Shown here one piece after another: positions 1-64,000 of a stretch of 64,000 nucleotides of DNA (its first letter is position 1; each line of letters starts with the position of its first letter). The translations under genes were made by a program, and so were the position numbers. The notes below the pieces were generated by a model. That model had not been told where the DNA came from. It worked only from the letters and a program-made list of their open reading frames with translations, and searched no databases. Location: sequence record OP744025, one strand, 5' to 3'. Origin of the DNA: Escherichia phage A5-4.

Positions 1-1488
1 ATGTCTGCTACATTCGCACCAGCGAGTCGAAAGCAACAAATGGTTCTCGAATCTGACGCACAAATAATGGTTATCGGTGGTGCAGCGGGATCAGGTAAGT
101 CCTACCTGCTCCAGTTGATGCCTTTGTTGATTGTAAACGACCCTAGAACAGCGTGTATCATGTTCCGTCGTACCGTCCCTCAGATTCGTGGACAAGGTGG
201 TTTGTTCGACAAAGCTAAGGATATTTACAACCAACTGCCTCCGGTAGTTAAGCCTAAGTTTAAAGAAAATGAAATGACTGCGACATTCCCTAACGGTGCA
301 ACCGTTAAGTGGCAGTCTATGCAACACGTAAGCGATAAATTCGATATTCAGGGGTTGGAGTTTACATTTATCGGTGTTGACGAAGGAACACAGTTTGAAT
401 GGGAACAATTGGAATATATGATGTCCCGTTTGCGTTCAAACTCCAAATACCCTTCTCGCATGGTGATCAGTTGTAACCCTGATCCTGACCATTATCTTCG
501 CAAGATGGTTGACTGGTATCTCGATAAGGATGGGTATCCTGATCCTGAAAAAGACGGTGTTATTCGTTATTTCGTCCGTGTGGATGACCAGTACATGTGG
601 GGAGATTCAATAGAGGAGTTGAAGAAACGTTATGGTAAGAAATGTAAGCCTGTATCGTTCACATTCATATCTTCCACTATTTATGACAACCCACCGATGC
701 TTATCAACAACCCCGAATACCTTGCTCAGTTGGAAGGTCTTAACGAGGTTGACCGTGCACGACTTCTTCATGGTAACTGGGATGCTCGTCCGCAGGGTGC
801 AAACTATTTTAAACGTTCTTTCCTCAAAAATGTAGATCATCTCCCGCTTAATTGCGACAAGGTTAGATCTTACGATAAAGCAGGTACAGAGCGTTCCACA
901 GGTAACAAAACACCTGACTTCACGGCAGGTATAGGTGTAGCGCGAGATCAGGATGGGTTCTACTACCTGTTCGGTGATTATTGTGATGAATTCGTTGATA
1001 CTGGCGATTGGTCCACTGGACAAGCCGGACGCTTCTGCAAAAAAGCAGGTGAGCGTGACAAGATTATTCTTAAACAGGCAATACATGACGGAGATGACGT
1101 TAGGATCATCTTCCCTGTTGACCCTGGTCAAGCAGGTCTATCCGAATTTACTACATCTTCTCGTGAGTTATTGAATCAAGGGTTCATGGTTGAGAAAGAC
1201 CCAACACCAGGTAACAAGAAGAAGCTTGTACGCTTCTCTCCGTTTGCTAACTTAGCACAGAACGGATTTGTACGGATTGTTGAGAAATCTTTTCCTATGG
1301 ACACATTAGAAGCTTTATTGAAGGAACTTGAATCTTTCGACGGTGAGAGGTCAACTGGATCACGTAAGGACGACTGGGTGGATGCCATCTCTTCGGGTAT
1401 TAACTATCTGGAGAAAACAGAAATTGTCCGTGCTGTTCCAATACCACGACCTCACGCCCCTACGATGTATTCCAGGTATAGACGATAA
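1..1488 (+). CDS. terL: Terminase large subunit
   Basis: Walker A GGAAGSGKS near N-terminus; 495 aa; immediately upstream of portal. Confidence 0.88.
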   Translation: MSATFAPASRKQQMVLESDAQIMVIGGAAGSGKSYLLQLMPLLIVNDPRTACIMFRRTVPQIRGQGGLFDKAKDIYNQLPPVVKPKFKENEMTATFPNGATVKWQSMQHVSDKFDIQGLEFTFIGVDEGTQFEWEQLEYMMSRLRSNSKYPSRMVISCNPDPDHYLRKMVDWYLDKDGYPDPEKDGVIRYFVRVDDQYMWGDSIEELKKRYGKKCKPVSFTFISSTIYDNPPMLINNPEYLAQLEGLNEVDRARLLHGNWDARPQGANYFKRSFLKNVDHLPLNCDKVRSYDKAGTERSTGNKTPDFTAGIGVARDQDGFYYLFGDYCDEFVDTGDWSTGQAGRFCKKAGERDKIILKQAIHDGDDVRIIFPVDPGQAGLSEFTTSSRELLNQGFMVEKDPTPGNKKKLVRFSPFANLAQNGFVRIVEKSFPMDTLEALLKELESFDGERSTGSRKDDWVDAISSGINYLEKTEIVRAVPIPRPHAPTMYSRYRR

Positions 1489-1503
1489 CTGAGGGGAATT
1501 ATT

Positions 1504-3036
1504 TTGAAGAAGAAGAATAAAGGTCGCAACACACAGGTTCGTAAAGCGACGAGCGAAGAATTAAACGTTGCTCGTTTACGAATGAGTGAGCAAGGTACTT
1601 TTGCTTTAGCTAAGGTTCAGGTGGAAACTGAACGTATGAAAGCTGAAGAAATTAAATGGCCTCAATTGATCGGTACGGTTGAAGCTATGAAACAAGATGC
1701 TACGGTAGCGACTGGTCTTGATATGCTTTACACTTTCGTAGAGAAAGCATTCAAGGACTTCAAAGTAATCCCTGGCAAATCTAAAGAGTCTCAAGACGCA
1801 GCAGAGTTCATTACCTTCTGCCTTCGTAACATGGAAGGTCAAACCCTGCGTCAATTTGCCCGTGACGCTGCCACATTTAACGAATACGGCATCTCTGTAG
1901 TTGAGAAGGTATATACTCAGATCCAGACTGGTGAATATGCAGGACGATTTAAGATTAAAAACCTTGCATTCCGTCCACAGGCTTCTCTGAGTCGTAAAAA
2001 CCCTCTCGTGTACAGCGATGATGGTTCTCGTGTTGTAGGTGTTAAGCAATCCCTTGATTCTTTCAAGAACTACACTGCCAGTCCTCTTGGCGCTTCTATT
2101 AGTGGCCTTATCGGCTCTCGTAAAGGCAATGACGTTGTAATCCCAGCAAACAAGCTGATGATCATGACTACTGGTGGTTCTTCTTCTCAAGCACTCGGCG
2201 TTTCCCCGTTGGTTGCTTGTTACCGACCTTGGCGTGAAAAGGTTCTTATTGAGAACCTCGAAGTTGTTGGTGCTACGAAAGACATGGGCGGCGTTATCGA
2301 ACTGAAGATTCCTTCTGCCATCCTTAACAAAGCTGCCATTGATCCTTCCAGCTACGAAGCAGAAATGGTTCAGGGTTTGATGATGGATGCTGCAAACGCC
2401 CACTCCGGTGAGCAATCTTTCTTTATGCTACCATCTGACGTTAAAGACAACTCACCTTTGTACTCAATGTCTCTGAAAGGCATTGATGGTATGGGTAAAC
2501 AGTACAGCACTCGCGACCTGATCAGTGATCGTAAGAAATCAATTCTTGATCGTTTAGGCGCAGGATTCTTGAACGTAGGTAATGATGCCTCTGGTTCATA
2601 CAACCTGTCGGAATCAAAACAAACTATCCATACTCAATTTGTACAACGTGTTAATGAAATTATCGCTGAAGCACTGAATGAAAACCTGCTCCCTCAGCTT
2701 CTGGCTCTGAACGGTATTCGTCTGGCAGAAAAAGAAATGCCATTCGTTAAATTTGGTCAGATCGTTGATACAGACATGGAAGGTTTCTCTAAAGCGGTTC
2801 AGCGTATGGGTGCTGTCGGCTACTTGCCTAAGACACCGGAAGTTATTAATCGCATTCTTGATGTTCTTGGAATCGATTATCAAGTTGGTGAAGATATTTC
2901 GCAAGAAGAACTTATGCTTCTCCTTGGAGATAATACCAGTCGTTCTGGAGATGGCTTTGCACAGGGGACTTCTGGAAACGGGACTGCAAAGATTAGCGGA
3001 ACAAGAGATAATTCAGTTTCTAATTTAGAAAATTGA
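1504..3036 (+). CDS. Portal protein
   Basis: 510-aa ORF directly after terminase; TTG start after GAGGGG RBS; position and size typical of portal. Confidence 0.7.
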   Translation: MKKKNKGRNTQVRKATSEELNVARLRMSEQGTFALAKVQVETERMKAEEIKWPQLIGTVEAMKQDATVATGLDMLYTFVEKAFKDFKVIPGKSKESQDAAEFITFCLRNMEGQTLRQFARDAATFNEYGISVVEKVYTQIQTGEYAGRFKIKNLAFRPQASLSRKNPLVYSDDGSRVVGVKQSLDSFKNYTASPLGASISGLIGSRKGNDVVIPANKLMIMTTGGSSSQALGVSPLVACYRPWREKVLIENLEVVGATKDMGGVIELKIPSAILNKAAIDPSSYEAEMVQGLMMDAANAHSGEQSFFMLPSDVKDNSPLYSMSLKGIDGMGKQYSTRDLISDRKKSILDRLGAGFLNVGNDASGSYNLSESKQTIHTQFVQRVNEIIAEALNENLLPQLLALNGIRLAEKEMPFVKFGQIVDTDMEGFSKAVQRMGAVGYLPKTPEVINRILDVLGIDYQVGEDISQEELMLLLGDNTSRSGDGFAQGTSGNGTAKISGTRDNSVSNLEN

Positions 3037-3102
3037 TCTTTGATTTAAATCAGACTCTTGCAAAACGAATCGTTCAGTGTTAAAATAAATATCACGGGAG
3101 CA

Positions 3103-3675
3103 ATGATGGAAAACATTACTATCTCCGACCTTCCTTCACAAACCTATCTGTCCCGAATTCAAAAGGGACGGGCTGTGAAAAAGGCCAATGAGCTACTTAA
3201 GCAGGGCTTCAATAAAGAAGCTTCTATTTCTGGAGCCATTGGCTCCGTTCTTGTTCAGAAATCTGCACAGAAAGAAGAGATGATTTCTTACGAAATTATC
3301 TACGAACCTGATACGCCGGATGCTCATGGACAATGGATGAGTAAAGAGACATTAGTTAAAGCACATGCAGATTTCAAGAAAGCTCAAGAAATCGGTGCGG
3401 TAACTGAAAACTTGTACCACTTGGTTGATACCGAAGCATTCAAGATCATAGATCATTGGATTCAGCCAGAAATTGATGTAACTGTCACACAAACAGGAGA
3501 AATCATAAAAGCAGGGTCATGGGTAGCAAAGGTTCAATATTCACCTGAAGTATGGGAGTTAAAGAAAGCTGGCATCGTCGGTGGATTATCTCTTCAGTGC
3601 GGTGGTATGTTGAATGAGGAAACAAATGAGCTATCCGATCTTGATTTCAGTATCGAATTGGAAGAGGAAGAATAA
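3103..3675 (+). CDS. XkdF-like putative prohead protease
   Basis: Motifs DAHGQW, GSWVAKV, GIVGGLSLQCGG resemble XkdF/DUF2213 family; ATG at 3103 after GGGAG RBS preferred over track TTG at 3058. Confidence 0.5.
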   Translation: MMENITISDLPSQTYLSRIQKGRAVKKANELLKQGFNKEASISGAIGSVLVQKSAQKEEMISYEIIYEPDTPDAHGQWMSKETLVKAHADFKKAQEIGAVTENLYHLVDTEAFKIIDHWIQPEIDVTVTQTGEIIKAGSWVAKVQYSPEVWELKKAGIVGGLSLQCGGMLNEETNELSDLDFSIELEEEE

Positions 3676-4769
3676 TGATTAAGACCCTTATAGAGAAAGG
3701 TCGCCAGATTAAATCTCGCGGAATTGCTCTAACTCACCGAGATCAAGGCTACAGTGCGAATAACCGCCACGTAAGCCTCCTCACTAAATCTGACATTGAC
3801 CCTAGCAAACTTACGGTTGATGTTATCAAAGCCCTTGAGCAAGTTCAAGTAACTATCAGTATGGAAGAGTTTTTACGTCGCTTCTTCCACATGTATTGTG
3901 ATGATGCTGAGTTACTTACTAAGCTGCTGGGCTTCACAACTAACTTCGAAGACGAATATGCTGATAAAGATCCTGAAGACTTGGATTCTTATACGGCTGA
4001 TTACATCCGTCGTCATCAAGAATATCTCGATGAGAAGCTTGAAACAATCACTATCATCAAGAAAGCAAAAGAAGGTGCTGACCTTTCTCTCGTTGAACGC
4101 TTCGAGTTAATTAAGACTCGCAAGCAGTTTGAAGACGGATGTAAAGAATTGGGCCTTGACTTTGGTGACAATTCAGAATTACGCAAACCAGAAACTGGTG
4201 AAGTAGTTAAATCAGCTACTAAGCCTGAACCTGTAAGCTCCGCTGGAGCGACCACAACCATCAAGGAGACTCCTGTGGAAAAAGAAGTAGATGTAACCAA
4301 GTCCCAACAATTCATTGATCTGATGAAAGCTAATGAAGCGTTGATGGCTCAGGTTGAAGGTATGAAAGAAACCTTCACCGCTGCTCAAGAAATCGTTAAA
4401 GCTCAGGCTGTTGCAAAACGTGAAGTTGCCTTGAACAAAGCTGCAAGTTTTGGTTTTGTTGCTGATGACCAACGTGAAGCTGTTGCTGACCTGATCGAAG
4501 ACCCAGCTAAAGCATCTGTTGTTGCTGTGCTGGAAAAAGCTGCTGCTGCTCTTAAAGAGAAAGACGAAGCTCTCGTCGCTAAAGATGCAGAAATCGAAGA
4601 GATCAAAAAATCCTTCGCTGACGGCAAAGAAGTAGGTGCTGATGGTCAACTGACTGAAGTTGCTAAAGGCTCTGAAGACGCTCAGGCTCGTTTGAACCGA
4701 GTAATCGCAGAACGTGCAGCAGAGATCGCTAAGGCTGCTAACGGCAATGCTGAATTTATTAACGCCTAA
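3675..4769 (+). CDS. Scaffolding-like coiled-coil protein
   Basis: A/E/K-rich acidic coiled-coil C-terminal half; between protease-like gene and capsid genes. Confidence 0.55.
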   Translation: MIKTLIEKGRQIKSRGIALTHRDQGYSANNRHVSLLTKSDIDPSKLTVDVIKALEQVQVTISMEEFLRRFFHMYCDDAELLTKLLGFTTNFEDEYADKDPEDLDSYTADYIRRHQEYLDEKLETITIIKKAKEGADLSLVERFELIKTRKQFEDGCKELGLDFGDNSELRKPETGEVVKSATKPEPVSSAGATTTIKETPVEKEVDVTKSQQFIDLMKANEALMAQVEGMKETFTAAQEIVKAQAVAKREVALNKAASFGFVADDQREAVADLIEDPAKASVVAVLEKAAAALKEKDEALVAKDAEIEEIKKSFADGKEVGADGQLTEVAKGSEDAQARLNRVIAERAAEIAKAANGNAEFINA

Positions 4770-4789
4770 TTATTGAGGAAACGAATAGA

Positions 4790-5221
4790 ATGGCTAAAGC
4801 ACATGTTGTAACTCTCGAAGGTAACTACTCTGATATCGTACTGGGCCGTGTTGTTGCATTTGGTGACACTGGTTGGAACTTTGAAGAATTAGAAATGGAT
4901 TATACTGCTGATCTGGTCGCAGGTCTGCTGGTTAAAGCTGATGGTACTCCGGCTGCTGTTGCAGACGCTGCTGACGTTTACGGTGTTCTGGTTGACCGTA
5001 AAGTTCTGCCTGGTGTTACCAAGCATGACGGCGCTACCCCGATGGCTGGTGAGAAGCTTCCTATGACTATCGCTGTTCGTGGTCTGACCCTGAACGCAAC
5101 CAAACTGGTCTACGCTGACGGTACTGCAATTGACGCTGCTGGTCGCCTAGCTCTGTCTAAAGCTGGTAACCAAGTAACTGATCGTGTAGTAGCTACCGAA
5201 TTCCTCGGCGCTGTCCTGTAA
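4790..5221 (+). CDS. Putative head decoration or capsid accessory protein
   Basis: 143-aa Ala/Gly/Val-rich protein immediately upstream of major capsid gene. Confidence 0.4.
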   Translation: MAKAHVVTLEGNYSDIVLGRVVAFGDTGWNFEELEMDYTADLVAGLLVKADGTPAAVADAADVYGVLVDRKVLPGVTKHDGATPMAGEKLPMTIAVRGLTLNATKLVYADGTAIDAAGRLALSKAGNQVTDRVVATEFLGAVL

Positions 5222-5244
5222 CTTTTTCGAAGGAGAATATTTAA

Positions 5245-6240
5245 ATGCAAAATGGTGATTTTCAAATCCTGGATTACACTGGCCTGATCTCTACTCTGCC
5301 GCGTGTTGATACCCTGCTTCAAAGCATGAACCTGTTCACTGAGAACTTTGGTCGTACTACTATCGCTAAAATCGAACGTCGTGATGACGGTGCTGGTCAG
5401 ATCAATGCTGTACAGCGTGGTAGCGTTCGTCAGCACCTGGGTAATGATCGTAAAAAGATCGTAAACCTGAACATCCCGTTCTTCCCTCTGGACCGTTCTA
5501 TCGACCGTGCAGACATTCAGAACTTCCGTGAATTCGGTACTGACAACGCTCCGGCAACTGTTGAAGCTGAAGTGGCTCGTCACTTGGCCCGTATTCGTCG
5601 TAGCCATGCAGTTCTGAAGTCTAAAGCAATGTACGCTGCTCTGAAAGGTACTTCCTGGTCGCCAAATGATCCGGTTTGTGATTACGACTACTACGATGTT
5701 TGGGGTGTAACCCAGCAGACTGCTGATGTTGACTTCACCTCTCTGGCTGTTGACCCGATTGAAGTGCTGGAAGCTGAAGCTCGTGCACATATCATCGATT
5801 ACGCAGGTGATCAAGGCGACAACTACGAGATCGTTGTTATGGCATCCCGTCAGTGGTTCTCTGCTCTGATTTCTCACCCGCAGGTAACTGGTGCATACTC
5901 TCAGTATCCGTCTACTCAGGAAATCCTGCGTCGTCGTCTGGGCGGTAATGCTAATAACCGTATCTTCGAACACAAGAACATCCTGTTCATCGAAGACATT
6001 TCCGGTAACATCCCTGCTGGTGAAGCATACATCTTCCCTCGTGGTATCGATCGTATGTTCGAAATCTATTACGCGCCGAGCGACACTCTGGAAGGTGCTA
6101 ACCAAGTAGCTCAGGAACTGTATGTATTCTTCAAAGAATCTCAGTACCTGCGTGAAGCGAAGATCGAATCTGAAACTTCCTTCCTGACTGTTAACAACCG
6201 TCCTGAACTGGTAGTTAAGTCTGTTGGTAAGTTTGAGTAA
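5245..6240 (+). CDS. Major capsid protein (lambda gpE-like)
   Basis: 331 aa; strong RBS; followed by strong terminator; gene order matches lambda C/Nu3/D/E; resembles E-type capsid proteins. Confidence 0.75.
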   Translation: MQNGDFQILDYTGLISTLPRVDTLLQSMNLFTENFGRTTIAKIERRDDGAGQINAVQRGSVRQHLGNDRKKIVNLNIPFFPLDRSIDRADIQNFREFGTDNAPATVEAEVARHLARIRRSHAVLKSKAMYAALKGTSWSPNDPVCDYDYYDVWGVTQQTADVDFTSLAVDPIEVLEAEARAHIIDYAGDQGDNYEIVVMASRQWFSALISHPQVTGAYSQYPSTQEILRRRLGGNANNRIFEHKNILFIEDISGNIPAGEAYIFPRGIDRMFEIYYAPSDTLEGANQVAQELYVFFKESQYLREAKIESETSFLTVNNRPELVVKSVGKFE

Positions 6241-6258
6241 TCTTAATAACTAATTAAA

Positions 6259-6284
6259 GGTCACCTTCGGGTGGCCTTTTTTAT
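6259..6284 (+). terminator. Rho-independent terminator after capsid gene
   Basis: GGTCACC-TTCG-GGTGGCC hairpin followed by TTTTTT. Confidence 0.75.
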
Positions 6285-6364
6285 TATGCCTGTACAATTT
6301 AACCAAAATAGTGTACCATTATAAGATAGGCTATTAATCTAATCAATGACGAAGGAGTTATTTA

Positions 6365-6949
6365 ATGTCTAAGCAAACTCACTTGGAAGTCTTTAAGAGT
6401 GAATATCACATGCTCAAGTTCTTTGGTGAATATCTTGAAAAACTTGATGTAAACACCTCTGCACGTTTAGGTGCATTCCTTTATAGTTACGACGGTAAAC
6501 TGGTTCTTGCTCGTGGACTTTACGATTTCCTAACCCAAATGGAAAAGATGACCGCTCTCGGCATCGATACTATGGCTTCTGCACAAAAAGGTACAAGTTT
6601 CTTAGTGTTTTTCAAAGAAAAACCTAAAGACCCTTTAAAATTTCGATTAGATGTTAAGAAAATCGAGGCTGTTAAAGAAGCTATCGTTGCTGACACCCCG
6701 TCTAAGGTAATGGAAGAGTCTGTTCTTGTCAATACCAAAGTTGAAGAAGTAGAAGTAAAGGCAGAATCATCTGACCGTACTGAAGAAGAAAAAGCACAGA
6801 TCTTGACTAAAGCTGAAGAACTGCGTGATGACAGCAAAAAGGCTGCATCTAAGGCTGCATTGGAAGCTTTCGCTGTGGAATATGGTATTTCACTGAGCAA
6901 AGGCAAAACCTTTGATGGGATGCTTGAAGATTTAGCTGCTGCACTATAA
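6365..6949 (+). CDS. Hypothetical structural-module protein
   Basis: 194-aa ORF with AGGAG RBS; acidic Lys/Glu-rich C-terminus. Confidence 0.6.
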   Translation: MSKQTHLEVFKSEYHMLKFFGEYLEKLDVNTSARLGAFLYSYDGKLVLARGLYDFLTQMEKMTALGIDTMASAQKGTSFLVFFKEKPKDPLKFRLDVKKIEAVKEAIVADTPSKVMEESVLVNTKVEEVEVKAESSDRTEEEKAQILTKAEELRDDSKKAASKAALEAFAVEYGISLSKGKTFDGMLEDLAAAL

Positions 6950-7002
6950 TCCCACCTCATGCCCCTGTTCAGGGGCTTAAAATCCCTAGGAGAATTTTAT
7001 AA

Positions 7003-10000
7003 ATGGCTGAATATAATGATAAGGTCGTGGAAGCATTCGTTACTGCCCCAGATCCTGTCGTAACTACCACTGGTGGTGGAGTTATTTTTGACGGTATTGA
7101 AACAGAAGATACTGTATCAACCCTGCTGATTGGTGATGGTACTGCATCCTCCCCTTTACAAGCGCAAGTCAAACTTTCTCGCCGTGCTGGTAACGCCCTG
7201 ACTATCGTTCAATCCGATACCGAGCAAGGCTTGTTTGCTACTGCCGGAGATGCTAAAGTTTCAGCTTCTCAAGTGAACATTGCAAAATACGTAACTGCGG
7301 AAGAAGCTGCTGCACAAGGCGATGCAGGTCTGGAAGGTATTTTGGTAGAGCCTGTCCATGCGACCACCACCGCAGTTGGCGATGCCTTGGAAATTACCGC
7401 AGATCCTTTGACGGCTAAAAAATCCCGCATTTCCCTGAAAGTTTCCCCTTCCGCAACCAACGCGTTATCTGTAGAGTCAGATGGATTGGCAGTTAAAGTC
7501 TCTCCTGCCGTTGACAACAGCCTGCAAGTCCGTGAAGGTGCACTTTACGTAGCTCCTGTTGGTGCTGATATTTCTCAAGACCCAGGTAACAAACTGGAAC
7601 AGCGTTCAGATGGACTGTTCGTAGAAACCATCAAAGGCGACAAAGGTGATCAGGGCGAGCAAGGACCAGAAGGTCCTCAAGGCCCAGCAGGGGAAGCTGG
7701 ACCTGCTGGACCACAGGGTGAAAAAGGCGACAAAGGCGATCAAGGTGAAGTCGGCCCTGCTGGCGCAACTGGCCCTGCTGGCCTGACTGGTGCAACTGGT
7801 CCTCGTGGTATAGAAGGACCTCGTGGCCCTGCTGGTATTGGTATTAATATCCTAGACACCCTTGCATCTGAAGACCAATTACCTTCTGTTGTTGATCTTT
7901 CGAATGGGGATACCTATGTAATAGGACAGAGTTTCTTTACCGTTATCACTGAAGGTGGTATCAAACAATGGAGAAACGTAGGTAACTTCGCTGGACCTGA
8001 AGGTCTTTCTGCATTTGAAGTTGCTGAAACCGCAGGCTTTGTTGGAACAGTTGATGACTGGTTGGCTACCCTTCGTGGTGCTGATGGAATCGGTCTGCAA
8101 TTACTCGGTTCTTTCCAACGAATTGAAGACCTTCCGGCAGAAGAGAACAACCCAGGCGATGCCTACATCATTCAAGAAAAGATGTATGTTTGGACTGGTG
8201 ATACAGATGGCTGGCAACCTGTAGGACAGATCGGTCCTGAAGGTCGTTCTGCTTATCAGGTCTGGCTGGCTAACGGGAACGTAGGTTCTCAGCGTGAATT
8301 CCTTGAATCACTGAAAGGTGAGAAAGGTGATACTGGCGATCAGGGTCCTCAGGGTATCCCAGGTGCAGATGGTAAAAATGCTAACGCCATTAATATCTTA
8401 GGTTCCGTTGCAGATCAGGCGAGTTTGCCAGAAGGTGCAGATGCAGGTGATGCTTACCTGATCGGTACTAACGTATTCGTTTCTGATGGTGCTGGCAACT
8501 GGCAAGACTTGGGATCTTTCCAAGGTCCGCAAGGTCCTACTGGTGCTAAAGGCGACAAGGGGGACAAAGGGGACAAAGGGGACAAAGGCGATAAAGGTGA
8601 TGACAACTATGCCATCGCAGTTGCTAACGGTTTCCAAGGATCAGTAAATGAATACCTTGCATCTATCAAGGGTGAGAAAGGTGACGTTGGTGCAACTGGC
8701 CCTCGTGGATTAGCTGGTCCACAAGGTGAACAAGGTCCTGTTGGTGCGGGTCTGAATATCCTTGGCTCAGTAGCTTCCGAAGACCAATTGCCTCAGACTG
8801 GTATTAGTGAAGGTGATGCTTATCTGATTGAAGCTGATCTTTATATCTTTACTGGTGGTCAGTGGACTAACGTTGGTAACATCAAAGGTCCCCAAGGGGA
8901 TGTAGGACCACAAGGTCCACAAGGTCCTATTGGTCTGACTGGTGCACAAGGACCGCAGGGTGCAACAGGGGCACAAGGTCCTGCTGGTCCCCAAGGTGAG
9001 ACTGGTCCACAAGGTGGTATTGGTCCACAGGGCGAGACTGGCGAGAAAGGTGACAAGGGCGATAAGGGTGATACTGGAATTGGTATCGTTGCTCGTGGTA
9101 TTGTTGCAACTCAAGAAGCACTTCCTGCCGATGCCACCACTGGTGACTTCTACGTTGTAGAGTCTGAAGGTAATGGTTATGCTTGGGACGGCACTGCATG
9201 GGTACTGACTGGTCTTACTCGTGGACCTCAGGGTCTGAAGGGCGACAAAGGCGACACTGGTGAGAAAGGAGACAAAGGAGACAAAGGCGACGCAGGTGAT
9301 GCACTGAAGCTGAAAGGTTTGGTTGCAACCTCCACTGAACTTCCTTCTACTGCTGAATTAGGTGACTTCTACGTAGCTGAAGACACTGGGATCGGTTACG
9401 CTTGGGATGGCGTGGAATTCGTTTCTGCCGGAACCGTTAGAGGACCGCAAGGTGAAGTAGGGCCTCAGGGTGAAATTGGTCCTCAAGGACCGCAAGGCGA
9501 GAAGGGAGATGCTGGCGACCAAGGACCTCAAGGATTGGTCGGTGAAACAGGTGCAAAAGGTGATAAAGGGGATAAGGGTGACGTTGGCTCTGGTCTGATT
9601 CCGAGAGGAACTTTACCGTCTCAAGCAGACCTTCCTCAAACTGGTGAAGTTGGTGACTTCTACGTAGCTAACGATACTGGTATTGGATATGCTTTTGACG
9701 GAACTACATTCGTAGAAGCTGGCGTTGCCCGTGGTCCACAGGGTGAACAAGGACCTCAGGGTGAACAGGGACCTCAAGGTCTTAAAGGGGATACTGGTGA
9801 AACAGGTGCTCAGGGACCTCAAGGTGCTCAAGGTGAGAAAGGTGATACCGGAGAACGTGGAGAGGTAGGTCCGCAAGGTGATCAGGGTCCGCAAGGTGAG
9901 CAAGGTCCTCAGGGTGATATCGGACCAGGTGTAGAGATCATTGGACGATTTGATACCTCTGATGAATTACCTTCCACGGGTACTTTGGGTCAAGGTTACC

Positions 10001-10794
10001 TTATCCAAGGCGACTTCTGGGGTTGGACTGGTGCAGCATACGAGAACTTGGGTCGTATTCAAGGTCCGGTTGGACCAGTAGGTCCTACGGGTGACCAAGG
10101 ACCACAAGGCCCTGTCGGTAACAAAGGCGATAAAGGCGACCAAGGGACCCTTTGGGTAGTTTTTGCTCGTGCACCAATGGTGAGCGATGGTCGTGTTAAC
10201 GACCTGTACCTCAACTCTTCCACTCTGGAATATTACCGTAAAACTTCCGCAACGAACTGGGCACTGCTCGGATTCTTAGGTGGTGGTAACGTGTATGACG
10301 CACCAGGGGACGGAAAGCTGTATGTCCGTACTGATGGTGGTTGGGTTGAATTACCTACCGCAGAAGTTCTGGAAGCACCTCGTGATGGTAACCAATACGT
10401 CCGTAAAGACGGCGCTTGGACAACTGTTACAGTTCCTGTAACGGAAGCACCACTTGAAGGTGGATTCTACGTCCGTGAAAATGGTGCGTGGGTTAAACTG
10501 GATCAGTACGATTTACGTGTTGTTGCTTCAACTGGTGCAATTGATGCAAGCTCTGGTAATGCTTGGACTTTAGATGGTACAACCAACAAGTCCTTGACTA
10601 TCACCGGATTGCCAGCAGGAAGGGCTAAAACCATAGTTTTACGATTCACTGGTAACGGTGGTCAGATTAACTGGGATAGCCAGATCGCTTGGTCTAACGG
10701 AACAGCACCTACTCTCGGGGCTACTCGCACTATCCTAACCTTGTTCTGGGATGGTGAGTTCCTGACGGGTACTCAAGCAATGACTATAGGTTAA
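7003..10794 (+). CDS. Collagen-like repeat structural protein (modular fibre)
   Basis: 1263 aa; many Gly-X-Y runs (GDKGDKGD, GPQGPQG) alternating with about eight ~45-aa modules carrying SAYQVWL / EFLESLKGEKGD fibre-repeat signatures; non-collagen termini. Confidence 0.85.
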   Translation: MAEYNDKVVEAFVTAPDPVVTTTGGGVIFDGIETEDTVSTLLIGDGTASSPLQAQVKLSRRAGNALTIVQSDTEQGLFATAGDAKVSASQVNIAKYVTAEEAAAQGDAGLEGILVEPVHATTTAVGDALEITADPLTAKKSRISLKVSPSATNALSVESDGLAVKVSPAVDNSLQVREGALYVAPVGADISQDPGNKLEQRSDGLFVETIKGDKGDQGEQGPEGPQGPAGEAGPAGPQGEKGDKGDQGEVGPAGATGPAGLTGATGPRGIEGPRGPAGIGINILDTLASEDQLPSVVDLSNGDTYVIGQSFFTVITEGGIKQWRNVGNFAGPEGLSAFEVAETAGFVGTVDDWLATLRGADGIGLQLLGSFQRIEDLPAEENNPGDAYIIQEKMYVWTGDTDGWQPVGQIGPEGRSAYQVWLANGNVGSQREFLESLKGEKGDTGDQGPQGIPGADGKNANAINILGSVADQASLPEGADAGDAYLIGTNVFVSDGAGNWQDLGSFQGPQGPTGAKGDKGDKGDKGDKGDKGDDNYAIAVANGFQGSVNEYLASIKGEKGDVGATGPRGLAGPQGEQGPVGAGLNILGSVASEDQLPQTGISEGDAYLIEADLYIFTGGQWTNVGNIKGPQGDVGPQGPQGPIGLTGAQGPQGATGAQGPAGPQGETGPQGGIGPQGETGEKGDKGDKGDTGIGIVARGIVATQEALPADATTGDFYVVESEGNGYAWDGTAWVLTGLTRGPQGLKGDKGDTGEKGDKGDKGDAGDALKLKGLVATSTELPSTAELGDFYVAEDTGIGYAWDGVEFVSAGTVRGPQGEVGPQGEIGPQGPQGEKGDAGDQGPQGLVGETGAKGDKGDKGDVGSGLIPRGTLPSQADLPQTGEVGDFYVANDTGIGYAFDGTTFVEAGVARGPQGEQGPQGEQGPQGLKGDTGETGAQGPQGAQGEKGDTGERGEVGPQGDQGPQGEQGPQGDIGPGVEIIGRFDTSDELPSTGTLGQGYLIQGDFWGWTGAAYENLGRIQGPVGPVGPTGDQGPQGPVGNKGDKGDQGTLWVVFARAPMVSDGRVNDLYLNSSTLEYYRKTSATNWALLGFLGGGNVYDAPGDGKLYVRTDGGWVELPTAEVLEAPRDGNQYVRKDGAWTTVTVPVTEAPLEGGFYVRENGAWVKLDQYDLRVVASTGAIDASSGNAWTLDGTTNKSLTITGLPAGRAKTIVLRFTGNGGQINWDSQIAWSNGTAPTLGATRTILTLFWDGEFLTGTQAMTIG
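8551..8604 (+). repeat. Tandem 9-bp coding repeat (GDK)n
   Basis: ggcgacaag/ggggacaaa units repeated about six times within the collagen gene. Confidence 0.8.
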
Positions 10795-10803
10795 TTTTTA
10801 AAT

Positions 10804-10825
10804 GGGGGCTTAGGCCCCCTCTTTC
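10804..10825 (+). terminator. Putative weak terminator hairpin
   Basis: GGGGGC-TTAG-GCCCCC hairpin then CTCTTT. Confidence 0.4.
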
Positions 10826-10839
10826 AGAAAGGAGTTAAT

Positions 10840-11475
10840 ATGGTGATCGATAAGATTTATGGCTGGACCCCCATGATCCGCATGTCTGACATGCGTTATC
10901 CGGTATACCTGGCCGACTACCGTGCTGAATATCCTAACGTATCTATTGGTAGCTTTGTTTACGCTGTCGGTATGGCTGAAGTTGGATATCATGCGGTTTA
11001 TGATGTACCGATGCCGCAAGGTGATGTTGTTACGGAAGGACTTCCAGAATTACGAGAAGACGGTTTCTGGTACAGAACTTGGAACGTTAGAGATTTCACC
11101 GAGCAAGAGATTGCCGATAATCTTATCCGTGAAAAAGAGCAACGCATCAATGAAGCTCGAATGGTTCTAGATAATGAAAGATCTGAGGGTGTTTTTGTAT
11201 CCGGTAAAAGATATCAATCCGACGCTCAAGCTTTTACTTATTACAGTTCTATCTCTGCTGTTGCTAAAGATTCACCTGAAGGTGTTTTTCACTTAGTGAC
11301 CTCTGACAATCAGGTGGAGGAATTTTTTGGTGATGACGTTATTGTCCACATCAAAGAAATTCAAAAAGTAAATGCAAAAATTTACGATGAGTTTGCTAAA
11401 ATTGTAAAAGTTATCCGCGAAGCAAAATCCCCTGAAGAAATCCCTCAAGTTCCTCCCTCGTTCCAAAATATCTAA
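10840..11475 (+). CDS. Hypothetical protein between collagen-like genes
   Basis: 211-aa ORF with GGAG RBS; possible fibre chaperone by position only. Confidence 0.6.
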   Translation: MVIDKIYGWTPMIRMSDMRYPVYLADYRAEYPNVSIGSFVYAVGMAEVGYHAVYDVPMPQGDVVTEGLPELREDGFWYRTWNVRDFTEQEIADNLIREKEQRINEARMVLDNERSEGVFVSGKRYQSDAQAFTYYSSISAVAKDSPEGVFHLVTSDNQVEEFFGDDVIVHIKEIQKVNAKIYDEFAKIVKVIREAKSPEEIPQVPPSFQNI

Positions 11476-11507
11476 TTAATCTCCTAACGTAACAGAAGGA
11501 TGTAAAA

Positions 11508-13091
11508 ATGAGTACACTTGCTCGTGGTATTGCAGGAGAACAAAGAGGCGTATTTTATGGATATGCTCTTTACGATCTGGAACAAAAAAGAAAGATAGCC
11601 TTTAAAGATTTAACTAAGGGTGACTCAGGGGCAAAGGGCGATAAGGGTGATCCTGGTCCAGAAGGTCCACAAGGTGATAAAGGAGATACCGGAGAGCAAG
11701 GCCCTGTAGGACCTCAAGGTCCTGCTGGTGCAACAGGGCCACAAGGTGTGTCTGGTGAAAGAGGACCTCAAGGTCCCGAAGGTCCTGTAGGACCTCAAGG
11801 TCCAATTGGTCCCGAAGGCCCAGTAGGGCCAATTGGCCCCCAAGGTCCAGAAGGTCCTAAAGGAGAGCAAGGTGACCAAGGCCCTTCTGGATCTCAAGGC
11901 CCTCAAGGATTAAAAGGGGATACAGGGCCACAAGGACCTCAAGGTCCCGTTGGACCCAGAGGAGAGACAGGTGCAACAGGACCTGTTGGACCTAAAGGGG
12001 ACACAGGCCCAACAGGTCCAAAAGGAGAAACGGGTGAACAGGGACCCATTGGTCCGCAAGGACCTAAGGGTGATACAGGGCCTGTGGGTCCTGCAAGCTT
12101 AACCTTCAGAGGTTTCTATGAACCTCTTGAAGAATACAACGAAAAGGATACAGTAGCTTATAATGGTTCTACTTATTTTGCGTTAAGAACCAGTACAGGA
12201 GCAACACCGGATATTTCTCCCGATGACTGGGCATTACTTGCAGCTGAAGGTGCAGTTGGACCACAAGGACCTATGGGACCAGAGGGTCCGCAAGGTATCG
12301 CTGGTGCTCAAGGTCAGGAAGGCCCTGTAGGACCGCAAGGTGAACAGGGTCCGGTTGGACCTGTTGGCCCACAAGGCCCACAAGGTCCTGCGGGTCAGGA
12401 AGGAATAGAAGGACCTCAGGGACCTCAAGGAGAAGAAGGCCCTGTGGGACCTCAGGGACCACAAGGGATTGTAGGACCAACAGGTCCACAAGGCCCTCAA
12501 GGCCCCAAAGGGGACACTGGTGCAGTTGGACCACAAGGTCCTCAAGGCCAACAAGGTCTTGATGGTCCACAAGGCCCTGCTGGTCCGCAAGGCGAAAGAG
12601 GTGTTACTGGACTAACCGGACCCCAAGGTCCCAAGGGTGATATCGGCCCTGTGGGTCCGGCTGGCCCTCAAGGTAAGGATGGTAATTCTTACACTATCTA
12701 CAACTGGGGCAACATATCAACGGGCTATGGTGAGATGGTAATACCTGGTGTTACTAACACAGTATTCAGAGTGAGACGAGTAGGAACCACATTAGAATAC
12801 AGTGTACTTAGTAAAGGTGGTGCGAATAGATACCTTGACTTCCATACCATAATTCCAGCCCCCTCTACAGGGGGCGCTGTAATTATCCAATCAGGAAATA
12901 CAACATTGACATCCTCCAGCTCTTTAAATGTTGTTACATCTGCACCTCCTGGTCTTGGTTTTCGACCAATATTCATCTCTTTAAAAGAGTGGGGAGATAG
13001 GGCAATAGTAACCATAGAGGTTTTCCACACAGGTAGAAGTGGAGATGCCAGTTACCCAATACATGTTCGTATGCTAACGACGAAGTATTGA
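11508..13091 (+). CDS. Collagen-like repeat protein with globular C-terminal domain
   Basis: 527 aa; long GPQGP/GxY runs; C-terminal ~150 aa non-collagen. Confidence 0.85.
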
Positions 13092-13097
13092 CATGAA

Positions 13098-13125
13098 AGC
13101 CACCTTCGGGTGGCTTTATTTTTAT
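13098..13125 (+). terminator. Rho-independent terminator
   Basis: AGCCACC-TTCG-GGTGGCT hairpin then TTATTTTTAT. Confidence 0.7.
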
Positions 13126-13181
13126 ACAAATGACTTTCTTTTAATTTTGTGATAACATGTTTTAATACACTGGAGGAATAT

Positions 13182-13703
13182 ATGACTGATGAAGAAGTAG
13201 TACAACTTGTCCGTAACTTTTTAGGCGGTCTTACTGAAGATGAAATGCCTGATAGCATGATTCTGTTTTTCTATAATAAATGGAAGGTCTGTTATGATTT
13301 AGAAAACAGACCTGATCAATTCTCCATTATTCTTTATAACACCGTATTAGATTGTGTCCGCTGGCTTCTGGTTCAAAGCGTTTCAAGTGGTGCTTCTGGC
13401 ATCCGTGAAAGATTTGAGAAGGTAGGTGATGAGACGATATCTGTTAAGTATGGAGATAGCTCAGGTAATTGGCAAAATTTCTTGGATTACCTGCTTGAAC
13501 ATCCCGAATATATAGATCCTTGTTTAAAAGAGGCAAACGGGAATGGTTTAGGTCTTGTCATCATTGGCGGCGTAAGAAGAAATGAAGTTAACCGTGTTCG
13601 TAGAAACCCAAATTCTCATAACGGTTTCATGGAGCAAGGTATCTATCCCGCACCAGGTACAAGATCCAGTGTAAGAAAGCGTAATCCGTGGATGGTTAAG
13701 TAA
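13182..13703 (+). CDS. Hypothetical head-tail region protein
   Basis: ATG at 13182 preceded by GGAGG RBS (track starts at upstream GTG 13149). Confidence 0.55.
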   Translation: MTDEEVVQLVRNFLGGLTEDEMPDSMILFFYNKWKVCYDLENRPDQFSIILYNTVLDCVRWLLVQSVSSGASGIRERFEKVGDETISVKYGDSSGNWQNFLDYLLEHPEYIDPCLKEANGNGLGLVIIGGVRRNEVNRVRRNPNSHNGFMEQGIYPAPGTRSSVRKRNPWMVK

Positions 13704-13766
13704 AGCTTTGAGTTTGTTGCTTTTGCTCATCTATTGTGGTAAAATAACTTTCATGGAGAAATAACC

Positions 13767-14228
13767 GTGAAGAAAACATCGACAATTGATTTTTCTGTCA
13801 TGGATCGCTATTTCGACCAACTCTCAGATTTAGAAACAAAAGAGATTGAGGTGGGCTTCTTTGATGAGGCTCACTATTCTGGTTTAAATATGGCGACTCT
13901 CGCAGCGATTCACGAACTAGGATGGAACAATCTTCCTGAACGTAACTTCATGCTTTCCACATCGATCCATTATCGAGGTGGACTTATCAAGAACCTCAAA
14001 AAACTCAATGATGATTTACTGAAAGGTAAGCCATATGACCCTGTGCTTAAGAAAATAGGTAAAGACTACGCTGACAGCATTCGTTTTACGATTGACCAAG
14101 GTACGTTCTCTAATAACCGAGTGTCTACAGCATGGGCGAGCTATAAAGGGTTCAGTGATGCAATGATCCATTACGGCGATCTTTCAGATTCAGCGAAGTT
14201 TAAGATTGTCCCTCTTACGAAAGACTAA
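13767..14228 (+). CDS. Putative virion morphogenesis / head-tail joining protein
   Basis: 153-aa ORF, GTG start after GGAGA RBS; position between capsid and tail modules. Confidence 0.5.
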   Translation: MKKTSTIDFSVMDRYFDQLSDLETKEIEVGFFDEAHYSGLNMATLAAIHELGWNNLPERNFMLSTSIHYRGGLIKNLKKLNDDLLKGKPYDPVLKKIGKDYADSIRFTIDQGTFSNNRVSTAWASYKGFSDAMIHYGDLSDSAKFKIVPLTKD

Positions 14229-14237
14229 GGAGGCATC

Positions 14238-14678
14238 ATGTCTCGTGGCTATTTATTGTTAAGCCGTCGCAATCAGCTTATTCCTCGTATCGAGGTTGAA
14301 GGTCGCAGACGCGCTTATAAAAAGGTTGATCTGGATGACCCGTTTGATAACGGTGGTCTGGAGATTGAATATACACCATTCACGGCTGTTGAATGTGTCA
14401 TTCAACCAATCAGAGGCAAAGCGCTTCGTGACCAGAACAACCAACTGACTACTGCTGGTGAGGAAGATTATGATTCCTACACTGTGTATTCAGAAACTGT
14501 ATTGTATCGTGCACAAGAAGGAACGGATAAACTTTCTGATCAATTGTGGCTTCCCAATTCTGTTGGTGAGAATAGTTGGTTTACAGTAATGAAAGCTGAC
14601 CGTTACCCAAGTGCAGGCAACATGAGATATCGTTACTATCTGATCGCTGTACCTGTTGGAACAGAGGGTGGATTATAA
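14238..14678 (+). CDS. Hypothetical tail-completion region protein
   Basis: 146-aa ORF; GGAGG RBS. Confidence 0.55.
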   Translation: MSRGYLLLSRRNQLIPRIEVEGRRRAYKKVDLDDPFDNGGLEIEYTPFTAVECVIQPIRGKALRDQNNQLTTAGEEDYDSYTVYSETVLYRAQEGTDKLSDQLWLPNSVGENSWFTVMKADRYPSAGNMRYRYYLIAVPVGTEGGL

Positions 14679-15337
14679 TGGATCAATTGCCTAATGAGTT
14701 TACAAACTCCGACGAGATTATGGGCAATCTCACAAGGGTTATCGGTCGTCTCTTGAAAGACGTAACCACTTATAAGGTGGTTGAAGCTGGTGAAACAATC
14801 CCTAAAGTTGAGGGACCATTCATCCTCGTAGACCTCTCAGATTTAAGCCCTCTCGATTGGGAAACAAATCAGATTGTTGAGAATGGTATTACACACACTG
14901 TTCACAACTACACTGCAACATACACACTCACCGCATATCGTGGAAAACCTCACTGGGCATTGACTCGTTTTCATCAGGCATTGAGCCTTGCATGGATAAG
15001 AGATAAATACTTCCCTGTCGGATCACCTTATGCTTACTCGTCCACTTCTTCTATTGCAAGATTAAGAATTCCTCTTAATGAGCAATATTATGAAAACAGG
15101 GCAAGGGTACTGATTACCTTTAACGTTACGTTCGTTGAAAGTGACTTTGGTCAGTTTGAAAATATCGAGAGCATCATTATCGACACCAGTGTTTCAGATC
15201 CTTCTGGAAACAAGATCGAAAATGAAGCCATTGTAGATATCAACGTCAAACCAGGTGGTGATGGTCCTAGTATCCCGCCAGAACCGGAGATTCCTTTCAC
15301 TTACATCGATACTATCGTTACTGTAAACGAGAAGTAA
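14678..15337 (+). CDS. Hypothetical tail-completion region protein
   Basis: 219-aa ORF overlapping previous stop (ATGA coupling). Confidence 0.55.
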   Translation: MDQLPNEFTNSDEIMGNLTRVIGRLLKDVTTYKVVEAGETIPKVEGPFILVDLSDLSPLDWETNQIVENGITHTVHNYTATYTLTAYRGKPHWALTRFHQALSLAWIRDKYFPVGSPYAYSSTSSIARLRIPLNEQYYENRARVLITFNVTFVESDFGQFENIESIIIDTSVSDPSGNKIENEAIVDINVKPGGDGPSIPPEPEIPFTYIDTIVTVNEK

Positions 15338-15377
15338 ATCCGGTTATTGATAGGCACACGCTTATCAGTGACAAATG

Positions 15378-15393
15378 AGGGGCTTTTAGCCCC
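15378..15393 (+). other. Hairpin upstream of sheath gene
   Basis: AGGGGC-TTTT-AGCCCCT stem-loop without following U-tract. Confidence 0.3.
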
Positions 15394-15449
15394 TAATCAA
15401 TTGGCACTTCCGGTGCTAGTCAATAATCGTCTAGAAGCAGAGGATAAAC

Positions 15450-16865
15450 ATGGCTTATGAAGATAAGGTAGTTGACGTCGAGGTAACGCTTGGCACTCAA
15501 CCTATTGATACCGTAGGGTTTGAAACCCCAATGTTCTTAGCAGTACACAATAATTTCCCTGAACGTCTCCGTCTGTACGGATCTGTGGAAAGTCTGGTTG
15601 GTGATGGATTTGCAGTTGGGTCCGCAGCATATCAATTCGCATCCAATGCATTTGGTGGGTCTTTTGCCCCACAACTGGTAGCAATTGGTCGTATGTCCAT
15701 GTCTGGTTCTCGAATCGACTTCACAGGCACTACCAATACCGAGCGTGTTGTGGTAAACATTACTATCAATAAGGTGGTAAAGGCAATAACTATCACGATC
15801 AACCCTGGAAACACCCCTGGTCAGATCGCAACTGCTCTTGCAGAAGGTATTAACAATGATGTAGATTTGGCTGGTCGCGTTACTGCAACTGTTGAAGGCA
15901 GTACAGTCGTAGTTGTGCAATCCGCAGAGATTATCAGTGTAGGTAAAGGCGAAGGTAGCTACAAGATTGTAAACACCTCTGTTGAAACTGTTGCAACTGT
16001 TCTTCCGCAGGTACTTGCTGAAAACCACAACTGGTACTTCCTGTCTCACGAACAACGCTCTGATGCAGATATCGTTGCAGCGGCTGAATTTGCACAAGCT
16101 AATTACAAACTGCACGTATATAACTCCAGTGACAGCGATGCTCTGGCAGCAGCTAACCAAAGCGCTTCCGTGTTTGATACACTGAAAGCTCTGGGTTACA
16201 ACTCTCTGGGTACTTACGACAAAGAAGCGGATGTAGAATTCACCGAAGGTTCTGTTATCGGCGCAATGGCTGCTAACGATCCTTCTTACGGTGACTCTAT
16301 TCACCTGAAGACAATGCCTGGCATGAAGCCTTCTACGATCTCCGAAACTCAGCGTAGCAACGCTTGGGGACGTAACGCAAACATCTATCGTGCAATGTAC
16401 GGCACTAACAGCTACATCGAAGGACGTACCTCCAGCGGTCAGTATGTTGACGTTATTCGTTTCTCCCATTGGCTTAAATTCCGCATGGAAGAATCTGTAT
16501 TCGGATACATGAAGCGTCGTTCTGATCAAGGCCAGTCCATGAAGATGAGTGATGAAGATCTTCCGGTTCTGCGTTCTATCCTGTTCAACAACCCAATCAA
16601 CATCGGTATTCGTAACGGTGGTATTCTGACTGGTTATGATACAGTGAACCGTGTGAGCTACGATCCAATCATTACTATTCCTCGTCGTGCTGAAATTCCA
16701 AGCAACGACTTGGCTAACCGTATCCTGCGTGATGTTAAAGTTGAAGTAGTTTACAACAACTCCCTGCACTACGTTAAAATTCGCGCTGCTGTTGTTCTGG
16801 ATCGTCCTCAAACTACGACCCAAAGCACTCAGACTTCTTTCACTACTTCTTCTGTAGGGGTGTAA
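15450..16865 (+). CDS. Tail sheath protein
   Basis: 471 aa; followed by 160-aa tube-size ORF, chaperone pair and tape measure (canonical myovirus order). Confidence 0.7.
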   Translation: MAYEDKVVDVEVTLGTQPIDTVGFETPMFLAVHNNFPERLRLYGSVESLVGDGFAVGSAAYQFASNAFGGSFAPQLVAIGRMSMSGSRIDFTGTTNTERVVVNITINKVVKAITITINPGNTPGQIATALAEGINNDVDLAGRVTATVEGSTVVVVQSAEIISVGKGEGSYKIVNTSVETVATVLPQVLAENHNWYFLSHEQRSDADIVAAAEFAQANYKLHVYNSSDSDALAAANQSASVFDTLKALGYNSLGTYDKEADVEFTEGSVIGAMAANDPSYGDSIHLKTMPGMKPSTISETQRSNAWGRNANIYRAMYGTNSYIEGRTSSGQYVDVIRFSHWLKFRMEESVFGYMKRRSDQGQSMKMSDEDLPVLRSILFNNPINIGIRNGGILTGYDTVNRVSYDPIITIPRRAEIPSNDLANRILRDVKVEVVYNNSLHYVKIRAAVVLDRPQTTTQSTQTSFTTSSVGV

Positions 16866-16868
16866 TAG

Positions 16869-17351
16869 ATGGCACTGAATCCTAAGTTAATTAGTCTCCA
16901 GGCGTATGACCCAGCCAAAGTCCTGATCTTTATCGGTGGTCAACGTGTTTCTGGATTCGCCGCTGATACGAAAGTCGTTGTTTCTCGTAACAATGATAAC
17001 ATTACCCCGCTGTCTGGTGTTGATGGTGAAGTAAGTTCGGCTATCGTTCGCGACAACTCTGGTGTAGTAACTATCTCCTTGCAGAATACTTCTGTATGGA
17101 ACGGTTATCTTTCCCAATGGCAGTTGCAAGCCCGTCTGACCGGACTTGTTTACTTCCCAATCCAGATTGAAGGTTCTCAGGGTCTGTCCTTGAACACCTT
17201 TGGTTGGATTCAACGTCAACCAGACCTGACCTATGGATCTGAAGTAGGGCAGATGGACTGGGAAATCGGCGTTGTCGATGCACAACTGAGTGCTGACCAG
17301 ATTCAGGGTGTTGCTGCCGGAATCGGTGGAATCCTCGGTCTGGATCAATAA
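16869..17351 (+). CDS. Tail tube protein
   Basis: 160-aa ORF directly after sheath. Confidence 0.65.
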   Translation: MALNPKLISLQAYDPAKVLIFIGGQRVSGFAADTKVVVSRNNDNITPLSGVDGEVSSAIVRDNSGVVTISLQNTSVWNGYLSQWQLQARLTGLVYFPIQIEGSQGLSLNTFGWIQRQPDLTYGSEVGQMDWEIGVVDAQLSADQIQGVAAGIGGILGLDQ

Positions 17352-17431
17352 TTACGTGAGCCTCAAGGATGAGGCCCTTCTCACGCAATGGATGATATTC
17401 ATATTAACAAGGTGGACACAGGAGTGTAAAC

Positions 17432-17902
17432 GTGCAAGGTTTTAAATTTAAAAAGACCACAGAGATTACTCTTTGCGGCGGTAAGCGATTCACAATCTAT
17501 CATTGGTCGCCTACTCAAGTTATCCGTAATATGCCTAAGATTGGTAAACTGGTAGCTGTTCCTTTGGGTACGATGGCAGGTTCTGCTATTTCCGGTGGAC
17601 AAGATTTTCAAGACGCTGTACCAACAGCAATTCTCTACATCTTAGATCGCATAGATGAAGGTGGTCTGGAAATTATTAATCTTCTGTTGGAAGGTGTAGA
17701 AGTAGACAACATGGGTGGCCCTATTGATATAGACGAAGTGTTCGATGGTCACGTAGAAGATTTGTTTAAACTGCTGGCAGAAATTATACAGGTGAACTAC
17801 GGCTGTTTTTTCGGCAAGAGCGGTTTCGGGACAATCGAAAGTCTCCTTCAGAAGTTCGGTCTGGTTCGCAAGGTGGAGCAACTGGATCAGACGGAAGCCT
17901 GA
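17432..17902 (+). CDS. Tail assembly chaperone (G-like)
   Basis: 156-aa acidic ORF between tube and tape measure; GTG start. Confidence 0.6.
   Translation: MQGFKFKKTTEITLCGGKRFTIYHWSPTQVIRNMPKIGKLVAVPLGTMAGSAISGGQDFQDAVPTAILYILDRIDEGGLEIINLLLEGVEVDNMGGPIDIDEVFDGHVEDLFKLLAEIIQVNYGCFFGKSGFGTIESLLQKFGLVRKVEQLDQTEA
17806..17812 (+). other. Candidate -1 slippery heptamer T TTT TTC
   Basis: X XXY YYZ heptamer in chaperone frame; -1 frame stays open to 18165. Confidence 0.45.
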
Positions 17903-18165
17903 GGCCGCTGAGTACAGTGGAAAGGGCCTTGGAGTATTGTAGAAAAAACTCTAGTCTGAAATGGTATGACTATCTCTATTTCCGTGTCATGGAGAAATTC
18001 AAGGGAGTTAACGAACTTTCTATCGAAAGTGGAGACATGGAAGACCTTCTTAAGAAGAATGAATATATCGATATTCAAGAATATTTGGAAGGGGTTCAAG
18101 ACAAAGAGAAGGAATACGAACGCCAGCGAATGGAACAAGAGGCCCAGTTGAAACGGAGAAAGTAA
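17809..18165 (+). CDS. Chaperone -1 frame extension (GT-like product)
   Basis: -1 frame open from slippery site through track ORF 17917..18165; Lys/Glu-rich tail. Confidence 0.45.
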   Translation, partial: FRQERFRDNRKSPSEVRSGSQGGATGSDGSLRPLSTVERALEYCRKNSSLKWYDYLYFRVMEKFKGVNELSIESGDMEDLLKKNEYIDIQEYLEGVQDKEKEYERQRMEQEAQLKRRK

Positions 18166-18176
18166 ATAAATAGGGC

Positions 18177-18210
18177 TGGAGTCGAAAGACTCTGGCCTTT
18201 ATTTTTATTA
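18177..18210 (+). terminator. Putative terminator hairpin
   Basis: GAGTC-GAAA-GACTC hairpin followed by TTTATTTTTATT. Confidence 0.5.
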
Positions 18211-18222
18211 TGAGGAGTCAAA

Positions 18223-20646
18223 ATGGCTGTTGAAGTAATTGCAACAACAAAGAACCGTGTCATATTTGAAACTGACAAAGGTTCCTATCGAAAAGCTCGT
18301 GAAGAGATTCGAAAACTCTCTAACGAATGGAAAAAGGCTTCAACAGAGGCTACTGCTGCCGGAAAGAATTCTCCTGCTGAGGCTTATAAACAATCTGCCC
18401 GTGAAATGCGATTAGTCAGTAAACGTTTGGAAGAAACTCGCAAACGTGAAGAGAAGAAAGCGACAGATTATCGTATTGCTCTGGCAAAGAAAGAAGCCAA
18501 GGCAAAGGAAGCGATCCAAAAGGTTTCTGCTGCAAAAATACGACAACAGGTTAAAAGCCTGACGGCTGCATCCCCTGGTTCTGCTGAGATGAGAAAGTTC
18601 TATCAGGAACAGGAGAAAGCTGCCCGTGCTGCTGCAAGATCTGCAAACCGTACAGCGACACCTTTACCGCCTTTCAACATTCAACGTGTAGAAGCTGCAA
18701 ACCAATTATTATCCCGTGGCAACAGAGAACCAGGGTCAGGGATTGTTGGAGATCCTAATAGTCGATTCAACCCTGAGTTAATTGCTGCACAAAACAGAGC
18801 GATGCAACGTAGTTCTCGTATCAAGGAGAGGATGCAGAAGCAACAAACTCAAGAACAGGAACGTGAACGTGTCCGCGCTGCTCGCGCTGCTGCCCGTATT
18901 GATGATGTTACAGCACAACAACGTATTCGTCTATCCTCCAGATATGGTCGTGGTTATGCAGGCGCTTTGGGTCGTGATTCAGAGGGTCGTGGGATTGAAG
19001 ATCTTAATAGACAATTCCGTGCGGGAACATTATCATCTGGACAATATCGACAAAGTGTTCAGGCACTCGAAAGACAATTTCGCGCCGCACAATCAAGTGC
19101 TGGGTCTTTCTCTTCTACGTTGAGAGATATTCGTTCTAACTTGGTAAGTGCTACGGCTGCATATGGTGTTTTCTCCGCAGGTGCATCAATCACTCGTCAA
19201 GGTCAATTCTTCGAAGGTATTAATGCAACCTCCTTGCTGATCTCTGATTCAGCAGAAGAGGCTGGTCAGCGTGTTAAGTTTGTTCGTGACGAAGCATACC
19301 GTTTAGGTTTGGATCTGAAAACTGCATCGCAGGGATTTACCCAGTTAGCGATCTCTGCTGATGGTGTTATTAGTAAATCTCAAACAGACGAATTATTTAG
19401 TGCATTTTCTGAATATTCCACCGCACTTCAGGTCGATCCCGTAAGATATCAGCGTGGCATTACAGCAATTCAACAGATCCTTGGTAAAGGTCAAGTAATG
19501 GCTGAAGAACTAAAGGGTCAGTTGGCTGAAGCAATTCCTGGTTCTTTACAGGTATTCTTGAAAGCAACTCAAGAAGCATTCGGCGACACCTCTATCGACA
19601 TTGCAAAATTGTTGAAGTTGATGGAAGATGGTGAATTGAAAGCCTCCAAGATCATACCCCTGGTTGGAAAATACTATGCAGAAGCTGCTAATAAGGGTGG
19701 CGCACTGGATAAAGCTTTAGAAAGTAACCGTGTTGCTTACCAGCGTTTAACTCAGACTTTTGCAGAGTTTCAAAACAGAATATTCCAAGGTGGCTTTGGT
19801 GAACAACTGACAAGAGTTTTCAATAACTTAGCTACAATCCTATCAAGCAATGGTAACGTTGCAAGCACCATCGGTAGATTCTTCGGTAACGTAATTGAAG
19901 GATTTACAGACATGGTTCTTGAAATACATGATAACCTTGTCCTTTTGGATCGTGTGGTGTCTTATTACTTCAAGAAAATAGGTGTTGAAGGTGATACTCT
20001 TCGTCAAGTGTTTGATTGGGGTTCTTATCTCCTTGGTATCGGATTGTTCCTCGGCGGTCTAACTAAAGTGTTTAATATCCTAGCTAAGATTGCAGGATTA
20101 AAAGGTGCACTTAAGGAGATTCGTGGAACCCTTGGTGGAGATTTAGCTACGGGTGGAAAAACCACAACTGGTGCAAACACTACAGCCTCTGGTGGCGCAA
20201 CTACCCCAGGTAAGACAAGTGTAGCTGGAAGATTCAGTCAACTTGGTAAGCTTGGTAAGCTTTTTGGCCTTGGTACGCTTTATTCAGCAGGGTCAGAAAT
20301 CAATGACCGCTTTATCCAAAGTGGAGAGAGCCGATTGGCTGGAGCAGGGCTTGACGCAACAGCTTTCCAGCAGCAATATGGTGTAACTCCACAACCTGTC
20401 GGGTTAACTGATGTGTTCAGAGAGTTGTTTGGTGGCTCTCGTGACATAACTGTAGATCCTAACACTATCTCGACTCCATCTGGTATTCGTCCTAGCGGAT
20501 TCCCTCTGGAGGCTCCAGCAGCACCGCCGGAAGGTAAGATCACTGTTGAGATCAAGAGTGGTGAGATTCGTCAATACATCCGTGCAATTGTGGATGAGGA
20601 AAACGGATTTAACATCAATCTGCTTACTCAAGGTGGTAACCAATAA
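18223..20646 (+). CDS. Tail tape measure protein
   Basis: 807 aa; coiled-coil A/R/Q-rich N-half, hydrophobic segment, Gly-rich C-region; follows chaperones. Confidence 0.85.
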   Translation: MAVEVIATTKNRVIFETDKGSYRKAREEIRKLSNEWKKASTEATAAGKNSPAEAYKQSAREMRLVSKRLEETRKREEKKATDYRIALAKKEAKAKEAIQKVSAAKIRQQVKSLTAASPGSAEMRKFYQEQEKAARAAARSANRTATPLPPFNIQRVEAANQLLSRGNREPGSGIVGDPNSRFNPELIAAQNRAMQRSSRIKERMQKQQTQEQERERVRAARAAARIDDVTAQQRIRLSSRYGRGYAGALGRDSEGRGIEDLNRQFRAGTLSSGQYRQSVQALERQFRAAQSSAGSFSSTLRDIRSNLVSATAAYGVFSAGASITRQGQFFEGINATSLLISDSAEEAGQRVKFVRDEAYRLGLDLKTASQGFTQLAISADGVISKSQTDELFSAFSEYSTALQVDPVRYQRGITAIQQILGKGQVMAEELKGQLAEAIPGSLQVFLKATQEAFGDTSIDIAKLLKLMEDGELKASKIIPLVGKYYAEAANKGGALDKALESNRVAYQRLTQTFAEFQNRIFQGGFGEQLTRVFNNLATILSSNGNVASTIGRFFGNVIEGFTDMVLEIHDNLVLLDRVVSYYFKKIGVEGDTLRQVFDWGSYLLGIGLFLGGLTKVFNILAKIAGLKGALKEIRGTLGGDLATGGKTTTGANTTASGGATTPGKTSVAGRFSQLGKLGKLFGLGTLYSAGSEINDRFIQSGESRLAGAGLDATAFQQQYGVTPQPVGLTDVFRELFGGSRDITVDPNTISTPSGIRPSGFPLEAPAAPPEGKITVEIKSGEIRQYIRAIVDEENGFNINLLTQGGNQ

Positions 20647-20651
20647 TTACA

Positions 20652-20674
20652 GGGGGCTTCGGCCCCCTTTTTTA
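20652..20674 (+). terminator. Rho-independent terminator
   Basis: GGGGGC-TTCG-GCCCCC hairpin then TTTTTT. Confidence 0.8.
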
Positions 20675-20714
20675 TTGTCCTTATTCGTGTTAAAATACTG
20701 AAAGGAGGAAACTT

Positions 20715-21590
20715 ATGGCTACTGATTTAAAACCTAGCACTTACAAAATGGGTACGTACTCACCTGAGCAGATTGCAGCTATCGACAAGGCGTATCAGCA
20801 AGGTCAAGCTGAAGAGGCCCGTCAAAAACAGACGGCACAGAATACCAAGTTGCGTGAAGATGTTCAATACACACTCTTCGCTTCTGGTATAAATACAGGT
20901 AGAGCACCACTTCTTTACGACAAGAACCAAACAGACGATATTGCTATCCTGTTTGACGTTGTTACTACCCACACCTACACAAAGGATTATAACAAGACCA
21001 GTTATGCTGTAGAGTCAAAAGCTAAAGCATCTGATCATGTTGTAACTCAAGATGGTAAATTTAGTTTTTCGGCAGTCATCACTGACTCTCCTTTAATTAT
21101 AAACGAGAGAAACTATATTGATTTCGATACGGACAAAAATAACCCGTTACAATCCAAGCGTCCAGCAAAAGCTGTAGAGATCCTTAAGCAAATTGGTGAT
21201 GGTCATCAACTTGTTACCTTGGTAACAGAAGATGATATCCTGACGAACTATGTGATCACAAACTTCTCTGTTACTCGTGACAATGGTCAGGGAGGTAGCA
21301 TTGCTGTTAGTTTGACCCTTGAAGAGTTCCGTTTCCGTGATATTTCTAAAACAGTTTTAGCAAGAACTACTGCTGATCCTAAGAAAGCTAAGAATGTAAA
21401 CTCTGGCACTAAACAGACCGCAGAGAATGGTTCTGTTAGCGACAACGCTCAAGGTAAGCGTAAAACACCGTATCTCGGAAAGAATGCTGCTGCAAAAGAG
21501 CGAATCGAAAACGCACTTACAGGAACGACAGATTTCTCTGGAGAGGCAGGTAAGAAATATGAATTTGATCCAGCATCTTTGAAGAGGTAA
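20715..21590 (+). CDS. Tail/baseplate protein (hypothetical)
   Basis: 291-aa ORF after tape measure; GGAGG RBS. Confidence 0.55.
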   Translation: MATDLKPSTYKMGTYSPEQIAAIDKAYQQGQAEEARQKQTAQNTKLREDVQYTLFASGINTGRAPLLYDKNQTDDIAILFDVVTTHTYTKDYNKTSYAVESKAKASDHVVTQDGKFSFSAVITDSPLIINERNYIDFDTDKNNPLQSKRPAKAVEILKQIGDGHQLVTLVTEDDILTNYVITNFSVTRDNGQGGSIAVSLTLEEFRFRDISKTVLARTTADPKKAKNVNSGTKQTAENGSVSDNAQGKRKTPYLGKNAAAKERIENALTGTTDFSGEAGKKYEFDPASLKR

Positions 21591-21592
21591 TA

Positions 21593-21961
21593 ATGATTGA
21601 TCTTAACAAGAAATATGTGAGAACATTCGATTTTGAATTGACTGGATACCCTGACGAAACATTCCGTGTGGTCCTCGACTCCGTAACTTACGAGGTTCGT
21701 TTTACATGGAATGAAAGGGATGAGTCTTGGTTATTCTCTTTAGGTGATATCGGTGTTTCTCCTACGATAACTACCAAATTGACTTGCTATAGTGATATTA
21801 TCGGACCTTATCGTTATTTGGATAATGTTCCCGATGGTAACCTGTATTTATTCCCATTGCGAGATATTGCTACTCGTGTGGGTCGTTATAATGTTGGACC
21901 TCTTTCTGGTGTCCAGATGATTTATGCATCCAGAGAGGAAGATGTGGAGGCGATTAATTAA
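21593..21961 (+). CDS. Tail/baseplate protein (hypothetical)
   Basis: 122-aa ORF, stop/start coupled. Confidence 0.55.
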   Translation: MIDLNKKYVRTFDFELTGYPDETFRVVLDSVTYEVRFTWNERDESWLFSLGDIGVSPTITTKLTCYSDIIGPYRYLDNVPDGNLYLFPLRDIATRVGRYNVGPLSGVQMIYASREEDVEAIN

Positions 21962-22917
21962 TGAAGGCATTGGAAAGGACATATACTTTAGTTATCGGAA
22001 GACCTGTTTATATTGGTGAAAAGCCTGTCAACATTGAGCGCTACGCCAGTAACAGTAACCAAGGTGAAGCATATGAGATCAAGGATCTTCATATTACCTT
22101 TCAGTTAAAGAAAGACAACTCAAAGGAACCTAACAAGGGATACGTAAGTGTATTTAACCTTTCCGATGACGTTGTTAACTACCTCAGTATAAACCAAAGG
22201 GAATCTCTCGCTGTCCTTTTAAAAGCGGGATACAATGGTGACGAAAAGCTTATCTTTTCTGGAACAATCGAGTTTGTAGAGGATACTTTCTCAGAGGAAA
22301 CACGAGAGACTAAGTTTATTTTTGGTGATGGAACACTAAACTTAACTACCGCCACAACCTCACGATCTTACAGAAAGGGAACGCCTGTGAATCAGGTTCT
22401 TAATGACCTTATCTCTGATCTTAAGCTACCCAAAGGGCGTGTTGTTCCTTTTAGTGCTGACACATTGCAGAGTTCTATGGCATTTACTGGGAATGCGGCA
22501 CAGAACTTAGAAAACCTTGCAAAAAATACAGGATCTACCTTTTCCATACAGGATGGTGCTGTTTATTGGACAAAAGAAGGTTCTCGGTTTGCAAATGTTA
22601 TGTTTGAGATCTCCGAAGAAGGCGGGATGGTTGGCACACCAACATTAAAGCAACCAAACATCTCGAAGAAGAAAAAGAAGAAAGATACAAAAGAGACTTC
22701 AAATAAGAAGGAGAAGAATGTAAAAGAGGACGTTGGTTTAACAGTAACTACACTCCTTAATGGTGCGATCCTTCCTGAGTCTACAGTATACCTAAACACT
22801 CGCTACATTAAAGGTTTTTACAAAGTCATTGAGTTGACACACAGGGGCGGTTACGAAACAGGCGACTGGGTAACCGAATTAGGTCTTGCAGAAACACGAG
22901 GGGAGTTGATAAGATAA
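21961..22917 (+). CDS. Putative baseplate hub-like protein
   Basis: 318-aa ORF in baseplate block; internal KKKKK/KE-rich loop. Confidence 0.45.
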   Translation: MKALERTYTLVIGRPVYIGEKPVNIERYASNSNQGEAYEIKDLHITFQLKKDNSKEPNKGYVSVFNLSDDVVNYLSINQRESLAVLLKAGYNGDEKLIFSGTIEFVEDTFSEETRETKFIFGDGTLNLTTATTSRSYRKGTPVNQVLNDLISDLKLPKGRVVPFSADTLQSSMAFTGNAAQNLENLAKNTGSTFSIQDGAVYWTKEGSRFANVMFEISEEGGMVGTPTLKQPNISKKKKKKDTKETSNKKEKNVKEDVGLTVTTLLNGAILPESTVYLNTRYIKGFYKVIELTHRGGYETGDWVTELGLAETRGELIR

Positions 22918-22920
22918 CTT

Positions 22921-23613
22921 ATGGCTTACGTAGATCGTTATGATGCAGCACTATCTGTCTTTGTCGGAAGATATCTGCGAAACAACGTGCATACTAACAT
23001 CAGAGGAACAGTGGTTGGCGTTAATTACGCCATTCCCTCTGTCGATGTTAAACCTATGGCACAAACGGAATTTGATAACGGAACAGTAGAAGCTTATCCA
23101 GTTATTTACGATGTTCCGATTAACTTCCCTTCCGGTGCAGGTGGAAAGGCAAGATTATCTATGCCTATAAAAGTCGGAGATTTGGTGGGTGTTGCTTTCT
23201 CTGAAAGGAACGAAGGTGACTTTAAGGATGTGAATACCCATCAATTATTCCCTGGTTGGGCTGTGACGCAGATATTTACTGAAGGTAATGGAAAGGCTGC
23301 TGATCCCGACAACGTTGTTCTTGAGAACGACAAAGGAGTTATGACACTGATGCCCGATGGGGCGATGACGTTTCAGAATCCTGCTGCCAATCTAAAGATT
23401 GAGCAAAGTGGTAAGATGACATTTTCGAATGGTCCTGCCAACATAGAAGTGATGGAGTCTGGAATGGTAAGGGTTAATGGTTGTACCATAACAACTTCCG
23501 GTAATGTGATCACGGCTTCCGGTGTTGATCTGGAAGATTTTTATGCCGACTACCTCAACCACAGACACAGCGGTGTTGAAAGAGGCGGTGATATAAGCGG
23601 GGTTAAAGTATAA
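22921..23613 (+). CDS. Putative baseplate spike (gpV-like)
   Basis: 230-aa ORF; position and size. Confidence 0.4.
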   Translation: MAYVDRYDAALSVFVGRYLRNNVHTNIRGTVVGVNYAIPSVDVKPMAQTEFDNGTVEAYPVIYDVPINFPSGAGGKARLSMPIKVGDLVGVAFSERNEGDFKDVNTHQLFPGWAVTQIFTEGNGKAADPDNVVLENDKGVMTLMPDGAMTFQNPAANLKIEQSGKMTFSNGPANIEVMESGMVRVNGCTITTSGNVITASGVDLEDFYADYLNHRHSGVERGGDISGVKV

Positions 23614-24137
23614 TGGCTACAGTATTTAAAGACTTCCTTTTAGATCCCTTAACAGGGGATCTTGATTTCTCGACAAGGACTTTGCAGGTTGTTACCTCTA
23701 ACCAGATGAGTTTACGTCAAAGGCTTTATCTTCGCTTCGGGATCTGGCAGGGAACTTGGTATTTCGATGAAACAATAGGCTTCCCTTACGGAATGTTTAT
23801 TGCTAAGAAACTGTCAAAAACTGTACTGGACAATAGGATAAAGCAAGAGGTTCGTCAAGAACCGGATGTGATAGCGATAAAAGATTTCAATTCTTCTGTG
23901 GAGATTTACAGCCGTAGTTATAAATGCTTCTTTACGGTTGTAACGTCAGAGGGTGAAGAGATTAACTTCGCATTCTTAGGTGATGATACTTATGAGTATC
24001 CAACACCGCCGGAAGGTAACGTTGAACTGTGTGGTGACGAAGGTTCTTTAATTGAGTTCAAGAACAAACTTTACTACCTGATTAACTTTAGATTACCGAA
24101 ATATGGTGACTCTACTTGGGTCAACACCTGGAAATAA
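23613..24137 (+). CDS. Putative baseplate wedge (gp25/W-like)
   Basis: 174-aa ORF upstream of J-like gene; coupled start. Confidence 0.4.
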   Translation: MATVFKDFLLDPLTGDLDFSTRTLQVVTSNQMSLRQRLYLRFGIWQGTWYFDETIGFPYGMFIAKKLSKTVLDNRIKQEVRQEPDVIAIKDFNSSVEIYSRSYKCFFTVVTSEGEEINFAFLGDDTYEYPTPPEGNVELCGDEGSLIEFKNKLYYLINFRLPKYGDSTWVNTWK

Positions 24138-24142
24138 CCTCA

Positions 24143-24168
24143 AGGGAGCCTCGTGCTCCCTTTTCTTT
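24143..24168 (+). terminator. Putative terminator
   Basis: GGGAGC-CTCGT-GCTCCC hairpin then TTTTCTTTT. Confidence 0.55.
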
Positions 24169-24228
24169 TAATTCTCTGGATATTATGATAAAATACGCTT
24201 ATCGTCTAATTTTGGAGCAGGAGGAACA

Positions 24229-25713
24229 ATGGCGTCCAATTACGGTCTAACGGGTAGTGGATTTAACCTCCCGCCGATGGAAGACTTGATTCAGGAAACG
24301 AAGAAAACTTTCAAGAATGAATTTGGTGAAGATTTCAATACCGAAAGTAACTCAGTTGCTGACAAACTCATTTCTATCTTTAACGAACGTGAATATCAAC
24401 TCTGGTTGTTGATGGGTTCTGTTTATTACGCACAGACAATGCAAGGTGCAGAAGGTATTTACCTTGACGACCTTTTATCTAAGCGTGGTATTTATCGTAA
24501 CGGGAAGACTCGAAGCACAGGTCAGGTTCAGTTGACCATTGATTCCACCATCCCTTACAACATGATTTACTCTGCCTCTGCATACACCATCGACAACGAT
24601 TATCGTCTATCTAATGATGTTCAGGTTGCAGGAAACATTTTCGCTCAGGTCATCCGTGGTTCGGATCTTTCTGTCGGGAGTTACCGATTACAGATCCAGA
24701 ATATTAATGATCAATCGATCAAGACCATGACATATCAATTGACAGCCACCACTGGTGCGCCTGTTATCGCATTCTTCTCTGCAATTAAAGATTTCATTGT
24801 AGAGAACACTATCCTGTCCAACCGTGATAAAATCATTATTGATTCCGTAGCCAACTCTATCCACATTGGGTATGATAGTAACAAGAACCTTATCGGCTTG
24901 TCAAGCAGAATCGATTTCCGTACTCAACCATTGGCAGGTACTAGAACTATCACAATGGATGTTAGAGCTACGGAGCCTGGTTTAACATCTCGTGATGCTT
25001 TCAGTGTTCGTGGAATAAGTCCGGTTCCGGCGGGTTTCCTTGACTTGACGAACCTGATTGCATTCACCCCAGGGTCAGACGTAGAATCAGATAATGAATA
25101 CCGTCTCCGTGCAATTGATGCAGTTAACACAGGAAAGGCCACTCGTGCAGCGATCCTTTCTGCACTGTTGAACAAAGTTGAGGGTATAGAAAAGGTAAGG
25201 ATCTTTGCAAACAATACCGACAAGACTAACTCTGTTGGTGTACCTCCTTACTCCTTCATGCCTGTTGTTTACGGTGGTAACACTGCTGAAATCAGTCAGG
25301 TACTTTACGACACTATCGCTGGTTCCAACAATACGTCAGGGAGTACTTTCTACAACATCACCACTGAAGATGACCAAGTAGAAACAATCTGGCACACGAA
25401 GGCCCAAGCTCGTAACCTGAGTATGAGAATCAGCTATCGTGGAAGACCTCTTTCTGTTGTCGAAGAAACAACTATCTCAAATAGCTTGATTACTGCGATA
25501 AATGGGACTATTATAGCCGGAACTCTGTACAACGTTCAGTTGGTAGGTACAGTTATCAGTTCAACGGCATCATCTCGTTTCACTCAAGTTTTTGTTGAGA
25601 TTAAGAACGTAGAAGAACCTGAGTCTTCCTATGTTGGAACAGATGTATCTGCCGATGTTACTGAAGTATTCGCCCTGTCCGCAGAGAATATTGAATTCCG
25701 TCAGATAGTTTAA
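24229..25713 (+). CDS. Baseplate J-like protein
   Basis: 494-aa ORF; typical size and position for gpJ/gp6-like wedge protein. Confidence 0.55.
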   Translation: MASNYGLTGSGFNLPPMEDLIQETKKTFKNEFGEDFNTESNSVADKLISIFNEREYQLWLLMGSVYYAQTMQGAEGIYLDDLLSKRGIYRNGKTRSTGQVQLTIDSTIPYNMIYSASAYTIDNDYRLSNDVQVAGNIFAQVIRGSDLSVGSYRLQIQNINDQSIKTMTYQLTATTGAPVIAFFSAIKDFIVENTILSNRDKIIIDSVANSIHIGYDSNKNLIGLSSRIDFRTQPLAGTRTITMDVRATEPGLTSRDAFSVRGISPVPAGFLDLTNLIAFTPGSDVESDNEYRLRAIDAVNTGKATRAAILSALLNKVEGIEKVRIFANNTDKTNSVGVPPYSFMPVVYGGNTAEISQVLYDTIAGSNNTSGSTFYNITTEDDQVETIWHTKAQARNLSMRISYRGRPLSVVEETTISNSLITAINGTIIAGTLYNVQLVGTVISSTASSRFTQVFVEIKNVEEPESSYVGTDVSADVTEVFALSAENIEFRQIV

Positions 25714-25722
25714 GGAGAAAGA

Positions 25723-26364
25723 ATGGCAGAGGTTACAGAAAAGAAGGATGTTAACCACATACATCCTCTGCCTGATTTCGTCAAAGGGGGTATTGATTAT
25801 TTACCCCCTGAGATCTTTGAGAATAAAGATAATATCCAAAAGGTCCTTGAGATCTTCTTGAAACGTCTTGAACTCATAGATCAGAAAGCTGTTGAACTGG
25901 CAGAGATGAGAACGATCATCAATGCAGAGGGCGACACTCTCGACGAAATAGGCAGACAAAACGGTATCTTCCGTAACGGATTGAATGATCCTGAGTACAG
26001 GGCTGTTATTATAATCCTTACAGGTATTGGATCTAAAAGTGGAACAAGATCTGAAATTATATCCACATTGAAGCAATTATTCGGTGAAGAGGGTGTGACT
26101 ACCTATAAGGGTAGAAACTACCGTATGGATATTAACATCTTCAATACCTGTGTGGAAGTTGAGCTTATTCTTGACCAAATACTTGATATGCTCCCTCTGG
26201 TGACTCACTTGCGAGTTGTGGAGAATCAGGGATACCCGTTTGGATTTGAGGGTGACGAACAAGCATTTGGGTGGGCATCCGTCTACGACACTGATCGTAC
26301 TGGCGCGGGTGGACTTGCAACTTTAGTTTATGTATCTGACGACGAAGACCCTTGGGGCTTTTAA
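25723..26364 (+). CDS. Tail protein (gpI-like, putative)
   Basis: 213-aa ORF between J-like and fibre genes. Confidence 0.45.
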   Translation: MAEVTEKKDVNHIHPLPDFVKGGIDYLPPEIFENKDNIQKVLEIFLKRLELIDQKAVELAEMRTIINAEGDTLDEIGRQNGIFRNGLNDPEYRAVIIILTGIGSKSGTRSEIISTLKQLFGEEGVTTYKGRNYRMDINIFNTCVEVELILDQILDMLPLVTHLRVVENQGYPFGFEGDEQAFGWASVYDTDRTGAGGLATLVYVSDDEDPWGF

Positions 26365-26376
26365 TGGGAGAATTTA

Positions 26377-28011
26377 ATGGCTAGACCAACAACACCGATT
26401 GTTGTCTTTGCGGCACAAGATGTTAACCTTCCTGGTACTGGAAGACCTAACAAATCAAAACCGATTGATGACCTTTTAGCAAAGGGCTATGACAAAGGGC
26501 AAAAACCAGCGGCAGAAGAATTCAACTATATTCTTCACCAGTCTGGTGCTTGGCTTAATTGGATCGTAGAAGAGAAGTTTCCAGAGGTTGAAGAAGAATA
26601 CAAGCGACTGATTCAGGAACTCGAAACACGAGTAAACAATCAACTGGAAGTTATTCGTGAAGATGTTGCGAACGTAAGACAAGCTGTTGCAACCTTAAGA
26701 ACTTATGTAGAGCAGACTGTTGCAGATCTTCGTCGTGAGATCACTGCGGTTGATCAGCGTGTTACTCGTTTGTCTCAAGACTTGGATAATGCTGTTTCCA
26801 GATTGAACGCACGTATTGATGAACTTGAACCCCGTTTAGTCCCTATTGGTGCAATATTGACTTGGGCTGGTCAGGTCCCTCCTGCGGGATTCTTAGAGTG
26901 TAATGGTCAGGTATTTAGTACATCACAGAACCCGAAACTATATGAGGTTCTGGGAAGAAACGTGGTGCCTGATTATCGTGGACTCTTCCTTCGTGGATGG
27001 GCACATGGTTCTGGTGCTTATGATCCAGATTCTGGTCGTGGGTTAGGTTCTATACAAGGGGATGCAATTAGAAACATTACCGGAAACATGGGTTGGGAAA
27101 GTATCCGTACTGACCACGGATATCGCCAATCTGGTGCGCTTTATACTCAAGTTAACTCTTATGCTGGACCAGACCATGACGGTGGAAACCCTGCTGGCGA
27201 CATTAAGTTCGATGCAAGCCGAGTAGTTCCTACCGCACCGGAAAACAGACCTAAGAACGTCGCGGTAATGTATATTATCAAGACTGACCAAGCTCAAGGG
27301 ACAGGGAGTTTATCTCCTACTGCGCTTGTTACGACACCAGATAGCATTACTAACCGTGTTGGATTTACTCGTGGAATTTCTGCACAGGTACTTCCTGCCA
27401 ACTTAGCAAGTCAATACCCTGTAACTTGGACCTCTCAAAATGGTAACGTTGCAACGGTAGATAGTGCGGGTAACGTAAGACTGACTGGCCCAGGTGAGAC
27501 AAACATTATAGCTTCTATCGCTACTGGAATCTCGGCTCAAATTAAGATAGTTTCGTACACAGCCCTGAGTGCCGTTTCTATTGGGACAATACCGAGTATA
27601 CAGGTGAACAGATCTGAACTGATCCCTGTGAATAAAACACCTGCGAACTCTAACGAACCACTTGAATATTCTAGTAGTAATTCTAACGTAGCTGTCGTGA
27701 CTCAAAGCGGGTATGTTTCTGGTGTTGCTCCAGGTACTGCTGTTATTACTGTTCGTGGATCTATTACAGGTATCCAAGCAACGAGACAAGTTACAGTTAT
27801 TCCAGCCGTAATTGTTCAAACTATCGAAGATGTTCGTTTAGGTATTGAGCAACAAACCACTATGAATGGTGATAACTATACCACCCCTGTTCGTGCTCCG
27901 GCAGGATGTGTTATTACTGGTGTTGTTTCAGCGGGACTTGGATTAAACCAAGGTTATTACAAGCCAATCCAGAAGCGTATGTCTGGCGTATGGGTAACGG
28001 TGGAGGGCTAA
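26377..28011 (+). CDS. Tail fibre protein with tail-collar and Ig-like domains
   Basis: Coiled-coil N-part; collar-like motif FLECNGQVFSTSQNPKLYEVLG; tandem Big_2-like segments. Confidence 0.75.
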   Translation: MARPTTPIVVFAAQDVNLPGTGRPNKSKPIDDLLAKGYDKGQKPAAEEFNYILHQSGAWLNWIVEEKFPEVEEEYKRLIQELETRVNNQLEVIREDVANVRQAVATLRTYVEQTVADLRREITAVDQRVTRLSQDLDNAVSRLNARIDELEPRLVPIGAILTWAGQVPPAGFLECNGQVFSTSQNPKLYEVLGRNVVPDYRGLFLRGWAHGSGAYDPDSGRGLGSIQGDAIRNITGNMGWESIRTDHGYRQSGALYTQVNSYAGPDHDGGNPAGDIKFDASRVVPTAPENRPKNVAVMYIIKTDQAQGTGSLSPTALVTTPDSITNRVGFTRGISAQVLPANLASQYPVTWTSQNGNVATVDSAGNVRLTGPGETNIIASIATGISAQIKIVSYTALSAVSIGTIPSIQVNRSELIPVNKTPANSNEPLEYSSSNSNVAVVTQSGYVSGVAPGTAVITVRGSITGIQATRQVTVIPAVIVQTIEDVRLGIEQQTTMNGDNYTTPVRAPAGCVITGVVSAGLGLNQGYYKPIQKRMSGVWVTVEG

Positions 28012-28013
28012 TT

Positions 28014-28526
28014 ATGAGAATGAATAACTTCAAGCTTTATACACCGGAAGTTAAAGCTTTTGGAGAGGGTGTTCAGTATTTTCAGGACGATAAAGGTCGT
28101 GATTTCTACGACTCTCGTGAACTGTTCAAAAAGAAATATGTTGTTTTCTTTGATGAACATAGCATTGTCCGTGGCTGGGCAAAGAGTGAAGAGGTTACCC
28201 GTCTTCACCCAGGTGGTTTGTCTGTTGTGGATCTTAATACACTCCCCAAAGATTTTTCTTTGCAAGGTGGTGTTTGGTCATTCAACGGTAAACAGGTAGT
28301 TAAGGCAGATTATGACCCTGCTTTTAGCACCGCTGCAAGAAAGGCTGGCATTCTGCAAGTGATCGGTTCTGTTATCGTCCCGCTTCAGGATGCTGTTGAA
28401 TTGGGAGATGCTACAGACGATGAGCTTGAGAGATATAACGATCTTCGCAAGATGAGAGTTAAAGTCATGCGTATCCCTGATAGCACCTCCCCTGGTGATA
28501 TCGACTGGTCAGAGTTCACCTTTTAA
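28014..28526 (+). CDS. Tail fibre assembly protein
   Basis: ~170 aa directly downstream of fibre gene; ATG at 28014 with GGAGGG RBS. Confidence 0.6.
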   Translation: MRMNNFKLYTPEVKAFGEGVQYFQDDKGRDFYDSRELFKKKYVVFFDEHSIVRGWAKSEEVTRLHPGGLSVVDLNTLPKDFSLQGGVWSFNGKQVVKADYDPAFSTAARKAGILQVIGSVIVPLQDAVELGDATDDELERYNDLRKMRVKVMRIPDSTSPGDIDWSEFTF

Positions 28527-28534
28527 CCTTAGAT

Positions 28535-28554
28535 AAGTCGGGCTTCGGCCCGAC
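28535..28554 (+). other. Stable hairpin without U-tract
   Basis: AGTCGGGC-TTCG-GCCCGACT perfect 8-bp stem. Confidence 0.4.
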
Positions 28555-28565
28555 TATGGAGACTT

Positions 28566-28898
28566 ATGATTGTTGATATAATGGCAGTTCTGAAAGCACT
28601 TTGGGGTCTTTTAACATTCATTTTGCTGGGTGCACTAAAGATCTTTTACACCGACTTTAAAAAATTAGAGTCACGTCAAAGTGAGCTTGAAAAAGATGTT
28701 CTTCGTTTGAAGGAATCTGCGGTTACTAAGGATAGTATCGATGCCATTCTTGACCGTAAGATAAAGCATATCACTGATACGATTCAAGATATCAGGACCG
28801 ATATCACAGATATGCGAAAGGAAGCGAAAGAAGAAAACCACGCTCTACAGAAAGATATTCGAGAGTTACTAAACAAAATTATTGAGAACCGCAAATGA
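28566..28898 (+). CDS. Membrane-anchored coiled-coil protein
   Basis: N-terminal TM helix then heptad-like charged region. Confidence 0.55.
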   Translation: MIVDIMAVLKALWGLLTFILLGALKIFYTDFKKLESRQSELEKDVLRLKESAVTKDSIDAILDRKIKHITDTIQDIRTDITDMRKEAKEENHALQKDIRELLNKIIENRK

Positions 28899-29353
28899 TT
28901 ACAGCCATAATATATGGCATTTGTTTCGTAATCCTTGCTACTCGAAAAGAGAGTGGAACAAAGATAATGGCTGGGCTTTGCCTAGCCTATCTCGTATTGG
29001 AGAACCTGATCCTTTGGTTCTTCTCTACGCAACAATATTTCGACATCACTCTTTATTTTAATGTTCTCTGGACATTGGATTCGATACTGCTTTTCACTAT
29101 GGGTTGTACAGTGAAAGGATTACGACAAAAGCTTATCGTATGCCTAAGTATTCCGTTCATGCTTATTCAAGTGTTTGCAATCCAATATCCAGAATTGTTC
29201 CCCTTATGGGTTTACGAATTCGCTCTTAGAGACGCTCACAAATATTTCATAGAAACCTTTGTGTTCGTTTATTCTTGGAAGGATAATACCGTACCGGAAT
29301 GGATAAGAACAGCAGTAGTGATATTTCTAGTGCTCATTGCCCACATGGTATGA
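28895..29353 (+). CDS. Multi-pass membrane protein
   Basis: 152 aa, about four hydrophobic helices; coupled start. Confidence 0.55.
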   Translation: MITAIIYGICFVILATRKESGTKIMAGLCLAYLVLENLILWFFSTQQYFDITLYFNVLWTLDSILLFTMGCTVKGLRQKLIVCLSIPFMLIQVFAIQYPELFPLWVYEFALRDAHKYFIETFVFVYSWKDNTVPEWIRTAVVIFLVLIAHMV

Positions 29354-29375
29354 ACATTGATAATGAAGGTGATCT

Positions 29376-29636
29376 ATGTTAAAATTTCTCAAAGACCTAG
29401 TGACCTCTGCGGTGGAACCAGATAAAGCTTCTCATACGAAGTTTTGGTCTAACGTAGGTATGGCTGCTATGACTGCCGTCTTTCTCTGGTATGGATTCAA
29501 CAATACATTGCCTGAATGGTACGTATGGCTTTATGCCCCTACGGTAGTGGCCCCACACCTGTTGAGTGACCTCATCAACCTCCGTTGGGGATTATCTTTG
29601 AAAAAAGATAAAGACCCTTCCGACGAAAACAAGTAA
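29376..29636 (+). CDS. Small two-TM membrane protein (holin-like)
   Basis: 86 aa, two hydrophobic segments, charged C-tail. Confidence 0.45.
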   Translation: MLKFLKDLVTSAVEPDKASHTKFWSNVGMAAMTAVFLWYGFNNTLPEWYVWLYAPTVVAPHLLSDLINLRWGLSLKKDKDPSDENK

Positions 29637-29648
29637 GAGGAGAAAACT

Positions 29649-32600
29649 GTGTCGTCTAATACTGATATATTGGCACTGGTAAGCACTGAAGCAGACCTCG
29701 CTGTTGATCAGATCATCGAAGACTCTCGAAGACTTCATTTGATCGTCAACGGAACTGCAACAGAACAAGCTGTTACAGAAGATGGTAGCTTAATTCCTAG
29801 TGTACGTAAAGCGATAATTGATAACTTTTATTTTAAAACTCCACCGTTACCGTGGAGAAATGGAAGTTCAGTTATTGAATTCAATCAGTTGTATGCCTTT
29901 ACCGATGTAAATGGCAACGTAACTTGGTGGTATGCCCCAGGTGCAACCAGCAGTACCCCTGTCGTTATGCGAGATAGTCCAATCAACGACGGGAAGTTTA
30001 GACCTTTCTTCGATAAAGGTAACATTCAAGAAACTTACGCCCCTATCCTTTCCCCTGTCTTCCGTGGAAACCCTACCGTACCCCTTGCTGCTGAAGGCGA
30101 TAGCTCATTTACTATCGCGAACACCGCTTGGGTTAGCCGAGAAATAGAAAAAGTACGTGGTGAGGTTCTTGAAGAATCCAGAGGTGAATTCCAAAACATT
30201 ATCGTTGCAGATGATGCGAGTCTGAAAGATCTCTATGTAAGTGGAGAAACCATCTTTACTGGTGATAGGATCGCTGCTCTTGATGCCGAGTTATCTTTAA
30301 AAAGATTACGAATGACAGGTACAGGCGCAGAAATCGCATTTGAACAAAATGGTGTTCCACCCCAAGCAGGATTAACAAAAAGAACAAATATCAAACCTTT
30401 CCAAGTCACCACTGGGGTTGTTGATACAGATAATATAACTGCGAGAGAGATCAAGGTTGGAAATACCTCTGTTTCCACGAATTCCCTCGATGTTGATGGA
30501 TTCATGCAAGGTGACTATCTTCACTTACAGGGTAATGCCAACAACGCAGAAGACCGCCCACAACTGATCGTTGACGGTGTTGCGGAAATAAATACTCTTC
30601 GTGTGACGAACACCATTGAAGGATTGAAGGCTGACGTTGAAGGTCTGGATATTAATCCTAACAGTATTGTGGTTGAAAGAACTGCGGAGATCAAGGGAAA
30701 TACAACCCTTGGTGCAGATCTTTCCGTTTCTGGCAATACCGTATTGAAAGATGTACGCATCGATGGTACTCTTACTGGCGCGGGAATCGGCGTTGATGGT
30801 AAAGATATTTCTCCTCGTAACGTGAGTGCAACATCCGTAACAGTTGCAGAGAATTTAAATATCACAGGTCCAACTAATGCTTCCGGCGATGTTACAGTAA
30901 ACAACCTCACTGTTAACGGGACACTTAGAGCAGATATCGATTTTGGAACAAGTGCTGTTGAATTTCAAGATTTAACTGTAACCAATAGAGCTACGATTAA
31001 AGATCTTGAGATCACTGGCAACGTTACAGGTTTTACTCCCTCTGTTGATGGAGAAGCAATATCCCCTTCATCTGTGACAACGACAGGGAACATTGATGTT
31101 GGAAACAATCTACGTGTCCGTGGCGATCTTAGCCTAGATGGTGAATTGAGCCTTCCAAGCTTAGATACTGGAGATATCTCCGCTGCTGAAATTGACGCTG
31201 CAAGTCTTTCGGTTAGTGGTGACATTACCGCAGGGACAACCTCGACTACAACGGTTAATAATCTTGTGGTAACAGGAACCACTACAGGAATCACTGTAAC
31301 GGGAAATGTTGATGGGCAAGACATTCTCCCATCGTCGGTAGAAACAACGTCTGTAGAAGCTTCTGAGAGCGTTACAACGGCAAACCTGACAGCCACTGGA
31401 GAAACTCAGGTAAATAACCTGACAATCACGGGAACTGTAACAGGTTTTGAAGTAGACCTCACTGGAAGGGACATTCAGGTTAATACCCTGACGGTTACTC
31501 GTGGATCAACTTTTGACGAGGTTACTGCTAATAACATAACCAACAATCAAAAGATTACTACGGTAGATCTTCAGGTAACTGGAAACCTGACAAATGCCAA
31601 TGGTGAGCAATTCTTTGCAAACGTCACTGGTCAAGACATTCTTCCAAATAGTGTGCAGTCTGCAACGTCTGTGAGAACTAAAACGCTACGTGTCGAAGAG
31701 ACTAGCCTCTTGGAAGGTGCTGTTACCTTAAATGATGGTTTGACTATCACCGCTGGTAATATCACATCTGTTCAAGGTCAAGCAAGCTTCAATGACGTAC
31801 AGGTATTTGGATCTCTTCTGGACGCGAATGGTAACGCCTTAGGGACAGCGGAAAGCATAAACGGTAAAGATATCTCTCCCCGTAGCGTAACCGCTCAAGT
31901 TGAGATTCAGACTACTGCAATTGTTGCTACAGGTCAAGCTGAAGTTGGTTCTTTGATTTCAACTGGACAAGTAACGGCAGGAAGCTTAGAGGTTTCAGGG
32001 ATAGGCAACATTGATCAAGTCATCACCGATGATATCCGTGCTGGTAAAGTGACTTCCGGTAACACTGTTATCACTCGCACTGTCGGGTCTAATGACCCCG
32101 CTCTTGAAGTTCGTGGACCAGGTGAGATTCAGGGCGACCTTAATGTAACCGGAACTGTAACTGGTAACATTGACCTTAGCTCTCAAGACGTTAACGTTGC
32201 TTCTATGACCTCAACGGGAACAGTAAATGCCCTTTCCATTGAGTCTCGTACATCGGTAACTGGATTGTCTGGTACATTCGGTGAAGATTATGAAGGTGCA
32301 CCTACCTATGGTATAACTTCTCTTTCCGGCGCAAACATCAACAAGAACCTTCGAGTTGGTGGAAACCTGACTGTTGTTGGTAACATCTCTGGCAATATCG
32401 ACTTATCTGGAAAGGCGATCGAGCCTGCATCTTTGTCTACCACGACAGCTACGTTAACGACGGCGAACATAACAGACCTGACTGTAACTGGTCAGTTTAA
32501 TATCCCGACTGTACCGTTAAATGTTCAATCCCTTAGTTCTGAAAACGCTATTTCTGCAAGCAAGTTCAGCACCACACCAAAAGAAGTAAGCACCACCTCT

Positions 32601-32882
32601 TCTTCTTACATCCCAGACGGCTCAACGAGCATATATAACGTAAACGTTATAAATGATGTTGAAGTGAAAGCGCCGATTGGCCTGTTGAGTTCAGGAAAAG
32701 GTGAGTCAGTATTCCTCTTCTTTGAACAGGATGGTACTGGTGGACATGCGGTAACATTCGGATCGGAGTTTGTTGTGCACGGTACTGAAACCATCAACAC
32801 AGATGCAAACACTGTGTCGGTAGTTAACATGGTTTATCGTGGCAAAGGCCCATTGATTGACGTATTCATCACTCGTCGCTAA
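29649..32882 (+). CDS. Large tail fibre / tail spike protein
   Basis: 1077 aa; N-terminal TAWVSREI-type attachment motif; long iterated NxT/GxVxG beta-helix-like repeats; GTG start after GAGGAG. Confidence 0.8.
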   Translation: MSSNTDILALVSTEADLAVDQIIEDSRRLHLIVNGTATEQAVTEDGSLIPSVRKAIIDNFYFKTPPLPWRNGSSVIEFNQLYAFTDVNGNVTWWYAPGATSSTPVVMRDSPINDGKFRPFFDKGNIQETYAPILSPVFRGNPTVPLAAEGDSSFTIANTAWVSREIEKVRGEVLEESRGEFQNIIVADDASLKDLYVSGETIFTGDRIAALDAELSLKRLRMTGTGAEIAFEQNGVPPQAGLTKRTNIKPFQVTTGVVDTDNITAREIKVGNTSVSTNSLDVDGFMQGDYLHLQGNANNAEDRPQLIVDGVAEINTLRVTNTIEGLKADVEGLDINPNSIVVERTAEIKGNTTLGADLSVSGNTVLKDVRIDGTLTGAGIGVDGKDISPRNVSATSVTVAENLNITGPTNASGDVTVNNLTVNGTLRADIDFGTSAVEFQDLTVTNRATIKDLEITGNVTGFTPSVDGEAISPSSVTTTGNIDVGNNLRVRGDLSLDGELSLPSLDTGDISAAEIDAASLSVSGDITAGTTSTTTVNNLVVTGTTTGITVTGNVDGQDILPSSVETTSVEASESVTTANLTATGETQVNNLTITGTVTGFEVDLTGRDIQVNTLTVTRGSTFDEVTANNITNNQKITTVDLQVTGNLTNANGEQFFANVTGQDILPNSVQSATSVRTKTLRVEETSLLEGAVTLNDGLTITAGNITSVQGQASFNDVQVFGSLLDANGNALGTAESINGKDISPRSVTAQVEIQTTAIVATGQAEVGSLISTGQVTAGSLEVSGIGNIDQVITDDIRAGKVTSGNTVITRTVGSNDPALEVRGPGEIQGDLNVTGTVTGNIDLSSQDVNVASMTSTGTVNALSIESRTSVTGLSGTFGEDYEGAPTYGITSLSGANINKNLRVGGNLTVVGNISGNIDLSGKAIEPASLSTTTATLTTANITDLTVTGQFNIPTVPLNVQSLSSENAISASKFSTTPKEVSTTSSSYIPDGSTSIYNVNVINDVEVKAPIGLLSSGKGESVFLFFEQDGTGGHAVTFGSEFVVHGTETINTDANTVSVVNMVYRGKGPLIDVFITRR

Positions 32883-32885
32883 TAG

Positions 32886-32910
32886 AGGCCCTTCGGGGCC
32901 TTTTCTTTTT
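32886..32910 (+). terminator. Rho-independent terminator
   Basis: AGGCCC-TTCG-GGGCCT hairpin then TTTTCTTTTT. Confidence 0.75.
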
Positions 32911-32921
32911 AGGAGGACAAC

Positions 32922-34157
32922 ATGATCCCTTTTCCAATTATTAATTTCGGTGGCGGTGTTCCACTACCTATAGGCGTTACAATCAAGTATGCAGTAAGTA
33001 CCAGCACCGGAAATATTTTTATTCTGCTTACCAATGGGCATCTATATGTAACCGGATCTAATTATCTAAACGGGCTTGGTAAAACAGGGACCACAAATAA
33101 TGCAACTTCGGGATGGTCACTTACTAACACAGGTGTTGAAGAAGTTTATGAGGTAGGAACAGAAAGTACACTGTACGGCGGTGTGTGGGTTAAGAAAAAT
33201 AATAACCACTATGAATATATCTCTGCTGTGGTCTTTCCCACTGTTGACACAACTCTCCAAAACAGTTGGAACGTCTTGCCTGAATCCGCATACATCGTTG
33301 ATGGTGTAAATATTTTATCTTCAGCAATACAAATAGCCAGATCATACGCGATCCAACCCGACGGCACTGTTTACAGACTGCTTCCCGAGGGGCCGCAAGT
33401 AGCTTGGCCTGAAAAAACAAAATACCTGTATTTTGCAAACTATAATGCTATTCGTGTCGAGGTGGATGGGACTTTAAAATACCGAGGCGACAATGGTGTA
33501 GATCAAGTGGCAGGCACTTCTGCCGGAACAACATTATCAACTTGGACAACCATCGGGGATTCTTCTGTAAGGTATATTAGGGCAAAATGTGCTCGTGGTC
33601 AAGTGGCTAACACGAGTGGCGGTTCAGGTGCTCAATCTATTGTACTTGTTGTTGCACAGAGGGAAGATGGGTCATGGGATGCAGTTGGATCGACAGCAAG
33701 AGCAGGGATAAACTCAACCAACGTCCTCGGTCCTAATTTAGCACCTATGACAAGCATACCTGCGGGGGTTGAAGTTTATGTCACTAACCAGGTCAGTTAT
33801 ACAAACGCAAGTGTGGGAACAAGGGGAGCATTGCAAGTGTTCATCTCCGATAGGGTTAATGGCATCTATCAATCAACGGGTGGACAAGGTGGATACACCT
33901 ATTCTTTATTTAGGAATCTTTCTATAACCACTAATGCAACATCTTTCGATAATATATCTGAAGATATTATAAACGATGGTGGTATCCTTCACATGACGGG
34001 TTCATTATCCGATACTTTCAAAGTGATTGTTAGTGGTAATGGTAATCTTTACTGGACAGGGAGAGGATATTCAGGGGCTATGTACCCTGCTGACTTTACG
34101 GCCTCTAATACGATAGCTCAGAAGTTTAACTTGGAAGGTATAGTTATTCCAGCATAA
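32922..34157 (+). CDS. Repeat beta-propeller-like tail accessory protein
   Basis: 411 aa with RCC1-like motifs (LYVTGSNYLNGLG, LYWTGRGYSG); last gene of plus arm. Confidence 0.55.
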   Translation: MIPFPIINFGGGVPLPIGVTIKYAVSTSTGNIFILLTNGHLYVTGSNYLNGLGKTGTTNNATSGWSLTNTGVEEVYEVGTESTLYGGVWVKKNNNHYEYISAVVFPTVDTTLQNSWNVLPESAYIVDGVNILSSAIQIARSYAIQPDGTVYRLLPEGPQVAWPEKTKYLYFANYNAIRVEVDGTLKYRGDNGVDQVAGTSAGTTLSTWTTIGDSSVRYIRAKCARGQVANTSGGSGAQSIVLVVAQREDGSWDAVGSTARAGINSTNVLGPNLAPMTSIPAGVEVYVTNQVSYTNASVGTRGALQVFISDRVNGIYQSTGGQGGYTYSLFRNLSITTNATSFDNISEDIINDGGILHMTGSLSDTFKVIVSGNGNLYWTGRGYSGAMYPADFTASNTIAQKFNLEGIVIPA

Positions 34158-34161
34158 AGAA

Positions 34162-34186
34162 AAGGCGCTCAAATGAGCGCCTTTAT
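34162..34186. terminator. Bidirectional terminator between convergent arms
   Basis: AAAGGCGCTC-AAAT-GAGCGCCTTT hairpin flanked by A-run and T-run. Confidence 0.8.
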
Positions 34187-34205
34187 TTTTATCTAAATTT
34201 TACGA

Positions 34206-35381
34206 TCAAAACGGAATATCGTCGTCAAAATCCATATCATCTACAGACATATTCACATGGCCTTCGATATCAGGTGTAGGTGAATCTTCTGCTGACGGAG
34301 TTAACTGCGGTTCCGGCTCAGGTTTCTTTTCTTCTTTCTTAGGAGTTGAAGCACCGTTACGGATCTTATCTTCCAGTTGACAGATGAATCGGAAATTCTC
34401 TTCAGTCTTAGCAATAAACGTTTCAATGTTATTACTTCCCCAACGGGCAGAAAGAATACCACACTGGCCTAAACGAGCACCAAAAGAATAATCATCCATA
34501 GATTTAAACTCTTCGCGAAGTTTTGCTTTAATGGAGTCCATCGCTGCAAGAACTTGCTCTACAACAATACCCTGATTTGCGATCGTTTCATTCGGGAACA
34601 TTGCATCTGTGATAGACAGTGCATTACCTAAACGAATGGGGAGATCATCCTTACCTTTACCTGAACGAGAACCTGTTCCGGTGTTTGCACCTTTTGGACC
34701 ATATGCTTTAAAGCCAGTTACAGTACCATCTTCTGCACGAACACCTGCAATACGACCACCTTCTGAAATCTGACCTGCTTGTTCATCAGTAAGATTTACA
34801 GTAACTTCTGTGCCATCTTCCAGCTTAACAACTACCTTATTGCCTTCGATAGATGTGATATCACCATAAATCTTCTTAGCTGCACCACCAGACGGCTTTT
34901 GCTGCTGTTGGGAACCACTTGATTGCTGCTGTTGCTGACGAGGCTCACGAGCACCGGATGCGTCAGTAATTTTGATACGTGCTTTCTTACCTTCTGTAGA
35001 AGAACCTTGACTACCATCTTCTTTGGTATAGGTCTTGATAACAACAGGTAAACGAATTTTCATACCCTCTTTAAGATCAGTGTAACCACCTTCAGGATTT
35101 TTAATCTGGAACTGATTCTCATACTTCAGGTTTTTAACTTCACCCTCACCAAAAGAAATCCATGCTTGATCTTCACCTTCTTTAAGAAGAACCGCATAGC
35201 GGTGGGTATTGTTAATGCTTTTCTGCTGACCAGTATTCTTGTCTTTGAAGGTAGTCACTCGTGGGCTACCATCTCCATTAATACGTTTGATCATGATACG
35301 TTCAATCGTACCTGCTGCGATGTTTACTGTGGTATCGGAAACAGCATCGTATACAGCATTGATAACTTTAACTTCAGACAT
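34206..35381 (-). CDS. SSB-like protein with acidic C-terminal tail
   Basis: Ends MDFDDDIPF; Q-rich linker; 391 aa multi-domain; consensus promoter and AAAGGAG RBS upstream. Confidence 0.7.
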   Translation of the reverse strand: MSEVKVINAVYDAVSDTTVNIAAGTIERIMIKRINGDGSPRVTTFKDKNTGQQKSINNTHRYAVLLKEGEDQAWISFGEGEVKNLKYENQFQIKNPEGGYTDLKEGMKIRLPVVIKTYTKEDGSQGSSTEGKKARIKITDASGAREPRQQQQQSSGSQQQQKPSGGAAKKIYGDITSIEGNKVVVKLEDGTEVTVNLTDEQAGQISEGGRIAGVRAEDGTVTGFKAYGPKGANTGTGSRSGKGKDDLPIRLGNALSITDAMFPNETIANQGIVVEQVLAAMDSIKAKLREEFKSMDDYSFGARLGQCGILSARWGSNNIETFIAKTEENFRFICQLEDKIRNGASTPKKEEKKPEPEPQLTPSAEDSPTPDIEGHVNMSVDDMDFDDDIPF

Positions 35382-35428
35382 TTAAATCTCCTTTAACTAT
35401 TGAACACACCATTTAAGGCCGAGAAACT

Positions 35429-35457
35429 ATATTACAACTAACTTATTTGAATTGCAA
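35429..35457 (-). promoter_or_regulatory. Sigma70-like promoter for SSB-like gene
   Basis: TTGCAA-17 nt-TAATAT on minus strand ~50 nt upstream of start. Confidence 0.55.
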
Positions 35458-35464
35458 ACAACTT

Positions 35465-35845
35465 TTAGAGATAAACTCGCTTAACTTTTTCATGAACATT
35501 ATCAAACAAAGTGTTGATCATCTGCAAGTCTTTAATAAGTTCTTCCGTAAATTGTTCTTCTTTGTGAGCAAACACACGAGAACGGTCAATGTTTACGGGA
35601 TCTGCACTTTGGTCACCAGACAGGTCGAAAATGTCGATACCAATACGAGCACGACCTTTTTCAATCTTATTCTCATCATCAATACCATAAACACTCATGA
35701 TTTGCATTTCACGATCTTCTTCACTGTTTGTATAGATGATCGTGGTATTCAGATTCTTAATGCCATCATAAATGTGGATATTACGTGTAGCTGAGATAGG
35801 AATCCAATCACCAACCAAATAATCTTTACCGTCGAAAATACTCAT
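35465..35845 (-). CDS. Hypothetical protein
   Basis: 126-aa ORF in colinear minus operon. Confidence 0.6.
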   Translation of the reverse strand: MSIFDGKDYLVGDWIPISATRNIHIYDGIKNLNTTIIYTNSEEDREMQIMSVYGIDDENKIEKGRARIGIDIFDLSGDQSADPVNIDRSRVFAHKEEQFTEELIKDLQMINTLFDNVHEKVKRVYL

Positions 35846-35899
35846 CTTCTTTCCTCTTTTGTTTAAGTGGGGCCATTATGCCCCACACTTAACTTTCTG

Positions 35900-36472
35900 T
35901 CAAGGACGTTTCGGTGGACTAACGACACCTTTTTTAGATAAAGGTAATTCGTCTGCATCTTTTCCACGGAGAGATTCTAACCACTCATCTAAAGATAGAG
36001 GTACTTTGCCAACACCCTTGGACCATACAGATAAGCAATACAGGTCGTATGCAGATGGGCCAGCATCACCCTTGTCACCATACGGCCCTTTTAAACTCGC
36101 CAACCAATCCTTTTCATTCAGTGGGATAGTGCCTGGATCTTCTTGTCGAAGAACTCTTAGGTATGTTTCATAAGCAGACTCTCCACGGGGACCCATTGGA
36201 CCAGGTAAACCTTGCGGTCCCTTTGCATACTCTAAATATGCAGACTTTGAACCATCATTGACCACTGAAACTTTATACAATGACCAAGCCAACAGAACTA
36301 TCCAACAAGCAAACAATGCAAGCGGGTAAGGGATCATTGAAGTAAAGAATGACAGGGCTAAAATTACAACCTTGTTCTTGTGATCACGACGGAAAGCGAT
36401 GATCACAGGGGCTAACCAGATAGCAAAGATAACCCACGCAGATAAGATAAACAACCAACTAATGTATTCCAT
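35900..36472 (-). CDS. Two-TM membrane protein with collagen/fibre-repeat ectodomain
   Basis: N-terminal hairpin of two TM helices (AFRRDHKNK...CWIVLLAWSL) then GPQGLPGPMGPRGE, SAYETYL, DWLASLKGPYGDKGD, SAYDLY, EWLESLRG; GAGGAGG RBS. Confidence 0.7.
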   Translation of the reverse strand: MEYISWLFILSAWVIFAIWLAPVIIAFRRDHKNKVVILALSFFTSMIPYPLALFACWIVLLAWSLYKVSVVNDGSKSAYLEYAKGPQGLPGPMGPRGESAYETYLRVLRQEDPGTIPLNEKDWLASLKGPYGDKGDAGPSAYDLYCLSVWSKGVGKVPLSLDEWLESLRGKDADELPLSKKGVVSPPKRP

Positions 36473-36660
36473 TAAGCCTCCTCAGTATCGTCTTTAAAGT
36501 AATCTAACATCCAACTCTCTACAGGTTTCGCATAGTAACCCGTTCGCCCTTTCTTTTGGAACTCCATAACAATTTCATTTGCAATACCTTTTGTGATTGC
36601 GATCCCGATCAGTGCACCACCAGGCCCCATTACTGCATGTGAACTAAGATCATTACTCAT
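36472..36660 (-). CDS. Hypothetical small protein
   Basis: 62-aa ORF; TAATG coupling to downstream gene. Confidence 0.55.
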   Translation of the reverse strand: MSNDLSSHAVMGPGGALIGIAITKGIANEIVMEFQKKGRTGYYAKPVESWMLDYFKDDTEEA

Positions 36661-36952
36661 TTTTAACCCCCTTCATTTTATCTCTTAAACTTTGAGCATC
36701 CCACGTATAACCTGAGGAGATACCTTTTTCACGTTCACTATCTTTGAACTTGCAAATTACAGATTTTGCTTCACCATCAACAACAACCGCATAACTGTTG
36801 TAGTAATTGTGTTGCTTCTTGCAAAATTCGTGTAACTCCTTGACCTCTGTTGGCATCAGAGAAGGTAGATTCTTGTATCGCTTTGTATGCTCGTCTTCAC
36901 CTTCTTTACAACCTATGAGAAGAAGTATACATAAAACGATCAACCTTTTCAA
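36653..36952 (-). CDS. Putative lipoprotein
   Basis: Signal peptide with lipobox LLIGC; TTG start after GGAGG. Confidence 0.55.
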   Translation of the reverse strand: MKRLIVLCILLLIGCKEGEDEHTKRYKNLPSLMPTEVKELHEFCKKQHNYYNSYAVVVDGEAKSVICKFKDSEREKGISSGYTWDAQSLRDKMKGVKNE

Positions 36953-37104
36953 TAGTTACCTCCTAAATATTTTGTGATCTCTACTGCAAATATTGTTCCA
37001 AGTATAAACCATGTTGCACTTAACACGTTGAAAGGTAAAAACCTTGAACCTGCAAGAGAAACCATAATAAAGAACGTTACAAAAATTTCTGGAGAAATCA
37101 TCAT
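36949..37104 (-). CDS. Small hydrophobic protein (51 aa; absent from track)
   Basis: ATG overlaps upstream stop (ATGA); TGA overlaps downstream TTG start; one predicted TM. Confidence 0.5.
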   Translation of the reverse strand: MMISPEIFVTFFIMVSLAGSRFLPFNVLSATWFILGTIFAVEITKYLGGNY

Positions 37105-37502
37105 TGTTTTATAGTTCCCTTTGCAATCAATTCGTCAACCTCATCCTCTGCACGACACATAATCTGATAAATAGTCTCCGGATTGTTTAAGAATTCCGTA
37201 TACTTCTTGATACGGCATACTAAACGTGAACGAACTTGCCGCTCCCGAGTAACATGACGAAAATAATGACCTTTCTGACGATAAACCCAAGCATAGTATA
37301 CAGTCTTTGCTCGATTGCGATCTGAACCTAAACGCTCAGCCAACAGAGTGTAAGGGTCATTATTAGTGGGACCAAACAAAAATATTTCTGCAAAACTTTC
37401 TTTAACGATACGAGATTCTTCATCCGTGATTCGCGGACATTCTTCAGAACCGTAGCGTGGTGTTTTAGTGGCATTTGGCTTCTTAGGGTATACTTTACGC
37501 AT
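37101..37502 (-). CDS. Hypothetical basic protein
   Basis: 133-aa ORF, Arg/Lys-rich. Confidence 0.6.
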   Translation of the reverse strand: MRKVYPKKPNATKTPRYGSEECPRITDEESRIVKESFAEIFLFGPTNNDPYTLLAERLGSDRNRAKTVYYAWVYRQKGHYFRHVTRERQVRSRLVCRIKKYTEFLNNPETIYQIMCRAEDEVDELIAKGTIKQ

Positions 37503-37569
37503 TTCATCACTCCTCTAATTAAAACTCTTACTCCCGATGTGAGGAGCCTTTCGGCCCCTCTCTTAAATA

Positions 37570-38178
37570 TCAATCACAACTGCTTGAAGAACTACTACTG
37601 CTACTGTCAGAAGAATAACTATCATATGAAGATGAGCTTTCATACGAACTTGATCGACTTGAAGAACAGTAAGAACTTGAACTACTTGTACGATCTTCAC
37701 TGGAGGACATTACAGCAGCATACGTTGCCACACCACCTAAAGCTGCCACCTGAGGATCAACCTGGCTAGTTCCATATCCGTTTGGAGAGTCGCTCATTTT
37801 ACGTGGCGCTGCCCGACGTGCCTGATCAATATATTGTCGCTTTGCCTTCGGTGGTAATTTCTTACCTTGAGCATAAGACGGCAGTTCAACACCCTTCAGT
37901 TGTTCATCCAAAGGTTTCGGCGGCGTAGCCTGTGATTTTGGTCGTTCAACAGAGATATCAACAACCTTCATCGTCTTATCTTTGATGTTTAACCCAACCA
38001 ATACCTCATTTTCTTTTAATGGTTCTTCTAAAGATCGTGTTTCAACTGGACTGAATTTAACGCTTGCAGTTTCTTGACGTTGTTCAGCTTGCTTTGCGAT
38101 ATACTTATCGATCGCCGCAGTTTCTACTTCCAGCGGAATAAATAATGATTTTACCCAAGCAACAAACTTCTTGATCAT
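37570..38178 (-). CDS. Hypothetical protein with poly-Ser C-terminal tail
   Basis: 202 aa; last ~45 residues almost entirely Ser with Tyr/Asp. Confidence 0.6.
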   Translation of the reverse strand: MIKKFVAWVKSLFIPLEVETAAIDKYIAKQAEQRQETASVKFSPVETRSLEEPLKENEVLVGLNIKDKTMKVVDISVERPKSQATPPKPLDEQLKGVELPSYAQGKKLPPKAKRQYIDQARRAAPRKMSDSPNGYGTSQVDPQVAALGGVATYAAVMSSSEDRTSSSSSYCSSSRSSSYESSSSYDSYSSDSSSSSSSSSCD

Positions 38179-38399
38179 ACTCTTTCTCCTTTTTCATCAA
38201 TAACGATTAATGGCTCAATAACTAAAAGGCGCTGCTTCATAAGACTTTTTATAGTCTCATCGATATCAGATAGAAGAATATCTTTTTGACTTTCTATCCA
38301 ATTACGTGCTGCCTTTTCTGAGACAAAGGCAATACCTTCTTGACCAATGTCCCACTCACAGAATACTTTATACACCATCATCCTCACCCTTGTCAACAT
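38175..38399 (-). CDS. Hypothetical small protein
   Basis: 74-aa ORF, coupled. Confidence 0.55.
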   Translation of the reverse strand: MLTRVRMMVYKVFCEWDIGQEGIAFVSEKAARNWIESQKDILLSDIDETIKSLMKQRLLVIEPLIVIDEKGERV

Positions 38400-38685
38400 T
38401 ATTTGGATTCAGTTTCTTTTCTGCCTGTTTCAAAATAATATCTAGCTTTTCAATTTCTTTGTGGAGAGGTTCAGACAACAACTTCTCACCAAAAAGCCAG
38501 AACTTCTTCATACCTTTTTTGACACCCTTCCCCATAAAATTAGCAAGATCTTCAAGCTTCCATGCAATAAAGCTAATAACCGCTGCAATAAGATGAACAA
38601 GTGCCAACAACACACGGTGCGGGTTTAAAATGCCAAGACAGATAAGCATAAAGATTATTTTTGTAAAGCCCCATACAATTTTCAT
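38368..38685 (-). CDS. Membrane protein
   Basis: 105 aa with two hydrophobic helices. Confidence 0.55.
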   Translation of the reverse strand: MKIVWGFTKIIFMLICLGILNPHRVLLALVHLIAAVISFIAWKLEDLANFMGKGVKKGMKKFWLFGEKLLSEPLHKEIEKLDIILKQAEKKLNPNNVDKGEDDGV

Positions 38686-39068
38686 TCGTAATTAATCCCC
38701 ACGTTAACAATTTCCCCAGTTTTATCATTGAACACTTCAATATCATAGTATTCAATAACGCCTTCTTCATCAAAAGAACTTTTCTGTTTACAAGGTGATA
38801 CCCAAAAGCCGTGAATTACCGCCTCTTCAAGACCATCAGTGCCGGACACACGACTTAATGTTGGATAAGGGACCAGTATAGGTTTTACTTCACCACACCC
38901 ACACGTACAGCAAAATACTTCATCTTCTTCCAGTTGGTACAGTCGCTTTTCTGGAACAAAAGTCAGATGCGCCAAAGGATATTTAGAGACGATGGCATTA
39001 ATATAAGGTTTTCCTGCCAAGCTGTCAATAAATTCATTAAACTCTTTTCTATTTTTTGATAAGCTCAT
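38682..39068 (-). CDS. Hypothetical Cys-cluster protein
   Basis: 128 aa; CCTCGC motif. Confidence 0.55.
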   Translation of the reverse strand: MSLSKNRKEFNEFIDSLAGKPYINAIVSKYPLAHLTFVPEKRLYQLEEDEVFCCTCGCGEVKPILVPYPTLSRVSGTDGLEEAVIHGFWVSPCKQKSSFDEEGVIEYYDIEVFNDKTGEIVNVGINYE

Positions 39069-39301
39069 CGAGTACCTCCAAAAATATTTAAAGCTTTAGA
39101 ATAATCAATGTGACCTGGAACAGTGTGGGCCTCTTGTACAAGGCATTGCCGACAAATACGTGACACAACTGTTGTCTTGATCTCTTCTGTATCGTAGAAG
39201 CGAGACATTACCTTTGTAACTTGATTGCATTGAGTAATAACAAAATCGTGTTTACAACTTGGTTTGTTTTCTTCAGTTTCTTTCTTTTTAAAAGGCCACA
39301 T
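39065..39301 (-). CDS. Small zinc-ribbon-like protein
   Basis: CxHD...CxQ...CRQC spacing. Confidence 0.5.
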   Translation of the reverse strand: MWPFKKKETEENKPSCKHDFVITQCNQVTKVMSRFYDTEEIKTTVVSRICRQCLVQEAHTVPGHIDYSKALNIFGGTR

Positions 39302-39309
39302 GGTGACTC

Positions 39310-39492
39310 CTATTCTTCAACTATTTCGTATTCATCTTTCAAGAGCATAAATTGATAGCCCTTGCCCTTATTCGCAATAATAGTACCAGACGCGCTTTCT
39401 TTTGTCACGAAAAGAATTGAATCTTTTTGGACACCGTAATACTTAAGTTGCTCAAGCAGTTTGGTCTTTGATTCTAAGATTTTGACTTTCAT
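39310..39492 (-). CDS. Hypothetical small protein
   Basis: 60-aa ORF. Confidence 0.5.
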   Translation of the reverse strand: MKVKILESKTKLLEQLKYYGVQKDSILFVTKESASGTIIANKGKGYQFMLLKDEYEIVEE

Positions 39493-39749
39493 TAGATATC
39501 AATTACTACGATTTCAAGCATTGAATTTTCAACAGCTTCCTTAAGCTCATCGTATACAATAATAGACCAATCATTATTAAGATTACCTTTGATCAGTTTA
39601 GCCACCTGTTCTAACGAAGTCACAAAAGGTGTGTCACATTCATTATTGGAGAGACTTAACTTTGTATACATAAAGCCATCATCGTCAGCAGTCTGCCAAA
39701 ATGAAACAAATTCACCACTGACCTTATGTTTTGCTGAGTAAAATTTCAT
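39492..39749 (-). CDS. Hypothetical small protein
   Basis: 85-aa ORF. Confidence 0.55.
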   Translation of the reverse strand: MKFYSAKHKVSGEFVSFWQTADDDGFMYTKLSLSNNECDTPFVTSLEQVAKLIKGNLNNDWSIIVYDELKEAVENSMLEIVVIDI

Positions 39750-39770
39750 TTAATTATCCTCTCTGCCAGT

Positions 39771-40037
39771 TTATAATTTTTCTTTGCCCAAAGTAAGACT
39801 AATTTCGAAAGTTTTTGTTATAACTTTGTCGTCTTTGTCGAAGAAATCAAACTGGACATAACTCTCGGCCGAACTGACAACCAGGCCTACAGAGACAGTC
39901 CCTTCTGGTACGAGAGCCTTATATTCTTCTTTTAGCACAACGTCGTAAAAATACAACGCTCCACAATAAACTTCATCCCAACCATCAAAAGATTCGATGA
40001 AAGCTTTTTCAATACCAACTAAAGTCTTTTCTGACAT
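39771..40037 (-). CDS. Hypothetical small protein
   Basis: 88-aa ORF. Confidence 0.55.
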   Translation of the reverse strand: MSEKTLVGIEKAFIESFDGWDEVYCGALYFYDVVLKEEYKALVPEGTVSVGLVVSSAESYVQFDFFDKDDKVITKTFEISLTLGKEKL

Positions 40038-40060
40038 TATATTTTCCTCTTCGTTTCAAG

Positions 40061-40333
40061 TTAGATATAGTCTACACCAGCTTGTTCCAACAAGTCAAGC
40101 CTTAATTTAAGTTCTTTTTCACGATAGTCGGAAACAAGTTTATCCTTTTTCTTTTCTTCTTCTTCGAACTGGTCGAGTGGAAGAATACGAATAATGTGTT
40201 CTGCCTTCATGTAGGATGTTGATCCGATAAGCTGAACATTACCATTTGGCAGTAGTCGGCCTTTGATCACCCGATAACGAGGAAACAGGTCATATTTGAC
40301 GATTGCTGTAACTGCCATATTACTCATGTGCAT
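40061..40333 (-). CDS. Hypothetical small protein
   Basis: 90-aa ORF. Confidence 0.55.
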   Translation of the reverse strand: MHMSNMAVTAIVKYDLFPRYRVIKGRLLPNGNVQLIGSTSYMKAEHIIRILPLDQFEEEEKKKDKLVSDYREKELKLRLDLLEQAGVDYI

Positions 40334-40646
40334 TCTCCATGTCAGAAATTCGATCTTCTACCCAACCACGACGGTAAATGTTGAGGTAAGATTTACCTTT
40401 TGAACCATGATGGGCATATTCGTCAAAATCAAAATCGAAAGGTGTCTCGGTATTAAGACCTGCATCAAAGAATTGATTCTTCATTTCGAATTGCACTTTC
40501 ATGTCTGGATCATTTTTACCCAGGAATGAGGACAAATTAAAACAAAGGCCAGCGCCTCGGTAAAAAGCACCATCTTTTGGTGCACCGATATCTAACCATT
40601 TTTTATATTCTTGATAGAAATTAAGAAGTTGTGGGCTGCTTTTCAT
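40320..40646 (-). CDS. Hypothetical protein, paralog of 50822..51118
   Basis: Shared FYxxYxxWLDxGAP...GLC...DAGLN...PFD motif pattern. Confidence 0.6.
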   Translation of the reverse strand: MKSSPQLLNFYQEYKKWLDIGAPKDGAFYRGAGLCFNLSSFLGKNDPDMKVQFEMKNQFFDAGLNTETPFDFDFDEYAHHGSKGKSYLNIYRRGWVEDRISDMENAHE

Positions 40647-40704
40647 TTTGTTCTCCTCATTTGTTTGATAGGACTACTATAACATAGTCCTATCCGCTTG
40701 TATA

Positions 40705-40947
40705 CTATTTAATTAAAGATTTTATAAATGCCTGATATGATTCAAGGTCCTCTTCTTTAATGTGGACTGTACCAGTCTCATCACCTGAAGAATTGAACAT
40801 CTGTACGATAAGATCTTGGTTGCCAGACGAAATGCAAGATAAGTTGCCTGGCTTCAAGCACTCGTTGTATGTTGCCGCTACATCGGTAAAAGCCGCAACG
40901 TTCCAGACACCACAATAATCCATACTTCTTTGAATAATAAAAATCAT
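40705..40947 (-). CDS. Hypothetical small protein
   Basis: Internal ATG start 1 nt after upstream stop preferred over track start 40995. Confidence 0.5.
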   Translation of the reverse strand: MIFIIQRSMDYCGVWNVAAFTDVAATYNECLKPGNLSCISSGNQDLIVQMFNSSGDETGTVHIKEEDLESYQAFIKSLIK

Positions 40948-40948
40948 C

Positions 40949-41326
40949 TTATACTCCAAATGTGGATTTGATTTCAGCAATAACCTCATGCACATTGTTT
41001 TCGTTTACTTCAAATGTGTAGGACGTTGGTTTAAGGAACGTCTGAGGTGAAACATTAACAAAGAATTCAAATTCATCATCAAAAATTTCAAAGTATTTTC
41101 CAGGTGTTGATTCTTGGCTTTTGAAAACAGTACCATCTTCCATAGTAACAGAAGAAACAGATTTTTCACCAAGGGTGTATGTTTTTAGCTCGTCAACAAC
41201 GAAACTGGGGCCGTGGCGACGGAGTATTTCAACCATAGTTCGGTTAGCTCCACAAATACCAGTACGCTTAATAAATAACTCTTCACACCGAGGATTGAGA
41301 ATATAAGTTTTTCCTACTTGCATCAT
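40949..41326 (-). CDS. Tandem paralog family member 1
   Basis: N-terminal M-x-GKTY-LN and C-terminal SNAQE...I...FNLA shared with next two genes. Confidence 0.65.
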   Translation of the reverse strand: MMQVGKTYILNPRCEELFIKRTGICGANRTMVEILRRHGPSFVVDELKTYTLGEKSVSSVTMEDGTVFKSQESTPGKYFEIFDDEFEFFVNVSPQTFLKPTSYTFEVNENNVHEVIAEIKSTFGV

Positions 41327-41336
41327 TACAATCTCC

Positions 41337-41696
41337 TTATGCTAAGTTAAATGTGGATTTGATCAGGTCAATAACCTCTTGTGCGTTGCTCTCCGACACA
41401 GATACCTGAATAATTTTAAGGTCGCTGACCTCTTCAAAGTATTCGAACTCAGATTCACGAAGTTCAAAGTACATTGCCCCACAGCCCACACTGAATGAAT
41501 CACACCCTACAGCGCCATCTTCTGTTGTGATGTTATTAACATACTCATCACCTTCGATCATGCTCATGTTGTTAACAATAAATCGTGGCCCGTGCTCATC
41601 CAGAAAAGAAACAATCTCGTGATTGTAACTTGGGTCAGCCTTAATAAATTTGTCTACGAGTTTTGGATTAAGTTTATAAGTTTTACCCACTTCCAT
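41337..41696 (-). CDS. Tandem paralog family member 2
   Basis: About 50% identical by eye to 41708..42082. Confidence 0.65.
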   Translation of the reverse strand: MEVGKTYKLNPKLVDKFIKADPSYNHEIVSFLDEHGPRFIVNNMSMIEGDEYVNNITTEDGAVGCDSFSVGCGAMYFELRESEFEYFEEVSDLKIIQVSVSESNAQEVIDLIKSTFNLA

Positions 41697-41707
41697 TTTT
41701 GTTCTCC

Positions 41708-42082
41708 TTACGCCAGGTTAAAGGTAGCTTTAATCAAATCTAAAGTTTCTTGTGCATTACTACGAGAGACGGCAACCTGAATAATAACAGGGTCTTCATC
41801 TTCCCCGACTTCTTTGAAGAAGGGGAATTCACTCTCTGCAAGTTCAAAGTATACACACTTGTTACCTTCGCGGTCGTGAAAAACGTCACTACCTAAAGTA
41901 CCATCTTCAAATATGACATTGTTAACATATCTAACATTATCATAAAAGTAGGTGTTGTTGACAACAAATTTAGGACCGTGTTTATAAAGAAGATCAGCCA
42001 ATTCTTGATTGTAGCTAGGGTCCATACTAATAAAAGCTTTTTCTAAGTCTTTATTAAGAATATAAGTTTTTCCGATTTCCAT
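41708..42082 (-). CDS. Tandem paralog family member 3
   Basis: As above. Confidence 0.65.
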   Translation of the reverse strand: MEIGKTYILNKDLEKAFISMDPSYNQELADLLYKHGPKFVVNNTYFYDNVRYVNNVIFEDGTLGSDVFHDREGNKCVYFELAESEFPFFKEVGEDEDPVIIQVAVSRSNAQETLDLIKATFNLA

Positions 42083-42095
42083 CTTTGTTTTCCTC

Positions 42096-42272
42096 TTATT
42101 TGTTGATGAATTGGCTAAGGATTTCGATAAGATCTTTAGCTTGTTTCTTGTCGAGAATCACGCTGTCTCCTGCATGGCAGATTTCAATAACATCCTCTTC
42201 TGCATGATATTCAACTTCCTTTGCATGAAAATCTTCAGTTTCTTTAATCACTTTTACAATGCGCTGTGTCAT
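42096..42272 (-). CDS. Small protein (58 aa; absent from track)
   Basis: ATG preceded by GGGAGAG RBS; fills gap on coding strand. Confidence 0.5.
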   Translation of the reverse strand: MTQRIVKVIKETEDFHAKEVEYHAEEDVIEICHAGDSVILDKKQAKDLIEILSQFINK

Positions 42273-42382
42273 CTTGTTTCTCTCCCTTTCTCTCTTTCAT
42301 CGTTTAGTTTCGATAAGGTGATAGTACATCAACTAACCAATTATTATTTAGCAATTAGTGCTAAACGCCATAATCAATCTTA

Positions 42383-42625
42383 TTAATTTTCATTTAATAC
42401 CCTTAGTGCTCTCTTTTCACAAATATCCCTGAGCCTGATTACCTCTCCTATTAGATAGGAAATAGCCTTAGCTTGTACTGGTTCATCGTAATCCCCAACC
42501 GTCCCAAACACTTCATCGAGAGATAGGAAGAACTCTGAAGAGTAAATACTGTTTTGATCTTCTATAGCACGGTCTGCATTAAATTTAATATCTTCCAGGG
42601 CGCTATTACTGATATTCATAGTCAA
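42383..42625 (-). CDS. Hypothetical small acidic protein
   Basis: 80-aa ORF. Confidence 0.55.
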   Translation of the reverse strand: MTMNISNSALEDIKFNADRAIEDQNSIYSSEFFLSLDEVFGTVGDYDEPVQAKAISYLIGEVIRLRDICEKRALRVLNEN

Positions 42626-43047
42626 ACTCCATAATCTATCTTAACAAGCTTCCCTTTGTAGTATCCAAAGTTTTTAGGAAATGCGTCGTACTCGAAGAAA
42701 TCTCGGTCAAGGGTTCTATCTTTATCGTTATCAACCTCATCATAAAGTTTTTGTAGATCAGCTGTAAATAATCCCTTATTCTCTACTGGTTTAGCCTTGT
42801 GCATCACAACCATAAGTCCGAATCTGTTTGAGTAAGCTATTGGGCATAGATGCGGGTTATTATACCCTTTCCACTGACCCTCCGTCATATTGCTGAGCAT
42901 TCCCTGAACAAACGCCTTCCATGAATTAAATCTTGGGAACTTAATCGCATACTTGTTTGTGATTATGACAATTCTCGTCCCACCACTCCTGTTTATCTGC
43001 ATCTTAATATCTCCAGACCTCGTTACTTGTTTCGATGAGGGCATCAT
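42622..43047 (-). CDS. Hypothetical protein with kinase-like motif spacing
   Basis: YAIKF, DRDFFEYDAFPKNFG, IDYG; only 141 aa. Confidence 0.5.
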   Translation of the reverse strand: MMPSSKQVTRSGDIKMQINRSGGTRIVIITNKYAIKFPRFNSWKAFVQGMLSNMTEGQWKGYNNPHLCPIAYSNRFGLMVVMHKAKPVENKGLFTADLQKLYDEVDNDKDRTLDRDFFEYDAFPKNFGYYKGKLVKIDYGV

Positions 43048-43085
43048 ACCAGAATGAATCTGTGTGTCAACACTTTTTATTCAGG

Positions 43086-43112
43086 CAATAAAAAACCACC
43101 CCGAAGGGTGGC
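43086..43112 (-). terminator. Rho-independent terminator after polymerase 3' exon
   Basis: On minus strand GCCACCC-TTCG-GGGTGG then TTTTTTATT. Confidence 0.7.
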
Positions 43113-43129
43113 TTAAGATTAAAATTTCA

Positions 43130-43429
43130 TTAGTGACAATCTCCCCAGCTGTATCCACAAAGGTATTCTCCAGTTATCATCACTGGTGATTTCATCATCT
43201 TAGCTGCTTGTTCGACACAACGAACAACCATCTCTCCTACAGGGCAGTATGTAATAGTGAAGATACCATTTTCATCTGGATCACACTTAAACTTCCCTTC
43301 CTTCACGCAATGACCATCCAAGATCATTTTCTTAGCCAAGCAAGCTTCTACAAATTTCTTCGCGTCAGCTTCATTGTCAAAGGTCCAAGTCTTCTTAAAC
43401 TTGTGTGGCACTTCAAGCTGGTATTCATC
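43130..43429 (-). CDS. DNA polymerase (family A) 3' exon
   Basis: Begins DEYQLEVPHK (motif C, cf. Klenow HDELVFEVHKDD); ends ...GYSWGDCH (cf. T7 ...GPNWAICH). Confidence 0.65.
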   Translation of the reverse strand, partial: DEYQLEVPHKFKKTWTFDNEADAKKFVEACLAKKMILDGHCVKEGKFKCDPDENGIFTITYCPVGEMVVRCVEQAAKMMKSPVMITGEYLCGYSWGDCH

Positions 43430-44201
43430 CAAAAGTTTAACGAGGTCGTTACTCTCGCCCACATCATTACATGTTGCCATACGTTTTCACGTATGGATCG
43501 GACTATATCACCATCCTTTTCAGGATGCTCCCCATTTCGACGGCACTTGCTCGCCTACGCCTCTCGGCTAGTCTCTGAACGTTAGGACCATGTGTAGTCA
43601 CAAGAGATGTGTGTCCAGTTTTTACGGATTTTTATGGACCTTACCACGTTGTAAGGATAACCCATATCCCGAATCTGTGCACTTCCATAACCTTGCCCCA
43701 GGAAGTTGCAAATCTCTCTAACCTCTTCTTCGGTAACTATACTTCTGGCGTTATCAACCCCTGTTGCTGAACGACATTTATCAGCAAAGGTTTTCTTGAT
43801 ATTTCCACCACGAGTTGTCCATTGGAGGTTTGAATAGTGGTTATTCCTTTTGTCAGGCCACTTATGATCAACCTCCGGCAAACCTTCAGGGTTTGGTACA
43901 AAACACTCTGCCACCAAAACGTGAACAGCCTTTGTAGTCGTCCTTTTGTTGAGATACAGACTTACAATAAGATACCCACGTCCATTATCAACTGCCGCCA
44001 TTGGTTTCCCTCGACGACCTATAATGGTCCCGTCTTCATAAACCTTGTAACCGAAATAATCTTTATATTCCACATGATCCTCTTCGCTGCTGATTAACAT
44101 AGTCTCATACTAACTCACACTTGAATTAATATCAACCTTAGTCTTCCAGCAATTAAAGGAGTTTTCGATGTGAGTTACCTCACAAAGCCACAATGTTACT
44201 T
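43430..44201 (-). mobile_element. Group I intron in DNA polymerase gene
   Basis: Group I elements R (GTTCAGAGACTAG) and S (GATATAGTCC) flanking a P8-like hairpin; free-standing HNH ORF; exon ends in U, intron ends in G; splice restores YYHDEYQLEV. Confidence 0.7.
43582..44100 (-). CDS. Intron-encoded HNH endonuclease
   Basis: GYLIVSL motif plus HNH core LVAECFVPNP...VDHKWPDKRNN...NLQWTT. Confidence 0.75.
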   Translation of the reverse strand: MLISSEEDHVEYKDYFGYKVYEDGTIIGRRGKPMAAVDNGRGYLIVSLYLNKRTTTKAVHVLVAECFVPNPEGLPEVDHKWPDKRNNHYSNLQWTTRGGNIKKTFADKCRSATGVDNARSIVTEEEVREICNFLGQGYGSAQIRDMGYPYNVVRSIKIRKNWTHISCDYTWS

Positions 44202-46085
44202 ATGGTAATAGATAATACGTCTAACGCCTTCATCATACCAACCTTTCTTGACCAACTGCCAGTGCAGGAGGATACCCACCAAGTCAAACAGTGCAGCACC
44301 ACCATTCTGCTGATAAGCATTAAGCAATGAGTGTTTGGAACGAGTGTAGATCTTACGCCCATCCAGACCATAGATGAATCGCTTACCGTTAGCTTCCCAA
44401 AACTTCTCTAATGCTTCTTTACGACCTTTCAAGCCGATGTTGCTATCCCAGAATGCGTCGATTACTGCTTGGGCTTTCTCAAGACTGATACCAAGCATTG
44501 ATGCAATCTTCGCTGCCTGTGCCCCGTACATGATTCCGTATGTCACCCCTTTACCTTCGCCACGAGAAACCTTCTTCCCTGCTGCTTTGGTATATGCTTC
44601 TGCGTTTCGGGAGTGAGCATCTCCAGATTCCATGATACGAAGATAAGCACCGCCATCGAAATCATAAGCGCCCCATGCTGCGATCATGCCTTCCAAGTTT
44701 GAACCGTCGATACCTACCTGATATTTACCCTCAGAGGCTCTGAATAGTTCACGCATCTCTTTACCGAGAAGAACTTTCTCATCCGGCTTAGGTACGTTTG
44801 CTACGATCGTATGCTTACGACGACCTGTGTTAGTTATTCCACTATAACGGGCCGGAAGTTTACCGTCAACTCGTAGACGTGGATGGTTAAGCCATCCGGT
44901 ATCAACCTTCTCTTCTTTCAGCGGGTCAAGAACAGATCGTCGGTTACGTAAAGACAGCCATTTAACAATCTGTTTAGCCATTTCACCATCTACTCGCTCA
45001 AGGTTAGGGCAAAGACCTTGCTGATCCTTAAGTTGCGGGGATGTTGGCAATGCACGAGCTTTCTTACGGAAAAACTTGAACATCTTTTCTTTATCTGACC
45101 ACTGCTTAGGTGTGATCGCCAAGCTTTTCAGAATCAGATCACGATACTCCGTCTGATCCAAATCTTCAATGTATTGACGAACAATCAGATCAACCTCACT
45201 ATCAGGACGCTGTTTCTTGAACTGATCTTTAGTTGCATCCTTTGTACGCCAAATTGTTGGGACCCACCCTGCATCACGGATCAGGAACTTCTTAACGTCG
45301 TCCTGGTTACCAATACGCATCGGAATCATAATGTCCGGCATCTTTTGTTCTTTGATATCCATCAAAGCACGAGCCATATCTTCCGGCGGCAAAGGAACAA
45401 GTCCTTGCTGCTTAACGTTTTGTGCACGGATAAAATCACCCATTTTGGATTCATCCTCTACACCGTGCTCAACACAATACTTGATCGCGGCGGCAGTAAG
45501 AGATCCGTCAGCCTTAAACGGCTTACTTGGTGCACCTTTAAACTCCAAGGCTTCCCAATTGATATTATAACCTAACTTCTCTAACCATTTCCAACCTGTA
45601 CCGGAAAGAGATCCATCACCCTTGAAAGGTTTAGATGGGAATGTCGGTTGTGCTGATTTCGACATCTCTTTCTTCGGCAACTTAGGTTCAACCTCTAACT
45701 CAATGTCTGTCATCATCTTATCGATACGATCACGAAGCTTGAGTGCTTTTTCTTCATCAAATGAAACACCCTGAATTTCTTGCTCAATCATCAGGTAGTC
45801 AGTCAACATACCTCGACGCAGGGCATTCTTCCAGTTGATCATTTTATACTTCTTCTGATCTTTGTCTGTTTCATCCTTATACATGAAGCGTTTATCATCC
45901 GGCATAGATTCACAAGAGATCTCTTTCATCAGAGCATCCCATACCATTTCGTTGATAATTACGTCTTCAATAATACGATCGCAATACTTCCAAAGTGGAA
46001 GGCCACGCCAATCTTCGATCGCCACTTTCTGGTTAGCTACTCGCATACCCCAAGCTTCAAGCCCGTGTGGCCCTACAGGCTTCAT
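44202..46085 (-). CDS. DNA polymerase (family A) polymerase-domain exon
   Basis: HGLEAWG (cf. T7 HALEAWG), Exo III-like DRIIEDVII, motif A/B region, ...GVRRIIYYH at exon end; track ORF reads through to stop at 44196. Confidence 0.75.
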
Positions 46086-46531
46086 TTTACCGTGACGGGG
46101 TTCTTTACCATCTCAGGACAACCGCGAGGCAGAGGGCGATCTGGATACAGTGTACGGGACATTGAAAGTGTATCGAAGATGTTTACTTGTTTACCATTAA
46201 TCGTACCCATGCAACCAGGGTCTGCAAACATATCGTAAGTTGTTCCAAGCATCTTCTTAAACAACTGGAGGTCGTAGCCGAAGATGTTGTGGATAGCAAT
46301 TGCTTTAGGCTCTGTGACAAACCACTCGTTTAATTCCTCAATGGTCCGAATCTTAAAGTTTTTACCTTTAGATTGGATAAATTTAACAGCTTGATCGTAA
46401 CCTTCCCGCTGGGGATCAAGAAAGATGTTCCAGTTATCTTTTTTATACTCTTTAAACAAGACGCAGTGAATCAGATCAACCTCTGTCAATAGACCATTCG
46501 CTTCCGCATCTCCAATAAATAAGCCTTTCAT
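46082..46531 (-). CDS. DNA polymerase N-terminal 3'-5' exonuclease segment
   Basis: Exo I DAEANGL and Exo II HNIFGYD; ATG at 46531 after AAGGAG RBS preferred over track start 46555; 4-nt overlap with next ORF in a different frame. Confidence 0.65.
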   Translation of the reverse strand: MKGLFIGDAEANGLLTEVDLIHCVLFKEYKKDNWNIFLDPQREGYDQAVKFIQSKGKNFKIRTIEELNEWFVTEPKAIAIHNIFGYDLQLFKKMLGTTYDMFADPGCMGTINGKQVNIFDTLSMSRTLYPDRPLPRGCPEMVKNPVTVK

Positions 46532-46604
46532 TTTTTCTCCTTCTTCAAGCTCCAACTAGACTAAAACAAAGCCCAGCCGGAGGTATGACCCTTCGGCTAG
46601 GTTA

Positions 46605-46697
46605 TCAAAAGTGTCGGTATCCTTCATCAATAAAATAAAGCATCACTAACAGGGCGAATACCCCACATAAGAAGATCAAGCCCAATAAGGTGGGCAT
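46605..46697 (-). CDS. Possible 30-aa hydrophobic peptide
   Basis: ATG overlapping upstream stop (TGATG); single hydrophobic helix. Confidence 0.3.
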   Translation of the reverse strand: MPTLLGLIFLCGVFALLVMLYFIDEGYRHF

Positions 46698-46930
46698 CAG
46701 TCTTCTATTACCTCAAATTCACCACTAAAAGCTACGATAGTTTCACCGTAGCCCATGTTCAATCGGGCAGTTGTAGGTTTGCCATTCCTAGATAGATAGT
46801 ACACCCTCGCTTCGTAAATGTCACCAACTTTTACACCGTAAGCCTGTAGGTCTTTGTTATTGATATCTTTATTTTCAGCATTGATTATTCGAACACTGCT
46901 GATCTCTGAGTATACAGAATTATCTTTCAT
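46697..46930 (-). CDS. Hypothetical small protein
   Basis: Internal ATG coupled (TAATG) to upstream stop preferred over track start 46972. Confidence 0.5.
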   Translation of the reverse strand: MKDNSVYSEISSVRIINAENKDINNKDLQAYGVKVGDIYEARVYYLSRNGKPTTARLNMGYGETIVAFSGEFEVIED

Positions 46931-47214
46931 CAGTATTTTTCCTCTGGACGGAAAACTCCACGGCAAGCCCACATACTTGCTTCTTTGAGGCGATCTTTAG
47001 CCTTAGATAAGCAATCAGATGCAAAAAGCACGGAATCTAGATCCCCTTCGGGAATCGAAGAGTCATTAGCCAGTCGATTATATTCCTCAATAATCTCGTC
47101 TTCTAATGCTTTTAAAATAAGACCTAAACGAATTTCAGCATCTTTAATGGCATTCACCTTACCGATTTTTTCATCGGTGTGTGGTTTGTAGCCCTTAATG
47201 TCATCAATAGCCAT
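46930..47214 (-). CDS. Hypothetical acidic protein
   Basis: 94-aa ORF. Confidence 0.55.
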   Translation of the reverse strand: MAIDDIKGYKPHTDEKIGKVNAIKDAEIRLGLILKALEDEIIEEYNRLANDSSIPEGDLDSVLFASDCLSKAKDRLKEASMWACRGVFRPEEKY

Positions 47215-47696
47215 TACCAGTCCTCCTCTGTTTGTTCATACTCTGAAGGGGTGATGAAGTAATTCTGACCCCGCTTGCACTGGTTGAAAGTCCCAACATA
47301 CCAAGTACCGATATCCATGTTGATGAAAGTTTCTTCTTGAACAAAGATCAGATCAGCAAGATTATTGTCTGATCGTTGAGTCGCTAATAAAATATGCTCA
47401 AAATCTGCTAATGTCAGGTTATAACAGAAGCCGTCTTCGTCTTCCATGATTGCAACAACAGAACTACGCCCTTGGGTAAATTTACGAAACTGTAGACGTA
47501 AATGGCGATGCTCATGATCATTAGTCTTAACCTTTTTTCGATTTTCAAAGTATTCTTCGGAATAGTGTGGATGCTTTAATTTCAGTTTTTCAATTTCCTC
47601 AATAGAAAGAGCGTCCTTATCCCAACCAGTAAACCACTTACCATTATCATTAAATACCGCAGGGTATTTACGCTTACTTAAATCTTTAAACATCAT
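47214..47696 (-). CDS. Hypothetical protein
   Basis: Start at ATGATG after GGAGG RBS preferred over track start 47756. Confidence 0.55.
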   Translation of the reverse strand: MMFKDLSKRKYPAVFNDNGKWFTGWDKDALSIEEIEKLKLKHPHYSEEYFENRKKVKTNDHEHRHLRLQFRKFTQGRSSVVAIMEDEDGFCYNLTLADFEHILLATQRSDNNLADLIFVQEETFINMDIGTWYVGTFNQCKRGQNYFITPSEYEQTEEDW

Positions 47697-48018
47697 AGTC
47701 CTCCCCATAAATATCTTGAATTTTTGAAACCAGGTATTCAGGATCACTACCATCATACCACACTTCTACGAAAACCTTTTGGGAATCCTTAACGATCTTT
47801 GCCCCTACTCTTTCAATCCCCTTAAAGAAAGATTGTAAGATGTAATCATCCAGCAAGTTCACCCCGTAAGCATCGTGGAGAGATTTCTCATCGTGAACAT
47901 ACACAACCATCTTACCATCGTAGGTGAGTTGGATATGGGGATCATCTTCCCAAGCAATAGCCGGAGAATCCGGCTCAAGCTTTGCGATAACCCCAATCGT
48001 CAAGCAGTTGTCACTCAC
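47686..48018 (-). CDS. Hypothetical protein
   Basis: 110-aa ORF, coupled. Confidence 0.55.
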   Translation of the reverse strand: MSDNCLTIGVIAKLEPDSPAIAWEDDPHIQLTYDGKMVVYVHDEKSLHDAYGVNLLDDYILQSFFKGIERVGAKIVKDSQKVFVEVWYDGSDPEYLVSKIQDIYGEDYDV

Positions 48019-49232
48019 TCCTTACCTCCTGCGATACGTAACATTTGGATAGTTTTCTCCAGTTCTTTACGAGGTTTGGCAACCAGGCGACGTTCATGTC
48101 GCTTAAGGAAACCCTCTAAAAACTCCAACGGTTTAAATGATAACACTTCCTGAACTGATTCGTCAACAGCATATTCTTTCTGGACCATACGATAAACCGG
48201 ATTCTTTACAGTTACCGGAGTATAACCCTTCGTGATCGCCATCTGAGTAACAACACGTTTCTTACCGTCGGTCCACGAATCGTCAATAGGGAAAGAATCT
48301 TTTCCGTATTTTTCAGCGAACAACTTAACTGCTGTCTTTGTCAGGTCGTCCTGATCTTCTTGTGACCGACTTTGACCCCAATAATAGCCACCAGAGGTCT
48401 TAGCACGACGTTCTGAGAACAAAGCAAGGTCATCGTACTGCTCAAGAGCTAAACGCGCCAGAAGTTCGATATCGTCGCTTTCTGACAGTAGTCGGTTTGC
48501 TTCGTACTTAACCTCAAAAGTATTTGCACTGTCACGATCACGGTCAAGAGTAAAAGCCTCTGGCTTAAAATCATAATCGAATTTAAAATTACCTGGAACA
48601 CGAGTAACGAACAGTCCATTTACAAACAGGTTGCAGTCGCCACCTGTGATAGAGCCATCCTCTTCTTCATTTTGGTATTCGTCCGCAGCATTGTATAGCT
48701 TAGTATAAGCTTTACCGCGGTCATTCTGAATAACGACTGTACGTTCAGTAGTTGGTGCATAGTTATCCATAATTTCCGACATAGCGTACTGAGGGATGTT
48801 TTCAATGATAACGGTCACAGTATTTGAATCACGACCCGATAAGGCGTTTTCATGGATATCCACCGCCAAAATGTTCTGTTCGTATGTGGTATCGTAAACC
48901 ATATTTGGAATCCAAAGATCATTACCATTTTCGATAACGATATCTGCGCCTTCACGAACAAGCACCAGAAGACCCACTTTCAGACCTTCACCAAACTTAC
49001 CGATCTTACTGTCATCATCACGTTTGGTTGAAACACCCATCAAAAGGCCGGAAACAGGAACAACACCGCCACGAGAGATGATTGTGATCTTACCTTGATT
49101 ACTATCATCATTCCCAAAATAAATATTGAAATCTTCTGTATCGATAGCATTTTGCATGAGTTCACGAGCACCTTGCCACCATGACCAGTGGCTGACGTAA
49201 TTTTCAGTGATGCTCAATTTAATCTGTTTCAT
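48015..49232 (-). CDS. GHKL-family ATPase (Bergerat fold)
   Basis: N-box ELMQNAIDTED and G-box IGKFGEGLKVG. Confidence 0.6.
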   Translation of the reverse strand: MKQIKLSITENYVSHWSWWQGARELMQNAIDTEDFNIYFGNDDSNQGKITIISRGGVVPVSGLLMGVSTKRDDDSKIGKFGEGLKVGLLVLVREGADIVIENGNDLWIPNMVYDTTYEQNILAVDIHENALSGRDSNTVTVIIENIPQYAMSEIMDNYAPTTERTVVIQNDRGKAYTKLYNAADEYQNEEEDGSITGGDCNLFVNGLFVTRVPGNFKFDYDFKPEAFTLDRDRDSANTFEVKYEANRLLSESDDIELLARLALEQYDDLALFSERRAKTSGGYYWGQSRSQEDQDDLTKTAVKLFAEKYGKDSFPIDDSWTDGKKRVVTQMAITKGYTPVTVKNPVYRMVQKEYAVDESVQEVLSFKPLEFLEGFLKRHERRLVAKPRKELEKTIQMLRIAGGKE

Positions 49233-49244
49233 TTATTTGTCCTC

Positions 49245-49961
49245 TTATTTGTTGTATTGATAAATTGCTTCAGCTAAGCCCCGTGGGGTTAGTGACCGGA
49301 TCATCTTAGTTCTTGCTGACTTACCTCCTAACTTATTCTGCTGATCTGACCAACCAGGTGCAACAGGAACCGGAGAGGTTTTTGGAATTATAAACCCATT
49401 TCCTGTCCAAAGTCCAGTCTTTTTCGGATAAGCATCCCTTGGTTTAATGTATTGAGGAAAATAAGGGTTAACATCATTTACCGGAAGGTAACCGCCATAT
49501 TCCCAAGGGTTAAAATATACAGTAGGTTTTCGCCATTGTCCAGCTAAAACACTTACTGGGTTTTCAATCATATACGGACAATCGAAAACAAATTCAGCAA
49601 GCCAAGCTGCAATCTTCGCAGTTCTTACCGCCTTGACCTGGAAGAAAGGATCTTTTGCTTTCTTCGATGCAAAGTGACGAGAACCACTAACAGCCATATC
49701 GGTACATGGAGGATAGGCAAGGATCAGGTCCGGCGCAGGCAATCCTAAGTTCTCTACATTCTCCATCCATTCAATATCGATAAAGGCGTTAACGTAAGTG
49801 ATGTTGGGATGAATTTCCTTTACGCCTTCATAATCCCCGTGATCAGCATCGTCATAGTTGAAGCAGTAGCATTTGTGCCCTGCCTTCGCCCAGGGAAGAA
49901 CATCAATCCCTGAACCAGAAAAGAGACTCCAGATAATCTTTTTATTCATCGTAGCATCCAA
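49245..49961 (-). CDS. Minimal C5 cytosine methyltransferase-like protein
   Basis: Motif I LFSGSGI, motif IV YPPC, motif VI IENPV in canonical order and spacing; only 238 aa. Confidence 0.5.
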   Translation of the reverse strand: MDATMNKKIIWSLFSGSGIDVLPWAKAGHKCYCFNYDDADHGDYEGVKEIHPNITYVNAFIDIEWMENVENLGLPAPDLILAYPPCTDMAVSGSRHFASKKAKDPFFQVKAVRTAKIAAWLAEFVFDCPYMIENPVSVLAGQWRKPTVYFNPWEYGGYLPVNDVNPYFPQYIKPRDAYPKKTGLWTGNGFIIPKTSPVPVAPGWSDQQNKLGGKSARTKMIRSLTPRGLAEAIYQYNK

Positions 49962-50254
49962 ATAGTGGTTAATTTACAAATACACCAGAAAATCCCGATC
50001 AGTGTAGCCAGAGTAATAACACAAGTCAATACTATAGGTAAGAATATCGTCATAATCACTGCAAAGACTGAAATACCTATGCTTGCAATAAGATCCGGCA
50101 CGAAATAGTGAAATGGATCTCTTGCCTTTTTAATGTTGTCCCATGTTATTACTACGGAGCTAAGGACGAGCCAGAATAAAAAGTACAAAATGCAAGGAAA
50201 TAAAGTCATGTGTGACTTAACCATATCAAACCACATGTTGTAGAATTCAATCAT
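49946..50254 (-). CDS. Membrane protein
   Basis: 102 aa, three hydrophobic helices. Confidence 0.55.
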   Translation of the reverse strand: MIEFYNMWFDMVKSHMTLFPCILYFLFWLVLSSVVITWDNIKKARDPFHYFVPDLIASIGISVFAVIMTIFLPIVLTCVITLATLIGIFWCICKLTTIWMLR

Positions 50255-50574
50255 TCAGTTTTCCTCGGTACAGATGCAATAACAGCCTTTTCGACGAGAC
50301 ATACAATAAATCTCCCAATCCCTGCCAAAAGGAGAGCAAAGACTGTAAAAGGCAACCCATAAATAAGAACCAAAATCATCAATCCAAAACAAGCGGAAAA
50401 CAGGACTTCTGTGCCTAGCCACATTTTGGAGTAATTGATATAATTATGCCGCAATTTTAAAAACAGTCCAGCAATAGAGCCTACAGAAAATATACCAATC
50501 AACCAAGGTGCAGTTACAAATGAACGACTGAACCCTTCCCAAAAAACAAAAACATTAATGATTGCTTCGATCAT
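50251..50574 (-). CDS. Membrane protein
   Basis: 107 aa, about three hydrophobic helices. Confidence 0.55.
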   Translation of the reverse strand: MIEAIINVFVFWEGFSRSFVTAPWLIGIFSVGSIAGLFLKLRHNYINYSKMWLGTEVLFSACFGLMILVLIYGLPFTVFALLLAGIGRFIVCLVEKAVIASVPRKTE

Positions 50575-50825
50575 AAACCATACCTCGCTTCATATAAGAA
50601 TTCATCAAGATCTTTACTGTCGTCGGAACCTTCTACTGTCAACGGCATCAGGTGTTCTTTGAAATAATAGCAAAGATTGCCGGAACTCGTTTCCACTAAA
50701 CATGTGGTTTTGCAAACCATCTTAACTTTCACCGATAGTCCCGCATCTTCATGGCTGTGGACCATTGCAAGACAACCATCATAAAGCTTATCCTCGTAAG
50801 GTAAGCAAGGATCTGGATTTTTCAT
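50571..50825 (-). CDS. Hypothetical Cys-rich small protein
   Basis: 84-aa ORF. Confidence 0.55.
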   Translation of the reverse strand: MKNPDPCLPYEDKLYDGCLAMVHSHEDAGLSVKVKMVCKTTCLVETSSGNLCYYFKEHLMPLTVEGSDDSKDLDEFLYEARYGL

Positions 50826-51118
50826 CGTGAACTTTCCTCCTCCGCATGTTTACGCACCCATTCTACACGGGACGCGTTCAGGTGTTTGTTATCGTCGTAG
50901 TGATACGCTTTCCAACCTTCGTCGAAAGGGAACTCCCAGTTCAGTCCGGCATCGGTAAACTGTTGCTGCATCTCTTTGAGTAACTTATAGTCACACTCTG
51001 AAAACTCTTCCAGTGCGTTACACAGACCGCAGGTCCGATCAAACGTCTCGGAGTGTGGTGCACCAGCGTCAAGCCACTCAGCATAGGCTTTATAGAATGC
51101 TTTAAGTTGCTCGCTCAT
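50822..51118 (-). CDS. Hypothetical protein, paralog of 40320..40646
   Basis: Shared FYxxYxxWLDxGAP...GLC...DAGLN motif pattern. Confidence 0.6.
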   Translation of the reverse strand: MSEQLKAFYKAYAEWLDAGAPHSETFDRTCGLCNALEEFSECDYKLLKEMQQQFTDAGLNWEFPFDEGWKAYHYDDNKHLNASRVEWVRKHAEEESSR

Positions 51119-51514
51119 TTATTTATCCTCTGCATATGCAATCTTAGTCATGTAGTCAATACAATCATATTGAACATTGTGGCTATTAAAAACAGCCTTG
51201 TCTTTGTAAATAACTTGCCAATAATCAATGCTTTCAATTTCGGAAAGGTATGCAACACACTCCCCTTTTGGATTAATAAGTTCAACTCGATCAGTTTCTC
51301 GTAATTTCCAACCAGTAGGTAACTGAACAGCTTGTTCCTTAAAAATCACAATATCGTCACGGTGACCAGTTGCCCTTTTAAATGCCCGCAGTAATTCTTT
51401 GTATTCACGATATTTCACATAAAGGCCGTCCTCTGATTTTTCCATACGGGCTTCATTGATATTGCAATTACCATCCATATCTCCAACCAGGTCGTAACGA
51501 TATACAGGTTTCAT
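51119..51514 (-). CDS. Hypothetical protein
   Basis: 131-aa ORF. Confidence 0.55.
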   Translation of the reverse strand: MKPVYRYDLVGDMDGNCNINEARMEKSEDGLYVKYREYKELLRAFKRATGHRDDIVIFKEQAVQLPTGWKLRETDRVELINPKGECVAYLSEIESIDYWQVIYKDKAVFNSHNVQYDCIDYMTKIAYAEDK

Positions 51515-51723
51515 TTTTTAACTTTCTCCTTTTTCTCAGGTTTTACATCGCAAACTTTTTGTTGATAACTGATCGGTGTTACATAGCGCCACGTCTTTTT
51601 AAGGTTCTCAACGAGGATTCGCATTTGTTCCTCATCAGCACCCCAGCCTGCGGTATGTGCTATTTCATCAACACTCATCTGGCATTTAACGTACCATCTT
51701 GTAATTGTCTTCGATTGTATCAT
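51511..51723 (-). CDS. Hypothetical small protein
   Basis: 70-aa ORF. Confidence 0.5.
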   Translation of the reverse strand: MIQSKTITRWYVKCQMSVDEIAHTAGWGADEEQMRILVENLKKTWRYVTPISYQQKVCDVKPEKKEKVKK

Positions 51724-51750
51724 TATCGTTTCCTTGAGGTCAAGAGATTT

Positions 51751-52047
51751 TTATTTAATACCTAATTCTTTTGCACTGTAAATATCATTACCTTCATAGC
51801 CTTTGTAGTAGATCAGGATATCTTTGACAATCTCTCCCGTCGGTCCGCTCCGGCGAGTACGTGGTCGCTGTGCATTGACCAAATAAACTTCACCACGAGT
51901 ATTTATTTTTGTTGTACGATGGCCTTCGACAAAGGTCAAAGTTGTATATGCAGGAACCTTAACAAGAACTTCTACCTGGTCACCAGCAGTATTCTGTTGT
52001 TCATTTGCCATATCATCTTTAACAACAGTAGTCATAAGTTTGGTCAT
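51751..52047 (-). CDS. Hypothetical protein
   Basis: 98-aa ORF. Confidence 0.55.
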   Translation of the reverse strand: MTKLMTTVVKDDMANEQQNTAGDQVEVLVKVPAYTTLTFVEGHRTTKINTRGEVYLVNAQRPRTRRSGPTGEIVKDILIYYKGYEGNDIYSAKELGIK

Positions 52048-52049
52048 TT

Positions 52050-52313
52050 TTATTCTCCTTTGTTCAGTGTGGATACGAATTCGATATAAGATTCTGCATT
52101 TCGTTTATGATAAATCTTAGGGTAACTTTCGGTTACTTTGCTGTATTTGATGTATCGCTCAAACATACCGACGACACCACCAATGGAATGCACAACAACG
52201 CCCTCTTCACCAACAAAGGTAACAACCTCTACGAATGGAGTATTATCGTAAGAGCGATTTACAATCAGGTCGCCAACTTCAAATTCGATTTTATCATTTT
52301 GTGAGTAGTACAT
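52050..52313 (-). CDS. Hypothetical protein
   Basis: ATG at 52313 after AAGGAG RBS preferred over track start 52373. Confidence 0.55.
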   Translation of the reverse strand: MYYSQNDKIEFEVGDLIVNRSYDNTPFVEVVTFVGEEGVVVHSIGGVVGMFERYIKYSKVTESYPKIYHKRNAESYIEFVSTLNKGE

Positions 52314-52409
52314 TTGTTTTCTCCTTTCTGTTTGGTATGGGAGAAGTATAGGGAAGTTTGATGAGGGTGTCAATAGAAAAAACCGCCCGAAGGCGGTTTA
52401 TTTTTAGGA

Positions 52410-53519
52410 TCAGAAAGGTGCGTCGTCGTCCCAATCATCCGGCTCTGTGTCCGGCACATCAGGAATATCACCTGTGGATTCAACGATACTTTGTTGTTCC
52501 CACGTAGGTTCTTCTGAAGGTTGTTCCATTTCTTCCATAACCTTCTTGATCTCTTCCTCTTGCTCACGCAGGAAGTTATCATCCGGCTCAGGAATATCTT
52601 CCTCTTTAATATCTGAACGAGTGAGATCACTGTTTTGTTCAGACAGAGGTTGAATCTCTGCTGCTTTAGGCTTAAAGTCTGGAGAACGATGATCATCTTC
52701 TGGATGAGCGGCATACCACTCACGAAGAGTTTCATAAGGACTCTCTAAGAAGCCCTCTGGCGGTTCCAGATAATCACCCGTGTCAATGTCATAGAACACA
52801 GGGAATTTACCAGCACGACCGTGTTTACGGTCATCCAGAATAACAAAGTAAGAAGTGTTACGTTGTTTCATCGGGAGTTCTGGATCTTTGTTACGTTCAA
52901 TACCCCACATGTAATAAGTGTTACGCATCATTGCACGGCTACCAGCAAACTGCGCTGACTGGACTTGACCACCAAATTCATGAGGCTTACCAGATTCAGG
53001 CTTGTTAAGGTGACAGAAGCAATAATAGGTAAAGCCAAGCTCTTTTGCCAGTTTGGAGATCTCATCAGAGAATCGTTCCAGTTCCTGGTTAGCTTCGGAA
53101 GCACTCATACCTTGCACAAGACGAGTGATTGGGTCAATAAAGATATCTTCACAACCTTCTACGATCACTGCGTGACGGATAGCACCTTTCAGTTCATCCC
53201 ATACTGCACGACCATAGTTGTTATAATAGATAACACTATCACCAACTTCATCAGTAGCCTTGATCAGTTCTTCTTGCTTAAAGTAGCCACGTTGACCTTC
53301 AAATACTTCATTACCCCAAATGTCACGGAAAGTTCCATCTTCTTGAGGAATCATTACCTTTTCTGCGTTAACAAAGTCTTTATGATAACGCTTACCTGCG
53401 ATCTTTTTACAGGTAATTTCGTTCTCTTCTTCAAACTTAAACACCGCAGCCTTTGACTTCTCAATACCTGTAATGTGTTCTACCATCTGGTTAAGAAGTT
53501 CAGACTTACCCATTTTCAC
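52410..53519 (-). CDS. Primase-helicase (T7 gp4-like) 3' exon, helicase core
   Basis: Begins within Walker A (V)KMGKSELL; CFCHLNKPESGKPHEFGGQ matches T7 ICHLKNPDKGKAHEEGRP; acidic tail ...DDWDDDAPF. Confidence 0.75.
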   Translation of the reverse strand: MKMGKSELLNQMVEHITGIEKSKAAVFKFEEENEITCKKIAGKRYHKDFVNAEKVMIPQEDGTFRDIWGNEVFEGQRGYFKQEELIKATDEVGDSVIYYNNYGRAVWDELKGAIRHAVIVEGCEDIFIDPITRLVQGMSASEANQELERFSDEISKLAKELGFTYYCFCHLNKPESGKPHEFGGQVQSAQFAGSRAMMRNTYYMWGIERNKDPELPMKQRNTSYFVILDDRKHGRAGKFPVFYDIDTGDYLEPPEGFLESPYETLREWYAAHPEDDHRSPDFKPKAAEIQPLSEQNSDLTRSDIKEEDIPEPDDNFLREQEEEIKKVMEEMEQPSEEPTWEQQSIVESTGDIPDVPDTEPDDWDDDAPF

Positions 53520-54268
53520 CGTTATGTTCGACAGGGTTCGCTACTCCCTGCCCGTTCTCTTACGAACTGCTACATGTCCCCATGCAGACCAGACTATATC
53601 TTCAACCTGTTTCCAGGTGCTATGCACTTCGGACCGCTTGGCCCTACTCTACTCGATTCAAGAGTCTAGCTCTTGTCTTTCGATAGTCGTTGCTCCTTCC
53701 TCTCAACCGCTTTGTAATTTGTCTTACGGTATCTCTGTGTATCCCAAAATGCTCTGCAATTTCTTTTTGTTGAAGCGTGGTATTAATAACCATTTCGTAA
53801 ACCTGCTTCTCAAAATCATCAGCATATCTATTTGGATTTCTTCTACCGTTGGCCCAACCATGATCGACATTTTCTTTCGTGGTTGTCCATTCCAAATTAA
53901 CATCGTTGTTGTTTTGCCTGTCGCTATCTTTATGATTAACAACAGGAAGGTTATGAGGGTTATCAACGTAGTGTTCAGCCACCAATTGGTGAATAAATCT
54001 ACGTGTAACCTTACCATCTTTACTTAACGAAACTCTAAGATACCCTGAACTATTGGTATCCGGTTTGAGTTTTTTAAGCTTCCGGTAAACATCTCCCCTT
54101 CGGGTAATGATGTAATTTTCAAAACCTTTTATTCTTTTCATTTCCCCCCCTTGCAATAAACAAAGAGGTTGAGAGGCTTGGATCAGGATTACGTGTTCTA
54201 CGCTTCCCCTGAGTTCACATAGTATTTAGTCGAGGCATCTCTGCCAAGGCTGGCTAGACTTAATGTTT
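53520..54268 (-). mobile_element. Group I intron in primase-helicase gene
   Basis: Intervening block splits the P-loop; S element GATATAGTCT and P8-like hairpin CACCTG-GAAA-CAGGT downstream of HNH ORF; splice as GAG|VKMGKS fits U-before/G-last rule. Confidence 0.65.
53644..54156 (-). CDS. Intron-encoded HNH endonuclease
   Basis: GYLRVSL plus LVAEHYVDNP...VNHKDSDRQNN...NLEWTT; paralog of 43582..44100. Confidence 0.75.
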   Translation of the reverse strand: MQGGEMKRIKGFENYIITRRGDVYRKLKKLKPDTNSSGYLRVSLSKDGKVTRRFIHQLVAEHYVDNPHNLPVVNHKDSDRQNNNDVNLEWTTTKENVDHGWANGRRNPNRYADDFEKQVYEMVINTTLQQKEIAEHFGIHRDTVRQITKRLRGRSNDYRKTRARLLNRVE

Positions 54269-55204
54269 ACCAGCACCGATGAAGTAACCTTCACCTGGAC
54301 GACGACCCAAGGTAAGCTTGGTCATGGTGGGCCAAGGGAACTTCTTGCCGAGTTTAGGGATCTCATGTGCCTTTTCGCGGAACTGTGAATAAGTCGAGAA
54401 ACCATCCGGCACATATTCCTTTGGCTTCATTGCAGCCCAAAACAACTGATCAGAAAGTCCTTTGTTATACATGTCGCAAGGGTCCATATCTTCTGGAATG
54501 TCCACGACCTTCATTTGTGGAATTACAGAGTATACCGCTGCAACTGCATCTTTACCTTTCATGATCCCTTTGGCCTTCTCTGCTTCTGTCGCACGGTCAG
54601 CATCGAAAGCTACGATAATCTCTTCAAACTTACTCAGAAGCTTATAGTTATTCTTCTGTGATAAGTTTTGCACGGCATTGGATGTACCGTTAGAGATAGA
54701 TACAACTGTGAAGTTTGGTTTACGAGTGGAACCATCCTTCGGTTTGTACTTCTCTGTCAATACCTGCCACAAGATTGCAGCATCATATTCACCTTCAGTG
54801 ATAAAGATCATACGTTTGGAAGACTTATTTGCACCTTCCAGCCCAAACATATCACAAGCCACAGATTGGAAACCAATAGTTGTAAAGTGACCTTTCTGTT
54901 GCTTAGGGATCGTAAGATCACGCTTCTTAAAACCTACAACCTTACCTTCTAATGTATACGGGAAATAATGTGCTTCTGGTGTCATACCGTCTTTAGCTGA
55001 CAGTTTGGTACGAATACCAAATCGTTTAGCTGTCTTTTCGTCGATACCGCGCTCAGGGATACTTTTGCACGGGTAAGTCAATACGTCTTCAACTGTTTCT
55101 TCTACACGAGACACACCACCACCATAATTACGTGCTACTGAAGCTTTAGGATTTTTATGTCCAAACTTATAACCGCCAAACAAACTTTCGCCAATAGTGC
55201 TCAT
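54269..55204 (-). CDS. Primase-helicase (T7 gp4-like) 5' exon, TOPRIM primase part
   Basis: TOPRIM IFITEGEYDAAIL and VAFDAD; ends ...GEGYFIGAG at start of Walker A; no zinc-ribbon Cys motifs. Confidence 0.7.
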
Positions 55205-55362
55205 TACTGCTCCTTGATCATCGTCGCCAAATAAATAGTGTTACCGTTTGAATTAATACCTGCTGTTACAGGACCCATCAATTTATAACCATAATCGTAA
55301 TGCTTCAGTATATATTTCTGAAGAGACAATAGATTTGTATACGATAGGATCTTAATGTCCAT
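55204..55362 (-). CDS. Small protein (52 aa; absent from track)
   Basis: ATG overlaps upstream stop (TGATG); stop overlaps primase ATG (TAATG). Confidence 0.45.
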   Translation of the reverse strand: MDIKILSYTNLLSLQKYILKHYDYGYKLMGPVTAGINSNGNTIYLATMIKEQ

Positions 55363-55670
55363 CAAAAACCTCCAGTTTCTTCATCAAATGCCTGACTTAC
55401 TTGTGCATCACGGATACGTTCTTCAATACAACGATACACTACTTCATACGGGATATCAAGAGCAATTTCTTCACCATCTTCATAAACAGTGATTGAAAAA
55501 ATATCTAAGTAATCTTCGGCATCCCAATCTGACTCTGCATCTGGAATACCTTTGTACATAACAACCTCTACTTCAACAACCACCTCTTTACCGATCGCCT
55601 TATGAAAATGTGTGAATTCGAAGTTTACTGTACGCATTTTATTTTCTCCTGATAATTTATATTTATTCAA
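55362..55670 (-). CDS. Hypothetical acidic protein
   Basis: 102-aa ORF. Confidence 0.55.
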   Translation of the reverse strand: MNKYKLSGENKMRTVNFEFTHFHKAIGKEVVVEVEVVMYKGIPDAESDWDAEDYLDIFSITVYEDGEEIALDIPYEVVYRCIEERIRDAQVSQAFDEETGGF

Positions 55671-55673
55671 TTC

Positions 55674-55865
55674 TTACTTTTTGGAAATGATATGTTCTTC
55701 ACGAACTTGAAGCTTAGTACCATCTGTCATTTCGACAAGATAAGCATTGCAAAGAATGTATTCTTGTAGCAACAAGACCTTACCATCACCTTTCTTACCG
55801 TACTTTTCGTCAACTTGGTCGAAACTTACTTCATCGTTGATTGCATATTTAAACACATTACTCAT
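55674..55865 (-). CDS. Hypothetical small protein
   Basis: 63-aa ORF. Confidence 0.5.
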   Translation of the reverse strand: MSNVFKYAINDEVSFDQVDEKYGKKGDGKVLLLQEYILCNAYLVEMTDGTKLQVREEHIISKK

Positions 55866-56239
55866 GCGTATTCAACCTCACTGATCATTTCAAAACCATC
55901 ATTTTGGATTAACGTTTTAACAAAGCCAATATTACCATCTTCTATGTTTCTGTGCAACCACATATACCCTTCAGCACAGTAAACATTAACACCGTAGCCT
56001 AGTTTAGCTGCTCGTTCAAAATCACCACTTTCTTTCTTAACCAAACAACGAACCATCTTTTTCATCAGTCTTTCCCCCTTATGATCAGGAACAACGTACT
56101 TATTGATTGCCTTAACAAGATGTTCCCGTAATTGTTGTGTATGACCATACTTTGAAACAGTTTCCATAATCTCACCAATGCACTTATTGAACAGGTGGGG
56201 TGGAATTTTTAACTTTCCGAATTGATCCATATCAACCAC
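55862..56239 (-). CDS. Hypothetical protein
   Basis: 125-aa ORF. Confidence 0.55.
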   Translation of the reverse strand: MVDMDQFGKLKIPPHLFNKCIGEIMETVSKYGHTQQLREHLVKAINKYVVPDHKGERLMKKMVRCLVKKESGDFERAAKLGYGVNVYCAEGYMWLHRNIEDGNIGFVKTLIQNDGFEMISEVEYA

Positions 56240-56449
56240 CTAAGTTAGTGAAATCTCTATTGTAACTTTAGCTTTACCTGCCACCATTGCAGTTCCAGAT
56301 TGTAACGCAAGCTCGATAGTTTCAAAATTTACAGATGGACTTTGCAACAATATACCATCAACAGCACGGAAAACCTCAGGCTTTTGACTATCCCGATTGA
56401 TAAAATATAATTCTCGGCTCTCCATAAACTTCACAATGTCAAACATCAT
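56240..56449 (-). CDS. Hypothetical small protein
   Basis: 69-aa ORF. Confidence 0.5.
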   Translation of the reverse strand: MMFDIVKFMESRELYFINRDSQKPEVFRAVDGILLQSPSVNFETIELALQSGTAMVAGKAKVTIEISLT

Positions 56450-56452
56450 CGC

Positions 56453-56677
56453 TTACTCCTCAATAATTTCAAGTTTACCGTTAATAGTATACAGAGTTGT
56501 CGCCTTCTCTTCAACAACTTTTAACGCGTTAATGACAGAATCATAAAACTCTTCAGATTCCTTAACTTCTTGTTTGCACTTCTTGATATGGTCGGCACTA
56601 ATATCCCGAAGACTCAACAGTTGTGCACGATTAAGTACAGACAAGTCTACAGAAAAATCATCAACTTTAAAACTCAT
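56453..56677 (-). CDS. Hypothetical small acidic protein
   Basis: 74-aa ORF. Confidence 0.5.
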   Translation of the reverse strand: MSFKVDDFSVDLSVLNRAQLLSLRDISADHIKKCKQEVKESEEFYDSVINALKVVEEKATTLYTINGKLEIIEE

Positions 56678-56724
56678 ATTTAATCTCCTTGTTTGTGTTC
56701 AGTTACTTTATCACTTTGAGAGAA

Positions 56725-56753
56725 AGATGCAACAAGATTATTGCATCTTTTTT
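56725..56753 (-). terminator. Putative terminator after helicase gene
   Basis: AGATGCAA...TTGCATCT hairpin; T-run on plus side, weaker on minus. Confidence 0.4.
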
Positions 56754-56759
56754 AATTAT

Positions 56760-58118
56760 TTACTGGTTATTGAAAATACTCGGGAACTTCTCGTGATAGA
56801 AGTCTACAACATCCTGATCAACGATGATATCTTTTACTCGCAGACGCTTCATCAGGCGAAGACCTTCTACGGATGTGGCACGAGATAGCATAACGTAGGC
56901 TTGCCCAGGTGTAAAAGTACCAAAACCAAGATCAATATTTACTTTACCCAAGGTAAGACCCTGCGCTTTGTGACCCGTGATCGCATAGCCTAACTTAAAT
57001 GGGTACTGGATATACTCACCGATAGATTTATCGACAAGAACAGTTTTTTCAACCATCTTCTTGATCGTCTTTTTGGTTCCGTCCGGCATATCAACTTCTT
57101 CCTCTTCAAGCATCATCTTTTTCTCAGGTACTTGAGCAACGTTGTTCCATGTTGCAGGGCCGATTGGGACCATCTTGCCATCGATATCTACAACAACAAA
57201 GGTTTTTGCGATACGACGAACAATGCCGACTGTACCGTTGACATAATCAGGCACTTTCTTCTTCTGATCATTGTCGTTAACAACAATCATTACTTTAAGA
57301 CCTTCCTTGAGAAAGAGTTTTTCATTAACTGGACGTTCAACAAACTCACCAGTAATACGGGCATTAAATTCATGCTGTTCAGCATTAATCTTTGCGTACT
57401 CTTTGTTGTTAATCTCTTCTGCCAGCTTGTTTGTGGTAGTTAAAGTTACTGCCCCGTCAAGTGGACGACCAAAGCAACGCTGGTTAAAGAAGTTAACGGC
57501 ATCAGGGATGTTTTTCCCGATACGAATATTGTTCAGGTGTTCTGCAAACACTGGATCACTTTGACGATGAACTTTAGGAAGATAAGCATAGGTCAGATTC
57601 AAAGATTCCCAAGTTTCACACCCAAAAGGAATTTCTTTCCCGTGCAGTTCACGGAACAAAGGAACTTCTTCTTTCTTAAGTACAGGCTTGATCTGGAAGC
57701 CGTCACCAAACATGATGATCTGGAGTCCACCAAAAGGCTTATCGGATTTACGATGGTGGCGAAGTTTCATATCGATTTCTTTCAGTTTGTCACTTCGAGT
57801 CATACCGATCTCATCGAACACGATACCATCGAGTGCATCAGATGCCATAAGCATAGCTGCCTTTTTAGATTTTGCTTTATAATCCTCGGAAGTTGTGACA
57901 CCAAAGGTTAAACCAAACGCTTTATGGGTAGTAACACCACGGATGTTTAATGATGCCACGCCTGTTGGACCAACAAACAGAAAACTATCAGCAAAGAAGT
58001 CACGCAGTGCTGCGATCATCATACTTTTACCACTACCACCAGGTCCGGTGATAAAAACGTTTTCCCCATTCATGATTGCTTGCATTGCCGCTTCGTTACC
58101 GATCACTGTCTTAGTCAT
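56760..58118 (-). CDS. SF1B DNA helicase (Dda/RecD/PIF1-like)
   Basis: Walker A GPGGSGKS, Walker B FDEIGM, motif GDGFQIKPV. Confidence 0.75.
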   Translation of the reverse strand: MTKTVIGNEAAMQAIMNGENVFITGPGGSGKSMMIAALRDFFADSFLFVGPTGVASLNIRGVTTHKAFGLTFGVTTSEDYKAKSKKAAMLMASDALDGIVFDEIGMTRSDKLKEIDMKLRHHRKSDKPFGGLQIIMFGDGFQIKPVLKKEEVPLFRELHGKEIPFGCETWESLNLTYAYLPKVHRQSDPVFAEHLNNIRIGKNIPDAVNFFNQRCFGRPLDGAVTLTTTNKLAEEINNKEYAKINAEQHEFNARITGEFVERPVNEKLFLKEGLKVMIVVNDNDQKKKVPDYVNGTVGIVRRIAKTFVVVDIDGKMVPIGPATWNNVAQVPEKKMMLEEEEVDMPDGTKKTIKKMVEKTVLVDKSIGEYIQYPFKLGYAITGHKAQGLTLGKVNIDLGFGTFTPGQAYVMLSRATSVEGLRLMKRLRVKDIIVDQDVVDFYHEKFPSIFNNQ

Positions 58119-58329
58119 TATTTAGTTCCTCATATTCATATGGGTAGAGTAGATATCCTTTGTTGTCTTTTAGTGCTACGGCTATAACACTCTCAAGGTA
58201 AAAATCATCATCATAGTGAATTTCTTCAATTACAAGAATATCACCTTTCTTTGGATGGTCATCGCGATCACTGAAATCATTTAGTAACTTTATTTTTACG
58301 TTTTTCATATAACATCTCCGCTGCCACAA
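58111..58329 (-). CDS. Hypothetical small protein
   Basis: 72-aa ORF. Confidence 0.5.
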   Translation of the reverse strand: MWQRRCYMKNVKIKLLNDFSDRDDHPKKGDILVIEEIHYDDDFYLESVIAVALKDNKGYLLYPYEYEELNND

Positions 58330-58489
58330 GGGTTAAGATCATTGCCATATACATTACAATAGAAGTCACGCTGATTTCAATGAAAACCTCGTCGGTTACA
58401 TGATCAAAGTAAGCATCCTTTACATATCTGACACCTACTAGCCAAAATGTCATAACTACAGCAAATGTCAGTATCATGCGTTTTATCAT
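58277..58489 (-). CDS. Small membrane protein
   Basis: Two hydrophobic helices; true start may be an internal Met. Confidence 0.45.
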   Translation of the reverse strand: MIKRMILTFAVVMTFWLVGVRYVKDAYFDHVTDEVFIEISVTSIVMYMAMILTLVAAEMLYEKRKNKVTK

Positions 58490-59001
58490 TTCTTTTTCTC
58501 CTCTTTGTCTTTGTAAAAGATGTGATTTTCTATGGTGACTGTTCTTTTTAGAAGTTTACGCCAAACAGGTTTAACCTTCTTAGTATGATAGTACAGAGAT
58601 CCGTGTGTTGGGTCAAACCTTTTATACAAAACCTCATTATTTTTTATCTTGTGTACAAACTTGGAGATGCTTAGAGCGCCCTCCCAGGAATCTTTATCGG
58701 TTATGCTATAAGAGGATTTAGTTAATGTCCATGAGAACTGAGAGGCTTGATATACAACCCCTTTCATTGTCCTTGGGAATTTATCATTTTTCATCCGATT
58801 CATTGTAACAAAGGCAACAGCCATTTGCCCATTTATTGTCTCACCTCGTGACTCCATATAGACATTACAGGCCAAGGCATTTACAGAATTATCCTTTTTG
58901 GTACATTTATGAATAACCTTCTGTGCTCTCTCTTTGGCATAAGTGACGCCTGGTGCCAGAGACAGAGTACAAATCAAACCACATAAAACTAATTTTTTCA
59001 T
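58486..59001 (-). CDS. SleB/CwlJ-like cell-wall hydrolase with signal peptide (putative endolysin)
   Basis: N-terminal signal-like MKKLVLCGLICTLSLAPGVTYA; core ALACNVYMESRGE...GQMAVAFVTMNR resembles Hydrolase_2. Confidence 0.55.
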   Translation of the reverse strand: MKKLVLCGLICTLSLAPGVTYAKERAQKVIHKCTKKDNSVNALACNVYMESRGETINGQMAVAFVTMNRMKNDKFPRTMKGVVYQASQFSWTLTKSSYSITDKDSWEGALSISKFVHKIKNNEVLYKRFDPTHGSLYYHTKKVKPVWRKLLKRTVTIENHIFYKDKEEKKK

Positions 59002-59047
59002 TTTTCCTCCAATTGAGGACCCAGCTTATCACTGGGTCACCCTCTTG

Positions 59048-59434
59048 TCAACTACCTTCGATATGCTTCTGAATTTGATCAGCAATGCCTTTCCATAAAC
59101 CATTAAGGAAAGGGTTACTTGTGATGATTTCGCCCAACCAAGGGCCATACAGGCGGTATACGTAGTCATCTGTGATCGCATAGATACTTCCATCACGTAC
59201 AGCAAGACCACGTACAAGGGAGGTTGTTACACGACGACCTGCAAACCCCGTCTTTTGGTATTCCAGTTCAGAATGTTCAATATAACCTACCAGATTTACC
59301 AGATTTTGAGTTCCATCAATTGCAAACCCACATTTCTTTTCAAGGTCTTCTGAAATCTTACTGATCCCCTCTAATGCGAAGTTACCTCCAAATTTTAGGC
59401 CGTACTTAGCTGCAAGTTTATCGTGCGCTGTCAT
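59048..59434 (-). CDS. Hypothetical protein
   Basis: 128-aa ORF. Confidence 0.55.
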   Translation of the reverse strand: MTAHDKLAAKYGLKFGGNFALEGISKISEDLEKKCGFAIDGTQNLVNLVGYIEHSELEYQKTGFAGRRVTTSLVRGLAVRDGSIYAITDDYVYRLYGPWLGEIITSNPFLNGLWKGIADQIQKHIEGS

Positions 59435-59625
59435 TTTACACTTTCCTTGATCAGTTGTTCAAAAGTTTCAACATCCTGAGTGATATGTGCTGTACTTCCA
59501 TCACGGAAGACAACAACGGTAGTTTCTTCACCAAAATGATTACCTTCACGAAAGAGAAGAATCTCTTCTACACGTAGAGCAACTTTAAGACCACCCTCAC
59601 CTGTCAAATTTGCTTTTACGAACAT
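59431..59625 (-). CDS. Hypothetical small protein
   Basis: 64-aa ORF. Confidence 0.5.
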   Translation of the reverse strand: MFVKANLTGEGGLKVALRVEEILLFREGNHFGEETTVVVFRDGSTAHITQDVETFEQLIKESVK

Positions 59626-59816
59626 TATAAACCTCCCATGCTACGAAGAATAACATCTTTCATACGAATAAGAATTTCATTCTTATCCACCTCAGGAAAA
59701 ATTTCAACCAGTTTAATAAGTAAACTTCTTCCACTTTTATACTCACCCGATCTTGCAAGGTGTAGAACAGTTCTTGCAAACTCTAACTCGTCTAAAGGTA
59801 CTTTTCCTTCAACCAT
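59625..59816 (-). CDS. Hypothetical small protein
   Basis: 63-aa ORF. Confidence 0.5.
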   Translation of the reverse strand: MVEGKVPLDELEFARTVLHLARSGEYKSGRSLLIKLVEIFPEVDKNEILIRMKDVILRSMGGL

Positions 59817-60028
59817 TCCGCAGCCTCCTTCAAGTTGTCAAACACTTTATAAGCAACACCTGTATATTCTGAATCCCAATCGTCACTTGGGTCATAATCC
59901 TCGTTAATCTCTTCTACATCAACATGATACTTATTTTCGTAGTCCTTTTCAACAAGAATACGAAGATCATGATAAACAGATGCTTCAACTTGGTCTGCTA
60001 TTTTATCAAAGTAATCTCGATCTGTCAT
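59792..60028 (-). CDS. Hypothetical small acidic protein
   Basis: Internal ATG just after upstream stop preferred over track start 60070. Confidence 0.5.
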   Translation of the reverse strand: MTDRDYFDKIADQVEASVYHDLRILVEKDYENKYHVDVEEINEDYDPSDDWDSEYTGVAYKVFDNLKEAAEWLKEKYL

Positions 60029-60030
60029 CT

Positions 60031-60282
60031 TTATACCCCACAACGTTGGAGAAAAGCTTCGCAAATGCACAAAAAATCTTCTTTTTCTACATTCTTGATA
60101 TCCATACCGATCTCTTTAAAAAGTTTAGGAAGATCAAGAGCCTTCGCGTCCTTTTCTAACTTGAAATAGCCGTTCTTATCATACGGAATTTTTTGGAGGA
60201 ATAGAACATCTGGATTATCAGAGCCTTTTGTTTTTGTTGCTAGATAATCATAAATATCTTCACGAGGTACTGGCTTCTTCAT
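60031..60282 (-). CDS. Hypothetical small protein
   Basis: 83-aa ORF. Confidence 0.5.
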   Translation of the reverse strand: MKKPVPREDIYDYLATKTKGSDNPDVLFLQKIPYDKNGYFKLEKDAKALDLPKLFKEIGMDIKNVEKEDFLCICEAFLQRCGV

Positions 60283-60283
60283 A

Positions 60284-60727
60284 TTATTCTCCTGTCAAAT
60301 TTAATTTGTCACCTTTTCGCATCTCAAGGAAGGCTTTGAGATCTCCAAACTTAGTTTCCGTAAACGCAGAACCTGCCGGAGCTTTGTTATAATCCCATGT
60401 TTCCTTTGCTTCGTCAATATCTCCCACACGAGATTCAATTTTCTTTCTGAATTCGTAAACGGAATACTTTGAACGAATAACTTTCGGCGGTACGTAACGC
60501 ATAATGCCTGCGTCGCTTGATCTCTTTGATAATGAAACCTTTTGTTGATGCATTTTAACACATCTTAAAACGTACTCCTCGAATTCCTTTTTAAAAGCCA
60601 GGTGAATCAAGGATTCTGGTGCAGAGAAGTGAACCTTGCGATAAGACCCATCATCATCCATAAGGTAACACACTTCTGGTTTTCCTGCAAAAACTTCAAC
60701 ATCAAAACTTTCAATCTGGAACTTCAT
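60284..60727 (-). CDS. Hypothetical protein
   Basis: 147-aa ORF. Confidence 0.55.
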   Translation of the reverse strand: MKFQIESFDVEVFAGKPEVCYLMDDDGSYRKVHFSAPESLIHLAFKKEFEEYVLRCVKMHQQKVSLSKRSSDAGIMRYVPPKVIRSKYSVYEFRKKIESRVGDIDEAKETWDYNKAPAGSAFTETKFGDLKAFLEMRKGDKLNLTGE

Positions 60728-60771
60728 AAAGTAAAACCCCCATCGGTTAGGATAGGGGTATATTACATTGG

Positions 60772-60966
60772 TTACTCTACAGAGTCAACCGTTTCAACAA
60801 AGATAATATCACCATATTTCAGCTTACGGCGGTTGTCACCTTTGTGGGTGTGGTCCACAGGGTTAAATGATCCAATATCATTGGAATGTTTCCAGCCAGA
60901 TTTAACAGAAAACTGCTTAACAACAGCAGCAAAATCTTCCGGCTTTAACTCAATCATATGCTCCAT
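60772..60966 (-). CDS. Hypothetical small protein
   Basis: 64-aa ORF. Confidence 0.5.
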   Translation of the reverse strand: MEHMIELKPEDFAAVVKQFSVKSGWKHSNDIGSFNPVDHTHKGDNRRKLKYGDIIFVETVDSVE

Positions 60967-61053
60967 TACATACTCCTTTCATAAGAAATTTCTCTATAGG
61001 GGCTTCATAGAGTAAAACCCCTATTGATTAAGATAGAACCTATTATCAGTTAT

Positions 61054-61443
61054 TTACTCGTCAACAACTTTCCAACTCCAAAGATAACCATCTTTAGGCA
61101 TAGTGGAACCTTTAACAAATATCATTTCGTCATAAAGATCATTTTCGTTAGGCAAATCTTCTAGGAGTTTAAACTCAACATTGTTATACTCATTATAGAT
61201 GATTTGTGCACGGAGTTTCTTGCCTACCTTAATGGAGTTAGTTTCTGATCGAACACATTCAATAATGTATCCCTTTTCATAAGAAATTTCTTCACGAGAT
61301 ACCTTATAGACCTTGACCAACGCAGGAAATTCCTTTTGTATTTTCAAAGCTGTATGCTGCGCTTCTTGTTCACTATCATAACCCTTGAAGAATTTAAAAA
61401 CTTCACCTTCCCACTTGATCCAGACTTCATATTCTTTTTCCAT
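61054..61443 (-). CDS. Hypothetical protein
   Basis: 129-aa ORF. Confidence 0.55.
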   Translation of the reverse strand: MEKEYEVWIKWEGEVFKFFKGYDSEQEAQHTALKIQKEFPALVKVYKVSREEISYEKGYIIECVRSETNSIKVGKKLRAQIIYNEYNNVEFKLLEDLPNENDLYDEMIFVKGSTMPKDGYLWSWKVVDE

Positions 61444-61453
61444 GTATCACCTC

Positions 61454-61771
61454 TTAAGAAATAAGTTGGATTTTTGGACCTTTTTCTTTTTCTGCTTGAC
61501 GCAGGCGTTCACGAACGTACAGTTCGATATCAGTTGGTCGCCACAATTCAACTATAACCACATCGAAACGGTTTTCGTGAGCACCAGGTTGTTTATTCAT
61601 GTAGCTTGCCATCAGGTCTGCACTTTCTTGATCAGCAAATACAGCTTTTGCTACGATTGGCTTACCATCTTCAGTTTGTCCCATACTCATGCTCGGAATG
61701 TTGTGACCTGCATCATTATCACGAATAGCAAACACAAGAGTAGTTTCAGCATTTTTCAGAAAGTCAGTCAT
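61454..61771 (-). CDS. Hypothetical protein
   Basis: 105-aa ORF. Confidence 0.55.
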   Translation of the reverse strand: MTDFLKNAETTLVFAIRDNDAGHNIPSMSMGQTEDGKPIVAKAVFADQESADLMASYMNKQPGAHENRFDVVIVELWRPTDIELYVRERLRQAEKEKGPKIQLIS

Positions 61772-61991
61772 TAATAATCTCCACGTCAGAATTGATATCA
61801 GTTTTATAAAACAGTCCCAGAGTTTCTGCGACCCCTATCTCTATGAAAACAGCATCCTCATACACAACTGCATCAGAGGTTGCGTATACTTTATTATAAA
61901 TTGGCTGGCCTGTAAAGTCACAATCAACAATATATTTAAACTTTTGGCCTTTCTTTACATCACGGGCCTTGATCAGCTTAACATTAATCAT
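61764..61991 (-). CDS. Hypothetical small protein
   Basis: 75-aa ORF. Confidence 0.5.
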   Translation of the reverse strand: MINVKLIKARDVKKGQKFKYIVDCDFTGQPIYNKVYATSDAVVYEDAVFIEIGVAETLGLFYKTDINSDVEIIND

Positions 61992-62679
61992 CGGTACTCC
62001 CTATTTGTAATGGTACAATACCTAAAGCTTCCAAACCTGCCTCCACGACCTTACGATTTACAGAAGCCTCAAACTCTGCTTGTGCTTTCGCCTTAACAAC
62101 CTCGGAGTTTTCCTTAAACACGTTAATCGCATGTTGAGTGATATCCGGCAGCTTTGAATGAACACGAGTGATCTTATTCTTAAGTTCAGTCAATTCTTTC
62201 TTTGTTGCCTTACCTTTCTCAATAAGTTGCTGGACTTCAATTACGGCTTCCAGATGGTCCTTTAAAAGATCTTTTAAGTCTTTATCCACGTTCAAGCCGA
62301 TCATGTCAGAACTGTTTTGTTGTCCCTCAATGCCAGGAACATATCCATCGCCCTTGATATATCTTAATGTGATTGGTACGCCTTGTCCACTATGGGATGC
62401 CACTAACTCTGCCCATTGGTAAGATGTTAATTCAATCTCAATGACACGAGAGTTTCGTGACGTATAATAAGACGGCAAACCATAAGAGATCTCCTGGTAT
62501 GCGGTATCAATACGTAAACAAACACGTTGATTATGGGTCGTGTCTGATCCGAACATTTCCACATTCCCACCAGTTGGGTGAGTGATTGATGCCAACCCAT
62601 AAGCTGGGTGTGTCTGGATTACACGCTCAAATACTCCAGCTTCAGATAATTTTACTTCGGGCTTCATTACGTTTCTCAT
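61984..62679 (-). CDS. Hypothetical protein
   Basis: 231-aa ORF; coiled-coil C-terminal half. Confidence 0.6.
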   Translation of the reverse strand: MRNVMKPEVKLSEAGVFERVIQTHPAYGLASITHPTGGNVEMFGSDTTHNQRVCLRIDTAYQEISYGLPSYYTSRNSRVIEIELTSYQWAELVASHSGQGVPITLRYIKGDGYVPGIEGQQNSSDMIGLNVDKDLKDLLKDHLEAVIEVQQLIEKGKATKKELTELKNKITRVHSKLPDITQHAINVFKENSEVVKAKAQAEFEASVNRKVVEAGLEALGIVPLQIGSTDD

Positions 62680-62687
62680 AAAATCCC

Positions 62688-62888
62688 CTATTTTATTTTT
62701 ACAATGTATTTAGAAGTTCTTCGGATTCTTTGGGTCCTTGTCCAAGTTGGGTCAACATACTCTATTCCTGCCATACCCTTACTCGGGATGATTCTGGTGA
62801 TAATCCCCTTAAATATAGTTTTACGATCGTCATAAGTAAAAGCTACTTTGTCACCAACTTTCATCTCTATACCCATTAAATCTTTCAA
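62688..62888 (-). CDS. Hypothetical small protein
   Basis: 66-aa ORF. Confidence 0.5.
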   Translation of the reverse strand: MKDLMGIEMKVGDKVAFTYDDRKTIFKGIITRIIPSKGMAGIEYVDPTWTRTQRIRRTSKYIVKIK

Positions 62889-62892
62889 ATCA

Positions 62893-63117
62893 TCAACCCC
62901 GTCTTTCTTTCAGTTCCTGTAAGAACAACTCATCAGCAAGATTATTTAAACTATTTGCCAGATTTCGGGCTTGTTCACGAGTAACACGAATACCAACAGA
63001 ATCACAACCCTCACGATCGCAGTAGTCAATTCCGATCAGGATTTTACCTTTTTCAGTTGAGGGTGTAATATTAATTTCTGCCTGATAATCTACGCCAATA
63101 TCCTGGAATGTCATCAT
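62893..63117 (-). CDS. Hypothetical small protein
   Basis: 74-aa ORF. Confidence 0.5.
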   Translation of the reverse strand: MMTFQDIGVDYQAEINITPSTEKGKILIGIDYCDREGCDSVGIRVTREQARNLANSLNNLADELFLQELKERRG

Positions 63118-63272
63118 TTTGTGTATACCTCTTGTATTTCTGCGATTAATGTTTCAGAGGAACTGGCAATTTCTGCTCGGACTTCCTCTGCTTTTTCTTT
63201 ATCTTCAAATAGGGTCGGATGAATTTGAGCATCCTCACCACAATGAAGACACAGTATAGCATAATACTTCAT
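63117..63272 (-). CDS. Small Cys-containing protein (51 aa; absent from track)
   Basis: ATG overlaps upstream stop (TGATG) and its stop overlaps next ATG; CLHCG motif. Confidence 0.45.
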
Positions 63273-63634
63273 CACTTATTACCTTTTTCTTCTTCATGCG
63301 GCTTAACAATAATCTCTTCAATAATCTCAGGATCAATGTTTTTAGTATACATAAAAGTATAAAGCGCCGTTTTCAAAGCGGCACGTTTACCATAGTAATG
63401 ATCTGCGATGCCATTCTGTTTTGATAGTTTATGAATCTCCACTATTTTGCTTTCAACTTCTTCGTTGGAGATCTCTATATACTCGACTGCTGACATGCGT
63501 TCAATAAATATTGCATTAAGACCGTATAACTTGGCATCTCGCTCCACGTATTCTTTGAATCGCTGCCACTCTACCTCATCTTTGATAAGGTCTGCAATTT
63601 TAAAGATTACTGGGTGCTTACGTGATTTGGTCAT
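63272..63634 (-). CDS. Hypothetical protein
   Basis: 120-aa ORF. Confidence 0.55.
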   Translation of the reverse strand: MTKSRKHPVIFKIADLIKDEVEWQRFKEYVERDAKLYGLNAIFIERMSAVEYIEISNEEVESKIVEIHKLSKQNGIADHYYGKRAALKTALYTFMYTKNIDPEIIEEIIVKPHEEEKGNK

Positions 63635-63690
63635 TTATTCTCTCCTCGTTTGTTTTGATAGGGTCATATTACACGACCCTTGATATGGTG

Positions 63691-63948
63691 TCAACTAAAA
63701 ATTAAAGAAACAACGTGGTAAATTACTTGGGGAAAGATAACTACGAAGTACAGATCAACAAATCCAGAGATAAAGTGATAAGCCTTCAGTTTTGTACGTT
63801 TACCTTTGTAAAAATCAGAGATGATTTTGAAATATTTATAAAGATTCCTTAAAAGTGCAAAACCGATCAACCCCAATCCACTAAGAACCACAACAAAAAG
63901 TGAAAACTGGACGTCCGCACTAAAAACACCAATAATAAGATCTAACAT
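63691..63948 (-). CDS. Small membrane protein
   Basis: 85 aa with two hydrophobic helices; first visible gene of minus arm. Confidence 0.55.
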   Translation of the reverse strand: MLDLIIGVFSADVQFSLFVVVLSGLGLIGFALLRNLYKYFKIISDFYKGKRTKLKAYHFISGFVDLYFVVIFPQVIYHVVSLIFS

Positions 63949-64000
63949 TAAATTTCCTCCAATTCAGACTCTACGATGTAAAAACCTTGTAATATTTCAT

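What the first reader, a model, noticed from the sequence alone, without database searches (positions are those of the whole stretch)
35900..36472. Membrane protein fusing an Imm-like two-helix anchor to collagen/fibre-repeat motifs
The N-terminal 65 aa form two TM helices with a pattern recalled from small superinfection-immunity (Imm-type) proteins (AFRRDHKNK...CWIVLLAWSL). The C-terminal ~120 aa carry Gly-X-Y runs (GPQGLPGPMGPRGE, GPYGDKGDAGP) and two copies of the SAY-x-x-Y...(D/E)WL-x-SL-(K/R)G motif that is iterated in the 1263-aa collagen-like structural protein of this phage. An early-arm membrane protein that displays the phage's own fibre-repeat motif could act as a decoy or exclusion factor against related incoming particles; I do not recall this architecture being described.
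Basis: partly seen in the sequence, partly recalled or inferred. Interest (0 to 1): 0.75.

Follow-up and report, generated by a model that had tools for sequence, protein, structure and literature searches.

The report
T4 Imm-like anchor with mini-fibre stalk
This phage gene encodes a relative of the phage T4 Imm protein, which stops a second phage from injecting its DNA, joined to a short tail-fibre-like stalk and a conserved end peptide. That makes it an unusual but recognisable variant of a known anti-superinfection protein.

Summary
The ORF is real: 35900-36472, minus strand, 190 aa, with a strong RBS. It is conserved in five Septuagintavirus genomes, with dN/dS about 0.17.

**N-terminal domain.** Residues 1-66 are a genuine but divergent homologue of T4 Imm (Pfam PF14373). 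Alone the protein scores 18.8 bits, below the Pfam cut-off of 27.9. The family profile, however, aligns to T4 Imm with 96% hhalign probability (E 4.5e-9). It also retrieves bona fide PF14373 proteins, and the predicted fold matches a phage Imm.

**C-terminal half.** It has the syntax of a tail-fibre shaft: Gly-X-Y run, 31-aa SAY…WL-SL-K/R-G repeat, Gly-X-Y run, second repeat.

**Family.** About 25 clusters at 50% identity, all seen in Vequintavirinae-type contexts. They share the Imm core and a conserved C-terminal peptide (G-K/R-D-A-D/E-E-I/L-P-L-S-K-x-G-V, then basic residues). The linker between them varies: 0-10 Gly-X-Y triplets and 0, 1 or 2 fibre repeats. The repeats are therefore an optional stalk. 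They were not copied from this phage's 1263-aa fibre, whose three repeats are a shorter 24-aa variant.

**Best explanation (inferred).** An inner-membrane superinfection-exclusion protein that blocks tape-measure-mediated DNA entry as T4 Imm does, with a probably trimeric periplasmic stalk. The "decoy" idea is not supported. I rate it a new variant of a known kind, of moderate interest.

The parts
35900..36472 (-). Whole gene, 190 aa plus TGA stop (hypothetical protein A54_252 of Septuagintavirus sv54)
   Evidence: ORF list. Identical protein found in the protein collection. Conserved at 90-99.5% protein identity in phages A73, W70, A7_1, LTH01 and UPEC06. dN/dS 0.16-0.17.
36477..36483 (-). 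Shine-Dalgarno GAGGAGG, 4 nt before the ATG; the ATG overlaps the TAA of the upstream 62-aa ORF (probable translational coupling)
   Evidence: Read directly from the sequence.
36275..36472 (-). Imm-like membrane domain, residues 1-66: helices 2-19/21-28 (kink at P22), basic loop FRRDHKN (27-33), helices 34-44 and 50-65
   Evidence: PF14373 at 18.8 bits, E 0.0015, partial match. phrog_1039 'immunity to superinfection' at E 5e-6. hhalign against T4 Imm: probability 96%. AF2 pLDDT about 90 in this region. Foldseek hit to the Aeromonas phage pIS4-A superinfection immunity protein: probability 0.99, rmsd 3.2 A over 67 columns.
36374..36394 (-). Basic loop, residues 27-33; R29 aligns with T4 Imm R33
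   Evidence: Column mapping from the hhalign alignment. R29, H31 and R32 are nearly invariant and N33 is invariant in the family. R33A lowers T4 Imm activity (bioRxiv 10.64898/2026.03.06.709160).
36221..36274 (-). Juxtamembrane linker, residues 67-84, with a degenerate first SAY motif (77-79); relatives carry a 5-codon insertion here
   Evidence: Alignment of five Septuagintavirus orthologues. AF2 pLDDT below 50.
36182..36220 (-). Gly-X-Y run 1, residues 85-97 (GPQGLPGPMGPRG)
   Evidence: Pattern scan. Pfam Collagen at E 0.03 for this protein; 11 of 26 family members hit at E below 0.01.
36086..36178 (-). Fibre-type repeat 1, residues 99-129, predicted helix-loop-helix (helices 100-111 and 120-127)
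   Evidence: Pattern scan. PHROG tail-fibre hits. AF2 secondary structure at low confidence.
36056..36088 (-). Gly-X-Y run 2, residues 129-139 (GPYGDKGDAGP)
   Evidence: Read from the translation.
35963..36055 (-). Fibre-type repeat 2, residues 140-170; aligns with the single repeat of the one-repeat family members
   Evidence: Pattern scan. Family alignment. Unit comparison.
35903..35962 (-). Conserved C-terminal peptide KDADELPLSKKGVVSPPKRP, residues 171-190; the only part besides the Imm core shared by nearly all family members
   Evidence: G170, D172, A173, P177, L178, G182 and V183 are invariant in 26 sequences. A PLSKxG-type tail is also present in more distant members. No amino-acid change among the five orthologues. 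The motif occurs nowhere else in the window.
36949..37104 (-). Companion gene: 51-aa two-helix membrane protein, always upstream of the Imm-like gene in relatives
   Evidence: phrog_22594. Homologues sit directly upstream, or separated only by the lipoprotein gene, in L008, L011, L019 and L018.
36653..36952 (-). Optional companion: 99-aa lipoprotein (lipobox LLIGC)
   Evidence: phrog_15849. Present in Certrevirus relatives, where it overlaps the Imm-like gene. Absent in phage A7_1 and in contig L011.
18223..20646 (+). Tape measure protein, the inferred kind of target in related incoming phages; one hydrophobic segment near residues 602-620
   Evidence: phrog_5255 at E 1.7e-290. Hydropathy scan. 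Its role as a target is inference from T4.

Best explanation
The gene encodes an inner-membrane superinfection-exclusion protein of the T4 Imm type.

**Shown**
- Residues 1-66 are homologous to T4 Imm, including the conserved Pro (P22), Ala (A26) and the arginine (R29) that corresponds to T4 R33.
- The gene lies in the leftward non-structural arm and is under purifying selection.
- The family consists of an Imm core, a variable linker and a conserved C-terminal peptide.

**Inferred**
- The N-terminus faces the periplasm, the basic loop faces the cytoplasm, and the second hydrophobic stretch crosses once. Residues 67-190 would then lie in the periplasm.
- There the Gly-X-Y runs and helix-loop-helix fibre repeats would form a short three-chain stalk, as the same modules do in tail-fibre shafts. 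The stalk would hold three Imm cores together and present the conserved C-terminal peptide.
- When a related myovirus contracts and its tape measure protein tries to enter the inner membrane, the Imm core binds it and blocks channel formation. This is what has been reported for T4 Imm and gp29.
- The stalk and end peptide would add avidity or a second contact with the tail tip or the envelope.
- The number of repeats (0, 1 or 2) sets the stalk length and is not essential to the mechanism.
For: **Homology of the core to Imm**
- T4 Imm scores 58.2 bits on PF14373.
- hhalign of T4 Imm against the family alignment: probability 96%, E 4.5e-9, 63 columns, with P26/P22, A30/A26, R33/R29, W55/W57 and W61/W63 aligned.
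- 15 of 26 family members hit PF14373 at E below 0.01; the best is 3.8e-6.
- The family profile retrieves small PF14373 proteins from 1.84 billion representatives at E 1e-7 to 1e-4. Of 10 sampled, all hit PF14373 and 9 pass Pfam's cut-off.
- phrog_1039 'immunity to superinfection' at E 5e-6.
- The AF2 model of the core has pLDDT about 90. It matches a T4-like Aeromonas phage Imm in BFVD (probability 0.99, rmsd 3.2 A).

**Mechanism of the reference protein**
- T4 Imm co-purifies with the tape measure protein gp29 and is proposed to block its membrane insertion. R33A and W50A reduce exclusion (bioRxiv 10.64898/2026.03.06.709160).
- This phage is a myovirus with a sheath and an 807-aa tape measure protein that has one hydrophobic segment.

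**Topology**
- Charge counts over 26 members: N-tail 0 positive, loop +3.3, C-flank neutral.
- The second hydrophobic stretch is only 32-33 residues, too short to cross twice.

**Real, selected gene**
- dN/dS is 0.16-0.18 in the linker and repeats. The C-tail has no amino-acid change.

**Modular family**
- Shown by the alignments.

**Envelope neighbourhood**
- A conserved small two-helix membrane protein and an optional lipoprotein lie just upstream.
Against: - No functional data exist for any family member.
- This protein alone fails Pfam's cut-off for PF14373 (18.8 bits against 27.9) and matches only the first 26 of 42 model positions.
- The loop that contacts gp29 in T4 (around W50) is not conserved. 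It carries a 6-residue insertion, and T4 W50 aligns with A52.
- PF14373 modules also occur fused to unrelated regions in other proteins (P0111, P0112, P0128). The domain could therefore be only an anchor.
- The topology is predicted, not measured.
- The Gly-X-Y runs (5 and 4 triplets here, as few as 0-4 in relatives) are short for a stable triple helix.
- The AF2 confidence for residues 67-190 is about 50.
- No PADLOC hit.
Confidence: 0.55

Rival explanations
1. The Imm-like region is only a two-helix membrane anchor. The active part is the conserved C-terminal peptide on its stalk. It would bind a host envelope component (peptidoglycan, a periplasmic or outer-membrane protein, or the co-encoded lipoprotein) and remodel the envelope of the infected cell. 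Examples would be masking a receptor or stabilising the envelope against lysis from without. It would not touch the incoming tape measure protein.
For: - The C-terminal peptide is as conserved as the core, while the linker is free to vary.
- PF14373 modules are found fused to other, unrelated regions.
- The T4 loop residue W50 is not conserved.
- The neighbouring genes encode envelope proteins.
Against: - Within the core, the conserved positions include the loop motif and the arginine that matters for T4 Imm function. A mere anchor would not need these.
- The lipoprotein is missing from phage A7_1 and contig L011, so it cannot be an obligate partner.
- No known binding motif was recognised in the tail.
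Confidence: 0.2
2. It is a lysis-timing component: a holin, an antiholin or a lysis-inhibition factor. Possibly it acts with the small two-helix protein upstream.
For: - It is a small protein with two hydrophobic helices and a charged C-terminus.
- T4 Imm has been said to resemble a holin, and imm mutants have a partial lysis-inhibition defect (review PMC6832632).
- A 51-aa two-helix protein is always encoded next to it.
- No holin has been firmly assigned in these phages (PMC7344957).
Against: - No endolysin gene lies nearby.
- In Certrevirus the candidate holin lies beside the SleB-like lysin, and the Rz/Rz1 spanin pair lies beside the terminase (PMC7344957). The Septuagintavirus phage KEC4 likewise has dispersed endolysin candidates and an Rz-like pair elsewhere in the genome (PMC12942863).
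- Homology points to Imm, not to any holin family.
Confidence: 0.08
3. One reading: the protein displays the phage's own fibre repeat so that incoming related particles, or their fibre partners, bind it instead of their real target.
For: The repeats belong to the same motif class as three repeats in the phage's 1263-aa tail fibre.
Against: - The repeats are absent from most family members.
- They are a 31-aa variant that scores higher against family-internal repeats than against the fibre's 24-aa repeats.
- The motif is a shaft element flanked by Gly-X-Y runs, not a receptor-binding part.
- The predicted location is the periplasm, not the cell surface.
Confidence: 0.05
4. It is a membrane-bound assembly or scaffolding factor for the collagen-like tail fibres. 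It would co-trimerise with fibre chains through the shared Gly-X-Y and repeat modules.
For: It has the same module syntax as the fibre shafts of the 1263-aa and 527-aa fibres.
Against: - The gene lies in the non-structural arm, not among the fibre genes.
- Relatives with only 2-4 Gly-X-Y triplets could hardly co-assemble with fibres.
- The predicted periplasmic location is the wrong compartment for virion assembly.
- Homology of the core to Imm is left unexplained.
Confidence: 0.04

Closest known systems
Phage T4 Imm (gene imm, 83 aa; Pfam PF14373 Imm_superinfect)
   Same: - Homologous two-helix hydrophobic core with a short basic loop (hhalign probability 96%).
- Conserved Pro, Ala and Arg positions (R33 in T4, R29 here).
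- Encoded by a virulent myovirus of E. coli among non-structural genes.
- The predicted fold matches a T4-like phage Imm.
   Different: - 190 aa instead of 83.
- A 124-residue extension made of Gly-X-Y runs, two fibre repeats and a conserved end peptide.
- A 6-residue insertion in the second hydrophobic stretch, at the place of the T4 loop that faces gp29. W50 is not conserved.
- Scores below Pfam's cut-off on its own.
- Function untested.
Certrevirus proteins CR3_038, CR8 gp039, PBES 02 ADU18_0146 and KaOmega gp38 (105-127 aa; some are auto-named 'Superinfection immunity protein' in UniRef)
   Same: - Same family: core at 39-47% identity over the aligned columns.
- Same genome position.
- Same conserved C-terminal peptide.
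- Same small two-helix gene upstream.
   Different: They have only a short Gly-X-Y run and no fibre repeat. The window protein has two repeats, the most seen in the family.
Phage HK97 gp15
   Same: [quoted passage not shown]
   Different: No sequence relationship was tested or is claimed here. It belongs to a temperate siphovirus and, to my knowledge, has no collagen or fibre modules.
Collagen-like phage tail fibres with SAY…WL-SL-KG repeats (phrog_3904, 15437, 4440, 19976)
   Same: Same alternation of Gly-X-Y runs and helix-loop-helix repeats.
   Different: - No virion-attachment or receptor-binding domain.
- The N-terminus is a membrane anchor.
- Only about 100 residues of 'shaft'.
- The repeat loop is 7 residues longer than in the phage's own fibre.

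Membership tests
Imm_superinfect (Pfam PF14373; type member T4 Imm) | Score at or above Pfam's gathering cut-off (27.9 bits) over the 42-position model | tested here: not met
   18.8 bits, E 0.0015, positions 1-26 of 42 only. Among 26 family members, 15 hit at E below 0.01; the best is 3.8e-6. Four relatives carry a precomputed PF14373 assignment.
Imm_superinfect (Pfam PF14373; type member T4 Imm) | Demonstrable homology to T4 Imm over the whole two-helix core | tested here: met
   hhalign of T4 Imm against alignment A2: probability 96%, E 4.5e-9, 63 columns. The family profile retrieves PF14373 proteins, and 9 of 10 sampled pass the cut-off. Foldseek match to a phage Imm.
Imm_superinfect (Pfam PF14373; type member T4 Imm) | Conserved loop arginine (T4 R33), needed for exclusion | tested here: met
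   T4 R33 aligns with R29. R29 is conserved in at least 90% of 26 members. The functional importance comes from T4 only.
Imm_superinfect (Pfam PF14373; type member T4 Imm) | Loop tryptophan (T4 W50) that faces the tape measure protein | tested here: not met
   T4 W50 aligns with A52, next to a 6-residue insertion (M46-L51) that contains the nearly invariant P48. This could reflect a different target protein.
Imm_superinfect (Pfam PF14373; type member T4 Imm) | Blocks DNA entry of superinfecting phage; binds the tape measure protein | not testable with these tools
   Needs plating, DNA-entry and co-purification experiments.
Imm_superinfect (Pfam PF14373; type member T4 Imm) | N-terminus periplasmic, two membrane spans | tested here: inconclusive
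   Charge distribution and segment lengths fit this topology. AF2 gives helices 2-28, 34-44 and 50-65. No coordinates or experiment were available to decide whether 34-65 crosses once.
Collagen triple-helix repeat (Pfam PF01391) | Long uninterrupted Gly-X-Y run scoring above 27.2 bits | tested here: not met
   14.4 bits, E 0.03. The runs have 5 and 4 triplets only. 11 of 26 relatives hit at E below 0.01.
Phage tail fibre with SAY…WL-SL-KG repeats | Repeat motif flanked by Gly-X-Y runs | tested here: met
   Two full copies and one degenerate copy. PHROG tail-fibre families at E 2e-7 to 7e-5.
Phage tail fibre with SAY…WL-SL-KG repeats | Virion protein with attachment and receptor-binding domains, encoded among structural genes | tested here: not met
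   The N-terminus is a membrane anchor and the C-terminus is a 20-residue peptide. The gene is on the opposite strand, in the non-structural arm.
Two-component spanin (i-spanin) | Single N-terminal membrane helix plus a periplasmic domain, followed by or embedding an outer-membrane lipoprotein gene; one pair per genome | tested here: not met
   Here the lipoprotein gene lies upstream and is dispensable. The Rz/Rz1 pair of Vequintavirinae lies next to the terminase (PMC7344957; PMC12942863).

The most novel reading that the evidence does not exclude
A tail-fibre shaft module has been co-opted for defence. Three Imm cores would be tied together by a collagen/fibre-repeat stalk into a threefold 'mini-fibre' rooted in the inner membrane. 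Its conserved end peptide would dock onto the threefold tail tip or tape measure complex of an incoming relative (or onto the cell wall), and the stalk length (0-2 repeats) would tune its reach. That would be a symmetric, stalked form of Imm-type exclusion not described for any phage.
Probability: 0.2. Interest if true: 0.7.

Novelty: new variant of a known kind. Interest (0 to 1): 0.45.

Why it matters
**Why the timing is good.** How T4 Imm works has only just been addressed, in a 2026 preprint reporting that it binds the tape measure protein.

**What this family adds.** It is a natural series in which a homologous Imm-type core carries no stalk, a short one or a long one, plus a conserved end peptide. 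It occurs in a poorly studied group of therapeutic-candidate coliphages (Vequintavirinae).

**What it could show, if the exclusion role holds.**
- How exclusion specificity is built.
- Whether oligomerisation matters.
- A clear case of fibre-shaft modules reused outside the virion.

**Practical relevance.** Exclusion genes affect how phages can be combined in cocktails.

**If it turns out not to exclude.** Then PF14373 annotations ('superinfection immunity protein') on such proteins are misleading.

Tried and rejected
1. **Spanin reading of the lipoprotein plus membrane-protein pair.** Rejected. The gene order is reversed. The lipoprotein is absent from phage A7_1 and contig L011. The Rz/Rz1 pair is reported elsewhere in these genomes.
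2. **Lipoprotein as a T4 Spackle equivalent, which would make an imm+sp cassette.** No similarity (BLASTP E 1.3). The AF2 model is alpha/beta with pLDDT 63, and no PDB match has E below 0.3. A weak EexN entry-exclusion lipoprotein hit (E 0.03, 14 bits against a cut-off of 33) covers the signal peptide and is not evidence.
3. **Solved structures for the repeat or the whole protein.** None found by sequence or by fold.
4. **Capture of the repeats from the phage's own 1263-aa fibre.** Not supported. There is also no DNA-level direct repeat between the two units, so the duplication is old.
5. **PADLOC defence models.** No hit for this gene or five neighbours.
6. **Pfam 'Sel_put' and NCBIfam 'KCU-star' hits on residues 97-124.** Far below their cut-offs; treated as chance.
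7. **Literature.** Searches found nothing on this architecture. The 1993 paper on T4 Imm topology is not held.
8. **AlphaFold database fold library.** Not available.
9. **First word-indexed protein search.** Found only two clusters. The family emerged only after phage relatives were aligned.
Full report
**1. What is in the sequence**

The window comes from a Vequintavirinae myovirus of E. coli. The 3-kb region around the finding is 93-95% identical to phages A73, W70, LTH01, UPEC06 and A7_1. The protein is identical to hypothetical protein A54_252 of Septuagintavirus sv54.

The ORF is exactly as reported: 35900..36472, minus strand, 190 aa. A GAGGAGG ribosome-binding site lies 4 nt upstream. 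The start codon overlaps the stop codon of the preceding 62-aa ORF.

The gene sits in the leftward non-structural arm. Downstream on that strand are a DUF7325 gene and a 391-aa gene whose product ends in an SSB-like acidic tip. A DNA polymerase gene lies further upstream. The rightward arm encodes the sheath, tape measure protein, baseplate and several tail fibres.

The five sequenced orthologues keep the whole architecture. dN/dS is 0.16-0.18, so this is a real gene under selection and not a sequencing fusion.

**2. The N-terminal domain**

On its own the protein gives only a sub-threshold, partial Pfam match to Imm_superinfect: PF14373, 18.8 bits against a cut-off of 27.9, model positions 1-26 of 42. 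It also matches PHROG 1039 'immunity to superinfection' at E 5e-6.

I checked the link to T4 directly.
- T4 Imm, fetched from NC_000866, scores 58.2 bits on PF14373.
- A profile-profile comparison of T4 Imm with the alignment of this protein's family gives probability 96% and E 4.5e-9 over 63 columns.
- In that alignment T4 P26, A30, R33, W55 and W61 fall on P22, A26, R29, W57 and W63. The first three are invariant or nearly invariant in the family.
- The family profile, searched against 1.84 billion representative proteins, pulls out many small proteins at E 1e-7 to 1e-4. Of ten I sampled, all hit PF14373 and nine pass its cut-off.
- AlphaFold2 models residues 1-65 with pLDDT about 90, as helices 2-19, 21-28, 34-44 and 50-65.
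- The only meaningful fold match outside the family is the 'Superinfection immunity protein' of the T4-like Aeromonas phage pIS4-A (probability 0.99, rmsd 3.2 A over 67 columns).

The core is therefore a divergent but true homologue of T4 Imm. One difference may matter. A six-residue insertion with a nearly invariant proline sits where T4 has the loop around W50, and W50 itself is not conserved.

**3. The C-terminal half**

Residues 85-170 read as follows:
- Gly-X-Y run (5 triplets);
- a 31-aa repeat, SAY…DWLASLKG;
- Gly-X-Y run (4 triplets);
- a 31-aa repeat, SAY…EWLESLRG.

A degenerate SAY motif lies just before this region. Tail-fibre PHROGs match the region. AlphaFold2 predicts each repeat as helix-loop-helix, but with low confidence.

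The same syntax is found in the phage's 1263-aa tail fibre (phrog_3904). That fibre has three repeats between long Gly-X-Y runs. Its repeats are 24 residues long and only distantly similar: 39% identity over 51 residues with a 7-residue gap. Unit-by-unit scores are lower than those between this protein's repeats and repeats inside its own family.

**4. The family, which changes the picture**

A translated search of phage genomes found shorter relatives at the same genome position in Certrevirus and related Vequintavirinae: CR3, CR8, CR9, PBES 02, KaOmega, several Pectobacterium and Enterobacter phages, and Salmonella phage SSBI34.

Aligning them, then searching with the alignment and with the profile, defines a small family. 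Twenty-two representatives at 50% identity have E below 1e-10, and a few more lie just beyond that.

All members share two things:
- the Imm-like core;
- a C-terminal peptide, consensus G-(K/R)-D-A-(D/E)-E-I-P-L-S-K-x-G-V-L-K-P-R-K.

What lies between them varies freely:
- nothing at all (P0082);
- two to about ten Gly-X-Y triplets (most members);
- Gly-X-Y plus one fibre repeat (P0027, P0028, P0035, P0038, P0075, P0076, P0077, and P0115, whose repeat is the canonical 24-aa type);
- two repeats, seen only in the Septuagintavirus proteins.

The second repeat of the window protein aligns with the single repeat of the one-repeat members. The two units share no DNA-level repeat.

The fibre repeats are therefore an optional, old, family-internal stalk element. 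The conserved working parts are the Imm core and the end peptide.

Among the five close orthologues, substitutions are concentrated in the linker and repeat region. There dS is 0.29-0.52, against 0-0.10 in the core. The core and end peptide are almost unchanged. This patch is one of several mosaic low-identity patches in the neighbourhood.

Every context I could read is Vequintavirinae-like: DUF7325 or phiTE-type genes nearby, and a small 42-51-aa two-helix membrane protein gene upstream. A 99-aa lipoprotein gene is inserted between the two in some phages. It is missing from A7_1 and from contig L011.

**5. How it most likely works**

A 2026 preprint reports that T4 Imm co-purifies with the tape measure protein gp29. 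It faces the hydrophobic patch of gp29's helical-bundle domain and so is proposed to prevent the membrane insertion that opens the DNA channel. R33A and W50A weaken exclusion, and the N-terminus of Imm is stated to be periplasmic (bioRxiv 10.64898/2026.03.06.709160).

The present phage is also a contractile-tailed phage. It has an 807-aa tape measure protein with one hydrophobic segment.

By homology, I propose that the core acts in the same way against incoming relatives.

Topology is inferred, not shown.
- Over 26 members the N-tail has no positive charge, the loop carries +3.3, and the flank after the second hydrophobic stretch is neutral.
- That second stretch has only 32-33 residues, too few to cross twice.
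- This puts residues 67-190 in the periplasm.

There the Gly-X-Y runs and repeats would form a three-chain stalk, by analogy with trimeric collagen-like fibre shafts (established knowledge for Gly-X-Y sequences). The stalk would tie three cores together and present the conserved peptide.

What the peptide binds is unknown. It occurs nowhere else in the window and matches no known family.

I put this explanation at 0.55.

**6. Rivals**

- *Anchor only.* The core may be only an anchor, with the end peptide acting on a host envelope component (0.2). PF14373 modules are fused to unrelated regions in other proteins.
- *Lysis timing.* This role (0.08) is weakened by the absence of a nearby lysin gene. 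Candidate holin and Rz/Rz1 genes are also reported elsewhere in these genomes.
- *Fibre assembly.* This role (0.04) conflicts with the gene's location and with the predicted periplasmic site.

**7. Comparison with what is known, and novelty**

The protein works like, and is homologous to, T4 Imm. It does not pass Pfam's own threshold, and it differs by a 124-residue modular extension and an altered loop.

Shorter family members are already auto-named 'Superinfection immunity protein' in UniRef. The Imm likeness is thus not new in databases, although this protein itself is 'hypothetical'.

I found no paper on an Imm-type protein carrying collagen or fibre-repeat modules or the conserved end peptide.

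I rate it a new variant of a known kind, interest 0.45. The most novel reading not excluded is a threefold, stalked 'mini-fibre' form of Imm built from co-opted fibre-shaft modules (probability about 0.2, interest 0.7 if true).

**8. Limits**

- No function was tested.
- Topology and trimer formation are inferred.
- The model of the C-terminal half is of low confidence.
- The family census rests on sequence databases without annotation.
- The AlphaFold database fold library was unavailable, and the original T4 Imm topology paper could not be read.

Noticed in passing
window 36949-37104 (-): A 51-aa two-helix membrane protein (phrog_22594, function unknown). A homologous small gene always lies just upstream of the Imm-like gene in relatives (L008 2568-2720, L011 2849-3001, L019 3856-3999, L018 1414-1542). 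This suggests a conserved two-gene membrane module.
   Followed up: partly
window 36653-36952 (-): A 99-aa lipoprotein (lipobox LLIGC, Lys at +2; phrog_15849, function unknown) lies between the small membrane gene and the Imm-like gene. It is present in Certrevirus relatives but deleted in phage A7_1 and absent in contig L011. It shows no similarity to T4 Spackle. A sub-threshold EexN entry-exclusion lipoprotein hit covers only the signal peptide. The AF2 model is alpha/beta (pLDDT 63) and has no PDB match.
   Followed up: yes
window 36472-36660 (-): A 62-aa ORF translationally coupled to the Imm-like gene. It matches no Pfam, PHROG, NCBIfam or PADLOC family above threshold. It is annotated in the Septuagintavirus relatives (A73, A7_1, LTH01, UPEC06) but is absent from the Certrevirus loci examined, where the lipoprotein gene abuts the Imm-like gene directly.
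   Followed up: partly
window 35875-35903 (-) and 35867-35886: A near-consensus sigma-70-type promoter (TTGACA, 17 nt, CATAAT; 11 of 12) overlaps the stop codon of the Imm-like gene and a GC-rich hairpin (GTGGGGC…GCCCCAC). It is positioned to drive the downstream DUF7325 gene (35465-35845).
   Followed up: no
window 34161-34184: A perfect 10-bp stem with T runs on both sides. It is a likely bidirectional terminator where the rightward structural arm and the leftward arm converge.
   Followed up: no
window 34206-35381 (-): A 391-aa protein (phrog_4477, function unknown) ending in DDMDFDDDIPF, the acidic tip typical of single-stranded DNA-binding proteins. It is not annotated as such in relatives.
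   Followed up: no
window 37340-37100, 36300-36000, 34790-34600: Patches where identity to otherwise 96-100% identical Septuagintavirus genomes falls to 77-88%. This is mosaic exchange. One patch coincides with the linker and repeat part of the Imm-like gene, where dS is 0.29-0.52 against 0-0.10 in the core.
   Followed up: partly
window 36230-36232 (between codons 81 and 82 of the gene): Relatives A7_1, LTH01 and UPEC06 carry a five-codon insertion (SKCLE, SKYLE, SKYAD) inside the degenerate first SAY motif. The window phage and A73 lack it.
   Followed up: partly
window 11508-13091 (+): A second collagen-like tail fibre (527 aa, phrog_5073) with two very long uninterrupted Gly-X-Y runs and no SAY…WL-SL-KG repeat.
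   Followed up: no
window 32922-34157 (+): A 411-aa protein at the end of the fibre cluster. Its N-terminal 99 residues weakly match a PHROG named 'regulator of chromosome condensation'. The gene at the same position in contig L011 carries RCC1/WD40-type beta-propeller Pfam hits.
   Followed up: no

Follow-up and report, generated by a model that had tools for sequence, protein, structure and literature searches.

A group I intron carrying a predicted HNH endonuclease gene within motif C of the family-A DNA polymerase gene of Escherichia phage A5-4

The 772 nt at 43430–44201 on the minus strand of the analysed window (a 64,000-nt stretch of the Escherichia phage A5-4 genome, record OP744025) very probably constitute a group I intron of the IA type that is mobile and self-splicing, interrupts a family-A DNA polymerase gene and carries a homing-endonuclease gene. 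The window derives from an rV5-like phage (Vequintavirinae), and the polymerase gene lies on its minus strand. The region was 97% identical to that of the Escherichia phages A73, W70 and vB_EcoM-LTH01 (Vequintavirinae) and approximately 95% identical to that of UPEC06 and A7_1, in which the polymerase is encoded by one uninterrupted CDS.

Comparison with these uninterrupted alleles defined the boundaries of the insert. In BLAST alignments with UPEC06 and A7_1, the window aligned without a break as far as 44202, and the alignment picked up again at 43429; the insert is therefore 43430–44201 (772 nt, starting with AAGUAAC and ending with ...CUUUUG). The breaks fell at the same bases as the junctions 44202|44201 and 43430|43429, which the first-pass annotation had proposed from the letters of the window. 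The intron-less sequence of UPEC06 and A7_1 reads ...TAT CAT|GAT GAA..., corresponding to YYH|DEYQLEV, and exact removal of the insert from the window restored the host frame as ...RRIIYYH|DEYQLEV..., with the same junction in UPEC06, A7_1, CR3 and P7_Pc. Exon 1 (44202–46085, minus strand) ends with ...TAC CAT, its last base being U 44202. In the unspliced sequence only one more codon precedes a stop codon (AAG TAA), and the ORF list accordingly contained an ORF at 44196–46085 (minus strand) ending with ...GVRRIIYYHK*, as had been described. Exon 2 (43130–43429, minus strand) extends from GAT GAA, encoding the Asp-Glu of motif C, to ...GYSWGDCH*. The ORF that contains it (43130–43480, minus strand; 116 aa) was also listed and carries LLDEYQLEVPHK...GYSWGDCH. 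The end of exon 1 was ACCAT in all intron-containing alleles and TATCAT or TACCAC in intron-less alleles, with the differences at synonymous positions, a pattern that fits a constraint from P1 pairing.

A 3′ splice site after G 43478, where the Rfam alignment ended, would also be in frame (YYH|ATCNDVGESNDLVKLLDEY...). This candidate was rejected because the intron-less alleles do not have those 16 codons, because the stretch that it would leave outside the intron comprises helices P9.1 and P9.2 with compensatory changes, and because both P10 and the terminal G suit an intron end at 43430.

Profile searches were consistent with a single polymerase divided between the two flanking ORFs. The Pfam DNA_pol_A match on the exon-1 ORF alone covered profile positions 113–279 of 381, and joining the exons lengthened the match from profile position 279 to 345. 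Both flanking ORFs were assigned to the polymerase family phrog_8888 in PHROGs, where they matched the adjacent profile segments 1–185 and 169–295. When the joined protein was aligned to T7 DNA polymerase, riiyyHDEyql was placed against ymawvHDEiqv, and the HDE of motif C was thus restored, as the first-pass annotation had expected. The insertion accordingly lies inside motif C, between the His and the Asp-Glu, as indicated by both the intron-less alleles and the T7 alignment. The polymerase gene of the window also carries an apparent frameshift, a one-base deletion within 46080–46100 by which the exonuclease domain is cut off from the polymerase.

The identity of the insert as a group I intron had been suggested from near-consensus core elements, and these were located again on the minus strand: the R element GTTCAGAGACTAG at 43568–43580, the S element GATATAGTCC at 43500–43509, and the hairpin CATCC/GGATG at 43523–43527 and 43512–43516, which corresponds to P8. 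The combination of R core and S core (from the P7 5′ strand to S) occurred once in the window, against 0.03 occurrences expected by chance. A search of the whole 64-kb window against Rfam at gathering thresholds gave no match. At an E-value threshold, the group I model RF00028 matched 43478–44211 (minus strand) over its full length (model positions 1–253) with a score of 42.9 bits (E = 2.5e-9 in a 1.2-kb segment and 1.3e-7 in the whole window), short of the gathering score (50 bits). The RF00028 check that had been recommended for the minus strand was therefore positive at the E-value threshold and missed the intron at the gathering threshold. Relative to the model, the P6 loop contained a 497-nt insert, and P7 was separated from the P3 3′ strand by 32 nt. 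Among copies at the same site in other phages, JEP1 (73.7 bits), VLCpiM5b (69.8 bits), CR9 (56.7 bits) and PVP-SE1 (54.4 bits) all exceeded the gathering score, and phiTE, SSE121 and FV3 scored 48.7, 39.3 and 30.4 bits, respectively. Given that the two top scores belonged to ORF-less introns (JEP1 and VLCpiM5b), the low score of the window copy suggests insert penalties rather than loss of the core. The full-length RF00028 match, together with a structure backed by covariation, bore out the assignment to group I.

The secondary structure from P1 to P9.2 was drawn by hand on the window copy, in which every helix was fully paired, and was tested on an alignment of 12 homologous intron cores from which peripheral inserts had been taken out. 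The alignment included two IMG/VR contigs, one similar to Av-05 and one from a distant phage with the exon junction MIEYH|DEVQL. For the 58 pairs in 12 helices, 98.8% of the cells across the 12 homologues were standard-paired, compared with 35%–43% when the partners were slid by 1–3 columns. Compensatory changes on both sides were found at nearly half of the pairs (28/58), and the observed values were reached by none of 500 shuffles. Two pairs of P4 were left out of the count because MAFFT misplaces the bulged base of this helix. The P3–P8 core, including the P3/P7 pseudoknot, was kept by compensatory change across the 12 homologues, and P2, P3, P7.2, P8, P9 and P9.2 each showed several fully compensated variants.

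All elements of the structure are on the minus strand. P1 (44188–44205) is formed by the exon sequence CCAU and the intron AA (44205–44200) with the internal guide UUGUGG (44193–44188); the U·G wobble that it places at the 5′ splice site, with U 44202, was unchanged across the 12 homologues. The P2 hairpin (UGUGAG-GUAA-CUCACA, 44169–44184) occurred in five sequence variants, each fully paired, and all six of its pairs were compensatory. The stretch at 44141–44161 contains the 5′ strands of P3 (44156–44161), P4 (44146–44151) and P5 (44141–44143), and that at 44086–44098 contains the 3′ strands of P5 (44096–44098) and P4 (44088–44093) and the 5′ strand of P6 (44086–44087). The P4 3′ strand at 44088–44093 is the Q element, UAAUCAGCAGC. 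Compensatory changes affected four of the six pairs of P3, and exchanges from G-C to U-A and from G-C to A-U were seen in P4/P5. The R element (43569–43580 in the structure) supplies the P6 3′ strand (43579–43580) and the P7 5′ strand GACUA (43569–43573). It is followed at 43539–43568 by P7.1 (GCC-GAGA-GGC, 43559–43568), conserved without covariation, and P7.2 (GGCG...CGUC, 43539–43555), in which three of four pairs were compensatory. The segment at 43501–43533 comprises the P3 3′ strand (43528–43533), P8 (43512–43527; 4/5 pairs compensatory) and the S element with the P7 3′ strand UAGUC (43501–43505), P7 having one compensatory pair. Further downstream, P9 with a GAAA loop (43477–43496), P9.1 (43461–43474) and P9.2 (43439–43459) occupy 43439–43496, with compensatory changes at 4/8, 1/3 and 3/6 pairs, respectively. 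The exon 2 sequence GAUG (43426–43429) pairs with CAUU of the guide sequence (44192–44195) as P10, which was kept in 12/12 homologues. Under the criteria of Michel and Westhof, subgroup IA is marked by two additional helices, P7.1 and P7.2, which follow the 5′ strand of P7 and precede the 3′ strand of P3; by these criteria, the intron would be typical of subgroup IA (IA2-like).

The predicted endonuclease gene (43582–44100, minus strand; 172 aa from ATG 44100) lies in the P6 loop and extends as far as the R element. An HNH ORF between the exons had been recognised in the first-pass annotation, where it was called free-standing; the ORF is present, but, being located within the P6 loop of the intron, it is not free-standing. 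Its first codons overlap the P5, P4 and P6 strands, with ATG 44100 in the P5/P4 3′ strands. An alternative start, GTG 44073, is preceded by AAGAGGA at 44078–44084, and the HNH homologues of SSE121 and FV3 begin near this position. The predicted protein matched PHROG 59 (HNH endonuclease) at 1e-33, in agreement with the function first proposed for it, and scored 23.9 bits against Pfam HNH_3, for which the cut-off (GA) is 24.8 bits. Among solved structures, the sole match was I-HmuI (1U3E, E = 3.5e-5), with the DH...NN...N residues aligned, and tblastn matches, among them I-BasI, came from 736 phage records. The ORF was intact in CR9, SSE121, FV3 and Av-05, with protein identities of 49%–74% to the window, dN of 0.2–0.5 and saturated dS, so that dN/dS was not computable for most pairs and the conclusion is qualitative. 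The maintenance of an intact ORF across such divergent phages, together with these dN and dS values, indicates that the gene is under purifying selection.

A promoter-like site (TTGATA-17-TAGTAT, 44107–44135, minus strand) precedes the HNH ORF and lies within the P5 extension loop. With 9/12 matches, this hypothetical site is on its own not above chance, and a promoter scan yielded nine sites against 7.0 ± 2.9 expected, that is, no excess over chance. The P5 loop of phiTE/CB7 contains TTGACA-16-TATGAT at the same position, and the PVP-SE1 record has an annotated promoter at the same place. Because of this conserved position in relatives, and not because of the scan, an intron-internal promoter for the endonuclease gene is plausible.

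The intron lineage is already known: it is annotated in relatives, and its splicing has been shown in Pectobacterium phage CB7. Buttimer et al. (2020) described the polymerase gene of CB7 as having two introns with HNH genes, and the one holding CB7_50 (between CB7_49 and CB7_51) was demonstrated by RT-PCR and Sanger sequencing to be spliced in infected cells (PMC7344957). The CB7_50 intron has the same insertion site as that of the window, and its core is 88% identical. Orthologues in Vequintavirinae also occur in PBES02, the rV5-like FV3 and phages of the BASEL collection, for which intron boundaries were annotated by comparative genomics (PMC8594841); in the record of the BASEL phage WalterGehring, the polymerase is a joined CDS. 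An identical copy of the intron is already in GenBank. The present analysis adds a covariation-supported secondary structure for this lineage and the observation that one ribozyme core is combined with three different endonuclease genes or none. It also implies that, in records such as those of A73, W70 and LTH01, the two ‘DNA polymerase’ CDSs should become one joined CDS and the intervening ‘hypothetical protein’ should be an intron-encoded HNH endonuclease.

Both the structure and the CB7 orthologue suggest that the intron is spliced in A5-4, and a pathway can be proposed from the fold. In the pre-mRNA, P1 would form between the exon 1 end CCAU and the internal guide sequence, placing the U·G wobble at the splice site, and an exogenous guanosine occupying P7 would then attack after U 44202. 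Subsequently, P10 (GAUG/CAUU) would position exon 2, and the free 3′ OH of exon 1 would attack after the terminal G 43430. The spliced RNA junction would be ...TATTACCAT|GATGAATACC..., and the ligated mRNA would encode one polymerase containing ...IIYYHDEYQLEV.... The I-HmuI-like HNH gene in the P6 loop, possibly expressed from its own promoter in the P5 loop, could account for mobility: in a mixed infection, its product would presumably nick or cleave polymerase alleles that have no intron, close to the insertion site, and recombinational repair could copy the intron and adjacent exon sequence into the intron-less allele (homing).

Readings without splicing at the RNA level were also considered. 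If the insert were not removed from the RNA, two polymerase polypeptides, one encoded by exon 1 and ending with YYHK and the other being the 116-aa product from ATG 43480, would have to assemble post-translationally. Two-polypeptide assembly has been reported for the Aeh1 NrdA gene, which is split by mobE. The GenBank records of A73, CR9, phiTE and others indeed annotate two ‘DNA polymerase’ CDSs, and one HNH-associated insertion, in another gene, is reported not to have been spliced in CB7 (PMC7344957). However, such a split would divide motif C, leaving the His on one polypeptide and the catalytic Asp-Glu on the other. ATG 43480 (43478–43480) is buried in the 8-bp P9 stem, no Shine-Dalgarno sequence is evident upstream of it, and the first 17 codons of the 116-aa ORF are intron sequence missing from intron-less homologues. 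Furthermore, a fold kept by 28 compensatory pairs would be purposeless if no splicing occurred, and the orthologous CB7 intron does splice. We thus consider the assembly of two polypeptides very unlikely. Removal at the protein level, by an intein or another in-frame insertion, would suit the location in a conserved catalytic motif, and inteins are common in phages of this group (PMC7344957). This explanation is nevertheless excluded by stop codons, since the exon 1 frame ends two codons into the insert (AAG TAA); moreover, the HNH ORF uses another register, and what lies on either side of it is non-coding ribozyme sequence.

A decaying or impaired intron with a recognisable core, but with inefficient splicing or dependence on a protein cofactor and with an HNH gene inactive for homing, would be compatible with the RF00028 score of 42.9 bits, compared with 56.7 bits for the CR9 copy of the same architecture, and the polymerase frameshift in the window might mean that the genome is defective or poorly sequenced. 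Against this, the window copy shows full pairing in all helices from P1 to P9.2, its HNH ORF is of full length and aligns at the catalytic residues, and copies that are 100% or 99.9% identical are present in three independently isolated, viable phages. Because the polymerase is essential, a non-splicing copy should be lethal. Impairment of the intron is hence very unlikely.

Group I introns with HNH genes have been known in phage polymerase genes since SPO1. The subgroup IA introns of T4 td and nrdB (I-TevI and I-TevII) likewise have P7.1/P7.2 and an endonuclease ORF in a loop outside the core, and interrupt a gene of nucleotide metabolism at a codon for the catalytic site; they differ from the window in their GIY-YIG endonucleases and host genes, whereas the window has an HNH gene in a polymerase gene. 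The introns with I-HmuI (in the SPO1 polymerase gene) and I-BasI resemble that of the window as phage family-A polymerase group I introns with nicking HNH endonucleases, and I-HmuI has distant protein similarity to the HNH protein of the window (E = 3.5e-5). For E. coli Pol I, we take His881-Asp882-Glu883 to be motif C (QVHDE). One report assigns the introns of phage family-A polymerase genes to three sites; there, the I-HmuI and I-BasI introns are at site 674, in the fingers subdomain and not, as in the window, at motif C, and introns of the T7-like phages PhiI and W31 are at ‘site 881’, numbered as in E. coli Pol I (PMC3428280). The PhiI/W31 introns are similar to that of the window in their subgroup (IA), in being located in a family-A phage polymerase gene and in having an HNH ORF in P6a, although their hosts are podoviruses and the window is from an rV5-like myovirus. 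With residue 881 as the motif C His, the PhiI/W31 insertion site, as given in this secondary citation, would be that of the window. DNA searches with the window intron and the ORF-less JEP1 intron returned no T7-like record among the matches listed.

Within Vequintavirinae, the same intron was found at the same codon boundary (YYH|DE, CAT|GAT) in many relatives, with a ribozyme core 73%–94% identical to that of the window across the subfamily. It was 99.9%–100% identical in A73, W70 and LTH01 and absent from UPEC06 and A7_1, that is, a presence/absence polymorphism exists among phages with exons 95%–97% identical. The passenger genes differed among the copies. The I-HmuI-like HNH gene in P6 is shared by the window, CR9, SSE121, FV3 and Av-05. 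Unlike the window, phiTE/CB7 have a short, unrelated HNH gene (127 aa) with its start in the P5/P4 strands, the passenger of PVP-SE1 is a LAGLIDADG gene located after P7, in the P7.1 region, and the introns of VLCpiM5b, JEP1 and the IMG/VR contig L017 contain no ORF. It is possible, although we lean slightly away from it, that the motif-C intron is a single conserved ribozyme chassis independently colonised by unrelated endonuclease genes and perhaps moved between unrelated phage families. The three passenger types at three peripheral sites, the persistence of ORF-less forms alongside them and the putative P5-loop promoter may reflect such a history. If so, these introns would provide a natural series of endonuclease-gene invasion, replacement and loss.

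The sequence next to the insertion site also differed between intron-bearing and intron-less alleles. Over the last 30 nt before the site, the window had 7–8 differences from the intron-less alleles, all synonymous; the background in the 600 nt leading up to this stretch was approximately 1–2 differences per 30 nt. The intron-bearing A73 was the same as the window in these 30 nt. This cluster looks like a co-conversion tract or, alternatively, target-site changes that would shield the intron-bearing allele. If the ribozyme has indeed served as a chassis for successive endonuclease genes, the cluster, with eight synonymous changes in the 27 nt before the site (within 44203–44230), would mark endonuclease recognition or a co-conversion tract. 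A second intron was observed in the helicase gene. Near-identical E. coli phages differ reciprocally in their polymerase and helicase introns, and this reciprocal difference offers a convenient phage pair for homing experiments.

The primase/helicase gene carries a second group I intron, which lies on the minus strand at 53520..54268, splits the Walker A motif and contains an HNH ORF of its own (53644..54156, minus strand). Its 749 nt are the exact length missing at this position from A73 and LTH01, two closely related Escherichia phages. Exon 1 closes in U (GGU| at 54269), the terminal G of the intron is 53520, and with the intron removed the gene reads GAG|VKMGKS in the same frame as in A73. 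Recognisable in the sequence are a P1 helix (GCUGGU/GCCAGC), an R-like element (CAACGACUAU) and an S-like one (GAUAUAGUC); the Rfam score was just 24.6 bits (E 0.04).

The polymerase and helicase introns showed reciprocal presence among near-identical phages. Of the two, only the polymerase intron occurs in A73 and LTH01 and only the helicase intron in A7_1 and UPEC06, and the window contains both (43430..44201 and 53520..54268).

The conserved ribozyme core of the polymerase intron was found with different passenger genes. In PVP-SE1, the passenger is a LAGLIDADG gene located 3′ of P7; in phiTE and CB7, it is a short, unrelated HNH gene that begins in the P5/P4 strands and is preceded by a near-consensus promoter. 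VLCpiM5b, JEP1 and a distant phage from IMG/VR have the core without any ORF.

Upstream of the polymerase intron, a cluster of synonymous differences distinguished the window from intron-less alleles (44203..44230, minus strand). The 30 nt 5′ of the intron site contained seven to eight differences, every one synonymous, against a background of approximately one to two per 30 nt, and intron-bearing A73 showed none relative to the window across 44203..44230. Exon 1 ended in ACCAT in all 12 intron-bearing alleles. The cluster likely reflects a co-conversion tract, immunity of the endonuclease target or a constraint imposed by P1.

A frameshift was found within the polymerase gene (46082..46092, minus strand) in comparison with UPEC06, A7_1 and A73, all of which read unbroken through the site (...NPVTGKMKPVG...). 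One A is missing in the window between 46092 and 46091 (CACAGG to CACGG), and because of this the exonuclease-domain ORF (46082..46555) ends at a TGA, which overlaps an ATG at 46085 (ATGA). Either the missing A is an error in sequencing, or the gene is truly split, with translational restart.

Directly 3′ of the polymerase stop codon lies a strong terminator-like hairpin (43093..43114, minus strand), made up of a 9-bp stem and a T run, and beyond it a near-consensus promoter for the next gene (43043..43070, minus strand; TTGACA-16-TATGAT with TG). Just 3′ of its polymerase gene, A7_1 has an additional 504-nt ORF encoding a hypothetical protein (3228..3731 of its locus), which is missing from the window (compared at about 43120..43160); at the equivalent position, CB7 has a free-standing HNH gene.

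Among the MG0656xx records whose label is ‘Campylobacter phage’ (Campylobacter jejuni), several contain polymerase introns of the rV5-like type, approximately 97% identical to those of Escherichia coli Vequintavirus phages. The host labels of these records appear doubtful.

Follow-up and report, generated by a model that had tools for sequence, protein, structure and literature searches.

In Escherichia phage A5-4, a Vequintavirinae-like E. coli myophage, two essential replication genes each contain a group I intron that encodes an HNH endonuclease. The genes encode a family A DNA polymerase and a gp4-like primase-helicase. We think it very likely that the two introns were acquired independently, each from its own site-specific intron/endonuclease lineage circulating among phages, and not by duplication and retargeting within the phage. 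If each intron was acquired separately and neither was copied within the phage, then this is ordinary mobile-intron biology, and the system is of a known kind: mobile group I introns with I-HmuI-type HNH endonucleases. An earlier note on this DNA had proposed a single intron-plus-endonuclease lineage that spread within the phage. This is contradicted by the closer relatives of each element, by the trees, by the intron cores, and by the distribution of the introns.

The window (the whole stretch of 64,000 nucleotides that we analysed) contains these features:

43130..43429, minus strand: DNA polymerase exon 2 (5' end GAT GAA, the DE of motif C; comparison with intron-less alleles)
43430..44201, minus strand: polymerase group I intron, 772 nt, IA2-type (RF00028; exact absence from the UPEC06 and A7_1 alleles)
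43582..44100, minus strand: HNH1, predicted I-HmuI-like HNH homing endonuclease, 172 aa (BLASTP, Pfam, match to PDB 1U3E)
44202..46555, minus strand: DNA polymerase (family A) exon 1 (Pfam DNA_pol_A; alignment with the intron-less UPEC06 and A7_1 alleles stops at 44202)
52410..53519, minus strand: primase-helicase exon 2, DnaB-like helicase (Pfam DnaB_C/AAA_25; intron-less A73 allele)
53520..54268, minus strand: helicase group I intron, 749 nt, IA2-type (partial RF00028 match; ORF-less version in W70; exact absence from A73)
53644..54156, minus strand: HNH2, predicted I-HmuI-like HNH homing endonuclease with a C-terminal helix-turn-helix, 170 aa (BLASTP, Pfam, match to PDB 1U3E)
54269..55204, minus strand: primase-helicase exon 1, Toprim primase part (Pfam Toprim; alignment with the intron-less A73 allele)

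The earlier note had suggested looking for intron-less alleles in related phages; these exist for both genes and define the homing sites. The polymerase intron lies in motif C (YYH|DE, with boundaries exact from the intron-less alleles of near-identical phages), and exon 1 ends in ...TAT TAC CAT (YYH). The helicase intron lies in Walker A (GAG|VKMGKS, again exact from the intron-less allele), between GGT GCT GGT (GAG) and GTG AAA ATG GGT AAG TCT (VKMGKS). Splicing in silico gives ...RRIIYYH|DEYQLEV for the polymerase, which is the same protein as in the intron-less UPEC06 and A7_1 alleles, and ...YFIGAG|VKMGKSELL for the helicase, the same as in the intron-less A73 allele. The frame of polymerase exon 1 is disrupted by a 1-nt deletion near 46091; if this frameshift is real, the polymerase gene of the window is non-functional. 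As a separate observation, the listed ORF at 43130..43480 (minus strand) has its in-frame ATG start within the P9/P9.1 region of the polymerase intron.

Introns of subgroup IA2 are recognized by two extra helices, P7.1 and P7.2, which are joined by G-U-A and lie between P7 and P3' (PMC3428280). Both introns have these helices, and folding recovered the hairpins. The polymerase intron matches the RF00028 covariance model at 43478..44211 (42.9 bits, E = 2.5e-8; the 497-nt ORF insert keeps this below the gathering score of 50). Its elements are P1, P2, P3-P6, the ORF in L6, P7, P7.1-GUA-P7.2 (GCCGAGAGGC-GUA-GGCGAGCAAGUGCC), P8, P9, P9.1, and P9.2. In P1, CCAU|AA pairs with UUGUGG so that the terminal U of the 5' exon is opposite G, and the last base of the intron is G (43430). 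Comparison of 13 introns revealed compensatory changes in P8, P9.1, and P9.2. The helicase intron in the window matches RF00028 only in part (53570..53760, 24.6 bits). W70 has a natural ORF-less version, whose retained segments align with the window at ~97%, and it scores above gathering (70.4 bits, E = 5.5e-17). The helicase intron comprises P1, P2, P3-P6/P6a, the ORF in L6a, P7, an extended P7.1, GUA, P7.2, P8, P9, P9.1, and P9.2; the extended P7.1 region reads ...UCGA-GUAGAGUA-GGGCCAAGCGGUCC. Its P1 pairs GCUGGU with GCCAGC, again with the terminal U of the 5' exon opposite G, and its last base is G (53520). Because of P9.1/P9.2, the true intron ends at 43430 and 53520 are 49-50 nt past the ends of the Rfam matches. 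By analogy with related introns, the polymerase intron is predicted to be self-splicing, and the same is expected of the helicase intron.

The ORFs of 172 and 170 aa that the earlier note described are both present, on the minus strand, but the proteins are probably shorter. HNH1 probably starts at GTG 44073 (163 aa), with a GAGGA Shine-Dalgarno sequence upstream. The ATG at 44100 is within conserved P5'/P4' RNA sequence, the orthologues are 163 aa, and FV3 and phiA009 have a stop codon after the MLISS stretch. HNH2, for which the first listed start is TTG 54156, probably starts at ATG 54141 (165 aa); its relatives have 164-165 aa. The ORFs had also been said to occupy equivalent sites, about 100 nt from the 5' splice site and ending at R/P7. 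Both are indeed in the P6 loop and begin 101 nt (ATG 44100) and 112 nt (TTG 54156) from the splice site, or 128 nt (GTG 44073) and 127 nt (ATG 54141) from it with the likelier starts, but their ends differ. HNH1 stops in P6', directly ahead of J6/7-P7. HNH2 extends ~50 nt more, across P6', P7, and P7.1, to a stop in the GUAGAGUAG linker ahead of P7.2, so that its last ~17 codons overlap P6a', P6', P7, and P7.1. A tblastn search found no third HNH copy in the window.

HNH1 and HNH2 are genuine homologues, as judged from their sequences, and are distantly related within one large family. BLASTP aligns them at 39% identity over 107 aa (65.9 bits, E = 8e-19), and the motifs listed in the earlier note, GYL(I/R)VSL, H-LVAE-(F/Y)V-NP--LP-V(D/N)HK, and NL(Q/E)WTT, are in register in this alignment. 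When the two families are compared profile to profile, the probability is 100% (E = 1.7e-40) across 149 columns, which include the C-terminal helix-turn-helix. Both proteins match the structure of I-HmuI (PDB 1U3E; E = 1.4e-14 for HNH2 and 3.5e-5 for HNH1). They have the order N-terminal DNA-binding region, H-N-N catalytic motif, and C-terminal helix-turn-helix, and the catalytic positions (D/N-H-K ... N-N ... N-L ... N) are invariant in both family alignments. Their scores for Pfam HNH_3 (PF13392) are 23.9 bits (E = 3e-5) and 21.4 bits (E = 2e-4), just under the gathering score of 24.8, and most close relatives have precomputed PF13392 assignments. The similarity between the two proteins is probably the background level of the entire I-HmuI-like family. 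The earlier note would have given up its proposal if the likeness were confined to the generic HNH core and the RNA cores were unrelated. The result is divided: in the profiles the likeness extends beyond the HNH core and the IA2 architecture is common to both introns, yet the RNA cores are not each other's relatives.

Nor are the endonucleases each other's closest relatives, as their description as paralogs had implied. In a matrix of BLASTP bit scores, HNH1 reaches 123-273 bits with endonucleases that occupy the identical polymerase site in phages of Certrevirus, Seunavirus, Vequintavirus, Aeromonas, and Pseudomonas, but only 66 bits with HNH2. HNH2 falls with the endonucleases of helicase introns, including relatives at 72-85% identity. 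Of its own-site relatives, the endonuclease from the helicase intron of Klebsiella phage Asterion gives 100 bits (BLASTP) and P0002-P0006 give 246-314 bits (HMMER). HNH2 has relatives at 70-85% identity, one of them within a split primase-helicase. Its score against SPO1 I-HmuI (63.5 bits) is about equal to its score against HNH1. In simple NJ trees of about 100-160 columns, 0-1 of 200 bootstraps united HNH1 and HNH2 to the exclusion of the others; 179-192 of 200 supported the HNH2 clade and 102-122 of 200 (only 51-61%) the polymerase-site clade.

The intron cores give the same picture. The nucleotide alignment that had been proposed as a check shows 48% identity between the two introns in the 5' core, which is the level of shuffled sequences (50.8 ± 2.2), and 62% in the 3' core, where only generic catalytic elements are in common. 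These values are among the lowest in each row of the matrix, and each intron has relatives at 70-95%. The polymerase intron core is 85-95% identical to those of PBES02 and SSE121, and the helicase intron core is 60-81% identical to those of Roth32, kvi, JSF38, and L017; for the 3' core, identity to relatives elsewhere is 93-95% (polymerase) and 70-81% (helicase).

One alternative is that both systems derive from an ancient common unit, an IA2 intron with an I-HmuI-like HEG, that was retargeted long ago in another phage, so that the endonucleases would be deep gene-pool paralogs. The full-length profile homology and the presence of IA2 architecture with an L6 ORF in both introns agree with this, and there is a documented case in which the helicase intron was retargeted by 12 nt and gained a new P1/P2. 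We consider it unlikely. The chimera of CB7 and SSE121 demonstrates that the HEG and the intron core are separable modules, so co-ancestry of the unit is not traceable. Also, the NJ trees place HNH2 with I-HmuI, Asterion, and other NUMOD4+HNH_3 proteins and not with the polymerase clade, and the 3' core type of the helicase intron is found with other HEGs in introns of nrdA, of T4-like polymerases, and of the SSE121 polymerase (site a).

A second possibility is that a single resident unit was duplicated or transposed ectopically between the two replication genes, which would make the endonucleases within-genome paralogs. The significant pairwise similarity with common motifs at equal spacing, the equal loop position and near-equal ORF length, and the common IA2 architecture, including P7.1/P7.2 and P9.1/P9.2, could be read this way, and the CB7/SSE121 chimera indicates that HEG modules in this subfamily are able to switch intron cores. 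But many proteins elsewhere are closer to each endonuclease, HNH2 is as near to I-HmuI as to HNH1, the exclusive grouping and the 5' cores fail as described above, and the nucleotide likeness of the two ORFs is no higher than 39% protein identity implies. The distribution in phages that are ~96% identical also opposes it, as the presence of one intron does not follow that of the other: only the polymerase intron is found in A73 and LTH01, only the helicase intron in A7_1 and UPEC06, and W70 has the polymerase intron and the ORF-less helicase intron. None of these five phages has both introns with intact ORFs. Overall, we regard duplication within the phage as very improbable.

The exons beside the insertion sites contain these patches:

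44205..44226, minus strand: polymerase exon 1 patch, 7 differences, all synonymous, at -4 to -25 (intron-plus versus intron-minus alleles)
53503..53519, minus strand: helicase downstream patch, 4 synonymous differences at +3 to +17 (window versus intron-minus A73)
54269..54377, minus strand: helicase upstream patch, 14 synonymous differences at -1 to -109, including U to G at -1 (window versus intron-minus A73)

Purely silent clusters beside the sites occur solely in comparisons of intron-plus with intron-minus alleles. The patches at both sites are consistent with independent homing, although selection, either for P1 pairing or to escape cleavage, could account for part of them in place of co-conversion.

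Finally, the HNH genes could be free-standing and divide each host gene into pieces that are translated separately, as with nrdA/mobE of Aeromonas phage Aeh1; the fragments are annotated as separate CDSs, there is an ATG in frame (43480) ahead of polymerase exon 2, and helicase exon 2 starts with GTG, but this is barely credible given the group I covariance-model matches with canonical U.G and terminal-G boundaries, the breaks within the HDE catalytic motif and the P-loop, which would leave fragments that could hardly function separately, and the splicing of the CB7 polymerase intron, which has the identical site and a near-identical core (PMC7344957).

Under independent acquisition, and on the model of I-HmuI, I-BasI, and I-PfoP3I, we propose that in a mixed infection the HNH enzyme would nick or cut a related phage's intron-less allele close to where the intron inserts. 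(I-HmuI and I-BasI make their nick 3 nt away from the point of insertion; PMC3017599.) Recombination-dependent repair would then copy the intron into that allele, along with a short part of the exon beside it. Self-splicing of the RNA would restore the mRNA, so the host gene would still function.

Among known systems, I-HmuI and I-BasI, nicking enzymes from DNA polymerase introns of the Bacillus phages SPO1 and Bastille, resemble HNH1 and HNH2 in their 1U3E matches, their size (~165-175 aa), their domain order, and their location in a group I intron within a phage replication gene. They differ in hosts, target genes, and target sites, and I-HmuI shares only 31-37% identity with HNH1 and HNH2, across the ~100 N-terminal residues.

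For the polymerase intron, the counterparts are the polymerase introns of CB7 (a Pectobacterium phage, Certrevirus), PBES02, CR9, SSE121, and rV5-like phages, which share the insertion site TACCAT|GAYGA. A stretch across the 3' core is 93-95% identical to the window in CB7, PBES02, and SSE121 (for CB7, 94.7% over 187 nt of 3' core and exon 2 start). The HNH proteins are 69-74% identical to HNH1 in PBES02, CR9, and SSE121 and 49% identical in FV3. Both HNH-containing polymerase introns of CB7 are spliced, as determined by RT-PCR and sequencing (PMC7344957). However, CB7 has a shorter, distinct HEG (CB7_50) and a distinct P5/L6 module in the same core, and both CB7 and SSE121 contain a second intron in the polymerase gene, at a position unoccupied in the window.

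T7-like phages (PhiI, W31, and the cyanophage Pf-WMP3, with I-PfoP3I) have IA2 introns in DNA polymerase genes, with an HNH ORF in P6a (PMC3428280). They share P7.1-GUA-P7.2 and a family A polymerase target with the window, and their HNH enzymes nick (PMC3428280). As in the helicase intron, the ORF starts in P6a and overlaps P6, P7, and P7.1 (PMC3428280). Their insertion sites are different.

For the helicase intron, the 3' core type is shared with Vibrio phage JSF38, where the interrupted gene is annotated only as hypothetical, and with the helicase (Walker A) introns of Klebsiella phages Asterion and Roth32 and metagenomic contig L017 (66-81% identity). The HNH proteins of Asterion and L017 are 44% and 72% identical to HNH2, and Roth32 is ORF-less. 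These three introns also target the P-loop coding segment of a primase-helicase, but they have different P1/P2 guide regions and are inserted 4-12 nt away: KMG|KS in L017 and Asterion and GV|GKT in Roth32, as compared with GAG|VKMGKS in the window.

Judged from its sequence, the window holds two bona fide mobile group IA2 introns, each with an HNH homing endonuclease gene (HEG): HNH1 in the family A DNA polymerase gene and HNH2 in the primase-helicase gene. All genes of the window between 40 and 58 kb are encoded on the minus strand. At ~95-97% identity, the window is most similar to the Vequintavirinae-like E. coli myophages A73, W70, LTH01, A7_1, and UPEC06. The relevant features are:

43430..44201, polymerase intron, at motif C
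43582..44100, minus strand, HNH1 ORF (172 aa)
44196..46085, minus strand, ORF with DNA_pol_A domain (Pfam)
52410..53519, minus strand, ORF with DnaB_C/AAA_25 domains (Pfam)
53520..54268, helicase intron, at Walker A (P-loop)
53644..54156, minus strand, HNH2 ORF (170 aa)
54260..55204, minus strand, ORF with Toprim domain (Pfam)

The intron-less polymerase genes of UPEC06 and A7_1 align contiguously to window positions 46531..44202 and then 43429..43161, so the polymerase intron is 43430..44201 (772 nt). It is inserted in ...TAT TAC CAT / GAT GAA..., that is, at YYH/DE of motif C (slashes mark junctions). The helicase intron (53520..54268, 749 nt) was placed by the intron-less helicase gene of A73 and lies in GGT GCT GGT / GTG AAA ATG GGT AAG TCT, or GAG/VKMGKS of the P-loop. 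In both introns, the 5' exon ends in a U opposite a G of a plausible P1 (polymerase, CCAU/AA with UUGUGG; helicase, GCUGGU with GCCAGC), and the terminal base is G. Reading through from exon 1 meets a stop after 2-3 intron codons in both genes, so splicing is required for gene function. (Split genes without splicing were considered as an alternative to introns and rejected.)

At gathering thresholds, Rfam gave no match in the window, because the ORF inserts lower the score. The introns were resolved by running Rfam in E-value mode and with the help of a natural ORF-less intron in W70. In E-value mode, RF00028 matched the polymerase intron at 43478..44211 (42.9 bits, E = 2.5e-8, with a 497-nt insert in P6) and the 3' part only of the helicase intron (53570..53760, 24.6 bits). 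The ORF-less W70 helicase intron scored 70.4 bits (E = 5.5e-17). A scan of the whole window found no introns beyond these two.

When folded, the 3' halves of both introns have the same order of elements (P7.1, GUA, P7.2, P8, J8/7-P7', P9, P9.1, P9.2); P7.1 and P7.2 joined by G-U-A define subgroup IA2 (PMC3428280). Across 13 related introns there are compensatory changes in P8, P9.1, and P9.2, which are the only pairings that we accepted from RNAalifold, as its 3'-core folds included some implausible long-range pairs. Both ORFs are housed in the P6/P6a loop. The ATG of the HNH1 ORF (44100) falls within conserved P5'/P4' sequence, FV3 and phiA009 have a stop after the MLISS stretch equivalent to its N-terminus, and HNH1 orthologues are annotated as 163 aa. 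These observations favor GTG 44073, preceded by GAGGA, as the likelier start. The HNH1 ORF stops within P6', directly ahead of J6/7-P7. HNH2 probably starts at ATG 54141, preceded by a run of G, and its ORF overlaps P6a', P6', P7, and P7.1, as has been described for I-PfoP3I (PMC3428280).

These introns affect annotation: the polymerase and primase-helicase CDSs of the window phage should each be joined over an intron. An ATG at 43480, within the P9/P9.1 region of the polymerase intron (43430..43480), is in frame with polymerase exon 2, so gene callers give a 351-nt "DNA polymerase" CDS with 17 intron-encoded codons. This type of call, also seen in A73, PBES02, and CB7, is probably an annotation artefact. 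Also, polymerase exon 1 has a one-base deletion at ~46091 on the minus strand (CACGG in the window versus CACAGG in A73, A7_1, and UPEC06), which splits it into ORFs 46082..46555 and 44196..46085; the deletion is an inactivating frameshift unless it stems from an error in sequencing or assembly. A 184-aa antisense ORF (53473..54027, plus strand) overlaps HNH2. In A7_1 (L006:1726-2229), the annotated CDS is on the wrong (antisense) strand and the HNH gene is unannotated; in the annotations of A73 and A7_1, the endonucleases appear as hypothetical proteins.

The similarity of HNH1 to HNH2 is real and far above chance. The motifs that the earlier note quoted as common to both ORFs are in register in the BLASTP alignment (65.9 bits, 39% identity over 107 aa, E = 8e-19). 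Pairwise, the last ~60 residues at the C-terminus remain unaligned. A profile-profile comparison of the two families gave a match at 100% probability (E = 1.7e-40) that spans 149 columns and takes in the C-terminal domain, and both proteins match the I-HmuI structure 1U3E (HNH2, E = 1.4e-14, residues 2-106; HNH1, E = 3.5e-5). Together, these results imply that HNH1 and HNH2 are homologous over their full length, with the I-HmuI architecture in common. For I-HmuI and I-BasI, homing by gene conversion begins with a nick in one strand, 3 nt away from the insertion site (PMC3017599). Neither family alignment shows any variation at the catalytic His and Asn positions. Both proteins fall slightly below the threshold for Pfam HNH_3, and we used the PDB and profile comparisons in place of these matches. 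NUMOD4 is absent from the Pfam matches of both, and HNH2 has additional helix-turn-helix matches. No third HNH copy was found in the window by tblastn.

The earlier note went further and proposed that one intron-plus-endonuclease lineage had spread to two genes of the same phage. This does not hold, as each enzyme has closer relatives at its own site elsewhere. In tblastn searches of phage genomes, HNH1 had full-length relatives in other genera: those of Cronobacter phages PBES02 and CR9 share 74% identity with it and those of the SSE121 group 69%, followed by 48-55% in rV5-like phages, Aeromonas phiA009, Pseudaeromonas KLEP7, and Pseudomonas SPA01. At all loci inspected, the HNH1-type gene is preceded by polymerase exon 1 and followed by an exon 2 of ~350 nt, and the insertion site is identical (TACCAT/GAYGA). 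HNH2 has relatives at 85% in UPEC06, at 70-77% among metagenomic proteins, and at 44% in Klebsiella phage Asterion. The two contexts examined, Asterion and the metagenomic phage contig L017, are split primase-helicase genes.

Homologue searches limited by a word prefilter gave few proteins (15 and 33), and we ranked HNH1 against HNH2 by a local matrix of all-against-all scores and by bootstrapped NJ trees. Polymerase-site enzymes score 123-273 bits among themselves and HNH2 scores 100 bits against Asterion, versus 66 bits for HNH1 against HNH2, where the family background is 47-106. HNH2 is equally close to HNH1 and to I-HmuI of Bacillus phage SPO1 (the latter at 63.5 bits, 37% over 107 aa). 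Of 200 NJ bootstraps, 179-192 recovered the HNH2 clade, 102-122 the polymerase-site clade, and 0-1 a group made up exclusively of these two. HNH1 and HNH2 are distant homologues in the I-HmuI family that represent two separate site-specific lineages, each an independent acquisition. The RNA cores were also compared:

Identity of intron cores (5' core; 3' core)
Polymerase versus helicase intron of the window: 48%; 62%
Shuffled controls, mean ± sd: 50.8 ± 2.2%; 55.7 ± 1.8%
Window polymerase intron versus PBES02 / SSE121: 85-87%; 93-95%
Helicase intron versus Roth32, JSF38, Asterion, kvi, CB7 nrdA, and SSE121 polymerase site a: 54-71%; 70-76%
Window helicase intron versus L017: 65%; 81%

The 3' end of the helicase intron also matches introns of unrelated genes in unrelated phages (84-94% nucleotide identity). 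Separately, polymerase exon 1 of the window has, at ...GKGVTYG/IMYGAQ..., the empty site of a second polymerase intron that is found in SSE121 and CB7 and whose 3' core is of the helicase-intron type.

The near-identical phages form a natural series (no intron, one, both, or ORF-less), with defined empty sites and silent patches beside them. A73 and LTH01 have the polymerase intron only, A7_1 and UPEC06 have the helicase intron only, and the window has both, with intact ORFs. W70 combines the polymerase intron with a helicase intron that lacks its ORF, and its helicase gene contains another HNH intron farther downstream. (This last is a group I intron at AMMR/NTYYMW; the site, near window position 52920, is empty in the window.) In the ORF-less W70 intron (L005:2562-2841, 283 nt), the equivalent of window 54173..53702 is replaced by ~6 nt: the HEG and P6a are cleanly gone and P6 closes as CCUU-GAAA-AAGG (a GAAA tetraloop). 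The W70 form resembles the stage of the homing cycle at which the HEG is lost.

Relative to the window, intron-minus polymerase alleles have seven silent differences from -25 to -4 and 0-1 differences per 25 nt upstream of -25; the intron-plus A73 allele is identical to the window over the -25 to -4 tract. The intron-minus A73 helicase allele has 18 silent differences from -109 to +17 (including U to G at -1) and is nearly the same as the window outside this range, and the intron-plus A7_1 allele is identical over the entire 300 nt upstream. Such patches would be the expected trace of co-conversion in homing; selection for P1 pairing or cleavage resistance may contribute. With the presence/absence series and the empty sites, the patches make these phages a convenient system, among coliphages that are not T-even, for measuring homing, co-conversion, and HEG loss.

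The mobile introns of this phage group might behave as sets of three modules that shuffle independently of one another: a P1/P2 guide, a ribozyme core, and a cassette of the HEG with P5/L6. We advance this tentatively, as a possibility that we think somewhat less probable than its opposite. It is suggested by a 12-nt site shift in the helicase lineage and by a chimeric intron in CB7. First, L017:2903-3627 belongs to the same intron/HEG lineage as window 53520..54268 (72% identity in the HNH protein, 81% in the 3' core, and an almost identical P3-P6 region), yet it lies 12 nt downstream in the orthologous P-loop (GAGVKMG/KSE versus GAG/VKMGKSE in the window), with a wholly unlike P1/P2. Asterion's P1/P2 differs likewise. 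As Asterion has the same site as L017 (KMG/KS) and Roth32 has GV/GKT, there are at least three insertion points within 12 nt. Second, the CB7 polymerase intron at YYH/DE (L018:1050-1850, compared with SSE121, L008:1-760, and window 43430..44201) is of the window type in its 5' P1-P4 region (85%) and 3' core (94.7%), and where its P5/L6 begins, it shares 91% identity with an SSE121 polymerase intron of another site. Its HEG, CB7_50, is 55% identical to the ORF of that SSE121 intron. This chimera points to swapping of HEG cassettes between intron cores. If modules do shuffle, then related HNH enzymes aimed at one conserved motif could seed new insertion points, and a two-intron phage such as this one would be a double-armed competitor, converting or excluding the alleles of co-infecting relatives.

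These are elements of a known kind, and no new mechanism is shown; the main interest lies in the neat presence/absence series and the possible module shuffling. Our literature search gave no published account of the Walker-A helicase intron in these phages; GenBank annotations include split primase-helicase genes that carry an HNH gene. In polymerase genes of T7-like phages, IA2 introns with HNH genes in P6a have been described (PMC3428280). In CB7 (Certrevirus), splicing was shown for two HNH-containing DNA polymerase introns (PMC7344957). One of these is at YYH/DE, the same site as the window polymerase intron, and the two are 94.7% identical over 187 nt that run across the 3' core into the beginning of exon 2.
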